Shown: piece by piece, positions 1 through 64,000 of the stretch | How positions within the stretch are numbered: the stretch's first letter is position 1 | Layout: every line of letters begins with the position of its first letter | Assembly: GCA_977017645.1 (NCBI GenBank) | Contig: OZ360250.1 | Coordinates: 15,376,001-15,440,000, forward strand | Direction of reading: 5' to 3' | Source: Torpedo marmorata | Taxonomy: Eukaryota | DNA: 64,000 nucleotides | Program-made: the position numbers and the translations under genes | Notes under the pieces: generated by a model | What the model was told of the DNA's origin: nothing | What the model saw: only the letters and a program-made list of their open reading frames with translations | The model's database searches: none

Positions 1-221
1 CATCTGTGGAGAGAGAAGCAGTCAATCATCCAGGTCAATGGCCTTTCATTGTCGGAACTGTTGAAGGGCCATTAGCATGAATCGCTTGCTTCTTTTTCCT
101 CCTCCCAGAGGCTCCCCGACCTGCGGAGTATTTCAAACATTTTCTGTTTTCATTGAAGATGAGACATACTAAGTAATGGGTGTGTGTGTCTCGTACAGTA
201 TATGCCTGGAAGGGGCCAGTG

Positions 222-482
222 ACTCACTCTCTACCTCTCTTCCTCTTTCTCCACTTCTCTTCCTTTTTCTCTCTCTCTTCCTCTTTTTCTCTTTCTCCTT
301 CGCTCTTTCTATTTTTATCTCCATCTCTCTATCTGTGTCTGTCTCTCTCTCTGTCTCTCTCTTTCTCTGTCTCTTTCTCTCTCTTTCTTTCCCTTTCTTG
401 CTTGCTCTCTTTCTCTCTCACTTTCCCTTTCTGTCTCTCGCTCTTTCTCCCTCTCTTTTTCTCTCTCTCTCTCTCTTTCACT
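222..482. repeat. CT-rich low-complexity / degenerate (CT)n microsatellite
   Basis: Nearly pure pyrimidine tract. Explains the Leu/Ser/Phe-rich ORFs at 176 and 180. Confidence 0.9.
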
Positions 483-1867
483 TACTGCATTGACATGTAT
501 GAACGATTATACTGAAATATTTTGCCTCCTTTGGGGAAATGGGAACCACTGGGAGGTTCAGTTTCTTGATCTGTGCATTGAAGCCTCAGTGGACCTGGGC
601 CTGATCCACAGGTGTGTACGAGGTCAGAATGGCGCAAAGCTACGAGGTGGTGACTGTGTTCCTTTACTCATTGGTTGTCCCGTCCTTGGAGACAGTGTGG
701 TGAGCAGACAAATTCCAAGCAAGAGAGCGGAGGGATTTTGGGTCTTGTGCAGGAATTGATGGGTGCATGATCCGCCGCAGTTCTGATGAATGGCGCAGTT
801 GCTCGGCTCACTCCAACTCCCAACTCTGAACGTAGTGGCACAACTCCCTTGCAGCGACTGGGGAAGTGACGGCCTGCAGTCAGCGCCCGGTGTCTGGACT
901 CTGGGCGTGGGTGGTCTCTTGCCCGTTTGTTTGCACCTGCGGTGAGTGGCAGGACAGGTGGCGAAGGTACCCTGGAGATCAGTGCTCTCTCAGCATCATC
1001 AACAATCCTGACCGTGGCTGATTCCCTTGGGGTTCTTTTGGAACTCTGCCCTAACAGCGGATGCGCCCTACTCTGAGAATGTCCGCGAGCACTGGTTTGG
1101 TGAAGGTGCCAGTCCGTTAAAGGCACCAACTCTTGGTTTCCTCTCGAGTCAGCTGATACTCCGCAGTGAACCCAGTTCGTCACCCTGCCTGTGTTGGGTC
1201 AACTCGCTGGTCCCGACCTCTGCCAGAGTGTTGCTCTGCAGAACCTGAGGGGACGCAATGCAGAGACAATGGATGCCTTCTCCAGCCCTTTGGCTGCCTT
1301 TGGAGCTGTTCACCAGGTGATGAAGCAAAAAGGTTCACTACAGAATTGTACGACAGATTTGTCGACGCAGATATGTGACACAAGTATGTACAAATGGTAG
1401 ATAACGAGAACTAAAAATCCATGATTCCCTTTCTTGCTATCTTGTTTCAAAGAAGAATTGGAATTTGTGGGACTATACAAAGGATTATTGTGCAAACTTT
1501 GTTGAGAGAGAAGGAAGAAGCAAGTGTTTTTTATTCGGGTTTCCTCTCTCCTTGCCTGAAGGTGTGGAGATCTGTTGTAGAAACCCTCCAGTAATCCTGG
1601 GAAGAAAGCAGCTCCCTCCGCAAAGGCCAACGCTTTTTGCTGTTTGTTTACCACATCAGTGAGCTGTGGGCAGAGTGGGAATGAGGGTCCGTGAATCCTC
1701 CTTGGATCTGACCTGGACATAGTTATTCGTTTAATTCCTGAATGGTCAAACTACAATTCCAGGCCTGGGACACCAGCAACAAGCTTGATGATGCAAAACT
1801 CACTGAGTTTCAGCGTCTGGAATATTTGGTTCCTTTTATCATTCTCACTTGGTTCCTTGTTTCTTCC

Positions 1868-2162
1868 TGAGGGTAGGTGAGATACAAATCAGAGGACATG
1901 AGTTAAAGGTGAAAGGGGAAAAGTTTAGGGGGAACTTCTTCACACAGAGAGTGGTGGGAGTGTAGAACGAGCTGCCAGCTGAGGTGGTGAATGCGGGCTC
2001 AATTTTAACATTCAAGAGGAATTTGGACAGGTACATGGATGGGAGAGGTATGGAGGGCTGTGGACCGGGTGCAGGTCAGTGGGACTAGGCAGGAAAATAA
2101 ATGGGCACAGACTAGAAGGGCTGAAGGGCCTGTTTCTGTGCTGTAATGTTCTATGGTTCTAT
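1868..2162 (+). mobile_element. CR1-clade LINE 3' fragment
   Basis: Typical CR1 3' end (...ttcttcacacagagagtggtgggagtgtagaacgagctgcca... gggcctgtttctgtgctgtaatgttctatggttcta). Same family as the copy at 62199. Confidence 0.8.
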
Positions 2163-2574
2163 CAGATTTTGCGCTTTTCCAACGCAAAGGCTGGTGGAAA
2201 GGTCTGAGCTGGCACGCGCAGTGGTGATGAATTGTAGGGTGCCGTGTCACCAGCCGCCAGCGGTGGTGTAAACTGGGCACGGCTACGTCAGGCCACCGCC
2301 ACGGCCCTGGTGTCACCGAGCTGGCGGAGCCCGCGGTGGAAAGCCGGCCGGAGGGAGCAGGAGCCAGGGTACTGAGTTCGCGTCAAAAAAGATGAGACGT
2401 GTCACCGGTTGTGTCGAGGAGATGTGCAGATCCTCCGGGGTTGTTGTCCAGAGGGAGGTGTTAAATGCCTTGCCTCCGGCTGTGGGATCCCAGCAGTGAG
2501 CAACGGCAGGTGCCTCGTCGAGCTGAGAGGTTAGGATGTGTTGTTGTAAACCGTGGCTCTCTCTGTTATTGCAG

Positions 2575-2756
2575 TAACCTACATGTTAAAGATGCTCTCG
2601 TCGACAATACTTCTGCAGTCTACCAGGCTGTCATCCGTAACACTAACAAGCCCAAACAGACTCAACAGCAGGAAGTAGATGAGTGGACCCGCAGGGCTGC
2701 TAATCTACAGTCCAAATCTTTCCGAGTCCTTGCTCAGATGACTGGAACGCAATTCC
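2575..2756 (+). CDS. LDB3: LDB3 internal exon downstream of the ZM motif (182 nt, phase 2 to 1)
   Basis: ttgcag| ... |gtaagt boundaries. Encodes [60 protein letters not shown], closely matching the ZASP/Cypher segment ...SPVYQAVIK...[26 protein letters not shown]. Confidence 0.96.
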
Positions 2757-3771
2757 GTAAGTATTGCCGAGATTTCTCTGTGTTCAATTAACAGGGAGAG
2801 GTGCACTCGATTAGCCCATCCAATAACGAGACATGTGGCTAGACCCAGCTCAGACCGGTGAAGTGGAAGTCTGCACTGGGGAGCTGACGGATTATCCGTG
2901 GGCGCAGGCTCACCGATGATCGGCCTCGCCATGCAGCGGAAGGTGTTGCTTTGCGACTGGCATTGACGCAGAGTAGAGGAAGCTTTGCCCTGCGGCTGAC
3001 CTGCATCTCGTTCAGAGGGGCTTGACGGGACGGAAAAGAGGGAACTCTGCTCTGCTCCTGTCCACGGGCTCTTGGTTTGCCAGTCCTGAGGAAGCTTTGC
3101 TGGTGATCTAACCCTGACTAGGGGTGTTTGTGAGGCAGTGTCTCTTTACTTTTCCTGAGATTCCCTCTCCACTGGAATTCTACTCCAAAGAAGCGTGGAA
3201 ATGTTTATTGCATGAAGTAAAAGTGCCACCTAAGTGCCTAATAGCTTATTCCTAAACAAGGAGATCTTACTGGAATGTGTTCCAGGGAATGTACAGACCT
3301 GGGGAACGCAGTGTTGACATCTGACACCTGTGCAGTGTTGTAGACCTCCTGTCAAAGAGGAATTAGCTGGGCGTTGCCTCCAGTGAAGTGGTCTTGCCGA
3401 TGTAGAGCAAAAGCTCATTCTGTGTTCGCCCAGACTTCTCCATTCTGATGTGCTGCAAAAGGTGAGGCTCAACCTGTCTGTAGTGGCCAGATGTCACTGC
3501 AGAGGTTCTGATCTTGCTGTGGGCAGATGGTGCACAGGTCAACCGGCGTTAAGAGGGAGAAACAGATGAATAACCGAGGAATTAGACCAGCACGAGCAAG
3601 GTGTACGTGGGCGTTTGCTGCCCAATTTGCTGTCAAAATTCTGAAATTGCATTGCATCCCCCCCAAAAAAAAAGTTTTTACAGATCTGAAATCTGTCAGA
3701 ATTCAAAGATAAAGAGATGGTGATGAAATGATTGTAACAAAAATTCTCCTTCCCCACCCCTCACAGCACCC

Positions 3772-6250
3772 TTTTCTTTCTTTTATATTTTTATTGAATT
3801 TTATATATATATATATATATATACAACAAAAAATGTAAGAACAAGAAAAATGTACTGTACATGTACAGAGTAAATACAATGTTATCTAGAATAAAAATAA
3901 ACATCGCAACTAATGATAAACAAACAGACAGAATTCAGTTTTATATCTCCTGTTCCTGCAGAAAAAAACTCAAAAGAAAGAGACTGTAACTAACTAATCC
4001 TAAATCTATAGTCCCTAAACTAAAAAGAAAAAAGCCGCTGGGACGCCTTAAACCACCAAAAGGGTAACAGTAACAGTACGTTGGTGAATTGCCTTATATG
4101 TAAAGTAAGTTCAGGAAGAGATTATAAATGTTTCGTATATTATATACAAAATAGTAAACCACTGTATTATTCATTAAACATTAAAATATTCCATAAAAGT
4201 GTGCCACATTTTATCAAACTTAACTTCAGTTTTCAAAACGTTACATCTAATCTTCTCAAGGTTCAAGCATGATAAGGGTTGGGTCGTCCATTGTACATAA
4301 CTGCGAGGGATAGAGTCCTTCCATCTTAGCAAAATAGATCTTCTAGCCATTAAAGTGGCAAAAACTATCACATGGCAATCCGACACCGATAATCTACTGT
4401 TCTCTATCACCGCACCAAATAAAGCTGTAATAGGATGAGGTTGAATAGTAACCGAGAAAATACAGGAAAATGCATTAAAAATTTCCTTCCAAAAATGATC
4501 TAATGCTGAACAGGACCAAAACATATGAAATAAGGAAGTAACCCCCATTACGACACCTGTCACATAAAGGGTTGATAGTAGGAAAAATCTTAGAGCACAT
4601 TTATCCAAAGATAAATTAGCTATGTACTATCTTGAATTGAATAAGTGAATGACGTGCACAAATGGAAGAGGAATAGACCAATTTTAACACTTGGTCCATA
4701 TATCCTTGGAAATAATCATTTGTAAGTCGCTCTCCCAAGCACTCTTAATTTTATTCATAGAAACGCAACGTGTTTTAGAAATTAATCCATAAATGAATCC
4801 TATTAAACCCTTTTGACAAGGATTTAACCGAAAAAATAAGTCAATACAATTACTATCATGGGAGAACGGAAAAGTAGTAACTTGGTTTCTCAGAAAATCT
4901 CTAACTTGTAAGTACCAGTATCTAAAAAAAATGGAAATTAGGGAGATTAAATTTATGTGACAAATGCCAAAAGTCATAAAACAGCCGTCAAAAAATGAAG
5001 TGATATCCTTTTCTTTCCATTTATGAAAAACACGATCAAGGCAAGATGAAGGAAAAAATAAATTATTAATAATCAGAGCGTATAAAGAAAAATGTTTCAG
5101 TTCAAAACAGCGCCTGAATTGAAACCAAATTCGTAACGAATTTTTGACGACCGAACTGCCTATTAATTTATTCGCCTTTACCAAAGAAAACAGAAGGGAA
5201 GAACCAAGTAATGTAGCCAGAGCAAATTTGTTAAAACCTTTCAGCTCCATGGATGTCCATTCTGGGCAGTCCGATTTATCTATGTAATGAATCCAGAAAA
5301 TAATATATTTAATATTAATAGCCCAATAATAATGTCTCAGGTTAGACAAAGCAAAGCCCCCATCTGTTTTTGATTTTTATAAAAGATTTATTCAACCTTG
5401 GACTCTTGTGGTTCCAAACATACGAAGTCAAAAAATTTCTTTGGTATAAAAATCGGAATTGCCTGGAATAAATATAAAAATTTAGGCAGAACATTCATTT
5501 TAATGACGTTAATTCTACCAACAAGCGTCATAGAAAGGGGGGTCTCTTTCACCTGTCTAAACAGAGGACTGAAGTTTTCTTTGAAAAGATCTTTAAATAT
5601 TTTAGAAACTTTAACCCCTAAATAGGTGAAAGATCCCCTCACTATTTTAAATGGAATATTATCATAGATAGGAACAGAACCATTCAAGGGAAAATGTTCA
5701 CTTTTGTGCAAGTTAAGCTTGTAACCTGAAAAGATACTAAAGTTTGATAATAAATTTAACATAGGAGGTATGGAGCGTTCCAGATGTGAGATATAATAAC
5801 AAATCATCAGCATAAAGTGAAACTTGATGATTTTTGTCCCCACTTTGAATGCCTGAAATATTTACTGAGTCCCGAAATGCAATAGCCAATGGTTCTAATA
5901 CCAGGCCAAATAATAAAGGCCACAAAACAATCTAAAAGGATCAGATCTTAGATTATTAGTAGATACTGAAGCCTGAGGGGAGTGGTAGATCAATTTGATC
6001 CACGATATGAATTCTGGACCAAATTTAAATCTTTTCAAAATTTCAAATAAATATGGCCACTCAACCCTGTCAAATGCTTTTTTCTGCATCTAATGTAATA
6101 TATTCAGTGACTTTAGATGGTGGAGAGTAAATTATATTCATTAAATGTAGAATATTAAAATGTGAGTATTGATTTTTAATAAATCCTGTTTGGTCGTTTC
6201 AGATAATTGCAGGTAAGATATTCTCTAATCTGCTTGCCAGAACTTTTGAA
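3772..6250 (-). mobile_element. L1-clade LINE, 5'-truncated, frameshifted ORF2
   Basis: Minus-strand fragments KAFDRVEWPYLF, VSLYADDLLLY, FSGYKLNLHKSE, GRINVIKMNVLPKFLYLFQ, NLRHYYWA, HMFWSC. A-rich tail near 3772-3800. Confidence 0.92.
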
Positions 6251-6469
6251 GTTTCAGCACCCTTTTACCATCCGCAAGTCTCCAAGTTAACAATTGGCAG
6301 TGAATTACGTTCTGAATTCAGTGTGATAATCTGAAAATGCACTTTCATTTTTTTTAAATGTTAGCTGCAACTCAAAATTAGTCCGGTCTACTGAAAAATT
6401 TAACTACCCTGAAAACTGCAAGGGTAAAAAAACCCACATTTATAAGTTCAGTGCAATATTTTTAATTTT

Positions 6470-6741
6470 TTTTAAATTTAGACGTACAGACATACAGCAC
6501 AGTAACAGGCCATTTCGGCCCACGAGACCGTGCCGCCCAATTTACACCCCATTAACCTACACCCCCGGTACGTTTTGAACGGTGGGAGGAAACTGGAGCC
6601 CCCGGAGAAAGCCCACGCAGACACGGGGAGAACGTACAAACTCCTTACAGATAGCGCGGGATTCGAACCCCGGTCCGGTCCGGTCCTGATCGCTGGCGCT
6701 GTAAAGGCGTTGCGCTAACTGCTATGCCAACCATGCTGCCC
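6470..6741 (-). mobile_element. tRNA-derived V-SINE (young subfamily)
   Basis: Reverse complement has a tRNA-like head with A/B boxes, the V domain GGAGTTTGTACGTTCTCCCCGTGTCTGCGTGGG and a CR1-like tail. Confidence 0.88.
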
Positions 6742-7460
6742 TTTTGTTTATTTGATGTATTTTGTTCCAATACATCAGAAATGTTTCATTTGTGTCTTCA
6801 GTTGACTAGTTCTTCTTTGTAAACCGGATTGAGGGGCCTTCAGAGGAATCCAGGACTTGTTCGCAATAGCACTGTTCACACTGTAACAATCTGCTGGATC
6901 CAAGCTTCAGTGGAACCCAGGCCAAGGGTACAATAGTTGTGTATCCCTGACGTGGCAAGGAGTCACGATCCAGTTATCCTCTTGGATTTGAGTCGAGCTA
7001 ACCAAGGTGGTGTTGGGATTGCTTCCTGTAATTTTGGGAAAACCAGCTGGTCAGTTCCAAAACGAACCTCAGCTCAACTTTTACAATACACATATTGCAA
7101 AATATTCTGCCTCCTGCAACCTTTTATGAGCTCATCAGCTTTACCCACTTTGCTGCTAACTTTCACCCTGACCCTTAATTCGCCTGGTCCATTTCTTGCA
7201 ACACTGTCCTCTTTCTCGATCTCTCTCTCTCTCTCTCTCTGGAGACAAAACTATCGACAGACATCTTCCATAACTCTTCCATCTCCCAGCTTTGGCTGTG
7301 ATGCATCCAGTCAACGTCTGGTCCTACCTCTCAGTTTAGCGTTGTGTTGAAGAGACAGCACAGCTCCCTGAAGTCAGCAGCCCCTTAACTTGGAGCCCTG
7401 TGGATGTGAGACGGTTGAGTAGTTGGACATTGTTGCTGACTCGCATCTTCTGTGTTGCAG

Positions 7461-7497
7461 TGCAAGATCCAGATGAAGAAGCTATGAAAAGATCAAG
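7461..7497 (+). CDS. LDB3: LDB3 37-nt exon (phase 1 to 2)
   Basis: gttgcag| TGCAAGATCCAGATGAAGAAGCTATGAAAAGATCAAG |gtaggc gives (L)QDPDEEAMKRS, matching ZASP MQDPDEEALRRS. Phase fits the previous exon. Confidence 0.95.
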
Positions 7498-8063
7498 GTA
7501 GGCTTCTGGCAGCAGCAGCAGCAGCTTCCTGGCCTTCCCATCACACACCCCTAAACACTTCCCTGCTGAACGCAGCGACACAACACACAGCCCTCAGCAG
7601 CAGTTGATCACAGAAAGGTGGAGTGATTCAGATCACCACTAGTTAATCTCGAAAGTGATGGGAAAGTTTCAACATCTCCCTCAGAATGCAACCAACATGT
7701 AGAGCAAGGCATAATTCAGTGAGTTTGCCTTGCACATTGCAGATAGATCACAGGAAGCTATTGGCATCACCACATGTTTCTGAAATGACACCCACATTCC
7801 CACCCTCCCCAGCGAGTGCTTTCTGTCCAACCTACACTAATTGCGGGGGGTTTGCTCTGGTTTTGTATGTAGTTCCTGTTTCTAACACAGAAATGACGAG
7901 GATGTTTAAAGGGTTGCCAGCTTAAGGATCTAAAATGATTTTGTAAGCCTTGTCTTGTGCTTTGATTGGTTTGTGTGTTATAAGGTGAGGAGGCGAAGGC
8001 CATTTTTCCCTCGTCCCTTACTCTTTTCCTCCTCTCTCTTTTCTCTCTTTCTCTACGCCACAG

Positions 8064-8160
8064 GGAAAAGTTTGAACATGAAGTAAAAGGTCCACGGTTT
8101 GCCAAATTACGCAATTGGCATCATGGTCTGTCTGCACAGATCCTTAATATTAAAGGTTAA
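8064..8160 (+). CDS. LDB3: LDB3 short-isoform (LIM-less) terminal coding exon
   Basis: Long pyrimidine tract then ccacag|. Encodes (R)EKFEHEVKGPRFAKLRNWHHGLSAQILNIKG*, matching the short-isoform C-terminus RERFETERNSPRFAKLRNWHHGLSAQILNVKS*. Confidence 0.96.
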
Positions 8161-8368
8161 ACTGCCCGCCTGTAATCAGACACTTTCAGTTAGAATTACT
8201 AAACTAATAATAAGGGCAGATCTCTGTCATAGTGACTCTTTTAAAAATAGTAGCTTGAGAACATCAAATCTTCTGAAAACAAGATAAAGAAAGTGCTTGT
8301 ATCCTCCGTGTTGTTATACAGTGACCCTAGCAGTACTCTATTTCCCCATGTATGAAAGTTACTCTGAC

Positions 8369-8374
8369 AATAAA
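8369..8374 (+). promoter_or_regulatory. Candidate polyadenylation signal of the short LDB3 isoform
   Basis: First AATAAA I found after the stop at 8160, followed by U/GU-rich gtcctgtttctgta. Use is unverified. Confidence 0.45.
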
Positions 8375-11032
8375 ATGTTAAAAGTCCTGTTTCTGTATAA
8401 AGAGTCAGCTTCTATATCTGTCGAGTCCTTTCAAAGAAGTGTTAGGGAATTATTAAAACTGTTGGCTTCCTTGTATTTGTGCGAGTGCAGAGAGAAGGGA
8501 CTTGCTATCTCGGTGATGTGTGAGTGACAGGGCTGTCTAGCACTGAGGGAATGCTCACATAACACAGTTGGTTTGACACAAGTCAGATAACGGGGGGAGA
8601 CCCAGGGGGAAAAAATGGAGAATGATTGGCCTGGTGCTTAGAATAATGGGTAGCATCTGATGAGCTCATTGAGTTGACAACACATGATTTGCTTCTCTTT
8701 CTCTGTAAGGGGTGCCGGGCAATGTTTATGGCAAATTTTTATCTACTGAAGGCAATTTAATATAATATTACATTTCTGTTTTATTACATGACAATAAATA
8801 GTATCTGATATGATCTGATTTTGGTGACAAGTCAAATACACAAACGTGCTGCATCCATGGACGCTGCGTGACCTGCTGAGTTTCTCCAGCACGTTTGTGT
8901 ATTGCACCCAACCCCAGAATCTGCAGACTTCCTTGTCAATTTATTGTGCCAAATCACAGTAACTAACTTATCAACGCGATTACTGAACAATTTCTCGATA
9001 TGGGTAGTGAAACATTTTTGATTGTACTGATGTATTTACAATATTTACATTATTCTCATTTCAGCATTATATTACCAATGCACATCAAATTAAAACACCT
9101 TGTCCAGAATGCACTCCCCCCTACTGTACCCACCAGTCTCAAAAGGCCTCCAAAGCACCACCATTACTGACAGTAACATTTTATTCAGGATTAAATTACG
9201 GTAACTAATGAACTGCTTTAAAATTCTCCAGCTGCCTTTGTGAGATTTCAACTCATTGCCTCTGGAGCATTAGCTCAGGCTTCTAGTTAGCCACGTAACA
9301 TCACCACTAAGCTACCACTGCCCTCCACTTACACTGTGTTTAACCTCTTGGCAAAGCAAATCCTGTGGCCATTTGGTTTAAATAGTTGATAGCTTGAGGC
9401 TTATGTTTGGTTGCTCCTTTCCAAAGGTCAGACTCAACGCTGGCTAAAGCCAATCGAGTTAATTATTCTCGTCACATTTAGTGAAATAATTAACCTGCTC
9501 TTGCTTTGTTTCTCTTGACAAAGTGGTGCAGCGTGACAGGGCTTATTCTGGGTTTCCGACTGCATTCAGATGAGAAGGGTAAGACTGGTTCGAAACACAT
9601 AGTGTGACCTCGAGGCACGAGCCCCCCCCCCCCTGTCCCAAGAACAACATTGGCAAATTTAACCAAGTTCCAAACACATCAAGGGTTTTTGCACATTGGA
9701 CTTAGATGAATATGTACACTGGTTGCATAAGGCTTTGTGGAAATTACTTCCATCAACCAGATGAGGTGAAGATATTTTTCAATACCTGTGATGTGTGAGC
9801 ATTCCTTCAGAAAGGGGAAATTACGAGTCCTCCATTGAATATTTAACTTCTGGAGGTGATGTGTCAAATGTAGTTCGACTGCCCTGGAAGTGATGGTCTG
9901 TAAAGGGATGGAGTGACTGGTGAAGACTGGCCGTGGTAATTGTGACACACCCCACTGTGATTTTTGCAGAGGACATTCTTCCATTGCTCCCCTGTCCTCT
10001 CCTCCTCCCATTCTTGGAGTCTTGAGCCCAGGTACCCCGTCAACCCATCCAATTGGCCTTTCTTTATCCTGGGCCTCAGCAGCCTTGCCAGTGGAATGTT
10101 CTACTGCGGCGAGAGTCCCTTGGGCTCGGTTCCGTGCACCTTTGCAGGGCAGAGCTGCCGTGAAGTTCTTTCACCTCCACCCCCATCCCCCAGTATATTT
10201 CCACAGCCCCTATGCCCACCCACCCCAGCTCACTTTGCCTTGCCAACAGTACTGAAGCAAAAATCTGGCACCCATGCCTGACTCAGGTCACCACAGGACC
10301 TGCTGCTGGTCTGCTCTGCTCTCGATACCCGATACAAGAAGCAGAAAGCAATGTCGTTCACACAAATGTACAGAGCGCACCATATTCCAAGAAACAGGTT
10401 AATGAGTGAAACTGCAAATGCAGGTGGGGTGTGTTATACATAGGGAATGACGCTGTGGTAGTGTGGAGCAAGTGGATGCTGGCATTTGAACCACATCTAC
10501 AACCTCCCATTACCCCACTTGTCTTTCAGTCTGGGTTCAGTGGTTGGATGTGAATGATTTCAGTCAACTCATTGGGAGTGGACGTTAGCTGGAGACGAGG
10601 TTCTGGTGTAGTGAGGTTGTTTGGTGAAAGGCACGATGTGATTATCTGGTTTCTGTATTCTCTGCTTGACTCCTTTTGGTTTGCAAGTTCTCTGTATATA
10701 GCAGCACTTTTTTCTCTGAAATAAAACAAAAATCAAGTTCAAAAAAGAAATTAGATCCTCTTCCAATTTTTTTCTCTGTGTGGCTAGTGAGACACTCCAT
10801 TTCGACCGCAATCCCTTTGTTTGAGTCAGACAGTTCAGCTGTTTAATTATTTGAAGGCTGCTTCAAAGAGGCAGTTCCTGGGTGGTGACTGGTGAACTCA
10901 GTGACAGATGATTTAAGAGGGCAGATATTCAAACAGGACAGCAGGATCCACACCACAAATGGGGCTCTATTTTCACCTTTGGTGAATGTTTCACTGCCTC
11001 AGGTCAATATTGTGAAGTTTGCAACTGAAGTA

Positions 11033-11238
11033 CAGGTATACCCCGTTTTACGAATACTCACTTTACGAAAATTCGCTTTTACGAAGAAACGTATTCGCTT
11101 TTATGAAAGGATTTGAATGGGTTTTCGCTTTTACGAAAATAGCCTTCAATAGTAGTGAATGGGTCTTCGCTTTACGCCATTTCGGCTTACGAAAGATTTC
11201 ATAGGAACGCTCTAGTTTCGTAAAGCGGGGTATATCTG
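11033..11238. mobile_element. Tc1/mariner (Tigger-like) MITE
   Basis: TIRs CAGGTATACCCCGTTTTACGAA / TTCGTAAAGCGGGGTATATCTG, flanked by TA on both sides. Internal tttacgaa subrepeats. Confidence 0.85.
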
Positions 11239-12125
11239 TATTGTCATTGACACTCATCAAAGCTTCGCCCCTTTAGTCAGAAGGGTGACATTCTGCACTT
11301 TAAGGCCAGACGTTAAGACTCCCTCTTCTGCCTTAGGCTCAGGAAGGTCGGATCTCTTCTGGCAATGTGCCCGAGCATTACTGCGCTCTCAGTAGCACGA
11401 GGCGAGGGGATGGTCGTAGCAAACATTGAGGTAGCGAGGGGGTGAGGAGGAAAACACAAGGTGACGGGCACCAGAGGATTCTGCAGGGCAGCGAGTTTGG
11501 GACGGTGAGGGGGAGGAGTGAGAAACATGGCACGGGCCAAGAGTGAGCGGAGCTGGGTGATGAGAGGGGATCTGTTCCTCGGTGGTCTTGTGCTGGTTGA
11601 CAGTCCACCACCTCGAATACCTTTTAAACGCTTCTTTCAAATTTATTTGAAGCTCAAACCTTCAGTGCACTTAAATCTTTGGAGTTAGCAGCAAACAGCA
11701 GTGGATTTCGACATAAAGTCGACCCAGCTCAGATTGGGAATGGCTTCAGGCATCCAGGCTTTCACTGATACCCTTTACATTCTGTACAGATTCTGACTGA
11801 TTGCAGGCAGCAGAAAAGCTGTGAGCTCAGTGGAAAGAAGGGTCAGGACCTGAATCTAACGGTAGTGTAGCTCTGCGCATTGCCACACAGAGAGCTTCTC
11901 TTCCCATCACGTTTACATTTACGCAGTGACATTTTCTTCTCTTAAAAAAACATGTTAAACCAAAATAAAATCAACTTGCCTAGAATTGTAGAGAAATACA
12001 CTTTGTCCAAAAACCATAACTTTAAACTGATTTGACTTCTCAGTGGGGCAGTTTATAAAGCTAGCAGAATTCTGTGGCTTTTCCCGAGGGAAAAGCTGGG
12101 TCCCATTGTGAAGTGAGCTTCTGCC

Positions 12126-13090
12126 TTAGAAACTTAAGAACAAGGAGCAGGAGTCGGCCTTCCGGCCCGTCGAGCCTGCTCTGCCATTCAATAAGGTCAT
12201 GGCTGATCTGGCCGTGGACTCAGCTCCACCTACCTGCCGTTTCCCAATAACCTTTAATTTCTTTTTTTTAAATGTAGACATACAGCACGGTAACAGGCCA
12301 TTTCGGCCCACAAGTCCGTGCCGCCCAATTACACCCAATTAACCTACACCCCTGGTACGTTTCGAACGGTGGGAGGAAACCGGAGCCCCCGGGGAAAACC
12401 CACGCAGACTTGGGGAGAATGTACCAACTCCTTACAGACAGCGCGGGATTCAAACCCCGTTCCTGGTTGCTGGCGCTGTAAAGGCGTTGCGTTAACCGCT
12501 TCGCCGACCGTGCTGCCCAATAATTTCCCCTAATATTCAAATATCCATTGAACTGTGTCTTACATATATTTAATGAGGCAGCCACTACTGCTTCCTTGGG
12601 CAGAGAATTCCACAGATTCACTGCTCTCTGGGAAAAGCAGTTCCTCCTCATCTCCTGAATCTATCCCCCTGAATCTTGAGGCAATGTCCCCTAGTTCTAT
12701 TCTCACCTACCTGTGGAAACAACTTTCTCGCCTCCATCTTATCTATCCGATTCATAATCATGTGTGTTTCCTTGATCCCCTCTCATTCTTCTGAATTCCA
12801 GTGGGTGTAGTCCCAAGCGACTCAATCTCTCCTCATAAGCTAACCCCCTCATCTCCGGAATCAGCCTGGCGAACCTCCTCTGCACCACCTCCAAAGCCTC
12901 TATATCTTTACTCAAGTAAGGAGACCAGAACTGCACACAATACTCCAGATATGGCCTCACGAGTACCCTGTACAATTGCAGCAGAACCTCCCTGCTCTTA
13001 AATTCAATCCCTCGCAATGAAGGCCATTTTGCCTTCTCGATTACCTCCTGCACCTGCAAACTAATCTTTTGCAATTCATGCACAATCATG
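12126..13090 (-). mobile_element. CR1 LINE 3' fragment interrupted by a V-SINE
   Basis: ORF with LYRVLVRPYLEYCVQFWSPY and RRNCFSQRAVNLWNSLP, plus CR1 tail. SINE inserted at about 12262-12518. Confidence 0.88.
12262..12518 (-). mobile_element. V-SINE nested in CR1
   Basis: Same family as 6470-6741. Possible taatttc target duplication. Confidence 0.85.
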
Positions 13091-16000
13091 GGCTTTCTGT
13101 CAGTATTGCATACGAGTTAAACATCAAATTGACCTTTCGAGTTGTGGGACCATATTCGTAACACGTGTGTGACTGCTCAGCCAAGTTCGAGTTTAGTGTA
13201 CATGTGCACGACTCTGGTGATAGGAGTTTTTAATAGCGAACGACTAGGTGAGCATACTTCATAGACACCAATCTTTGACAGGTCACGATTATCAACAAAG
13301 CACTAAAAAGGATTGCAGTCAAATTGCTTGAGCACATTTAAATCCCATCCTGTCAACAGAAGAGTCTCTATCCAAGGACAGTATCTCCCAGATAACTAGG
13401 AAACAAGGCAGGAACAATCTTGGATAAACTGCCTAGATGGAAGTAGGCTTCTTGAAATCCTGGTTAGACTTTCATAACACGGACGAAAGTGATGCAGGTG
13501 TGACACGCGGGCAAATAGACTTCCTGAGAATTGTGCAAATAATATGTTCTGGAAGATTATGTTCCATGGCAACAACTGAAACAAAGAGAGGCCTCCAGGT
13601 AAACTGCTTGTCTGGTTGTGACATAGGGAAAATATCCAACCTGCAACAGGCTGTTCCTTCCCCAAACCACGAACTAACCCAATTTCTGCTGGATGCTCCT
13701 GTGCTGGGTCGTGTGCCCAGCGGCTGGCGAAGATACTTACTGCACGCCTTGCATGGTGTGAGTTGGCGATGCCTTGTGCGTGTTTGCAGGAGTGGCGCTC
13801 GTGCTGACCTCTCCCACGTGTGACTTTCCTCCTGCCTCCATGTCATCATCGATTGCTCCATTTCCTGAAGCCCTTGACATCTAATTCCTTCATCCTACTG
13901 ACACCCACCCCCTTCCGCCCCAGAAGGGCTCTATTTATCAACAACGAGGTGGCACTGATCTTTTTAACCATCAATCACTAATTTTTTTATTGTCAAGCAA
14001 TGCATTGGTCACCAATGATTCTCAGTCGATGTAAATTTGCTTGTATTTTCCATCACTTAAAGTCCATTCTCCACTGCTAAGTAAATCCACGTAATCTTAG
14101 AATGGGTTGACAAACACAAATCTGTCACATTTTGCACTTTTTGTGTGAAAACAATTGTTACAAACTCATGGATCAAAGGTGGTGACTGTGATTTCCTGGG
14201 ATGTGTAACGCAATGGGCACAGACAAGCGTTATGTGTCCACAACACCACTTCACACAGACCCAGCATGGAAAGCCACTAAGCCTGAGTCTTCTTGTCTGT
14301 CTGAGGTTTCCATACAAGACATGCATGTTTGTGTGTGCATGTTTGCCCCAAATACTGTTGACTCGATGATCGGGGAGCAGGGGATTGGGTTTTGTGTGTC
14401 ACTGAGCTGTGTTCCCATCTGTCTGTGTGTTCTCGCTTTCCTGTTGTCGAGCCCGTTTGCACTTTACTGTGTCGCTGTTGTTACTCTGCAAACCCATTTT
14501 CTGCACGGGCTTTGGAAGGTGGCAGCTGATGGCGCAACTCCTTAATCATCTGCTTCAAGCATCTTGGTGGCGCTTGAAGGCTCCTCCTTAGTTTTCCCTT
14601 CTTGAGAAGGCAAACGCAACAAAGCAGTCCGAGAAAGCCGGGCAATCTTTCTGAGCTCTGTGATGAAAAAAACGGTTAAACTCCCTGACCGTCGACCCCG
14701 CCCCCCCCCCCCCCCCCCGACCCTGGTGTCATTTCTTCCAAGAAAGGATTGCCACTAAGTCTGTTTCGGAGTAGGGGCAAGATTTAAATTGGACTTTGGT
14801 GTGGAGTCCAGCGAACACAATGTAACGGTTACCTTGGAGGATTAGATTAGCTTTGGGAGACAAAGATAACATAATGTAACTTATAAAATGAGCAGCTCCA
14901 GCCAAAGGTGGCCCCGGAACCATGTGCGCGGACTTGGAGGGACCCTTCTTGCAGTTTAGTCCTCGGTTTAAAGGCGAAGTGATGGGTTTGGGGATTGGAG
15001 CCAACTCGTCGAGACTCCAATTCCACCCCAAGCATGTGGGGGGAAGGAAGCTCTTCCCTTCTCGCGCTCCAGGTGCTTTCTGTGCGAGCTTCTCCTCTGG
15101 TCTCGGGCACGGTTTGCTCTGCTTTCCTGAAGCACGTGCGCGCGACTCTGACATTTTTTTTCTCTCTCTGATGCTTTAACAGTCCGCTTCTCTGTGCATG
15201 TTGGAGGGTGGGGGGTGGTGTCTAATGTTTGCTGTGATGCACTTGCTGTCTGTCCCATGATCCCACTTGATGATCCAGTCTGCATTAACAAGTCAACCCG
15301 CCCTTCCCCTTGGGACACCGTTATTTCCCTATGTTAAAACTGCAAGCAGACTCCGATGAGATTAAGCTGGAGCCCGCTCTATGTGGGACCTGCCTCTAAC
15401 TGCAGTGGCTGAGAAAGAAAATATGGCTTTACCTGCCTCTAAAATAGTTGTGAACTAAAATCAGCATGAAATAAGCTGTCAACTTTATCACCTTTCCTTT
15501 CCGCAGCCGTTGTCTCTCTCTGTAGTTTTGTCTTTTTCCTGCCGTGAATAATGCTGGCTTTTGCAGTACCTCTTCTGTGGACTACGTCCTACTATTTCTT
15601 GGCTTTGTGTTTCAAACTTGCAGCTTTGCCCGCAGTAGAATCTAGTCTTTTTACAAACTTCGCCCCAGGTTTGGAAAAGTCTCACTGCTATTACTGCGGG
15701 GGTGGGGGGATTGGGGGTGGGGGGGCGTTGAAACGTTATCTCCCTGTTAAATTGGTCAGGTGCTGCGATGGGGATAACGGTGAGTCCACTTTTTGTAAGT
15801 CGAGGCAAGAGGCAGGGGTGAAAAGGAGCAGCAAAGACACTTGGAGAGCCACCCGCTCTGAACACACAATGCAGCAAGGTTGACGGGAGACTGAGGAAAG
15901 CTTGAACTAGGCCATCCCCTCCAGTGACTCGAGAAGTGTGATTGATGAAGCTGTTTGAGTAAGAATATAAAAAATTGGGAACTACTGGTCAACAAGTGTG

Positions 16001-16619
16001 TTCAGCAGAATCAGCTGCATTAAGTCTGGAGTGGGGATGTTGTAATTCACAAGCTGGAATCCTAGCCCATTGTGAAGTTGTCCAGGACCAGGAACCTGGG
16101 GGCTTCTCTGAGATATTACATCTGGATGTGACATCTTGCAGGCCAGTCACAAAGCACAACCAATTCCCACAGCTCAGGAGTGTGCCCATTTTAACTTGTT
16201 CAGACATAAATTCAAGGCGTAACTGAACAGAAGCAGGGAATTTCAGTTCCAATGCTGGGATTCTCCAGCGCCCAGGCTGAAGGCAGTGTTCGAGGCCAGT
16301 GATTGTGGGTGAAGGTTGTGCATATTTCCACAGGCCCGGCACCCTGTGTTGGGAGGCCGGCCCTCCCCTGTGCTTTATGGGCTCGACAGGACGGGGATAT
16401 AGCACGAGCTACACATTGGTGCAGCCGATGCACTCTCTGCCTCGTCGGTCCAGTCACCCAGGTTTGATCTTGACCTCGGCCTGCTGTCACTGAGGAGGCT
16501 GCACGTTTACCCTGTGTGACTGCCTAGGTCTCCCCGGAGGCTCCGGTCCCTTCCCACATCCGAACCAGTTGGAGGTCTCTCTCTCTCACTCCTCAACCCG
16601 AAATGTCGATTGTCCATTT

Positions 16620-17000
16620 AGAGTCCCAGAGTTGCACGGAGCAAATTATCCATACCAGCCAAGCTGGCATTCTGGACTAGTCTAATTTGTCTGCATTTGG
16701 ACCCTTGTCATCCATAAATCTCTGAGTTGTGCCCACTTCTCCAATTTCCTCTGGCAGCTCATTCCACATACAGACTACCTCTGGGTGACAATATTGCCCT
16801 GAGGTCCCTCTTAAATCTCTCACCTTAATCCTACGCCCTCTAGTTCTAGAATCATCTACCCTGGGAACAGGACCGTGAATATCCCTCTCATGGTTTTATG
16901 AACCTTGATAAGGTCACCCCTCAACCTCATACACTGCAGGGCACAAAGGCCCGGCTGATCCAACCTCTCCCTATAACTCAAACCCTCCAGTCCCGGCGAC
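16620..17000 (-). mobile_element. Old degenerate CR1 3' fragment
   Basis: Recognisable CR1 3' motifs (ggcagctcattccac, gtccctcttaaatctctcac, ataaggtcacccctcaacctc). Confidence 0.6.
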
Positions 17001-17470
17001 ACCCCTCCCTCCACAGATGCCATGCACCAATATGCTGGAGAAACTCAGCAGCTCACGCAGCATCCACGGGAAGTAAAAGGGTAACCAATGTTTCAGGCCT
17101 GTAAAAACGGGGAGATGCTTGAATAAAAAGGCTCCACATGTGCTCCTCGATCTGCTGAGTTCCTCCAGCAGTTTGTATTGCCCCTAATATGTGGTAGAAT
17201 CAGTGTGGGGTGAGGGGGGGAGTTGATGGGGATGTTAGAAGAATAGAATGGGATTAGTCTGGGTCGATGGTCAGCACGGACTCCATGGGCTGAAGGGTTT
17301 ACTTCCCTGCTGTATCACTGCTTACAAACTGAATTCAGCCATTGTTAAATTTGCTCCTTCAGAGTGCTGCTTGTGAAGCGGGGTGGAGTCCTCCTCCCCT
17401 CTCCCAACAACCACTCACTGGTATGTCAGGTACACATGCCTCAGTGTCCCGTTGCTCCGCAGAATCTTCA

Positions 17471-17761
17471 GTGATCACCACTGACACAGAGCCGACACCG
17501 TCCTGACCCAGTGACGGTGCCCTTGCCCTTGCTCTGCTCTGGGTGTTCAGAGCAGGTGGCCCTCCAAGTGATCACCACTGACACAGAGCCGACACCGTCC
17601 TGACCCAGTGACGGTGCCCTTGCCCTTGCTCTGCTCTGGGTGTTCAGAGCAGGTGGCCCTCCAAGTGATCACCACTGACACAGAGCCGACACCGTCCTGA
17701 CCCAGTGACGGTGCCCTTGCCCTTGCTCTGCTCTGGGTGTTCAGAGCAGGTGGCCCTCCAA
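17471..17761. repeat. Tandem triplication of a 97-bp unit
   Basis: gtgatcaccactgacacagagccgacaccgtcctgacccagtgacggtgcccttgcccttgctctgctctgggtgttcagagcaggtggccctccaa starts at 17471, 17568 and 17665; copies appear identical. Confidence 0.95.
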
Positions 17762-20589
17762 GCTTCTTTGCTGCTCCTTTTCATCTCTCGCGCCTTCCTG
17801 TGGGGACACCGCCACCATCGCTGCAGAACCTCACCTGTTGTCGGCAGGTGTAGTGTCTGGAAGGGGTTGCAAGAGAGCTGGCAGCAACCCGGATACCCCG
17901 TTTGGAGGGGGGGGGGAGGGTGGGCTGTGGGTGCTGTGAGTGTGTTCGGTATCACCGTGTGTAGATCCCCTGACACTGTATGACTCGTGGGGGAATCCAA
18001 CAGCCGCGACTTCCCCAGGTATGATCCCATTCTCACTGTTGCTGAGGGCAGGTCTCCACACCAAGTAACCAGAACAAGCATCGGTGCTGAGTGTGGAGAG
18101 CCCCTCCACTACTGCAGTGGGAAGGAGACACCAGCTTCTCCATTGGCCAGACAACCTTGATCTCTCTCTCCCTCTCTTGCAAGGACCTGTTTGAAGAGAC
18201 CCAATGATCACCTAATTCTTCCAGCACTGGGGTCCATCTCCTGGAGTGTAGTGCAGCACAGAGCTCTCTCTGGGTTGCTGAGTGAAAGGGGGCTGGTGTC
18301 TGAGTTATGGTTGTTTTTTGTGAAAAGCAATATGCAGCTCCCTTGGGTGGTCGAACACAGTTCATCCATGAGCTTGTTCCAGTGTGATATTTTGCACCGT
18401 TCTTTTAACGGCAAGACTCCCGGAGATGTCCGAGACACAATAGTAGGTCAGTTGTTGGAAATTAGCAAGACCAGGAATCAAATATTGAAGTGGTGTTTTA
18501 TCCGACCTGTTTAACATGTACAGAGAGCAGGTCTATCTCCGTCAGCAGGATCTTGTTGGGGCCAGAATCTTTGATTGCTGCAGTGTTTCTAGTCTGTGCT
18601 GTAGCTAGTACTGTCTGTCTGTGTGGAGCTGTCCTGTGTCTGAGTGCGGTCTGTCTGTGTTCCAAGGCTGTTGCTAGAAGATGATAGCTTTTCACTCTGG
18701 GGTGCTGTCTCAGTGAAAACCTCATCCTGGCGACAATCTCCTCCCGTATCTTTATTGATCCGCAACTTCCCCCAAGTTTGCAATTGTGCAATCCGCAGAT
18801 GTGCTTCAAAACGATGGTCTAGGGCAGTGGAGAAAACAGCCAGGCCTGAGTGAAGGTCTTTCAAAGTGAATGGGAAGGAGCCTGTCGATCGCTCTCACCA
18901 CAGCCCGAGACCAACCACCCAGAATTCTAGCAACAGCCTTGTGCTTTCTGTTCCCGTTGTTCTCTGTCGCAGCCATACCACCTCACACCCACCACATTTC
19001 ACGGCCCCTTCACTTCCTCTCCAACACACGACCAGGTAGTTTACTTAGCAGTGGAGGGTGGGGTAGACAGGCAGGAACCCCCCCGCCCCCCCCAAAGGCC
19101 TCAATGCTGCTGCAAGCCTGAACACCTGCTGACACCTCGGTGCCTTTCCTGGCTGTGGATTTTCTTCCAGTGAACCTCACCACCTTAGAAATAAACTGAG
19201 CCTCAAATACCATCTTTGGAGAGTGTGTTTTCTGTGTGTCAACTAATCCAGTGTTTGCATGGGAACTGCACGCCACACAGATTCACCACCTTTGTTTTGA
19301 TTCATCAGATTTTCTTGGGATGGTTGCCTGCGTGCTTTGCCTCGTTGCCAACACCCCGGCATCCTGATGCGGCACCAAAGTGTGTGTTTCACTTCCCACT
19401 GGCACGCTTAACCGAGGCACAGTCCCGTTCGGCTCTCCACTCACATCTGCACCGGTGCGAGCAGGGAGCAAAGGCCTCCGTGGCCCACACACTGAAGTGT
19501 CCTTCCCTTGGTGAGAGGCGACTGAAGGTGGATCCTCAGAGATAAACTGGAGGCCTAGCGTCTTTCTAAAGGAGAAGTCATTTGTCCACTGTTCACATCC
19601 AAAGTCATCGTTGGAGATCGGTAACTCTGGTGAATTTTCAAACCATGGCTCCACTCATCTTCTGCCTCATCTTGGGACTCTGCAGCGATGGGGCAAAGCT
19701 TCTGTTGACTTAGTGAGGTGCTAAATCTGTCACCACTCACTTCATGGTGCTGCAGGACTCTTGCACAGTGTTCCGACAGCCGAGACCTCCCTGAGGTTTG
19801 TTCCTTGTGACACTGTTGTCTTGTGCAGGTCTCTACACAAAGTCGCCTGAACTAGCATCGGTGCTGATGTCAGTGAGAGAGTGTGTACAGTTCGCTAACC
19901 ACTGCAGTGGGAAGGGGACGACAACTACTCCACTGGCCGGACAGGCTGGGACCAGCATCGCTGGGAGATTATGATTCCAGCAGCATAACTCTGGAAGAAT
20001 GTTGATTCCAGCATTCCCACTTCTCTATTTTAAAGGTGGTTCCTATATCTGCGATAGACTCAAACTTTAGATGAATAATATTGTGGCAGGAGAGGGTGAC
20101 ACCTAAACTCTGCTGCATAACCGCTGCTGGGAGGTGTCTGAGCTGGAGAAAATCCTCGCTGCATTAGCGAGTGTGGTAATTGGTGCCTAATCAGTCATTC
20201 CAGCCAGACATGAACTTTAACCTCTCCCCGGCATTGAAGGTCTTGTGGTTAATCAACTGGGAGACCTTGGGCAGATATGGGAATGAATCCATCGCGCTAA
20301 AACGTGCCGTTCTTGCTCTGTCATCTCTCTGCTCCACAGAACGGGACCCGACAGCTCACTTGCCACGTGCTGTTGTGAATCAGGAAGACCGTTTGCAGAA
20401 ATATTCCATCTCCACCCACTCTGGTGACAGTCTTGGTCATCAGGAGGTCCTGTTCCGTAATTGCTGCTTCACTGCGTGTCTCTTCACCCACCTCCCTCTC
20501 CCTGTCAGCCCAAAGGAGTGCAGCGGGGAATCTGCCCGAAACGGGGTGCACGCGCAGTCCTTATGGCCTGTATCCACGTTTGTGTCGGT

Positions 20590-20862
20590 TTCTCTGGCTT
20601 TCTCTACCTGTTTACCCCTCTTTCTCTCTCTCTCTACCTCTCTCACTCACTCTTCCTCTCCCTATCACTCTCTCTCCCTCTCTCTACTCTCTCTCTCTAC
20701 CCCCTCTCTCCCCACCTCATCACTCTAACCCTCTCTATCCCTCCACCCCCTCTCTCTCTGCCTCTCTCTCCCTCTCTTCCCCCTTTCTCCCTCTTCCCCC
20801 CTCTCTCTCCCTCTCTCTCCCACACCCCGAGCCCTCTCCTCCCTCTGCTCATTTTCTCTATT
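20590..20862. repeat. CT-rich low-complexity tract
   Basis: Degenerate (CT)n. Confidence 0.85.
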
Positions 20863-21024
20863 TCAGATAGCTTGCTAATAGTGTGAGGTGAGTGAAACAA
20901 TTGAGGGGCCTTGCCTGTATATATCATTACCTACCATGGAAGCTGAGACCTGCTGAGTTCCTCCAGCATTTCTGTGTGTTTACTATGACAGTATTATTAA
21001 TAATGTGAGCTGCATTGCAGTTGT

Positions 21025-21975
21025 GAGAGTCCCCCTCCTGTGGGTGATAGTCCCCCAGCCCCGTGCTGTGTGTGAGAGTCCACCTCCCCCCATGGGTGGG
21101 TCACCTCCCTCGTGCTGTGGGTGAAGGTCCCCCTCCCCCGTGCTGTGTGTGAAGGTCCCCCTCCCCCGTGCTGTGTGTGAAGGTCCCCCTCCCCCGTGCT
21201 GTGGGTGAAGGTCTACCTCCCCCATGCTGTGGGTGAAGGTCTACCTCCCCCGTGCTGTGAGTGATGGTCCACCTCCCCCGTGCTGTGGGTGAAGGTCTAC
21301 CTCCCCCATGCTGTGGGTGAAGGTCTACCTCCCCCGTGCTGTGGGTGAAGGTCCACCTCCCCCGTGCTGTGGGTGATGGTCCCCCTCCACCGTGCTGTGG
21401 GTGAAGGTCTACCTCCCCCATGCTGTGGGTGATGGTCCCCCTCCACCGTGCTGTGGGTGAAGGTCTACCTCCCCCATGCTGTGGGTGAAGGTCTACCTCC
21501 CCCATGCTGTGGGTGAAGGTCTACCTCCCCCGTGCTGTGGGTGAAGGTCCACCTCCCCCGTGCTGTGGGTGATGGTCCCCCTCCACCGTGCTGTGGGTGA
21601 AGGTCTACCTCCCCCGTGCTGTGGGTGATGGTCCCCCTCCACCGTGCTGTGGGTGAAGGTCTACCTCCCCCATGCTGTGGGTGAAGGTCTACCTCCCCCG
21701 TGCTGTGGGTGAAGGTCTACCTCCCCCGTGCTGTGGGTGATGGTCTACCTCCCCCGTGCTGTGGGTGAAGGTCTACCTCCCCCGTGCTGTGGGTGAAGGT
21801 CCACCTCCCCCGTGCTGTGGGTGAAGGTCCACCTCCCCCGTGCTGTGGGTGAAGGTCCCCCTCCCCCGTGCTGTGGGTGAAGGTCCCCCTCCCCCATGCT
21901 GTGGGTGAAGGTCCCCCTCCCCCGTGCTGTGGGTGATGGTCCCCCTCCCCCGTGCTGTGGATGAAGGTCTACCTA
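21025..21975. repeat. 28-bp minisatellite, about 33 copies
   Basis: Unit cccccgtgctgtgggtgaaggtctacct with a few interspersed variant types. Confidence 0.95.
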
Positions 21976-23602
21976 GCCTCACCTCCTGAACACCCACACG
22001 GGTAACAACCCATTATCCATAGCGCGCCTCGAGTTTCCTCGTGGTGGCTACACAGCGAGCACCGGCATCACATCGAATCCCAGGACGTCACTGCTGGTGT
22101 AGCGCCAACATCCAGGCCAATGTCCCTCCGTGGCCCCATCCGTCCTCTTGAGGTTTTTCCCTGAGGCGAATTCCGGAGACGTATGTGGAACCAGAGGGTT
22201 CATGGTTTACTGCTCAGCTCCTTTCCACCTCTTCACATGCCGCAGGATGAAGTCTTCACCGACTTCTTCTTCATCCACTGGATGTCAGCCTCCCTGAGGT
22301 TCTGCGTTCTCCTGTCCTCTTCAATATCCATCTCATCACCGGGGGTTACTGGTAAAACAATGGCACGATTAACAGTGTTTGCGAATGGTGAACAACACCT
22401 CATGGACTTATTGAAGACAGGGTGTTGCCAACGAGACTTCCAGCAACGTGGAAGTTGTCCAGAGCAAGTACGCTGCAAGAATCATGCCTTTATTTCACTC
22501 CGTACAAACCTCCCTTGTAATTTGGGCATTTAGAAGACCGTGAAAAGTTCCTTGTTAAAGACTTATAAGTCAACAGGAAGTGACAGGAAGACGAGGAGAA
22601 TCCAAGCAGTGTGCTGGAAAGGGACAAGAAATATCTTGGCTCGGGTAAGATGGGGTGACTAATACATTCCTGGGTATTGTGGCTGTTAGATCAGTGAGCA
22701 AAGGAAATTGACAGAAGCAAAGTGAGAATATCGGTTTATTGTCATATGCATAAGTACAGTGCACAGATGCACTGAAATTCTTGCTGCAAACTACAATAGT
22801 TTAGTGGCATATAGTATAGCAGCTGTGGAGGCCAGGTCGTTGGGTGTATTTAAGGCAAAGATTGATAGCTATCTGAATAGTCACGGAATCAAAGGTTATG
22901 GGGAGAAGGCAGGGGAGTGGGGCTGAGTGGGAGAATGGATCAGCTCACGGCGGAGCAGAGTCGATGGGCCGAATGGTCTAAATGAAATATCCACGATATG
23001 CCTGAGATAGTAAAAGAGATAATAAGTATGAAAGGATATATAGATGTTCACAGTTGCAGTCAGTGCAAACACAAGTAAGTGGGAGATGAAGGTTGGTTGA
23101 GAGTGCTGAGCTTGGTGGTGGAGTCCAGGATTGTACGAAGGCACACGTTACGAAGGCACACGTTGCCAAGACGGTGCAATTTCGGTCTGTCGGGCAGGGT
23201 ATCGTCCGCGCGTCGGGACCAGTTGGTCGAGCTCCCGCCCCTTGATCTTTGTCAGTCTTTTATAATTTCGCTGATTCGAGACAGAGGTCTGGTCCTGTGC
23301 GCTGTACAGCTGATGTGTTTGTATAGGCGTGGGTTGTAATGTTGTGCTCCAGTGCTCAGAAGGTGAGGACGACACTGAATATGACTGCATCTGCTCCCAC
23401 TCATCACGGCCACTGGTTCTTGTCGTCTCCTTTAGGAGTCAGAACCTGTTGCTCATGAGTGTATGCAGCCACCCTTCCTGGGGTCAGTACCCATGTTCTG
23501 GGTAATGCTCAAGGGATGAAATAGATGGTCAGGACACAGGAGTACCAATGGTTGCTTCAGGAAGCACCTCCAGACCCTATACACAAAACAAAAAAATAGA
23601 AC

Positions 23603-24025
23603 ATCTGTCCACGGCCTCATGCACTGCCACACCAAGGAGAAGCAACACCTAATGTTCGTCTGGGCACTCTCCAACCGGATGGCATTAACATCGACTTTTC
23701 CGGTTTCTGATAGACCACTCCCCGTTCTCCCTCTCTTCCCCATCCCTCTGTCTCCTTTCCTCCAGCTCTCCACCCCTTCCTTCCATTCACAGAGCCACCC
23801 CCCCTTCTCGTTTGCTGGTGTCCCATCCCTCCCTTATCCACCTATTACCTCCTGCCTGTGGGCCTGTTCTCCTCCCCCTGCCCCTACCCCCCCCCCCTAC
23901 CATTTTGTTCAGGTGCCTGCATACCTTGATGAAGGGCTCAGGCCTGAAACGTTGGTTACGCATCTTTATCTTTGCTACATAAAGTACACTGACCAGCTGA
24001 GTTTCTCCAGCATTGTGTTTTTACT
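23603..24025 (+). mobile_element. Penelope-like element 3' fragment (end of GIY-YIG ORF, 3' UTR, hammerhead-like motif)
   Basis: Encodes ...QHLMF.LGTLQPDGINIDFSGF* in shifted frames. Same family as 46410-47000. Confidence 0.8.
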
Positions 24026-24535
24026 TGTTGCTTCAGGGATGATTGATTCGAGGTGTTACAGTGGGACATGGTCGCTCTGGTCAGCTGAACCTGTTATCAG
24101 GAGCTGAGTCTAGCTGAGAGTACTGGAATTTGCAAAGAGCAGGTCCCACTGGACAAATCTCCCAACTATGTTACTCTTTTCTGAGGAGCATCGGGAGTTA
24201 GAAACCAGTACTCTCAAACCAGAGTTGTGAATTAACGAGGATGTAGGAAGTGAATTGGATTAAGTGTGCCTGCAATATTAAAAGTTCCAGTTGGCTATTT
24301 TAGATGGGGTTTGAAGGGTAAATCTTCACGGCTGTGAACTGCAATGGGTGTTCTGTGGGAAGATGAAGGTTTCGTGAGTCCTCCCATTCCGAATCCTGGG
24401 AGCTCTCTGCCGTTCAATAACAAGGTGTTTTGAGCTAGTTTTACTTGTCGAGAATAATGCAGGAACTGCACAAAGTAGGCACCAGTTACAGAAACCAGTG
24501 ATCCAGATTCTCCTGGCTGGGTTTTCAAGACCGTA

Positions 24536-26178
24536 CAGAACACAGAACAATACAGCACAGTACAGGCCCTTCGGCCCTCGATATTGTGCCGACCCATATA
24601 TTCCTTCCTAAAAAAAAAGTACTAAACCCTCCCTACCCCATAACCCTCTATTTTTCTTTCATCTATTTGTTTGTCTAAGAGTCTCTTAAATGCCCCCAAT
24701 GTTTCAGGCTCCACCACCATCCCTGGCAAGGCATTCCAGTCACCCACAACTCTCTGTGTAAAAAAACTTACCCCTGATATCTCCCCTAAACTTCCCTCCC
24801 AGCACCAATAGCCTGAATACGACTGGGATTGTCTGATCTCGGAAGCTAAGCAGGCACAGGACTGGTCAGTACCTGGAGGGGAGACCGTCAAGGAACACCA
24901 GGTGCTGTAGGTTTCTGTGAGGGGCGCTGGACAAAGTAGTGACTCTCTGTCTGCCTTATGGTAGACAAAAATTAAAGAATTTCATGTATGTTACATTCTA
25001 AATGTAGTATTACGTGACAATAATGGAACCATTTACCCTTAACTTTGTACATATGTCCTCTGGTGTTTGCTGTTCCTGCCCTGGGAAAAAGGTGCTGGCT
25101 GTTCACCCTATCTATGCCTCTCATAATCTTGTAGACCTCTATCAAGTCTCCTCTCATCCTTCTACGCTCCAAAGAGAAAAGTCCCAGCTCTGCTAACCTT
25201 GCCTCATAAGACTTGTTTTCCAATCCAGGCAACATCCTGGTAAATCTCCTCTGCACCCTCTCCATAGCTTCCACATCCATCCTATAATGGGGTGACCAGA
25301 ACTGAACACAATACTCTAAGTGTGGTATCACCAGAGATACGTAGAGTTGCAACATGACCTCTCTACTCCCGAATTCAATCCCCCTATTAATGAAGCCCAG
25401 CATTCCATAGGCCTTCTTAACTATCCTATCAACCTGTGCGGCGACCTTGAGGGATGTATGGATTTGAACCCCAAGGTCCCTCTGTTCATCCACACTCTTA
25501 AGTAACCGACCATTAACCCTGTACTCAGCCTTCTGGTTTGTCCTTCCAAAATGCATCACCTCACACTTATCCGGATTGAACTCCATCTGCCACTTTTCTG
25601 CCCAACTCTGCATCCTGTCTATATCCTCTTGTAACCTTCGACAACCTTCAGCTCCATCCACAACTCCTCCAACCTTCGTGTCATCCGCAAACTTACTGAC
25701 CCATCCTTCCGCCTCTTCATCCAGGTCAGTTATAAAAAATCACAAAGAGCAGGAGTCCCAGAACAGATCCTTGCGGCACTCCACTAGTCACCGACCTCCA
25801 GGCAGAATACTTTCGTTCTACTACTACTCTCTGCTTTCTTCCTACAAGCCAATTTTTTATCCACACAGCCAAGGTTCCACTGATCTCATGCCTCATGACT
25901 TTCTGGATGAGTCTCTCGTGGGGGACCTTGTCAAATGCCTTGCTAAAATCCATGTCGACCACATCTACCGCCCTACCCTCATCAATTTCTTTTGTTACCT
26001 CCTCAAAAAACTCAATTAGGCTCGTGAGGCACGACCTTCCCTTCGCAAAGCCATGCTGACTATCCTTGAGTAGACTGTACTTATCCAAATGCTCATAGAT
26101 CCTATCCTTAAGAATCCTCTCCATTAGTTTGCACAACACTGACGTAAGACTCACCGGTCTATAATTCCCAGGATTCCC
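24536..26178 (-). mobile_element. CR1 LINE, 5'-truncated RT, interrupted by a 5S-derived SINE
   Basis: SLTSVLCKLMERI, QHGFAKGRSCLTSL, DFSKAFDKVPH, GVPQGSVLG, WQMEFNPDKCEVMHFG, HLEYCVQFWSP. Confidence 0.93.
24801..25037 (+). mobile_element. 5S rRNA-derived SINE (SINE3-type), near full length
   Basis: 24801-24914 aligns to 5S rRNA (gtctgatctcggaagctaagcagg...tggtcagtacctggaggggagacc...ggtgctgtaggttt). It is followed by a ~120-nt non-5S body and tail shared with 57104-57261. Confidence 0.85.
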
Positions 26179-26756
26179 AGAAATCCCGAGTTTCGATGTA
26201 ATCGTAAATCAATAAACTGCAGGTGTTGAAAATCTGAAAACAAAACCAGAGAATGCTCAGTAGGTCAATCAGCATCTGTGGAAGGAGAAAGAATTCCTCT
26301 GCTCTGAGAGCAACACAAGGATTTCCCCATCTCTGTTCCGTTAAAATTGGGGGCCGCTGCCAAGTCCATGGCAATTAATCCTCGGTAAAGCAGGAATATT
26401 TCGGAAACAGATAACTCCGGACAACAAATTTTTCATAAGGTTTGCTTCCTGAAAAAACATTGGGGATTATGATAGACAACGTCAAGCTGAACACAGATAA
26501 TTTCAGATTTGCTGTATCACGTAGGAAGTTGGAGAAACATTAAATTAACTTTTATTGAATTTAGCACGTTTAATCGCATAATGATTCAACTGAACGAAAA
26601 ATGTTTTGCCTCTGATTTTCGTTTGTACTCAGCATCTGATGCCTCTTGTGTCAGTGTCCAACAATAGTCGGCCAGCATTGATTGATTCCAGTTGCCCTGA
26701 TACAGCTTTTCCATGGTCACAATGTCCTGGTGAAACTTTTCACCATGTTCGTCACT

Positions 26757-27823
26757 GAATCAGAATCAGAATTTATTGTCATGAACAAGTCATGAAATTC
26801 GGTGTTTTGCGGCAGCATCATAGTGCAAACATTAATATTATAACCATCTTACGACATTACTATAAAAATATATAAATAACAGTGCATGAAAAGTAAGGCA
26901 GTGTCTTTGGTTCATTGATTATTTAGGAATCTGATGGCAGCGGGGAAGAAGCTGTCCTTGTGCCGTTGAGTGTTCGTCTTTAGGCTCCTGTACCTTTTTC
27001 CCGATGGTAGCAGAGTGAAGAGGGCATGGCCTGGGTGGTGGGGGTCTTTGAGGATAGAGGCTGCTTGTTTAAGACAATGCCTCACGTAGATGTCCTCGAT
27101 GGAGTGAAGTTTGGTGCCTGTGATGTCACAGGCCGAGTTAACAACCCTCTGGAGTTTACTCTTGTCCTGAGAGTTGGCGCCTCCATACCAGGCAGTGATG
27201 CAACCAGCCAGAATGCTCTCCACGGTACACCTGTAGAAGTTTACGAGAGTCTTTGGTGACATACCGAATCTCCTCAGACACCTCACAAAGTATAGCCGCT
27301 GACGAGCCTTCTTTGTGATTGCATCAACGTGGAGGATCCAGGACAGATCCTCAGAGATGTTGACACCCAGGAATTTGAAGTTCTTGACCCTCACCACTAC
27401 TGAGCCCTCGATGACTGGGTCGTGTTCCCCTGACTTCCTCCTGAAGTCCACAATCATCTCCTTGGTTTTGCTGTCGTTACACCATTCAATGAGCTGATCT
27501 ATCTCCCTCCTGTACGCTTCCTCATTGCCGTTTGTGATTCTGCCGACAACTGTGGTGTCATCGGCAAACTTGTAGATGGAATTGGAATTGTGCCTGGCAA
27601 CACATTCATGGGTGTATAACGAGTAGAGCAATGGGCTAAGCACACATCCTTGGGGTGCGCCTGTGTTGATAATCAGTGAGGAGGAGACGTTGTTTCCAAT
27701 TCGTATTGACTGTGGTCTTCCAATGAGAAAGTCAAGGATCCAGTTGCAGAGGGGGATACAGAGACCTAGAGTTTGTAGCTTCTCGACCAGCACTGAGGGA
27801 ATAATGGTATTGAAGGCTGAGCT
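26757..27823 (-). mobile_element. Rex1/Babar-type non-LTR retrotransposon, 5'-truncated
   Basis: Open RT C-terminal half: [54 protein letters not shown]. Tail ACAATAAA(TTCTGA)n. Confidence 0.9.
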
Positions 27824-27857
27824 TTCCAAGACTGCACCAAGATCAGCAGGGAAGAAG

Positions 27858-29003
27858 TCCCTCCACCTAGCCCTCACCCACCTGGAAAATAAGGACGCGT
27901 ATGTTCGAATGCTGTTTATTGACTTCAGCTCGGCATTCAACATGATCATACCTCAGTACCTGATAGGGAAGTTGAGGGGGCTGGGCCTAAACTACACCCT
28001 CTGTAATTGGATCCTAGACTTCCTGACGGGATGACTTCAGGCATTCCGGATTGGAAACAGCACTTCTAAGGTCATTACATTGAGCGCGGGGGCTCCCCAG
28101 GGCTGTGTGCTTAGTCCATTGCTGTTCACCCTGCTAACTCATGACTGTGCAGCAAAACACAGCTCGAATCACATCATAAAGTTCGCTGATGATACAACCG
28201 TGGTGGGCCTTATCAGTAAGAACGATGAGTCAGCATACAGAGATGAGGTGCAGTCGCTAATGGAATGGTGCGGAACCAACAACCTGCAGCTGAACGTAAA
28301 CAAAACAAAAGAGTTGGTTGTCCACTTCAGAAGGGCCCGGGGGGATCATTCTCCTTTGACCATGGACGGCTCTACCGTTGAGGTCGTAAAGAGTACCAAG
28401 TTTCTTGGAGTGCACTTGGCGGAGAGTCTCAGCTGGTCCCTAAACACCAGTTCCATCGTCAAGAAAGCCCAGCAGCGTCTTTACTTCCTGCGAAGGATGA
28501 GGAAAGTTCATCTCCCACCCCCTATCCTTACTACATTCTACAGGGGATGCATTGTGAGTATTCTGAGCAATTGCATCACCGCTTGGTTTGGAAATTGTAC
28601 CACCTCGGACCGAAAGACCCTGCAGAGGATAGTGAGGTCAGCGGAGAAAATAATTGGAGTCTCTCTCCCCACCATGACAGACATCTACAACACACGATGC
28701 ATGAGGAAGGCTAAAAACATTGTGAAGGACTTCTCACACCCCTTTGGTAAACTGTTTTCCCCTTTGCCATCTGGAAGGAGGTACCGAAGCACTCGGGCTC
28801 GTACGTCCAGACTGTGCAACAGTTTTTTCCCCCAAGCCATCAGGCTCCTCAATTCCAAGATATATATGTGTATTAGCAAGTTATAGTTTTTTCTATTGTA
28901 TTATGATATTTATGTACATCTGCCAAATGTCCTGGAGAAACGCTATCTCGTCTTACTGTGTATATGGTAACGAACGACAAATAAAGGTGACTTGACTTGA
29001 CAA
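27858..29003 (+). mobile_element. Rex1/Babar-type retrotransposon, different subfamily, 5'-truncated
   Basis: [50 protein letters not shown]. One stop near 28034. Tail AATAAAG(TGACT)n. Confidence 0.9.
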
Positions 29004-30239
29004 GTGCGAATGCAGAAAATGAATTTTCAATGACATGTTGCACTTCATGGTTTTGTGTACTTGAAGTAGACTTAAAATATGACAGGAAATCACAAAATAG
29101 ATTACATCTTAAAAACAGTACGTGATAGGAAATTTTTAAGGTGATTTTCGTGATCAGCAGCCCAAAATCTATAAAATACACCCAAAAGTGTTCAGGAAGC
29201 AAAATCTTCATTGTCCAGTGTCATCGGTGGGGAGATGGGAAAGGGATGGGATTGACTGACTCGTGCACAGAGGCCGTCGGCTGGTTAGCAGCAGCATCAC
29301 CGGTCAGAAGGAAGGGCCTCGACCCAAAACATTGACCGACCATTTCTCTCCACGGATGCTGCCTGACCACCATCTGCAGACTTGGTCTTTCTCTGCACTG
29401 TGGTCAACGTCCCCTTGCCTGTCCCCAGTGAACAGGCAAGGAGCTGGCACGCAGGACACTCACCCTGCTCTCACCCGCCAAAGTCTGCTCAAGACTTGAG
29501 ACATTCTGAAGGGGATTGTATGCGAACGTTCAGCTTTTGACAAACTGAAGCCAGTCTAAGTATTTCTTCAGCCTGAATCGTTGACTGTTTCTCTTCCCAC
29601 AGACATGTCCTGACCTTATTAATGTAAAACCTGCTCTTCTCTCAATGCACGTATCCTGGGACTCCCCCTGTGTGTGATAGAGGAATCCTCGGGGATTCTG
29701 TTCCACGCACTCCGTGTTCCTCACCTAATCTTCCATTACAGTTGCAGATCCCTCTGCCACAGAGTGTGTGAATCCTTGTTCAGCCTCTGGGAGTGGGACT
29801 GCCCTGTCTGGAGATTGCCCGTGGCTTGCATGCTGCCTGTGGAACAGTTCGGCAGGGCTTTGCTTTGCTCAGTGTGGCTTTGCATATCCACGAGATTTAA
29901 GCAGGTACGTTGCTGTCTCATAGACGCTGTTAACAGGTGTAGGGAGTGCAGAAGTGCCTCGATACCTCATTAAAATAAGCCTCCACGAAATTTAAAGCAT
30001 TCTGTGATCATCAGGAGACAGGCGCCCATGTTCTAAATCAGCAGGGAAACGCAAGAACGGCACATGCTGGAATCGAGTGAAAAATTGGAGAGAAGTTGGA
30101 GGGACTTGGCATCTCCACCCGACCTGCTGACTGACCATTTTCCTTCACAGATGCTGCCTGATCTCCTGAGTCCCTCAGCTTTTCTTCATTCACTCGTGTT
30201 CTTAATTAACAGCTATATTCAGAGGTGCTCCATATTCTC

Positions 30240-30575
30240 CAGCTCCCCACCCCCTTCCCTTCCGTCTCCTGTCCCACAACTTCCCCCCCCCCATCACCTC
30301 ATCTTTTTTCTCTTCTACCCTCCCACCTGTTTTCATGGATTACGTCTTACCTGCTAGCCTGTGCTCTTCCCCCTGCCCCTTCCTCCCTCCTCTCCTCCAC
30401 CCCCACTCCCACCACCTTTATATTCAGTCGCCTGCCTGTTTATGCTTATACCTTGACGAAAGGCTCAGGCCCGAATGTTTACCCTTTACTTCCTATAGAT
30501 GCTGCGTGACCTGCTGAGTTTCTCCAGCACTTTTGTGTATTGCACTCAACCCCAGCGTCTGCAGACTTTCTTTTT
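30240..30575 (+). mobile_element. Penelope-derived 3' fragment
   Basis: C-rich UTR, then ataccttgacgaaaggctcaggcccgaa and the conserved gacctgctgagtttctccagca box. Confidence 0.7.
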
Positions 30576-30599
30576 CTAATACATCGTTCATTATAGTAT

Positions 30600-30815
30600 T
30601 TTAATTTAATTTAGGGATACAGAATAGAACAGGCTCCTCCAGCCCGCGCCGCCCAAATACACCCTTGTGACTAATTAACCTACTAACCCCGTATGTCTCT
30701 GGAATGTGGGAGGAAACCGGAGCACCCGGAGGAAACCCACGCAAGTCACGGGGAGAACATACAAATTCCTTACAGACAGCCGCAGATTCGAACCCGGGTC
30801 ACTGGCTCTGTAATA
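30600..30815 (-). mobile_element. V-SINE
   Basis: V-domain reverse complement gggaggaaaccggagcacccggaggaaacccacgca. Confidence 0.8.
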
Positions 30816-30977
30816 TTGTTTTTCTTTAACTTGTGCTGATAGGGGCGTCTCCCTCAGACCTAGTCCGGTTGGGCTTTAATTCCCAGCCTATGCTGGCATT
30901 GCAGTGTTGTGTTCGGCTGAAGTTGCCTCCATGAGCCTGACGTAACGATGTGCTTTTCCTCCCGGGGTCTGCATCAG

Positions 30978-31154
30978 TTCGCCCACTCAGCGCGTGCAGT
31001 CTGCCTGCTCTGCCTCCAGTCCCGTCCTCTCTGCTTCGCCGCTCGCTCCGGCCGGCCAGCCTGCTCTCGCTAGCCCAACGACGTCGCCAGTGTCGCCGCC
31101 TGCCGCCCCCCACCAGGGTCGTCCTGCTGCCACCGCCTCGCCTGCTCTGCAAAG
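30978..31154 (+). CDS. LDB3: LDB3 Ala/Pro/Ser-rich cassette exon (177 nt, phase 2 to 2)
   Basis: ctgcatcag| ... CAAAG|gtaccg. Open, symmetric, encodes SPTQRVQSACSASSPVLSASPLAPAGQPALASPTTSPVSPPAAPHQGRPAATASPALQR. Position, phase and composition fit the alternatively spliced mammalian exon (STPIEHAPVCTSQA...DSPR). Identity is low. Confidence 0.75.
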
Positions 31155-31311
31155 GTACCGGGTGCTTCGGGGGGAAGGTTGCTGGTGTGCTTGCCTGGTG
31201 ATGCCTGGGTTGGGTGGGAGTCTCCTATCACCCCACCCCCCCAAACCCCTGGGAGCTCAGCTGCATGTGTGAGCCACTGCAAGACTCCTTCACAGACTTG
31301 GGTTAAATTAT

Positions 31312-31403
31312 AAATTTTAGACATACAGCACGGTAACAGGCCCTTCCGGCCCACGAATCCAAAATACACCAATTAACCTACAAACCCTGTACGTCTGAAC
31401 GGT

Positions 31404-31434
<31 letters not shown>

Positions 31435-31490
31435 ATGCAGACACGGGGAGAACGTACAAACTCCTTACAGACAGCGCCGGATTCTAAACC
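31312..31490 (-). mobile_element. V-SINE, 5'-truncated
   Basis: Same V domain and tail. Confidence 0.8.
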
Positions 31491-31679
31491 CCCCCCCCCC
31501 TTGCGTTAGGCGTGACAACGGTCCAGATGTAGGGTAAATGGAGTTGGGGTTTCCTGTCTTGGAGCAGTCAGTATGAGCTGTGCTAATAAGACAGGTCTAT
31601 CAGAAATTGTTTTTGGTCCATTGCCAATTCCCATGATTTCTAACATTTTAAATTTAAATTTTTAAATTTTTTTATAATT

Positions 31680-31915
31680 TAAATTTACACATACAGCACG
31701 GTAACAGGCCATTTCGGCCCACGAGCCCGTGCCGCCCAATTACACCCAATTGAACTACAACCCTGGTACATTTTGAACGGTGGGAGGAAACCGGAGCTCT
31801 CGAAGCAAACCCACGCAGACACGGGGAGAATGTACAAACCCCTTACAGACAGCGCGGGATTCGAACCCTGTCCTGATTGCTGGCGCTGTATCAGCAACGC
31901 TAACCGTGCCGCCCC
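31680..31915 (-). mobile_element. V-SINE
   Basis: Head, V domain and tail all present. Confidence 0.85.
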
Positions 31916-32529
31916 TAAAAGAGGATGATTTCAATTTGCCCACGGACAAAAACACCTGGGTATGAGGTTCTGGGCACCAAATGTGCCCTTGTTCAGTGAT
32001 TGGGCAGGCTCTGGTGGAACACTTGAGAGGAGAAGGGATGTCCCACACCTGCCAAGAGGAGGTGCTTCCTGGTTCGGTGATGAGTGGAACCTTGCCCACC
32101 CCCATGACCTGGAGACACGTGTCTCCCCCAAGCCATCCCTTTCCGACAGAGTCCCCCTGTCCGCCAGGACCTTCCCCACAGGTTAGAACCAGAAAACCCG
32201 GCTCTCCTCCCTGGATTGTGTCCTCAGGAACATTGTTCAGCATACATCTCTCTGCAGGAGACAACACACACAAAGTCCTTCTGAAGAGTTGCTTGTTTTG
32301 GAGTGTGTTGGTGTTTGCCCTGCTGAACCTCCCGAGCTGATATGTTTTGGATAAATTCTATCCTGACCGTTTCTCCCCAAGGATTTCCCCATGTTTATTC
32401 CCCGTCTGCAGACAGATTCCATCGTATTTTCTCATTATTTATAGCACTTGACCTTGCCAGAACAACCCAGAACTAATCTCCTTCCTCACTTCACTTCATC
32501 TCTCATCTTTTTATTTATTTTAAAATTTA

Positions 32530-32776
32530 TTTAAATTTAGACATACAGCAAGGTAACTGGCTCTTTCAACTCACGAGTCCGTGCCGCCCAATTACACCCA
32601 ATTAACCTACAACCCCATACATTTTGAACGGTGGGCGGAAACCGGAGCACCCGGAGGAAACCCACGCAGACACGGGGAGAACGTACAAACTCCTTACAGA
32701 CAGCGCGGGATTCGAACCTCGGTCGGTCACTGGCGCTGTAACAGCATTGCTCTAACCGCTTCGCTAACCGTGCCGC
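32530..32776 (-). mobile_element. V-SINE
   Basis: Head, V domain and tail all present. Confidence 0.85.
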
Positions 32777-33209
32777 ATCTGCTTCAGATGTTTCTCGGTT
32801 CCTGCCCTCTTCCTCAGTTATTCATGTCAAACCATTCCCTGCAGCAACCATTGGAAGTCTAAGACCATTGACTCCCCAACGTTGAGACCTCGCAGCTTCA
32901 CAGCCTCCACTCACCCAACCTCTTGTTCCTCGCTTCATCAGCTTGTCAAACATGCTTCATTGCTGCCGTTAGCTTTTGACTCCCTGTTTTCTCCAATGGA
33001 TGGCATTTTGGCAGCACAGAGGCAAACCCAGCAGTGGAGGAATGGCGCTCTGGCAGAAGAAAGAGTTACCCCTTGGCTACGTTAACTCCGGGGGCAATGA
33101 TGGGAAAGTGGGGGGAATGAAATGGGGTCAGTGTACGATGAATACGATATGTGCTTGGTGGATGACACAAGGAGAAGGCCTTATTCTCATGGCTCAGATC
33201 TCATCTCCA

Positions 33210-33345
33210 GAGACCCGGGTTCGACCCTGACCTCGGGCACTGTCTGTGTGGAGTTTGCACACTTTCCCCGTGGTCGTGTGTGTGCTCTGGTTTTCAGCCA
33301 CGTCCCAGAGATGTGCGGGTCGGTGGGTTAATTGGTTGCTCTCAA
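33210..33345 (+). mobile_element. Old diverged V-SINE
   Basis: gacccgggttcgaccctgacctcgggcactgtctgtgtggagtttgcacac (B box plus V domain). Confidence 0.7.
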
Positions 33346-33871
33346 TCTCCGTGGGGTAGTTGATGGTGGGTCGGAGAGCACAGAAACAGGCCCTACGTGG
33401 GGCTCAACTTCGGCACCAGACCCCTGAGAGACGGCACTCCCGGAAACCCAGACATGACCAGTCTCGCTGCACTGATCGCCAGCCGTGCTGACCTCTGTGT
33501 GTGTCGTTGTGGCGCGGATGCTTTTCTCCCTCCTCCTGCCTTTCCCTTTCCCCTTCTGTTCCTCTCCCTGACCTCCGTGTTACTGCCACCATCACTGCTT
33601 GGCCCATGTTTGGTTCCACCAGCTGCTGCTGCTCCTGTTGCCGTCTCTCCACAGGCTGGACGTCCTGCTCCTGTCCAGCAGTCCGTCCACCTCCTGCCAA
33701 CTACTGCCGCACGGTGTGTACCAAACATCATCCCTGCAGCAGAGGTTGGGGCAGAGAGTGACTCCAGTGTTCTAACCTCCCGCGAGCAAGCAACGTTCCT
33801 CCCACCCCACCCCGAGTGCCACCTGGGATCTCTTCCAGATTCGGAAAAGATTGGGAGAGATGGCGAGGGAC

Positions 33872-34310
33872 TTCCACAGTGGGGGTGAGACTGTGAGGGG
33901 CTTTTACAGTGGGAGCGAAACCGTCAAGGGCTCCATCAGTGGGAGTGAGACCGTGAGGGGCTCCCACAGTGTGGGTGAGTCCATGAGGGGTTCCACAGTG
34001 GGAGTGAGACCGTGAGGGGTTCCCACAGTGTGGGTGAGTCCGTGAGGGGTTCCCACAGTGGGAGAGAGACCGTGAGGGGTTCCCACAGTGGGGGTGAGTC
34101 CGTGAGGTGTTCCCACAGTGGGAGAGAGACCATGAGGGGTTCCACAGTGGGAGTGAGACCGTGAGGGGTTTCCACAGTGGGGGTGAGACCGTGAGGGGTT
34201 CCACAGTGGGAGAGAGACCGTGAGGGGTTTCCACAGTGGGGGTGAGTCCGTGAGGGGTTCCCACAGTGGGAGAGAGTCCGTGAGGGGTAACCACCATGGG
34301 TCTGAGACCC
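33872..34310. repeat. 29-30-bp G-rich minisatellite, about 14 copies
   Basis: Unit ttcccacagtgggagagagaccgtgagggg with variants. Confidence 0.92.
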
Positions 34311-35869
34311 TGAGAACTCATGGTTAAGTGCCAGCACACAGACAATGGGCCCGTATTATTAACCTGTGGTTTCATGCCACTGAGGACACAGCTGACCAGA
34401 TGGGGGTGAATGATCGGAAGCACATGAAGATGAGAGTGTTCTGAGAGAACGTGTCCTGGTGAGAAGCTCCTCTGTTACTGGTGCTGAAAATGTCTGCCAA
34501 TCCCTCTCAGTTAAAAGCCACAACAACATTTTTTCCTTAAATCCAAGTGGCCTTTGGCTCATCCAAACTCCAGAGAAACGCCACGACCACAGATGCTGGA
34601 ATCCTGAACAAACAAAGGGAAACTGGAAGGTCTCAGTGAGTCAGGCAGCGTCTGCAGAGGGAAATGGACCACAATAGGGGAAACGTTGACTGACCACTTC
34701 CCCCGTGGACACTGGCTGACCCTCTCAGTCTCTCCAGCTTCTCGCTGTTGACATCCAAACGTTAGTTTGCTTTGGATCTGGTAGCTGGATTGTTGAGGTG
34801 GTTTGAAATTGTTCAGTAGTCTTACAACAAACCAACACCGAGCTCGGTTGTATAGGACCAGGAAATGTGGCAAGTCCCGGGAGAGAATCACAACAGGTGA
34901 AGAACATGAGATTGTTTCATTAAAATCAGTCAAACATTTTAGGGTAAGTTCTGAAAAGTCCAGATGAAATGATTTCTTGCTGTGTGTAAACAGGCAGATT
35001 GCAGCAAACAGTTCCAAATCCCTGCATTGCTGCACTCACTGTGAAAATTAGATGAGATGTTGTGCGTCTCCGATCTTGATGAAGGTCCACGACCCCTTGC
35101 TGAGTGCAAGACGCCAGAGAGGAGGAAAGACGGATCAGAGCCAGTGGACCAGATTGGGAGAGCTCCACAAGCTGAGGGCAGATTGGGGCTGGAGGGTGCA
35201 AGAGGAGGTGAGGAATACCCAGAGAGGGGGTGGGCCGAAACGTGGGCCTAGGAGGGTCTGACCAGCGACACCAGGGATGCTGCGTTGTTGGGGAAGGCTC
35301 CTGGGCCATCAGTGTTCCCTCTCCAAGCTCCTGTCGAGACGTGGGATCAGCTCCATCTCCGAACCTGGTTCAAGGGGATGGAACCACTGCCGCACAACTC
35401 AACCCAAGTGCGTGCCGGAGACGGAAGTTCATCAAGAGCAGGAGTGTGGGGGGGGGCAGCGAAGGCAGTGGTGCTGAGCGGAGCAGGCAGGAGGGGTGAC
35501 ACCGTATGCTAAACTCTCCTGCGTTGGTCCTGTGTTGGGTGCAGCTCCTGGACCTACCCTGGGGATCCCCCGTCACCGTGCCCCCGGCAATAGTGCTGGA
35601 TCCGAGATTATTGGTGAGGCCCGGCTGCTGGACGGAGCTACCTCCCCGCTTGCTGGCACCTGCTCCAGGGAAGCCCAGGCGATCTGCTGGGCCAGGCTGC
35701 AGAGCCAGCAGTCTGGGCTGGGAGCCAGCCAATCCTGGGCGCAAGCCCAGACAACCCTTCCTTTCCCTGACTGCCCTCTCTAGTGGCAGATCCCTGGCCT
35801 TTCACCTCCCATGTTTCAAGGGTTTGGGGCCTTCTGCCACCCTAACCTGGACACAAGACCTCCACCGAG

Positions 35870-36150
35870 GTAGGTGAGACAAGAACTAGAGGTCATGGGT
35901 GAAAGGTGAGATGTTCAGGGGGAACTTCTTCAAACAGAGAATGGTGGGAGTGCGGAACGAGCTGCCAGCTGAAGTGGTGACTGCGGGCTAGATTTTGACA
36001 TCTAAGAACAATTTGGACAGGTATATAGTTGGGAGGGGTATGGAGGGATATGGTCCAGGTGTAGATCAGTGGCACTCGGCAAAATAATAGCTTGCCGCGG
36101 ACTAGATGTGCTGATGGGCCTGTTTCTGTGCTGTAGTGGTCTATGGTTTC
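35870..36150 (+). mobile_element. CR1 3' fragment
   Basis: Same family as 1868-2162. Confidence 0.75.
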
Positions 36151-36489
36151 CGGTCCCATCTGCTCACCATTGGTTCCACCGATTACCTGCCATCCTCTGA
36201 CTCGCCCTCCCTCTCACTTCTACACTTGGCTGTCTTCCCCTCACACTCTCTGTCCTGATATGCAGGGTCTTGGCCCGAAACGTTGACCATCCTTTGCCTC
36301 CACAGATGCTGCTCGACCCACCCAGTTCCTCCAGCAGTTTAATTTCTGTTTCCCTGTCTGCTCTGCAGTGACTGTTAGAGTAAAGCTCTGTTCTGCAGGG
36401 CACCATGCTCTGGGTCTTATACATGGTGGTTTCTGCAGTGATGTCCCTCTGTGGCTCCCAGTGCTGGTGAACCCCCGAACCCTGGTGCA

Positions 36490-37160
36490 ATTTTTTTAAT
36501 ATACAAAAGTTTATTCAAAAAACATGACAAAACTACACAAACTATACACAGAACTACATCTAAACATACTATTTACATTGTAGAACATTCGCGAGATCAA
36601 TACCGCCCCTCTGTTACGTACACTTTACAGGTTCAGATTAAAATCTGGTTATCACTATCGACAACAGACTCAATTCCCTGGGGGGCTCATCGTTCTCGGA
36701 ACTTGCACACCATCCCCTCCAATACCGCGTGCTCCCGCTCTAACACTGCATGAGTCCGGATGTAACCCCGAAAGAGGGGCATGCAGGCAGCTCGCCCTGA
36801 ACCCTCGACCGCCCGCCTCCTTGACCCGTGAATAGCAAGCTTGGCCAGGCCCAGCAACAACCCCACAAGGAGATCCTCCGAGCTTCTGATCCCCTTCCTC
36901 ACCGGGTAACCGTAAATCAGGAGCGTGGGGCTGAAGTGCAGCTAGAACTTGAAGAGCAGCCCCTTCAGGTAGGCGAAGAGGGGGCTGCAACCTCTCACAC
37001 TCTACGTACACCGGCGGCGGGGGGTGTCGGTGAACCAACTCAGGAAACAGTTGCATGGCACTGCTTGGTGCAACGTTCTCCACCCCAGGTTCCCGATTTA
37101 AAGGGGGAGGACTCACGCGTACAGAGACCTCCACTGGGGTCCCCGAACCCCGGCGCATTG
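36490..37160 (-). mobile_element. Tx1-like (L1 clade) LINE 3' fragment
   Basis: VYVECERLQP...EDLLVGLLLGLAKLAIHGSRRRAVEG...PLFRGYIRTHAVLEREHAV...FRERW, typical of Tx1 ORF2 C-termini. AATAAA and A-tail near 36491-36515. Confidence 0.8.
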
Positions 37161-37404
37161 CAACACCCACTTTGTGTCAGTGTTGCTGGCATGGGGTGCT
37201 GCTGACACCCAGTGGCAGACTGAAAGTACTGCAGAGAGTCATCATGCCCTACCCATATCACCAAAGAAAAATTCAAGGATCTCAAAATCACAACAAAGTT
37301 GCGGTAATCCCCAACAATCGTGGAGGTCCATGGGGCAACTCTGCTGATTTGGACAGTCCTCAGTGGTACATACTTGTTTAAATTTTATAAATTTTGTAAA
37401 AATT

Positions 37405-37640
37405 AAATTCAGACATACAGCATGGTAACAGGCCCTTCCCGCCCACAAGCCTGTGCTTCCCAATTACACCCAATTGACCTACAACCCCCGGTACGTTTTG
37501 AAGGATGGGAGGAAACCGGAGGAAACCACGCAGACACGGGGAGAACGTACAAACTCCCTACAGACAGCGCCGGATTCAAACCCCGGGTTGCTGGTGCTGT
37601 AACAGCGTTGCGTTAACCGCTACGCTAACCGTGCCGCCCC
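37405..37640 (-). mobile_element. V-SINE
   Basis: Same young family. Confidence 0.85.
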
Positions 37641-39434
37641 TAGGAAGAGAGGAGGTCCTGCTGATTCAAAAACCTTAAAGCTTTCAAGGAGTCAGTCGGA
37701 CACCAGCCACATTCCCATTGTCAGAGGGGATACAGGCTGCATTACTGGAGCCTTGTCACATTCCCTTCACCCTGAGCCTACCTCTGCTGCAATATTGGGG
37801 CCGAATCCAGCTGCTCTCTCTGCTCATTCTCCCCCTTACGCTCCACCGGATGCCTGTTCGACACCATCTGCAGTCCACTGGCTGAGCTGACTGACCACCC
37901 CAGAGCAGAGCACAGCTGTCATTATCCAGGTCTTCCTGAAAATTCCAGAGGAATCGAATCTGAAGGAAGATCCAAAGAACACTATTAGATTTCTAAAATA
38001 TGACATTGCTGTAAATTGTGTTGTTGAATGTCTGAGTCCCCACTTGCCTGCCCTTAAATTTCATCCTTCTTTAGCACCCCTTGATGAGGAACTGGGGAGC
38101 AACATCTGTGCAACATCTGGTCGGAATCACTGACCTGGTCACTTTGTTACACCAGCCGGATAATACCCCTTGGCTAGTCTGTGCAACATCTGATCAGAAC
38201 TACTGGGTGTCCCCATGCAAAGAATCAACCAGAACCTGCTGCTGCTGATTCCTGCACCACCCCTGGCATTGGTTCCATGCCATCCTTGATTAATTATCCT
38301 GGCAACTCTCACTGTTGGTGCTCACGGGTAAGGAGCAGTTTCTCGAGCTGGGAACTGGAGGGTTAGCTGTGGCAGCAAATGTCAGCAAAGAACTGATCCA
38401 AACTGACACAATGAACGTTATCATCTTCATAATATGTGTGTTTTTCCGAAATTCTCTGTGGGGTAGATTCGATGTCAAGCCACTCAAGCCAAGGACTGCC
38501 TTGGAGGCACTTCGTATTACTCCACTTATCAACGCACCCTCTTTACCCAAACGAACCCGACCTAGTTCCATTCCTCTGGGAAAAGCAAACATGAGGTACC
38601 ATGAATCTGTGGAAACTAATCCTGCAAAGGGCCACATGTGCAGAGCATATACGGATTTTTAAATGGATAGCTAGCTCTAGAAATAAGAACGTAAATAGAC
38701 GAAGAATTCATCCTGAATACTGTCCGTAATAAATATTAATGTGTGCTAAAATATCAATTGGTGTGTTGCAGATATATTGTAGTTTCTCAGGCAGAAGATG
38801 TCTCTCTTACCTCCCCTGTCTTAGATACTGTTCCCACCATAAAGGCTTTTGTTGCTCCTGTTTGAGCCATGGTTTATTTTGTCCACTGTTGGCCCCTTGA
38901 GCCAAGAGCTTGTCCCAGCTCGGGGAACTGAACACACAAACCTGGTGACTGAATTCCGAACTTCTGAGAGGTGGAGCTGAGCTCGCATCTGCTCTCTAGT
39001 GGCCATCAAAGGTGCCATGGTTCCACTTCGAGCAAGCAGTTGTCCCCAGCATCCTGGCCAATAATTTTCCCACAAGTAACGCCTCAAAACTAACGATCCG
39101 CTCAATAGCTCAATGTTGGAGCTTAATCTGCTTTCTATGGTCCAGTTGCTGGAAAGATGCTTTAAGATCTCCTGAGATTGCGGAAAGTGCTGAACAAATG
39201 CAAGTCCTTTCGCTTTAGCAGTGTTGAGATGTCGAATGCAGAGCGAGATAACTTGTCCTTTAGTTCCTCCTTTTCGGTGAGGAGATGCAAGTCTCCCTTG
39301 AGGAACTTGGAGTGTGGAGATACTAGGGCAGGGGACAATGTGAGTACGGGACAATCAGTTACCAGATGGTTGGACGCTCCACGTACTCCTCCCCTGTTGA
39401 TCAGCAGTCAGGATCACTGTGTTTGGAAATGAGA

Positions 39435-39700
39435 CAGCGCAGCCTCACAGCCCCAGTGATCCAGGTTCAATCCTGACCTCTGGCTCTGTCTGTGTGGAGT
39501 TTGCACGTTCTCCCTGTGTCCGCGTGGGTTTGCTCCTGCATCCAAAAGATGTGCGGGTCGGCAGATTAACTGGCTGCTGCAAATTTCCCCTAGTGTATGG
39601 GTGAGTGGTAGAATCTGGAGGTGTTGATGGGAATGTGGAGAGGATAAATGGGATCTGGTCGGCACAGAGTTGATGGGCCAAAGTGCCTGTTTCCACATTG
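39435..39700 (+). mobile_element. Old diverged V-SINE
   Basis: ccaggttcaatcctgacctc...gtggagtttgcacgttctccctgtgtccgcgtggg and a CR1-like tail. Confidence 0.75.
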
Positions 39701-40641
39701 AATGATTCTGTGACTCTTAAGTTAAATCAGAAGTTTGGCAGTTTCCTCCATATTGCTCCCGCTGCATCAGGAGAGAGTTGCTGGGAGTGCCGCGGGAGGC
39801 TGTTTGTGCTCGTGAGCTCTGATCCACAGCTGAGGCTGGTCAGGACCTGGAGAGTTTCTGAAATCCGGTCTGATGATGTGGGAGCCGATCACGGTTCGGT
39901 CAAAGGGAGGCTGCAGCACGCAGGTGGCTCCGAGATTTCTCCCAGTCCCAGCTCTTGTAGAGGGTTAAGAACCCCAAGAATCCGTGGCTCTGCTTTCCAG
40001 CTGCACCCAGAGCCAAGCTCTTCACAGGTGAACCCCAGTTGGGCTACCAGGAGGCTTGCTTTTAACCAATCGAGTTCAGGAGCCTCAAGTGACTGTGATC
40101 TCCTAAAGTGCCTCTAATCCCATTTAATTAAAGCAATAACGAAAGAAAATGTGCACATTCTACTATCTCCCTCCTCTTCCTCTGTGTGTACACCCACCCT
40201 CTCACTGGGTGGGTAGCACCAGGTTACCTAGAACCTCCTCTCCAGAGGCATCAGCTCTCACCATCGGCCATCAGCTTGGGCACTATAAGAGAAGTGTGAC
40301 AGTTTAATTAAGAATGAGGGGTACAGGCAGATCCATCCTGGCAGAGAGTGCATTGGACAGAAGGCGGAGTAATATTGAATGGAACATGCATGGGAGCAGG
40401 GAAAGGAAGAAGTTTACACACACTGTTGCCTTCAGAGGAAACGAGGTAAAAGAGCACTGGAAATTAGACCAGGATATCTCTCTTCACTCAAACATCTCTA
40501 TTTTAAGTTTCCTTTATCGGAAGTTCCAATGTCCATGCTTCCAATGGAAACTGACTGTATAGACCTGTAGCATTGTAATAGGATTGTCCTGGCATTGAAG
40601 CAGTTATAACGTGATAAGTTTATGCATTTGGAGGAAGGAAT

Positions 40642-40866
40642 TTAATTTAGACATACAGCACGGTAACAGGCCCTATCGGCCCACGAGCTCGTGCCGCTCA
40701 ATCCCAATTAATCTATGGCCCCGGTACATTTTGAAGGGTGGGAGGAAGCCGGAACACCTGGAGGAAACGCACGCAATCACGGGGAAATGTACAAACTCCT
40801 GACAGACAGCGCCAGCTCCGAACCCAGGTCGCTGGCGCTGTAATAGCGCTGTGCTAACTGTGCCAC
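40642..40866 (-). mobile_element. V-SINE
   Basis: Same young family. Confidence 0.82.
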
Positions 40867-42119
40867 TCCTCAGAAGCTCATGGTTGTAAAATATTCAGTG
40901 TGTTATATCTGCAACACCAGACATTTGCAAATGACTGATATATTCAGAAGTAGTTTCAGAATGAATCTTGCCCCAGAGTTTGATTCTGTTTAATAATGTT
41001 CCATATATCCCCTCCCCATGTGGACAGCATGAAGGCAGCAAAACGCTTCTCCCTTCATCCTCCCTCCTTCTGGCTCATTTGCAGCAGCAATACCCCGTTA
41101 AGAATGATCGCAACTTTCTCCTCTGTGTGGGATTTCTCTGGGATTTGTTTTAACGCAAGAGATTTTATTTAAAAAATACATTTTTTTAATAATAATCACA
41201 CTTCTTAATCCACGGTTGCACTAATTAGTTTGGAACCTGCTTTTACTGTCTGCATGACTCCTCGGGGAGTGATGAAGCAGTCCCTCTGCTTTAACCAGGT
41301 ATTCCGTTGCTAACTTTTCCCATCTTGCTTTCTCCATGACCATTAAAATATAATTTCAAGATCTGTGCTTAAATCTAAACCAAATGCAAGACGATCTCCT
41401 GTAGGGATTTGTGTTGTGTTTGGACATGGCCCTTTCACCTCTGAGACATGGTGTCAAGGTTGAGACACACTCTGACCAGGGAATAGGAGGGGGTCGGGGG
41501 GTGTGGATCATGATTGGGAGCAGGACTACAGCAGCAAGCCCAAAGGATGGTGATGGTAGCGTTTTCCATCATCCCACCTCCCAGAAGTGGCCCAGAAGTA
41601 AATGGTAAGTAACCGGCCATAACACCCTGGAAATTTGGCATGAACTCAATCCTTGTGTTAGAATAGGTGGTCCAAGGCTTTCTCAGAATCAGACCAGCAA
41701 TCTAGGTTCTAGGTCCCTGCTGGACACTCCAATCAACCTGGTGGGAACAGTTGAAACAAAAAAGCTCAGTCATTTCAACAACTCAGTCTATTGGGTGTAA
41801 AATGGCCGATTACCCGTAAGAAAATGAATTTGTGAAAATCTTCACCCGGTACAGATTTTATCAGACAATCTTGCTCTGTCCGAGGAACAAATTTCAAATT
41901 GTTCCAACGGCTGCATGAAAGTCATGTTAAGCAGCAAGTTATGGGCTGGAGGGGACGCAGTTTTATTGTAAACCAAGTCCGTGACTGCAGATGAAGAAGC
42001 TAAAATCCATTAATTGGCCCTTTTGTTGTTTCTTTAACCTATAGATCAGCTATCCATTGTAAAACCAGTGAGAGAATCAATTTAAACAGATAATGCATGC
42101 ATTTTCTAACAGATAGTTC

Positions 42120-42715
42120 ACAGTCGTGGAGCTTTACCGCATGGGAACAGGCCCTTCAGCCCTACTTGTCTATGCCAACCATGTCCATCTAAGCTAGTCC
42201 CATTTCCCTTTGTTTGGCCCACATCCCTCTAAACCTTCCCTGTCCCGTCCAAATGTCGTTATTGTACCTGACTGCGCAGTTTCTTCTGGCAGTCCATATA
42301 CACACCACTCTCTGAGTGGAAAAATATCCCTTTTAAATCTTTACCCTCTCACCTGAAATCTATATCCTCAAGTTTTAGACTGCCCTACCCTGGGGGAAAG
42401 ATTATGACTGTTCACCCATAACAGTCATATGCTCCTCATGTCGTCCTTCAGTCTTGCATGCTCAGGGGGGGAAAAATTCCCAATCAATCTAGTCTATCTT
42501 CACAACTCAAACCCTCCAGTCCTGGTAATGCCATCACAAATCCATTCTTCACTGCTTCCAACTCAATCACATCCTTTCTGTTGCAGGGAAACCAGAACTT
42601 GCACCCAATACTAATGATGTCCCAACTCCTGACCAATGAAAGCAAATGCTCCAAATGCCTTCTTCACCATCCTGTCGACCTGTGTTGCCACTTTCAGGGA
42701 ATAATGTACCTGTAT
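42120..42715 (-). mobile_element. Old degenerate CR1 fragment
   Basis: CR1 3' motifs (gaacaggcccttcagccc, ccagaacttgcacccaatact, aatgccttcttcaccatcctgtcgacctgtg). Confidence 0.65.
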
Positions 42716-43377
42716 TCGTAGGTACTGGGATTGATCCTATCACAAAGTTCATGTCCAAGTGGCAAGTTTTCCTTACTAATCTTCCTGTTAATCTTCAGCA
42801 AATTTTTTGGAGCAAACATAGGACAATTTTGCCCCAAGCACAAGGTTGAGTAATGTAGGAGGCCCAAGTTGGAGATGGAAGTTGCTAGCTTAGATCTATG
42901 AAGTGCATGTCGTTGCTTAGAGCCTCAACTTTGCAAAGCTCCAAGCTTCCGAGTGCCAATCCTGTACACAGTTTGTATGCAGTCCAGCTGTACTGAAGCT
43001 GCTTTTACTGTCAGTAACTTATGCAATGCTGCTCTGGCCAAGTAAAATCAAATCTTAATGGGAAATAATATTACATCATTTTCTGTATTCTATAGTTATT
43101 TCTTTGAAATATTTTAAAGTATTTTATTAAGGAAAACCAATGGAGTTATAGTAAGTTTGTTGCACAAGAGAAACTGCATTCACCGAAGGGATTTCTTGGT
43201 TAACACTTTTTTTGTCTCCTTTCAAACACAGTTGGCAGCAGAAAACTTCTTCCTCTCTTAACTACCAGACTGAATCTGCTCACACCATAAGAACTAGGTA
43301 CCTGCTTACAGATTTTTGTCAAACGCAGTACTAGTTGGTTCCAGCACTAATGCAGAACAGCAATAACCTGTTTACAG

Positions 43378-43650
43378 AGATGCTGGAGGAACTCAGCCAG
43401 TCTCACAGCATCCATAGGAGGTAAATATATATTACCGACGTTTCCGGCCTGAGCCCTTCTTCAAGGTTCAAGCCCAAACTGTCAGTTATATATCTTTACC
43501 TCCTCAGTCATATCTTGAAGAAGGGCTCAGGCCCAAAACGTCGGTAATATATCTCTACCTCCTATGGATGCTGCGAGACCTGCTGAGTTCCTCCAGCATT
43601 TCTGTGTGTTTACTACAATCACAGCGTCTGCAGACTTTTGTGTTTCACTG
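43378..43650. mobile_element. Palindromic non-autonomous Penelope-derived element
   Basis: About 85-bp inverted arms (tgctggaggaactcagc...gagcccttcttcaag / cttgaagaagggctc...gctgagttcctccagca), each carrying the hammerhead-like motif. Confidence 0.8.
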
Positions 43651-45019
43651 AGTATTTATGTCACACAGGGTTCTTGCATTATTCCTGCTTCCTTTCTGCC
43701 CCGAGTGTATTTTTATACTTTACCAGGGTTGTTTCTGTTTAAGCAGCAAGACGTTCATCTCTTCCTTTCCCAACCTCGATAGTTTTCAAGTTTGAAAAAT
43801 CCAAATTGGACACAACTGCACTAAAGTTCAATGTGACATATATTTGCTCTTTAACAACGAGGACACCAACCTACAGAAGAGCCACATTGCTCTAAAGACG
43901 TAATTCTACAAATGAGATGGATCCAATTTGCGAGCTGGTTTAGCTGGCAATTCCCCAGTGGTAATTAGCTGATTTTTAAATAACTGTAGTACAATTAGTC
44001 TTTCTCCACAGTCCCTCTGCCAGGCTTGGGGAAAAGGAACAGTTTGAGAACTTAAATTCAGAATTTTTAAGTCCAGTCTGTCACATTCAGACATAACGTA
44101 TCATCGGACGTGCAAGGTTCTGTGATATGGGTCAGGGAAGATAATAGTTTCCTGTTGCTTCTTATCTTGAGGTAGAACAAGTCATTTACATTTACTCTCT
44201 CATTAATCTGAGGACTCACCAAATCTCCAACTGATATGGCAAACTTGATGTGTCGTTTTAACTGCACGGATGGTTTTATCCAGTAGGGTGTCCAGCACCA
44301 TGAGACAGTGGGTTTCAGGATACCATGTCCTCCAGTCTACTGCTGGCAAGTTCTCATCATCTCCTCTAATTCTTTAAATCTGGAACAAATACTAGAAAAG
44401 GAAGGGTGACGGTGGTGTCTGTGGGATGTTCATGGGGAACCTCCACTTCTTGTTCCCTTTTTCCTCCAAGGCCGGAGTGTGGCAAGCTCATTCTCCAATG
44501 CAAAGTGAAGGTACATAAATGTACTCGCTTGTTCCCAGAGAACCACATTATTAGCCTAGAATTAAGTATTGACTCAGACCTGAGGCATTGACAAATTTTG
44601 TGCAGTTCCCAGTGCAAAATCTTGTCAGAAGAGTTCCTGTCAGACATGAAGCTTCTATGTTTTTGAATGTTTCTCAGGTTGAGGTAAATACTCTTACCGT
44701 CCAATACTGTATTTAATGTTGGGGTCTGTTTCAGAGATGATTCTTCATAATCTAATGTTGCCCTTGTTAGATGTCCCTTGCTGAACAATTTTTTTATTCC
44801 TGATTTTAGCAAATATCAGAGAGTTTTCATGAAGTAAAGTGTCTGCCGGTCTCAATCCGTAAGCCCATAGATCTACATATCTGTCCATGGTAAATATATG
44901 TGCTCAGCGATGGAACTAGAGTTGTTGGCAGTCACCACCAACTCTACCAGCATTATTTAGAACATTTACTCTGAATCTCAAGCGGTGCACACACTCACCC
45001 ACCAATGAATCTAATTTTA

Positions 45020-45262
45020 AAATTTAGGCATACAGCACGGTTACAGGCCCTTCCAGCCCACGAGCCCGGCTGTCCAAATATCCCAATTAACCTACAATCC
45101 CCGTATGTTTTTGAAGGGTGGGAGGAAACCGGAGCACCCGGAGGAAACCCACGCAGACACAGGGAGAACGTACAAACTCCTTACAGACTCACACCGGATT
45201 CGAAACCAAGTCGCTGCCGCTGTAACAACGTTGTGCTAACCGCTAGGCTAACCGTGCCGCCC
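45020..45262 (-). mobile_element. V-SINE
   Basis: Same young family. Confidence 0.85.
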
Positions 45263-46409
45263 ATCCTAAAGACTTGTCCACTGTGTTTTATAGTTCTTCT
45301 GGGCATGTATCAGACTTTAGTCCCAGCTCACCTGTGCTGGATCAGGTTTTGGGACACCCATTAAACTGTCAGCCTGGTGCATTCACCAGCCTGTGCTGTG
45401 ATGGCTCCCGCAGTGAAGGTCTGCGTGATGGATCTGAGGAGGCTCAGTTCTTGAGATCTCATGAACTTATCCAGTTCCACAAAACAGATTGTGTACCTGA
45501 ACACTGGGCAGGCTAATGATAAATGTAGATAAGGAAACTTATCCCATCCTGACTTACCCAGTAGATAACACTGCAACCCCACAAAGACTCTACTTTTAGT
45601 TAGTCCTTAAAGATTTTATGGGATTTCCTGCATTACCTGACAGAGAAGCCCATTCTAAGTGTTGATCAAAGCAAAACGCGTCCTTGTGAAACGTCATGAT
45701 AGTTAGCCAAGTGTGCTTCTCTCTTGCTGCAAGAATGCCACATGTTGTTCCAGATTTAAATTCCTGGCTGCTCTCTCTGATCTGATGAGATCCCGTATCT
45801 GTCAGACCCTTGGATCCTTCTCTCAGCTCAGTTCTTGGGCTCCAGATTGTGAGTCTTGCGGCTCACTGCATGGCCCCAGGGCTGAGTGATGTCTCGGTGA
45901 TCAGGTACAGCACTCAGAGGGACAAGTCGAGCCAAGGCTGCTTTCCTTGTGGCCACGTTACTGAAGCACAGCATCTGCCTCGTGAGCCCGGTTGGGTTGG
46001 ATGCCAACAGAACACAGGACATTTAATGCCAGTCGCACTACCAGCGATGCACCACGTTCTCGGTCTCACTGTTCGGTGTTTCACCCCTGCCCCTGAACAC
46101 TGGACCAGGGCCAGAACCTTCTTTGAAACAAAGAGGGAAATAGTTACTGTTCTTCCAAAAAATACTGCAGTGAGCCATTCAGACTGGACTGCTGGGAATA
46201 AACAGACTTGATCCACAAGAACCTGGTAGTGATTAATAGTTTGGAATGCACTGCTTCTATAAAACTAATCCCATTGTATTTATAATAGAACTCTGGGTGA
46301 AAGTTGGCTGCTCATAGAATATTCAGGTCTCCAGTAGATCTGCATACCAGTTGATGAGACAGTTCTGGGCGCTGACAACTTGCCTTTGGCACGCTGACTA
46401 GCCAGATTT

Positions 46410-47000
46410 CCCTTCCCTACATCGGAGAGACTGGACGCAGACTGGGAGATCGCTTCGCTGAGCACCTTCGCTCTGTCCTCATCAGTGACAGGGATCTCCC
46501 AGTGGCCAACCACTTCAATTCTGCTCCCCACTCCCACGCTGATGTCTGTCCATGGCCTCGTGTAATGTCAAACCAAGACCACCCGTAAATTGGAGGAGCA
46601 ACACCTAATTTTCCGTCTGGGCACTCTCCAATTGGATGGCATAAACATCGACTTCTCCAGTTTCTGCTAGCCCACTCCCCGTTCTCCCTCTCTTCCCCAT
46701 CCCTCTCTCTCCTTTCCTCCAGCTCTCCACCCCCTTCCCTCTCCTTTCACAGAGCCATTCCCCCTCCCCTTGTTTGCTGGTGTGCCCTCCCTCCCTTCTC
46801 CACCTATTACCTCCTGCCTGTGGGACTGTGCTCCTCCCCTTGCCCCTCCCCCCCCCACCATTTTGTTTGGGCGCCTGCCTACATTTTGAAATACCTTGAT
46901 GAAGGGCTCAAGCCCGAAACGTTGGATATGTATATTTATCTTTTCTATATAAAGTACACTGTTTGACCTGCTGAGTTTATCCAGCATTTTGTTTTTACTT
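46410..47000 (+). mobile_element. Penelope-like retroelement 3' fragment with GIY-YIG endonuclease remnant
   Basis: Manual translation YIGETGRRLGDRFAEHLRSV...LPVANHFNS...RKLEEQHLIFRLGTLQLDGINIDFSSFC* (one frameshift/stop), then C-rich UTR and hammerhead-like motif at 46891-46927. Confidence 0.9.
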
Positions 47001-47051
47001 TTTAACCAGATTCCCCATTCACTTTCCATCTGGGTTTTTTTAATTCCCCAG

Positions 47052-47173
47052 CGACAGCTTTGGAAGCAGCGCCACCGTTCCTCCAAGTTGCCCAGAGGCC
47101 CCAGTACCCGCTTCCAAACCGAAGGTTGTCAGCACAGCGAGTATCAGACCTGCTCCCTTTCAGCCGCCCAGAG
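47052..47173 (+). CDS. LDB3: LDB3 long-isoform linker exon (122 nt, phase 2 to 1)
   Basis: ttccccag| ... AGAG|gtaagg. Encodes DSFGSSATVPPSCPEAPVPASKPKVVSTASIRPAPFQPPR, matching ZASP KPRVVTTASIRPSVYQP. This frame is absent from the ORF track. Confidence 0.92.
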
Positions 47174-48091
47174 GTAAGGCAGCAGAGCAATGTCTGTCAC
47201 TGTAGTGGGGAGCATCCGGAAAAGAGCAAGAGATATCAAGAAATATTTTATTGAACACAAATATTTGAGTACATATTATATATCACATTATGTAAGGATG
47301 TGTATTGTCTATTCTTTATATCTGGCACAGTACTCAAAGGCAACCGCCTTCGTAGGTTACGTTTTGCCATGAGGACAAATATCATTCTGAGGTGCTACAG
47401 TAATTACCAACCTCTTCTCCGCACTCCCCTACATTGGTGATATATTAGTACAATGAATCTGGGGTGGCTTCTCAGTAGACAATGCATTGGGTTAAAATGC
47501 CCCCCTCATAGAAATAAAAGTGCCCACTATTGAATTAACCATTTGATCCCAAGGTTTGGTGAGTCATTTGATTCATGATGATCCGTTCTGATGAAATGCC
47601 ATTGTCCTGAAATATTAAGTTGAGTTTTCTCTTTATGGACGCTGTCTGACCTGCTAACTGTTTTCAGCATTCCTGATTTACTCCATTTCCACCCTTGATT
47701 GGTGAATATTTTGTTTCAACAGTTTTGAGCAGTATTTTGTAGCCTGTTTGATTCAAACCGGGGTTTATCTGAGAGAGAGTACATAGGTCAGAAAAATTTT
47801 GAGAGCGGCAAGAACAGAAGGGGTTAATAAATACAGTTCAGCACACACCTGAGTGAGTGAAGTCATGCATTGAGACCTGGCCACAGTGATGGAGTTACTG
47901 GGCTAGGACTAGTGGTTCAGAGACACTTTGAATTCCATTCCTGCAGCTGGGGAATTTAAATGTGAGAGAGAGTATAGGTTACAGGGAAATAATTGTGCTA
48001 ATAGGTTCGATGGGATCACTGTCACCGTGGCCTTTATGGGCTGAATGGCTTTCTGTTTTGTCAGGAAATACTGTATTGGGGGAAGAAATTA

Positions 48092-49077
48092 CCGTATAAA
48101 TGCGTGTAATAGTCGATACTGTGTAAAGGTCGACACCGCCCCCCCCCCCCTATTTTTGGCTTCAGCCGCCTGCCCACTGGAGCTCCCGACGCCCCGACCG
48201 TGGACTCTCGCCTAGGCCCCGGCCACCCATCCATCCGGGCTCCCGACGCCCCGACCGGGGATTCTCACCTAGGCCCCGGCGACCCATCCATCCGGGCTCC
48301 CGACGCCCCAACCGTGGACTCTCGCCTAGGCCCAGGCCGCCTGCCCATCCGAGCTTCTGACGCCCCGACCGTGGACTCTCGCCTAGGCCCCGGCGACCCA
48401 TCCATCCGAGCTTCTGACGCCCCGACCGGGGATTCTCACCTAGGCCCCGGCGACCCATCCATCTGGGCTCCCGACGCCCCGACCGTGGACTCTCGCCTAG
48501 GCCCCGGCGACCCATCCATCCGGGCTCCCGACGCCCCGACCGTGGACTCTCGCCTAGGCCCAGGCCGCCTGCCCATCCGAGCTCCCGACGCCCTGACCGC
48601 AGACTCTTGCCTAGGCCCAGGCCGCCTGCCCATCCGAGCTTCTGACGCCCCGACCGGGGATTCTCACCTAGGCCCTGGCCGCTCATCCTCCAGAGCCCCT
48701 GACGCCTCGACCGTGGACGCTCACCTAGGGCCCAGCCGTCCGCCCATCAGAGCTCCTGACCCCTCGACCGCGGACTCTCACCTAAGCCCAGGCCGCCCGT
48801 CCACCGGAGCTCCCGAACCCTTTACCGCAGACTCTCGCCTACACCCCAGCTTCCTGCCCATCTGAGCTCCCGACGCCTCGAACGCGGACTTACCACCTGG
48901 TCTCGGCCACCCGCCCATCCGAGCTCCCGACACCCTGAACATGGACTTACCACCCGGTTCCCGCCGCCGACCCACCCATCGGTCAAAAGTAGTACTGTAT
49001 GTGTGTAATAGTCGACCCCCTAAATTTTACCTTAAAAATTGGTCCACAAAATTCAACTATTACACACATTTATACAG
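48092..49077. mobile_element. TcMar (Tc2/pogo-like) non-autonomous DNA transposon
   Basis: Left TIR CCGTATAAATGCGTGTAATAGTCGA. Right TIR reverse complement CTGTATAAATGTGTGTAATAGTTGA (differences are CpG transitions). TA on both flanks. Confidence 0.8.
48165..48980. repeat. 57-bp GC/CpG-rich minisatellite, about 14 copies, inside the MITE
   Basis: Unit gctcccgacgccccgaccgtggactctcgcctaggccccggcgacccatccatccgg at 48182, 48239, 48296 etc., degenerating toward the right end. Confidence 0.95.
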
Positions 49078-49139
49078 TAGTCAGTTAAATAGATCAGAAA
49101 GAAAAAGCTGGTTTCAGTAAGGCTGACTATGAAACTGGA

Positions 49140-50125
49140 ATACACAAACATGCTGGAGAAACTCAGTAAAAACACAATGCTGGAGAAACTCAGCAGGTCA
49201 AACAGCACACTTTATATAGCAAAAATAAAGATACATAACCGATGTTTCGGGCCTGAGCCCTTTGTCAAGGTAGTTTGAGAGCACCAGGGATTACAGATTA
49301 GGCGCAGTGAGAGAGATGCTGGAGAAACTCAGCAGGTCATGCAGCATCTATAGGAAGTAAAGGGTAACCAACGTTTCGGGCCTGAGCTCATCTTTGCAGC
49401 TTGAGAGCAGCAGGGATTGCAGAAGAGGAGCAGGGAGAGAGACTAGCAGAACTCCCTTCGAAGAGAGGTGGAGAATTCCTCGATGAGACTTCGCAGCGGT
49501 GCTGCTGAATGGAGTTAAAACAGGTAAGTCTGCAGACGTTGTGATTACAGTAGCATACACAAAAGTGCTGGAGAAACTCAGCAGGTAAGGCAGCATCTAT
49601 AGGATGTAAAGGATAACCGGGCTCAAGCCCAAAATGTGGGTTACCCTTTACTTGCTATAGATCAGGGGTAGCCAAACTTGCTTAACGTAAGAGCCACATA
49701 TGATAAACTTCAGATATTTGAAAGCCGCAAGACATGACAAAATATTACATACACGTTTTTACTTTTACATGCATATTTTGTACAAAAATTTTATATAAAT
49801 ATTAAGAAAATCATGTACGCAATAATATTTATTCATGGATGTGGTTTTTAAACTGCTAATTTGCATTAGTTTCAATAATCAAAGAGTACACATATACATA
49901 CCAAATATTTTCAAAATCCTGACTGACTTTCTGTGGAAATCACTGCCCAAGGAAGCATTATCTGGTATCTCCTCCAGCCAACATATTTCCGCGAGCCACA
50001 CATTACATGTCAAAGAGCCACATGTGGCTCACGAGCTGCGGTTTGGCCAACCCTGCTATAGATGATGCATGACCTGCTGAGTTTGTGTTATTCATTACAA
50101 TTGCAGCATCTGCAGATTTTCCTGT
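49140..50125. mobile_element. Cluster of Penelope-derived short units in mixed orientation
   Basis: Four or more tgctggagaaactcagcagg boxes with gtttcgggcctgagcc motifs. The last unit is palindromic and split by a hAT MITE. Confidence 0.75.
49663..50055. mobile_element. hAT (Charlie-like) MITE
   Basis: TIRs CAGGGGTAGCCAAAC / GTTTGGCCAACCCTG. Perfect 8-bp TSD CTATAGAT at 49655-49662 and 50056-50063. Confidence 0.92.
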
Positions 50126-50689
50126 TGAACTGACGATGAAACTGCCTGCTTGTTGTATGACCTCGGGGATGAACTCCTGACAACCTTCCCTAGTCTTTGA
50201 AACGTTTAACTGGGAGGAGGGAGCTGCGGTGTCTGCAAACTGCAGGGAGCTGCGATTCCCATTCAGAGACGTGAACGGCGGGGGTTCAGTGGAAGGGAAA
50301 GACAGCCTCAAAATCAACAAACCTACAGCTGCTGGAAACCTGAAATGAAAACAGAAAATGCTGGAAATGCTTAGTAGGTCGGGCAGCATCTGTGGAGAAA
50401 CAGATGAAGGGTCTCCGAACTGAAACGATAAACGGTTTCTCTTTCTGGAAAGAATGCTAAGAGCAGGATTTCTGGTTATGTCTTGCATGATGGTCAGTGC
50501 CCATGAGGGAAAACAGGTAGCTTCATGTGTGATCTGATGAGGGATTGCTTCCTCCACGGATCCTACTGATCTCCTGGGCGATTTCTTCATTTTATTTGAC
50601 TTCCATCATCGGGAGATTTTTTTAAAATTTCTTGCGCAAACATCAGTGAATGTCCCAGCCTCCATTCAAACATTTCAACAATACAGCTG

Positions 50690-51040
50690 ATCCCTTTCCT
50701 CTACTGATGGCGTTTACCGGGATCATAGCTTAAATAGGGCTCAAAGAATTATAGAGGATCCTTTCCACCCAGCACACACTACCTTTGACCCACTACCTTC
50801 AAGGAGGAGGTACAGGAGCATCAAAATCAGGACTGCCAGGCTGGGAAATAGTTGCTTCATTCAGGCTGTGAGCTTCCTATAACTGAGTAAATCGTTCCAA
50901 AATATTTATATATATTTCTTTTAAATTATATCTTTACGTATATACCGTATGTTATTATTATGTGCTGTGTATTGTGTACACCATGGTCCCAAGAAACGTC
51001 GTTTCGTCTGGTTGTATATGTACAGTCAGATGATAAACTT
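50690..51040 (+). mobile_element. Old Rex1/Babar 3' fragment
   Basis: RAQRIIEDPFHPAHTTFDPLPSRRRYRSIKIRTARLGNSCF.QAV resembles the C-terminus of the elements at 26.8-29 kb. Confidence 0.72.
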
Positions 51041-51136
51041 AATGTCCTTTGGCCGTTAAAAGATGTTTGAGAACTTGGCTCTGAGAATTTGTGTGGGCGA
51101 AGTTTGAAATCTTATTGTTATCTATCTTTTATTCAG

Positions 51137-51509
51137 CTCCTCCTGCACAGGTGCACAGCAGCACGGCTGCATTTAATGTCACTAAGCCTGCTGCGGTCCC
51201 AGAAGCTGTGCAGCCACCGGCTGCAGTGTCGAGCAGCCGGCCGCCGTGGATAATGGATGACAGCTTTGCCCAGAAGTTCCAGGCTGGGAAAAGCACTACC
51301 ACGCTCACCAAACACATTCAACCTTTGCCACACTCTGCGCCCCCGAAGCCACCGGTGTTGACCGCGCCTCAGGCTCCTGCCCACGAGCCTCCACATGTCC
51401 CGCTGCCAGGGCAAACAGCGGGAGGCATCCGCAACCTGGTGCAGAGGGCAGAGAGATTCCCTGCCAGCAGTCGGACCCCTCTGTGTGGACAGTGCAACAG
51501 TATCATCAG
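51137..51509 (+). CDS. LDB3: LDB3 linker exon ending in the start of LIM1 (373 nt, phase 1 to 2)
   Basis: attcag| ... ATCAG|gtgcag. Contains SRPPWIMDDSFAQKFQAGKSTTT and VQRAERFPASSRTPLCGQCNSIIR, both diagnostic of LDB3. Confidence 0.96.
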
Positions 51510-52378
51510 GTGCAGACACCGCCCTTTCTTGATCTCCTTTAGCCAAGGCACATTTGTGAATTTATTTGTAATTTTGTTCGGTGAAAGAGGAAGGGCCATC
51601 CCTTCTGTTATCCCTGTTCAGCATAGGGTTTGGTTATAGGGAAGTAACAATGGAGATGAAGCCAAGGAAATGGGGGCCAGGTTTGAGGCTGATGTTGGGA
51701 ATAAGGCCCTTGGTGTGGCTTCATCCAAATGAATAGTAGGTCAGGGAGAAAGGCCTGGAGGGGGTAGAATTGGAGGCAGGGGTCTTGTCATTTTTTTTGG
51801 CACATCCAGGGGAAATCATGGGGGCTATAAATGAACTAGGAATGGGCCTTTGCTTTGGGAATGGAGAAGCAAGGAATCACCTGGAACAAGGAGTGCCAAG
51901 GGCCAAGCAGGTCTCCCAATAGACCGATTTTGAACGTTTTTGAGACAGTTGCTTACTTGGTTATACACAGAGAGTTCAGAGAGAAATTAACTCTTCCATG
52001 GAGCACGTTGATCTTGCGGTTGTGAATGGATGGGATGGTAAAGTGAGTAACCTTGTCAATGATGGGTTGAGTTGTGAAGAATGACCCTCTCCTGCATGGT
52101 GTTTGTACATTTTCTTTATAATCCAGGACTAAAGGATAGTGTTTAAAATCCAGATATCAAAAGATAATGGGAGAATGTTGAACAATTGTGTAACAGAGGG
52201 AAATTGTATTAACGAACTGATTACCAATAAGGGTGTTGGATCATTTCCTGTTAGGAGAGGAATTTGCCGGATTGTTCATTGCAGAATCACGGGGTGAAAG
52301 GGTAGCTGGTTTGGAAGGGTGTGTTAGCTCTCTTCCCCACATACTATTACTGTACAATATTGCTCCTTCTGTCTCCAG

Positions 52379-52559
52379 AGGTCCTTTCCTTGTGGCATTG
52401 GGTCGTTCCTGGCACCCGGAAGAGTTCAACTGCACCTACTGCAAGACCTCACTGGTGGATACCGGTTTTGTAGAGGAGCAGAACAACATTTACTGCGAGC
52501 GATGCTACGAGCAGTTCTTCGCTCCAAACTGTGCCAAGTGTAATGCAAAGATCATGGGG
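52379..52559 (+). CDS. LDB3: LDB3 LIM1 / start of LIM2 exon (181 nt)
   Basis: ctccag| ... GGG|gtaggt. [60 protein letters not shown] has the LIM zinc-finger Cys/His spacing. Confidence 0.97.
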
Positions 52560-52777
52560 GTAGGTGAAGGTTTGTGATGAACAGTGTTGTCAGCAAACAA
52601 GTAGGTGGCAGCACTGAGCCAGGCGAGGAACCGGACATTGCTACACCAGTTGGAGAATGAAATGATCCACTCATTTCCGGGACCACATCTATAGGAAGCA
52701 GTCCTGAAATACATTGTCTTGCTGAAAAGTCTGCTTAATTTGTATTGCATGCACATTTAGAAGCAAAATATACAATG

Positions 52778-53225
52778 TAAAACACAATGCTGGAGAAACT
52801 CAGCAGGTACTTTATGTAGCAAAGATAAAGATACATAACCAATATTTTGGGTTTGAGCCCTTCATCAAGGTATGAGCAAAATGTAGGCAGGCGTCTGAAT
52901 AAAATGGTGGGGGCGGGGGGGGGAGCACAGTCCCACAGGCAGGAGGTAATAGGTGGATAAGGGAGGGAGGGAGGGCACACCAGCAAACAGGGGAAGGGGG
53001 GATGGCTCTGTGAGAGAGGGAAGGGGGGGGGAAGCAGGAGGAAAGGGTTAGGGAAGAGAGAGAGAATGGAGAAGTGGGCTAGCAGAAACTGGAGAAGTGG
53101 ATGTTAATGCTAGAGAGTGCCCAGACGTTTCTGAGTTTCTCCAGAGTACACTGTTTGACCTGCTGATTTCTCCAGCATTGTGTTTTTACTTCAATCACGG
53201 TGTCTGCAGACTTTCGTGTTTTACC
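52778..53225 (-). mobile_element. Penelope-like 3' fragment with inverted terminal segment
   Basis: 52778-53110 is the reverse complement of 46640-47000. 53145-53225 is the terminal box in + orientation. Confidence 0.82.
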
Positions 53226-53484
53226 CATATAACAATGTGTGTAAGATGTTATCAGGGACAGAAACTCTGGGTTATTTTACCATTCATCCAGGGACTCAGT
53301 CATCGATCAGAAGCATCACCTCTCTTGCAGACACTGCCTGCTGAATTTGTAACACATCCCTTGTATCCATCCACTCACCAGTCATGTTTCCTTTTAGAGA
53401 CAAAGAGATATCAATGCCTAACAGCTGGTCCTTGAAATGTCTCGCAGAGTGCAGGAATCATCCTCAGCTGCTGGACAAGCCTGC

Positions 53485-53772
53485 ACATAAGAACATAAGA
53501 AATAGGAGCAGGAGTAGGCCATTCGGCCCATCGAGCTGCTCCGCCATTCAGTGAGATCATGGCTGATCTGATGATAGGCTCATCTCCATCTACCTCCCTT
53601 TTCCCCATATCCCTTAATTTCCCTAATTTGTAAAAATCTATCCAACCTTGTCTTAAATATATTTACTGAGGTCGCCTCCACTGCTTCAATGGGCAGCGAA
53701 TTCCATTGATTCACCGCCCTCTGGGAATAGCAGTTCCTCCTCATCTCTGTCCTAAATCGACTACCCTGAATC
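53485..53772 (-). mobile_element. CR1 3' fragment
   Basis: RRNCYSQRAVNQWNSLP and (cataagaa)n tail. Same subfamily as 12126. Confidence 0.82.
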
Positions 53773-54682
53773 TTTTTTTTCAATATTTTATTTTAAATTT
53801 TCACACAGTAATAATATACATTGTTAACTTCAGAGAGATCTTTTATAGTTACCATATATTGTATTACATAGTGTATCTACCCCTTCCCTTAACCCCCCCA
53901 ATCCCTTATAACATTTTTCAAACATTTCAAATTAAAATTATTACTTAATATTTCTAATCCCACCCTCTACCCACTCCCTCCCCTTACATTCCCTCCCCTT
54001 CCTAAAATCTACAAAAGAAAAGGAAAAAGAAAAAAGAAAGAAATATAATATTTTTCTTATAAAAGACATCTATGTGGATCGCCCGGAGATTCATAGTTCG
54101 ACGCAAGGTTTTCAACAGTGTTTTTATTATTTAAATTTGAGGGAGTTCGCATATGGCCTAGGGTATGGAATAACACATCTACATATTCATACCTAATGAT
54201 TGGATATATGGACGCCAAATTTGCAAAAATACCCCATATTTATTTCTCATATTGTATGTTATTTTTTCCAATGGAATACAACTCTGTATCTCTGTATTCC
54301 ATCTTTCCATACCTAAATTTGTATCTGATTTCCAAGTTACTGCTATACACTTCCTCGCTACCGCTAGGGCAATTTTAACACATTTCAATTGATATATTGA
54401 TAACTTCAAATTTGGTCTGGTTCCTTCAACATTCCCTAATAAAAATAAATCAGGGTTTTGTGGGAGTGTAACACCCGTAATTTGCTTTAACAAATTCCCT
54501 AATTCCACCCAGAAGGGTCTTACGAACATAACCAAGTTGAATGTAAAAAAGTTCCCACTTCTTCACCACATCTAAAACACTTATTTGGTAATGCAGATTT
54601 CATTTTATTCAATTTTTGTGGTGTAAGATATAATTGGTGTAAAATGTTATACTGAACTAATCTATATCTTACATTAATAGTG
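53773..54682 (-). mobile_element. L1-clade LINE 3' fragment
   Basis: INVRYRLVQYNILHQLYLTPQKL...CFRCGEEVGTFLHSTWLC...ARKCIAVTWK...LEKITY. Poly-T at 53773. Confidence 0.88.
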
Positions 54683-54759
54683 TGCCAGGACCCCCTTAAA
54701 TGTGCTGTGACCCCCCTGGGGGCTGTATGTCTACCGTAGAGTGTAGGAGGATGAGGGGT

Positions 54760-55085
54760 GACATTATAGAGGTTTATTAAATCATGAATGGCATGGATAA
54801 AATGTTCATCCACAGGGTAAACAATACTAGAATGAGAGGATTTAAGGTCAGAGATTTAAGAGGGATCTGAGGGACAACCTTTTCACCCAGTGGGTGGTTC
54901 ATATCTGGAACGTTTCTGGAGGAAGCTTTTGAAGCAGGCACAATTACAACGTTCAAGACACGTGGGCAGATATGTGGACAGAAAGGGCTTAGAAGGATAC
55001 GGACCAAATACAGGCAAATGGGACTAGCCCAGAATGCCAACTTGGTTGGGCCAAAGGTCCTCTTCCATACTGTATGACTCTATGA
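54760..55085 (+). mobile_element. Old CR1 3' fragment
   Basis: gacattatagaggtttattaaatcatgaatggcatggata...gatctgagggacaaccttttcacccag. Confidence 0.65.
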
Positions 55086-55387
55086 CAGCCCCTTGTCCTT
55101 ACTTAACCTCCACGAAGATTCAGAGTACGTTGACCATGATCTGGAAAATGAATTCATTCCACATTCCCTTCTGCAGAATCCTTCACCATGCTTTGCCTTC
55201 TTGTAATCCAATTGCCTGGCCACACCCATCTTTGCTATCCAATCTGGTTCAACTGGCTTTGTAATATATTATTCTCTGTTGAACATGGTAGGTCAGGTTT
55301 CATGCTAAACAGTTGGCTTCATTTTTTCACCAAACTGGAATTTACTGTTAAGTAAATCTCTATAGATTTATACGGTATTATAATTAT

Positions 55388-55548
55388 TGAACAAGGTTGG
55401 ATAGATTTCTACATAGTAAGGGAATTAAGGGATATGGGAAAAGGCAGATAGGTGGAGATGAGCCTATCATCAGATCAGCCATGATCACATTGAATGGCGA
55501 AGCAGGGTCGACGGGCCGGATGGCCGACTTCTGCTCCTAGTTCTTATG
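55388..55548 (+). mobile_element. CR1 3' tail fragment
   Basis: Reverse complement of 53485-53650. Confidence 0.75.
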
Positions 55549-55650
55549 AATTCGGGATTGCTTGTGCTTGGGCAAAATACTTACTTTCAATATTATATTC
55601 ATTGGAGAGTCATCATTCTACTTTGCTGATTGGGCTGTTTTCTGTTGCAG

Positions 55651-55771
55651 GAAGTGATGCATGCCTTGCGACAGACCTGGCACACCACCTGCTTTGTCTG
55701 TGCTGCCTGCGGAAAATCTTTTGGGAACAGTCTTTTCCACATGGAAGATGGAGAGCCCTACTGTGAAAAAG
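55651..55771 (+). CDS. LDB3: LDB3 LIM2 exon (121 nt)
   Basis: gttgcag| ... AAAG|gtgcgt. [40 protein letters not shown]. Confidence 0.97.
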
Positions 55772-55847
55772 GTGCGTAGAGCTGGCTTCAAAGTCCACTG
55801 GTAAATTGGCACGCATGGTGAAACACGTGTATCTTTTTCCTCTTCTA

Positions 55848-56232
55848 CTTTCAAGATTCTTTTATTGTCATGTAATAAAACAGAAAATGTGATATTACAC
55901 AAGATTTCCTTTAGTCTACCGCAAGGCAGATTTGCCGTTGGCAGAAATTGCCCGGCGCCCTTTATAGTCAGAGAAAGTGAAGCAAGAGGGTCGTCCCCCC
56001 AGAGTCACTGAGTGTCTGTGGATTTCCCTCCAGCCTCTGCAGCCAAACAGACTTTAGTCCAAACCATTGGCAACTCGAGCTCCAGATCCAAACCTCCGAC
56101 ATGATCAGGAAGCCTTCAGTGCCCGAGGCACCCTCTCACATCTCAGTTCTGGTACCTGGTACCCTTTCAGCCAGTCTCAAGCAGTCTGCAGCCTGGTGCG
56201 AGTTCCCTTGACCGTAGTCACCAGCAGCCCAC
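55848..56232 (-). mobile_element. Unclassified non-autonomous retroposon with ACAATAAA-type tail
   Basis: Co-linear with 57673-58060. Reverse complement ends ...atgacaataaaagaatcttgaa. Confidence 0.65.
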
Positions 56233-56798
56233 ATCCTGCTCCCCTTCCCCATCAATAACTCCTGCTGACATTTGGTGCCAAGACCCATCCTGGCAACCCT
56301 CCACTTCAATTGGAAGGTAGAGCAAGTAAATCCCACATAAGCTGAGAATAAATGAGTGACAGTAGCCCTGTCTTATGGGTTCTGCTTTCCATGATAACTG
56401 TCCTTTAAAAGACAAATGATCTCACGCTTTAAAGAAAGGATTTGTGCAAGTTTATTTAAACATCATTTGTACAGGAAAGTTCAAGCACGTGTTTGATGTC
56501 ATCAAAGTGAAGGACTAATAACTGAAAACAGAACCAGCCTGACTTGGTCTTCAGTTGCCTTAGGACACTGATTCTGTAATGGTAATTCTGATTACTCCCA
56601 ACTCCTTGTGGTGCAGCTTCTTTGGCTATGTCTGCTATTAGGTGACAGGTACCTGCCAGTGAGTCACAAAGATTGAGTGAATAATGAAAGAAACACGCTA
56701 ATTTACTGATATAATTTCCTGTGAATGCTACTTGCATAAGTCATATCTGTTTCCAAAGAACATGTTTTAATTTTGCTACTGACAACATAATGATAAAA

Positions 56799-57050
56799 GG
56801 GCAGCACGGTTGGCGTAGCGGTTAGTGCAACGCCTTTACAGCGCCAGCGATCAGGACTTGGGTTTGAATCCCGCGCTGTCTGTAAGGAGTTTGTACGTTC
56901 TCCCCATGTCTGCGTGGGTTTTCCCCGGGGGCTCCGGTTTCCTTCCACCATGAAACGTACCGGGGGTGTAGGTTAATTGGGTGGCACGGACTTGTGGGCA
57001 GAAATGGCCTGTTACCGTGCAGTATGTATGTCTAAATTTTTTAAAAAATT
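56799..57050 (+). mobile_element. V-SINE (only young copy in sense orientation)
   Basis: gggcagcacggttggcgtagcggttag (A box), gggtttgaatccc (B box), V domain, tail. Confidence 0.88.
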
Positions 57051-57103
57051 AAATTTAAAAGTATTCCAAGCAGGAACTCTTTCCTCAGCTTCTTGGTGTT
57101 AAT

Positions 57104-57261
57104 AGACCGCCAAGGAACACCAGGTGCTGTAGGTTTCTGTGAGGGGCGCTGGACAAAGTAGCGACCCTCTGTCTGCCTTACAGTAGACAAAAATTAAAGA
57201 ATTTCATGTATGTTACATTCTAAATGTAGTATTACGTGACAATAATGGAACCTTTACCTTT
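57104..57261 (+). mobile_element. 5'-truncated copy of the 5S-derived SINE
   Basis: Near-identical to 24882-25035. Ends ggaacctttaccttt. Confidence 0.85.
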
Positions 57262-57672
57262 TATAGTAAATGGAGGGAGGGCTGCAGGTTTAAGGAAAGA
57301 TTGGATAGGCTGGGTTTATTCCCGCTGGAAGGCTGAGGGGTGACCTTACAGGGTTTATAACATTATTTGGGACATAGATGGGTTAGATGGTCAGAATCGT
57401 TTCCCCCCTCAGAGGAGCAGACTGTGCAACTCGAAGATTTAAGTTTAAGATGAGAGAGGGAGAAATTTAAAGGAGATCTGAAGGGCAGGTTTTTCCACAA
57501 AGAAAGTAGTGAATATCTGGAACGAGCACCAGGGGTGGTGGTGGAGGCAGATGCAATGACAGCATTTGAAATACATAATGGGTACTTGGACAGGAAAAGC
57601 GTGGAGGGAGAGGGGGCTAATGCAGACAAATGGGATTAGTTTAGTTAGGCACTGTGCTCTGCTTGGACAAGG

Positions 57673-58060
57673 TTCAAGGTTCAAGATTCAATTTATTGTC
57701 ATAGTAATAAGACAGTGTCATATTCCATGAAATTTCTTTTTGCCTGCTACAAGGCAGACAGATTCGCCACCGGCAGAAATTGCCTAAGCGCCTCTTACAT
57801 TCCTTAAAGCAAAAGAGAGTCCCACCAGAGTCACCGAGTGTCCATAGATTCGCCTCCAGCGCTTCCGCAGCCTCCACAGCCACACAGAGTCCAGTCCAAA
57901 CCATCGGCAACCCGAGCCCCAGATCCGAACCTCCAACACGGTCAGGGCGCCCTCGGCACCCCCTCGCATCCCGGTTCCGATACCTGGTACTCCTCCAGCC
58001 AGTTCGAGCAAGCCTCCAGCAGTCCGCAGCCCGGCGTCAGTCCCCCGACATCAGCTGAAA
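57673..58060 (-). mobile_element. Unclassified non-autonomous retroposon, second copy
   Basis: Tail ACAATAAA(TTGAAYC)n on the minus strand. Body shared with 55848-56232. Confidence 0.65.
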
Positions 58061-58384
58061 GGGCCAGTTCCGGCACTGTACGATTCTATGATAAATGCTG
58101 CAGAAAATAAATGATAATACTGATGTAGCTGCATCATCAGCAACCCTTTCTATTATCAGAAAGGCTGAAATGGGAAAAGTCCCTTGAATCCAAGAATCTT
58201 CCATCCAGTGATGCCCACGTCAGCCATGGATTGTCCACTTTGCCGTACAAAGTCTCTTTGACCCACAAGACAGATTTCAAATATGGCTTCTCAATTAGTT
58301 CTCCATTTGGCCTTTTATACATTTCCAAACAACTTGGTCCACTTTTTGTATATTGATTTCCTCAATTTAGCTTTGATGGTAAGC

Positions 58385-59345
58385 AGTGGAAGTGGCAGAT
58401 GAAGTTCAATCCGGAAAAGTGTGAAGTAATACACTTTGGAAGATTGAACTTGAAGGTAGGGTACATGGTTAATGGCAGGATTCTTGGCAGTATGGAGGAA
58501 CAGAGGGATCTTGGGGTCCAAGTCCAGAGATCCTTCAAGGTTGCTGAGCAAGTCGATAGGGTGGTTGATAGGGTGATTACGAAGGCGTATGGTATGTTGG
58601 CCTTCATTAGTCGGGAGAGTTGAGTTCAAGAGCTGCAAGGTAATGTTATTTAAATATTTGTTTTTTACTAATCTCTTTTTAATTCAATCAAGTATACTGT
58701 TTCGTTGTTCTCTTCGTTTTTTTTTAACAAAGTACCTGTTCAGCTGCAACAAGAAAGAATTTCTGTGCATATGTACATTGTACAATGTATATGACAATAA
58801 ACTCATTGTCATTATCATATTGCAGTTCTATAAATCTCTGGTTAGACCACACTTGGAGTATTGTGTTCAGTTCTGGTCACCTCATTATAGGAAGGATGTG
58901 GAAGCTTTGGAGAGGATCAGGAGGCGATTTACCAGGATGCTGCCTGGATGGGAGAACATTTCTTATGTAGAAAGATTGAGCGAGCTAGGGATTTTCTCTG
59001 GAGCGATGGAGGATGAGAGGCAGTTCAATAGATGTATACAAGATTATGAGAGGCAGAGATAGAGTATACAGCCAGCACCTTTTTCCCAGGGCAGCAATGG
59101 CCAATACCAGAGGGCATCCATTTAAGGTGAATGTAAGAAAGTTTAGGGTAGATGTCAGAGGTATGTTTTTTATACAGAGAGTGTGGATGCTTGGAACGCA
59201 GTGCTGGGGATGGTGGAGACTGGCACAATAGAGACTTTTAAAAAAACACATCTGGGTGCAAGAAAAATGGAGGGCTATGGGCTCTGAGTGAGTGAAGGGT
59301 TAGGTTGATATGGAGTAGATTTATACAAGTTGGCACAACATGTTC
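58385..59345 (+). mobile_element. CR1 LINE 3' fragment with an internal insertion at about 58650-58818
   Basis: WQMKFNPEKCEVIHFG, YKSLVRPHLEYCVQFWSPHYRKD. Confidence 0.88.
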
Positions 59346-60839
59346 TGTGAACTCATGCTCTATTGAGTTGCTAAGTACCAAATGCATTGAAGCTTCTTTA
59401 CTGGTGTCCTGCTCCTTGTTTTCTGAGTTGATGGCAAGTTGTTGGTGCCTCCTCCCCATTAGTATCGATTGACCAGTGAATTGATTTTCTATTTCCCCTT
59501 GTTCCTTGCTCCCTCCTCCTGACCATGTCTTGAAAGCACCACATTAGTATTCTCAGCACTTCACACCAAGTTTCTAACTTACTCAAAGGGAGAATAAAGA
59601 TAAACCTCTTGCAGTTTTTGCATCCTTTTTATTGTTCCCCCACTTCTATTCAACTGTCCTCTATTTGCCTCAGACAGTGGCTCCCAAGTTTCTGGGAATG
59701 CAGGCGAGCGAGACCCAGAGGTTGTTGAATGGTTTTCCCATTTAAAGTGATCAGTTTTCCTCCAGTTTATCAGCAGACAGACTGATTGAGAGTGTGACAG
59801 GGCCTCCTGGGGAATAAAGGATCGAGTCGGATCAAGGTGACTGCAGGCGGGAGTGAAGAGTGCCAGCTTTGGGAGACGGTAATTCCTGTTCCACCAGGTC
59901 TGCACACAGTGCTATAAATGGAACCAGGCCTTATTACCTCCATTTTACCAGGCTGTTCCCCAAGTTTGGTTTACCCAGCCCTTTAGTTAAAGAAAAAGTA
60001 CTGAATGAATGTGGCAAATGACCTCCTGAGATGATTTTAGTGATGAACCAACCTCCTGTTTTTTTTTGGTACTTTTAGTTTCACCTCTTCTTTGCAACAC
60101 TTTCTTCCAAACTTAGAATTGGGTGGGGTGGAGTCTAGTTGTGGATTTTAGAAACGTCTTCTTTGATGTCTGATCCAGATCCATTCCATCTTAGAAATTA
60201 AAACTCCTCCCGCTGAGAGCAGCTCAAATAAATTTGATATCCTGGCAAATCCATGCCTTCCTGGTCTCTATATTTTGGCGTGGTTCTGTATGCTAGCATG
60301 TGCAGCATTGTGAATTCAGAAGTTACATCTCATTTCCAAAACCTTAGCAATATTTAAGCTTGTCTTTAATAGATTCTTTATGGCCCTTTGGTACTTTGCT
60401 CTTTCCATAGACATTCGCATTTTGGAGATCTGAGGAGTCCATTTGTCAGAAGGGTGGTGGTGGTATTGAATTGAAAAGGCAGGTTTTACCATATTGTGTA
60501 GCTGTACTGTTCACTGGAAAGGGCAAACTGCCTCTAGCATGAGACACCTAGTCAGTTTCTGAGGGAGAGCTTAATTGCCCCACAGAGAAGTTACCTATTA
60601 AGGCACAACTTGAGGTAATATAAAGGCTGCTGTTTTATCTTCTGGTAACTCGTGACCTTGGCAGAGGTCCAAGAATGTGTCACTGATTTTGCTCAGCTGA
60701 ATGCAGTACATTGAGGAAGTTCCTCTATTGCATACTTTTGTTCTCTTGTTTCTTGATTTAAAATGTTTATTTGTCTTGCATTTCATTTTCTTTTCTCCTT
60801 GCTGATAAACGGAAGTAAAAGACTTTCATTCTTTTCTAG

Positions 60840-60955
60840 ATTACATTGCCCTCTTCAGCACAAAGTGCCATGGCTGTGACTTCCCTGTGGAGGCTGGAGA
60901 CAAGTTCATTGAAGCACTGGGATATACCTGGCATGATACCTGCTTCGTCTGTGCT
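60840..60955 (+). CDS. LDB3: LDB3 LIM3 N-terminal exon (116 nt); the final exon lies beyond the window
   Basis: ttttctag| ... GCT|gtacgt. (D)[38 protein letters not shown]. Confidence 0.97.
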
Positions 60956-61019
60956 GTACGTATGAAGTTACAGCCGCTTGGAGACAAACGCAGCAATTTT
61001 ATTGAAAAGCTTGTAAACA

Positions 61020-61220
61020 AAGTGGCACAGAGACATAGCTAATAGAGCTGCTGCCTCGCACCATCAGAGACCTGGTTTCATTCCTGACCTCCACTGACGT
61101 ATGGGGCTTGCATCCCTGTGACCGCATGCATTTCCTCCAGGTGCCCCGATTACCTCCCACATCCTAAAGACTTGTGGGCTGATAGGTTAATTAATCACTG
61201 TAAATTGCTCTTAATGCAGG
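61020..61220 (+). mobile_element. Old diverged V-SINE
   Basis: gtggcacag...gctgctgcctcgcaccatcagagacctggtttcattcctgacctc...ctcccacatcctaaagac. Confidence 0.7.
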
Positions 61221-61237
61221 TGAGCAGTTGAATCTTA

Positions 61238-61490
61238 TTTTTAGACATACAGCACTGTAACAGGCCAATTCGGCCCTACGAGCCCGTGCCGCCCAATTTA
61301 CACCCCATTAACCTACACCCCGGTATGTTTCGAGCGGTGGGAGGAAACCGGAGCCCCCGGAGAAAACCCACGCAGACATGGGGAGAACGTACAAACTCCT
61401 TACAGACAGCGCGGGATTCGAACCCAGGTCCGTTCCGATCGCTGGCGCTGTAAAGGCGTTGCGCTAACCGCCATGCCAACCATGACGCTC
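61238..61490 (-). mobile_element. V-SINE
   Basis: Same young family. Confidence 0.87.
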
Positions 61491-62198
61491 CTTGGAGGGT
61501 GTTGATGTAGATGTTGGGAGAATTTAAAAAAGGATTAATATGGAAGTATAAATGATGGTCAGCATAGACTTGATGGGCCAAAGGGCCTGTTTCCATGCTG
61601 CATATCTCTATGATCATAGCTCTATGAGAAATAGAAAAGTATTTATAACACCTTGCTTCTATGTCACAGCATTTTCTGTTCTCAAGATTGCAAGCATCTC
61701 AGATTTATTGTCAGAGTACATACATGACATCACATACAACCCTGAGATTCTTTTTTCCTGGGGGCGAGGCAGAATTATTGGTAGTGCAAAATAATGTACT
61801 CAACGTATACATGTAAACAAATAAAGAAATCTGCAAGTTTTTGTTATAAACTAAACTGTTACTATTTTCTGACTTTGCTAATGAACAACTTGTGAGTGAA
61901 GAGTTGATTCATTTCCAACTCACAGCAGATAAGGAAGTGAAAGAAATCTGTGTAAAAATGGTTGGCTAGAAATTCGTCCCAGTTAGCATCACCGACACAT
62001 GCTTGGTCATGCCTTGCACTGCACTCCATTTCAAACATTCAACAGTCTCCATAATTTCACAGGTAGAGTGGACATTTTCAGCCGTCATCGAGCACATTTA
62101 TGTGATAGATATATAACTTCCTGAGAGGAAGAGCGAGATAGATTTTTTAAATGAGGCTTTTCAGATCAGATTCCGATTTCAGATTTATTGTCAGAGTA

Positions 62199-63865
62199 CC
62201 ATAGAACATTGCAGCACAGAAACAGGCCCCTTCGGCCCTTCTAGTCTGTGCCGAGCCATTTTTTTTGCCTAGTCCCACTGACCTGCACCCAGTCCATATC
62301 CCTCCATACCTGTTCAAATTCTTCTTAAATGTTAAAATTGAGCCCGCAACTGGCAACTTCAACTGGCAGCTCGTTCCACACTCCCACCACTCTCTGTGTA
62401 AAGAAGTTCCCCCTCATGTTCCCCCAAAACCTTTCCTCTTTCACCCGTAACCCATGTCCTCTGGTTTGTATCTCACCTACCCTCAGTGGAAAAAGCCTGT
62501 CTGCATTTACTCTGTCTATCCCCTCATAATTTTAAATACCTCTATCAAATCTCCCCTCATTCTTCTACACTCCAGGGAATGTCCTAACCTGTTTAACCTT
62601 TCTCTGTAACTCAGTTCCTGAAGTCCGGGCAACATCCTAGTGAATCTTCTCTGCACTCTTTCTATCTTATTGATATCTTTCCTGTAGTTAGGTGACCAAA
62701 ACACACACAATACTCCAAATTTGGCCTCACCAATGTCTTGTACAACTTAACCATAGCATCCCAACTCCTATACTCAATACTTTGATTTATGAAGGCCAAT
62801 ATGCCAAAAGCTCTCTTTACAACCCTATCCACCTGTGACGCCACTTTCAGAGAATTATGTATCTGTATTCCCAGATCCCTCTGTTCTACCGCACTCCTCA
62901 GTGCCCTACCATTTACCGTGTATGTCCTTTCTTGGTTTGTCCTTCCAAAATGCAACACCTCACACTTGTCTGCATTAAATTCCATCTGCCATTTTTCAGC
63001 CCATTTTTCCAGCTGGTCCAGATCCCTCTGCAAGCTTTGAAAACCTTCTTCGCTGCCCACAACACCTCCAATCTTAGTGTCATCTGCAAACTTGTGATCC
63101 AATTTACCACATTATCATCCAGATCATTGATGTAGATGACAAGCAACAATGGTCCCAGCACTGATCCCTGAGGCACACCACTAGTCACAGTTCTCCTATC
63201 TGAGAAGCAATCGTCCACCACTTCTCTCTGGCTTCTCCCGTCCAGCCATTGTCGAATCCAGTTCACTTCTTCACCATGAATACCGAGCGTCTGAACTTTC
63301 CTAACCTCCCATGTGGAACCTTGTCAAAGGCCTTACTAAAGTCCATGTAGACAACATCCACAGCCTTTCCTTCGTCAACTTTCCTGGTAACCTCCTCGAA
63401 AAACTCGATAAGATTGATTAAACACGACCTACCACGCACAAAGCCATGTTGACAATCGCGAATCAGTTCCTGGCTATCCAAATAATTGTATATCTGATCT
63501 CTTAGAACACCTTCCAATAATTTACCTACTACTGACGTCAGGCTCACCAGCCTATAATTTCCAGGGTTACCTTTGGAGCCTTTTTTAAACAACGGAACAA
63601 CGTGAGCTACCCTCCAATCCTCCGGCACCACACCTGTAGCTAAGGACATTTTAAATATTTCTGCCAGAGCCCCTGCAATTTCTACACTAGTCTCCCTCAA
63701 GGTCCGAGGGAATATCTTGTCAGGCCCTGGGGATTTATCCACCCTTATTTGCTTTAAGACAGCAAGCACTTCCTCCTCTTTAATCTGTATAGGTTCCATG
63801 ACCTCACTGCTTGTTTTCCTTACTTCCCACGACTCTGTGCCCGTTTCCTGAGTGAATACTGATGA
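62199..63865 (-). mobile_element. CR1 LINE, 5'-truncated RT
   Basis: KSPGPDKIFPRTL, VPEDWRVAHVVPLFKKG, QHGFVRGRSCL, DFSKAFDKVPH, GVPQGSVLGP, KFADDTKIGG. Several frameshifts. Confidence 0.93.
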
Positions 63866-64000
63866 ATCACATACAACCCTGAGATTATTTTTCCTGCGGA
63901 GCAGAATTACCATTTATTGATAGTGCAAAATAAAACTGTACTCAACGTACACATGTAAACAAATAAAGAAAGGTAAACAAATAACTTCAATACAGAAAGG

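Follow-up and report, generated by a model that had tools for sequence, protein, structure and literature searches.

Minimal hammerhead ribozymes (min-HHRs) in the pseudo-LTRs of metazoan Penelope-like elements (PLEs) have type I topology with no stable helix III, a palindromic ACGU, an extra nucleotide that separates position 9 from 10.1 and a G10.1-C11.1 pair; they occur mostly in solo truncated copies and cleave slowly even as dimers (Cervera & de la Pena 2014, PMC4209133; this report, PMC11167929, PMC8557442, PMC3846280 and PMC3088659 are cited from excerpts). The published alignment of 56 rows, none from cartilaginous fish, includes U3-A8 cores in S. mansoni rows 3 and 4 and a U3·G8 core in the PLE-associated Saccoglossus row 1, on which we found no comment in the excerpted text (PMC4209133). 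In natural U3-A8 core covariants the 3-8 pair is still Watson-Crick (Perreault et al. 2011, PMC3088659), and in a type III hammerhead activity was low in all core mutants except the C3G/G8C swap (Roberts et al. 2023, PMC9901934). For U3·G8 minimal hammerheads, we found no measured rate in the literature searched; Lunse et al. 2017 and Przybilski & Hammann 2007, which lie outside it, may cover U3·G8. Neptune-clade PLEs combine reverse transcriptase (RT), a zinc-finger-like linker plus a GIY-YIG endonuclease at the C terminus, and form partial tandems, inverted 5′ pseudo-LTRs and an optional tail (PMC8557442, PMC3846280); a CX2-5CxxC linker between RT and GIY-YIG marks both Neptune and Nematis (PMC8557442). 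For the Anolis Poseidon element PAc, which has a canonical C3-G8 core, hammerhead mutants insert normally in vitro with uncut RNA as the main template, cleavage requires protein, and the tail arises from two internal start sites (Frangieh et al. 2024, PMC11167929). What hammerheads do in PLEs is treated as an open question in these excerpts (PMC8557442, PMC11167929).

The motif analyzed here, in a 64,000-nt stretch of Torpedo marmorata DNA (the window), resembles the PLE min-HHRs in topology, helix III, ACGU, extra nucleotide, G10.1-C11.1 pair, pseudo-LTR location and predominance of solo truncated copies, but differs from the excerpted alignment in that U3·G8 is the dominant core of its family, which has >60,000 exact copies and occurs alongside C3-G8, U3-A8 and U2.1·G1.1 forms in the same genome. 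It shares U at position 3 with the natural U3-A8 covariants, whereas its dominant form lacks their Watson-Crick 3-8 pair. Like PAc, the family has two 3′ end points ~35 nt apart downstream of the hammerhead and copies made through the motif, uncut in PAc and uncut or religated here; unlike PAc, it has a Neptune/Nematis-type linker, and it shares with Neptune-clade elements the order of coding domains, partial tandems, inverted 5′ pseudo-LTRs and optional tail. The initial annotation had proposed a lineage-specific core variant. U3 is indeed fixed in the family, but the novelty was overstated, as U3·G8 already appears in Saccoglossus row 1 (PMC4209133). Direct reading of the window gave the same letters for the motif at 46891-46927 (+) as that annotation. 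The element copy and the parts of its motif are as follows.

46418..47000, + strand: 5′-truncated Neptune-type PLE copy with the endonuclease coding end and 3′ pseudo-LTR (from DNA identity to intact element L255)
46418..46664, + strand: GIY-YIG endonuclease remnant with one frameshift (tblastn, translation)
46890..46895, + strand: helix I, 5′ strand, with C2.1 at 46895 (sequence and folding)
46896..46903, + strand: core U3-U4-G5-A6-U7-G8-A9 plus the extra A, with U3 at 46896 and G8 at 46901 (gap-free alignment with C3 sister copies)
46904..46915, + strand: helix II, 4 bp with a 4-nt loop (96.9% of cells paired and none changed on both sides in 24 copies)
46916..46923, + strand: G12-A13-A14, palindromic ACGU and U17 (sequence; numbering after PMC4209133)
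between 46923 and 46924, + strand: predicted cut (numbering after PMC4209133)
46924..46930, + strand: 3′ strand of helix I, containing a single bulged base (folding)

Twelve of the 13 conserved core positions (boxes CUGANGA and GAAA and the NUH site) are present, the exception being U3 opposite G8. Judged by sequence, this departure weakens the label of a canonical core and leaves the assignment to PLE minimal type I hammerheads intact. The extra nucleotide that separates position 9 from 10.1 and the G10.1-C11.1 pair are both present; the A after A9 had been called unusual, but an extra nucleotide at this site is conserved in PLE minimal hammerheads, whose consensus is CUGANGAH (PMC4209133). 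The 15.1-16.1 palindrome (ACGU) provides no monomer helix III (self-duplex −1.7 kcal/mol), and helix III is predicted to form only as a dimer. Folding gave a helix II of 4 bp and a 4-nt loop rather than the 5 bp and 2 nt described earlier, and the proposed ACC/GGU closure of helix I applies to this copy with GGA in place of GGU on the 3′ strand. The core register is fixed because C3 sister copies align without gaps; a register keeping C3 with an inserted U was ruled out by this alignment and by the helix I pairs that it would lose. A search of Rfam with E values up to 10 returned three matches, none of them a hammerhead. By anatomy the motif is a minimal type I hammerhead of a PLE, as the earlier reading had it, with putative catalysis.

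The sequence at 46418..47000 aligns with the 3′ end of L255 at 76% DNA identity across 587 columns. Upstream of the motif, where a GIY-YIG remnant had been reported, the frameshifted coding end matches the 1047-residue L255 frame with a tblastn E value of 3.5e-28 and 78-81% identity. The L255 protein carries DKG, RT and GIY-YIG motifs together with a linker of the form CX4CX2C at residue 915, and its YIGET is at 965 of 1047. Uninterrupted frames of 1047-1049 residues are present in 3 of the 11 long elements fetched, and these intact carriers have U2.1/U3/G8. Element L031 has an open frame of 725 residues similar to RT and GIY-YIG, with a motif copy on the 3′ side and an inverted one on the 5′ side. 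The motif is located in the pseudo-LTR of an element with RT and GIY-YIG domains, for which the Pfam matches (RVT_1, E 3e-4; GIY-YIG, E 6e-4) fall under the curated cut-offs. In tandems, motif-to-motif spacing is 4.0-4.8 kb, and partial tandems continue past a single unit across an intact motif. The element is best assigned to Neptune-type PLEs, the clade being taken from the linker motif alone, which Nematis shares. The window copies are dispersed truncated ends of this coding element rather than the non-coding tandem units, each with a hammerhead, of non-LTR retrozymes. Nine long copies on different contigs (L223-L229, L238 and L239) have a common upstream tandem-repeat flank with 91-99.6% identity, which indicates that a single insertion was multiplied inside a satellite.

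To determine how often U3 occurs, we counted exact motif copies genome-wide, allowing any base at positions 3, 7, 8 and 17 and at one loop position. This count gave 12,514 copies, 128 of them with C3-G8 in the helix I context of the U3 family. An unbiased random sample of 1 Mb contained 49 matches with 42 readable cores (39 U3 and 3 C3), and reversed-pattern genome controls gave 0 matches every time. These counts and the sample rule out post-insertion decay as the source of U3 and agree with the earlier view of U3 as a family state. C3 sister families (2,087 matches to a looser pattern) include some with another helix I, having U-A where the U3 family has C-G. Position 7 is U, A, C or G according to subfamily while the other core positions hold, in a set enriched for pattern-selected copies, and tails diverge between subfamilies while the core is conserved. 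Among 24 hand-picked related copies, pairs changed on both sides numbered 0 of 4 in helix II and 3 of 6 in helix I; 13 cells were changed on both sides compared to 7.2 in shuffled sets (2 of 500 shuffles), and 3 pairs were changed compared to 3.5 (437 of 500). An absence of covariation in helix II had been proposed as grounds for rejecting the ribozyme, but that comparison does not discriminate because helix II hardly varies. Many U3 copies have an altered fourth helix II base (2,682 matches non-C, often A, breaking the pair). The sequence of helix II is self-complementary as well, and a dimer formed through it can compete.

A scan of the window that ignored position 3 detected eight family copies, four per strand, and the same scan returned 0 matches in five of five shuffled windows. 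In addition to the copy at 46891-46927, these are:

23921..23957, + strand: family copy (U3, U7, G8) with a short endonuclease remnant (pattern scan and alignment)
30448..30484, + strand: older decayed family copy (U3, C7, G8; pattern scan)
43433..43546, one copy per strand: inverted head-to-head pair (U3, A7, G8; pattern scan)
49237..49273, − strand: family copy with C7-A8, most readily explained by CpG decay from C7-G8
49366..49402, − strand: degraded eighth copy, absent from the earlier list (pattern scan)
52837..52873, − strand: decayed family copy (U3, U7, G8; G12 lost; pattern scan)

All six other copies that had been listed are present. For the C7-A8 copy at 49.2 kb, CpG decay, which had been allowed for, fits best. 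The window copies span several subfamilies and have 72-93% identity to their nearest sampled relative. The "older variants" reported near 29310, 36253 and 50401 are degenerate motifs, as described, but were missed by the family scans; they appear to derive from repeat families of greater age whose hammerheads have different core changes.

Across the genome, U3-A8 cores were found in 545 exact copies compared to 260 for a G5A control. Among the matches listed, 24 of 100 A8 copies were C7-A8, a fraction with the pattern expected from CpG decay, and 60 of 100 were U7-A8 with a CAA loop. With C17, U7-A8 copies numbered 193 compared to ~39 estimated for the matched G5A control, an estimate extrapolated from 15 of 100 among the control matches listed, counted by eye. 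The U7-A8 copies have common flanks and occur in inverted pairs. On core-masked trees of 31 of 93 copies and of 63 of 235 copies (85 reached the coding end and 22 of the youngest were dropped at random), U3-A8 copies clustered, requiring 4 changes compared to 10.6 in shuffled sets and 3 compared to 13.0, respectively, with 0 of 500 shuffles as low; both trees are midpoint-rooted, and their A8 part lacks resolution. The U7-A8 excess, common flanks, inverted pairs and clustering indicate that a compensated U3-A8 subfamily was amplified, and CpG decay as the source of all A8 copies is ruled out by the U7-A8 majority, flanks, pairs and clustering. From the sequences compared, this amplification predates the youngest subfamily. 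The U3-A8 subfamily (L044-L076) is placed at the base of the clade that includes the youngest G8 copies; A8 may have been a stage that the active lineage went through before returning to G8, or else a side branch.

The youngest subfamily has U at 2.1, which makes a U·G closing pair in helix I, together with G8, and is present in 51,829 exact copies. Its median identity to the nearest copy is 99%, compared to 87% for C2.1 copies, and it includes elements with intact frames of ~1,050 codons. In predicted folds, which leave out tertiary contacts and protein, the core strand of this form pairs with the cut-site strand at an energy 4.1 kcal/mol below that of the hammerhead fold, with a probability of 1.0 that G5 is paired, the largest misfolding gap among the forms folded; the gap was 0 kcal/mol for C3 sisters and U3-A8 and 2.2 kcal/mol for C2.1/U3/U7/G8/C17. 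Natural C3 revertants had larger gaps than matching U3 copies (4.0 vs 2.2, 1.9 vs 0.0 and 0.8 vs 0.0 kcal/mol), and the C3U change may relieve a modeled misfold. In all 12 copies folded as two strands, the active dimer was 5-19 kcal/mol above the best fold. Six folds compared with shuffled sequences were not clearly better (z from −1.64 to 0.15). In family copies generally, a rod can form by pairing between the core strand and the cut-site strand CGUC, with a predicted strength that depends on positions 3, 7, 8 and 17.

We mapped the ends of 77 tail-bearing copies from the 1 Mb random sample relative to the cut site. The 3′ ends were concentrated at +70 to +79 (17 copies) and +100 to +114 (45 copies). 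At the 5′ side, 12 copies started at −40 to −31, just before helix I, a possible reverse-transcription stop at the folded motif; 3 of 77 started at 0 to +4 and resemble inverted junctions, and the 15 that start at +25 or later belong in part to divergent subfamilies whose BLAST alignments stopped short, rather than marking true ends. Five long elements have a direct upstream pseudo-LTR, and none of them begins at the cut site; neither these nor the 77 sampled copies showed a pile-up of ends there. Copy ends lie beyond the motif on both sides, indicating that templates held an intact motif, uncut or religated, states that leave the same DNA copies.

On balance, we consider it probable that the motif is a Neptune-type PLE pseudo-LTR hammerhead with a fixed U3·G8 core that acts as a weak, conditional cutter, is copied from templates with an intact motif, and is present in the LDB3-like gene of the window as passive insertions. 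The type III mutant data and the slow cleavage of PLE minimal hammerheads make a weak, conditional cutter the most likely state, and low activity is likely from the mutant data and predicted folds. Cleavage would depend on a partner copy or on protein from the element, new copies would come from RNA carrying the intact motif, reverse transcription would begin at two internal sites ~72 and ~107 nt past the cut site, and selection on cleavage would be relaxed in the youngest lineage. Several points argue against this reading. The conserved core beside a variable position 7 and variable tails suggests continued selection on the hammerhead shape, and the compensatory C-G/U-A change in helix I relative to C3 sisters would suggest the same; the intact motif in DNA copies also fits cut-and-religated circular templates; and the mutant data stem from another hammerhead type.

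The ribozyme might instead be fully functional in vivo, with the wobble tolerated, the motif refolded by protein, and cutting and religation producing circular or unit-length templates; U3 may then be favored, as pairing of C3 with G1.2 would trap the core as an inactive rod. A core kept across subfamilies though position 7 and the flanks change, stronger predicted misfolding of C3 revertants than of matching U3 copies, partial tandems exceeding one unit through an intact motif, an amplified and tree-clustered U3-A8 subfamily (193 copies vs ~39) and published protein-assisted cleavage (PMC11167929) are each consistent with such a ribozyme. We nevertheless regard full function as unlikely, as the largest and latest burst has G8 again with a further wobble at the closing pair, the cut site shows no accumulation of copy ends, and cleavage was not required in the published in vitro system as excerpted (PMC11167929). 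Less probable again is that the motif is a catalytically dead relic with another pseudo-LTR job (promoter, protein binding or reverse-transcription stop). The 12 of 77 truncations just before helix I, the great success of hammerhead-less PLE clades (PMC8557442) and the predicted complete burial of the core in the youngest form (P 1.0 for paired G5) would fit a relic, but the variable position coincides exactly with the free position 7 of hammerheads, and amplification of the compensatory A8 form is more easily explained by selection on the 3-8 pair.

We tentatively suggest, at somewhat less than even likelihood, a stepwise weakening of the hammerhead while the element thrived, from C3-G8 to U3·G8, through a transient compensated U3-A8, and then to the largest and latest burst, where U3·G8 is joined by another wobble. 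If true, this series would offer evidence from nature that PLE hammerheads can be dispensed with, or that they stay off until refolding by the element's protein. The genome holds four natural forms of a single ribozyme with their copy numbers and relative ages, a series in which cleavage rate can be compared with transposition success. Neither new chemistry nor LDB3 control is indicated.

The host gene, which we take to be LDB3 from its presumed peptide motifs, has these features in the window:

8060..8160, + strand: LDB3-like short-isoform last coding exon (start approximate; peptide motif match)
51085..61000, + strand: four LIM-domain exons detected in the host gene (approximate bounds)

The initial annotation had noted that all sense copies lie downstream of the short-isoform exon, such that cleavage would affect only LIM-containing pre-mRNA. 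This position needs no explanation because 87% of the window lies downstream of that exon, which ends at 8160. Tail-bearing copies number 11 in the window compared to a genome mean of 4.9 and a same-contig mean of 7.2 per 64 kb (Poisson P ~0.11 by hand against the same contig); an apparent LDB3 enrichment, from 8 copies in the window against a 200-kb background of 1.9 per 64 kb, was weakened by the 1 Mb sample and the same-contig rate. That the host employs the sense copies for cutting or tuning LIM-containing LDB3 pre-mRNA is unsupported and highly improbable. Such use might be suggested by the four sense copies located after the short-isoform last exon and before the LIM exons and by the 11 tail-bearing copies against the genome mean, but the strands are balanced 4:4 with no bias, the density is ordinary for the contig, the copies come from several subfamilies with ordinary decay, and the nearest sense partner of the 46891-46927 copy is 3.4 kb off. 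Passive insertion is the likely origin of the copies in LDB3 introns. A sense pseudo-LTR tail fragment with no recognizable hammerhead is located at 8860-8936 (+), ~700 nt past the short-isoform stop codon. Elsewhere in the window, the stretch at 24795-24912 (+) is derived from 5S rRNA (Rfam 39.8 bits, exceeding the gathering score) and is probably a SINE or pseudogene.
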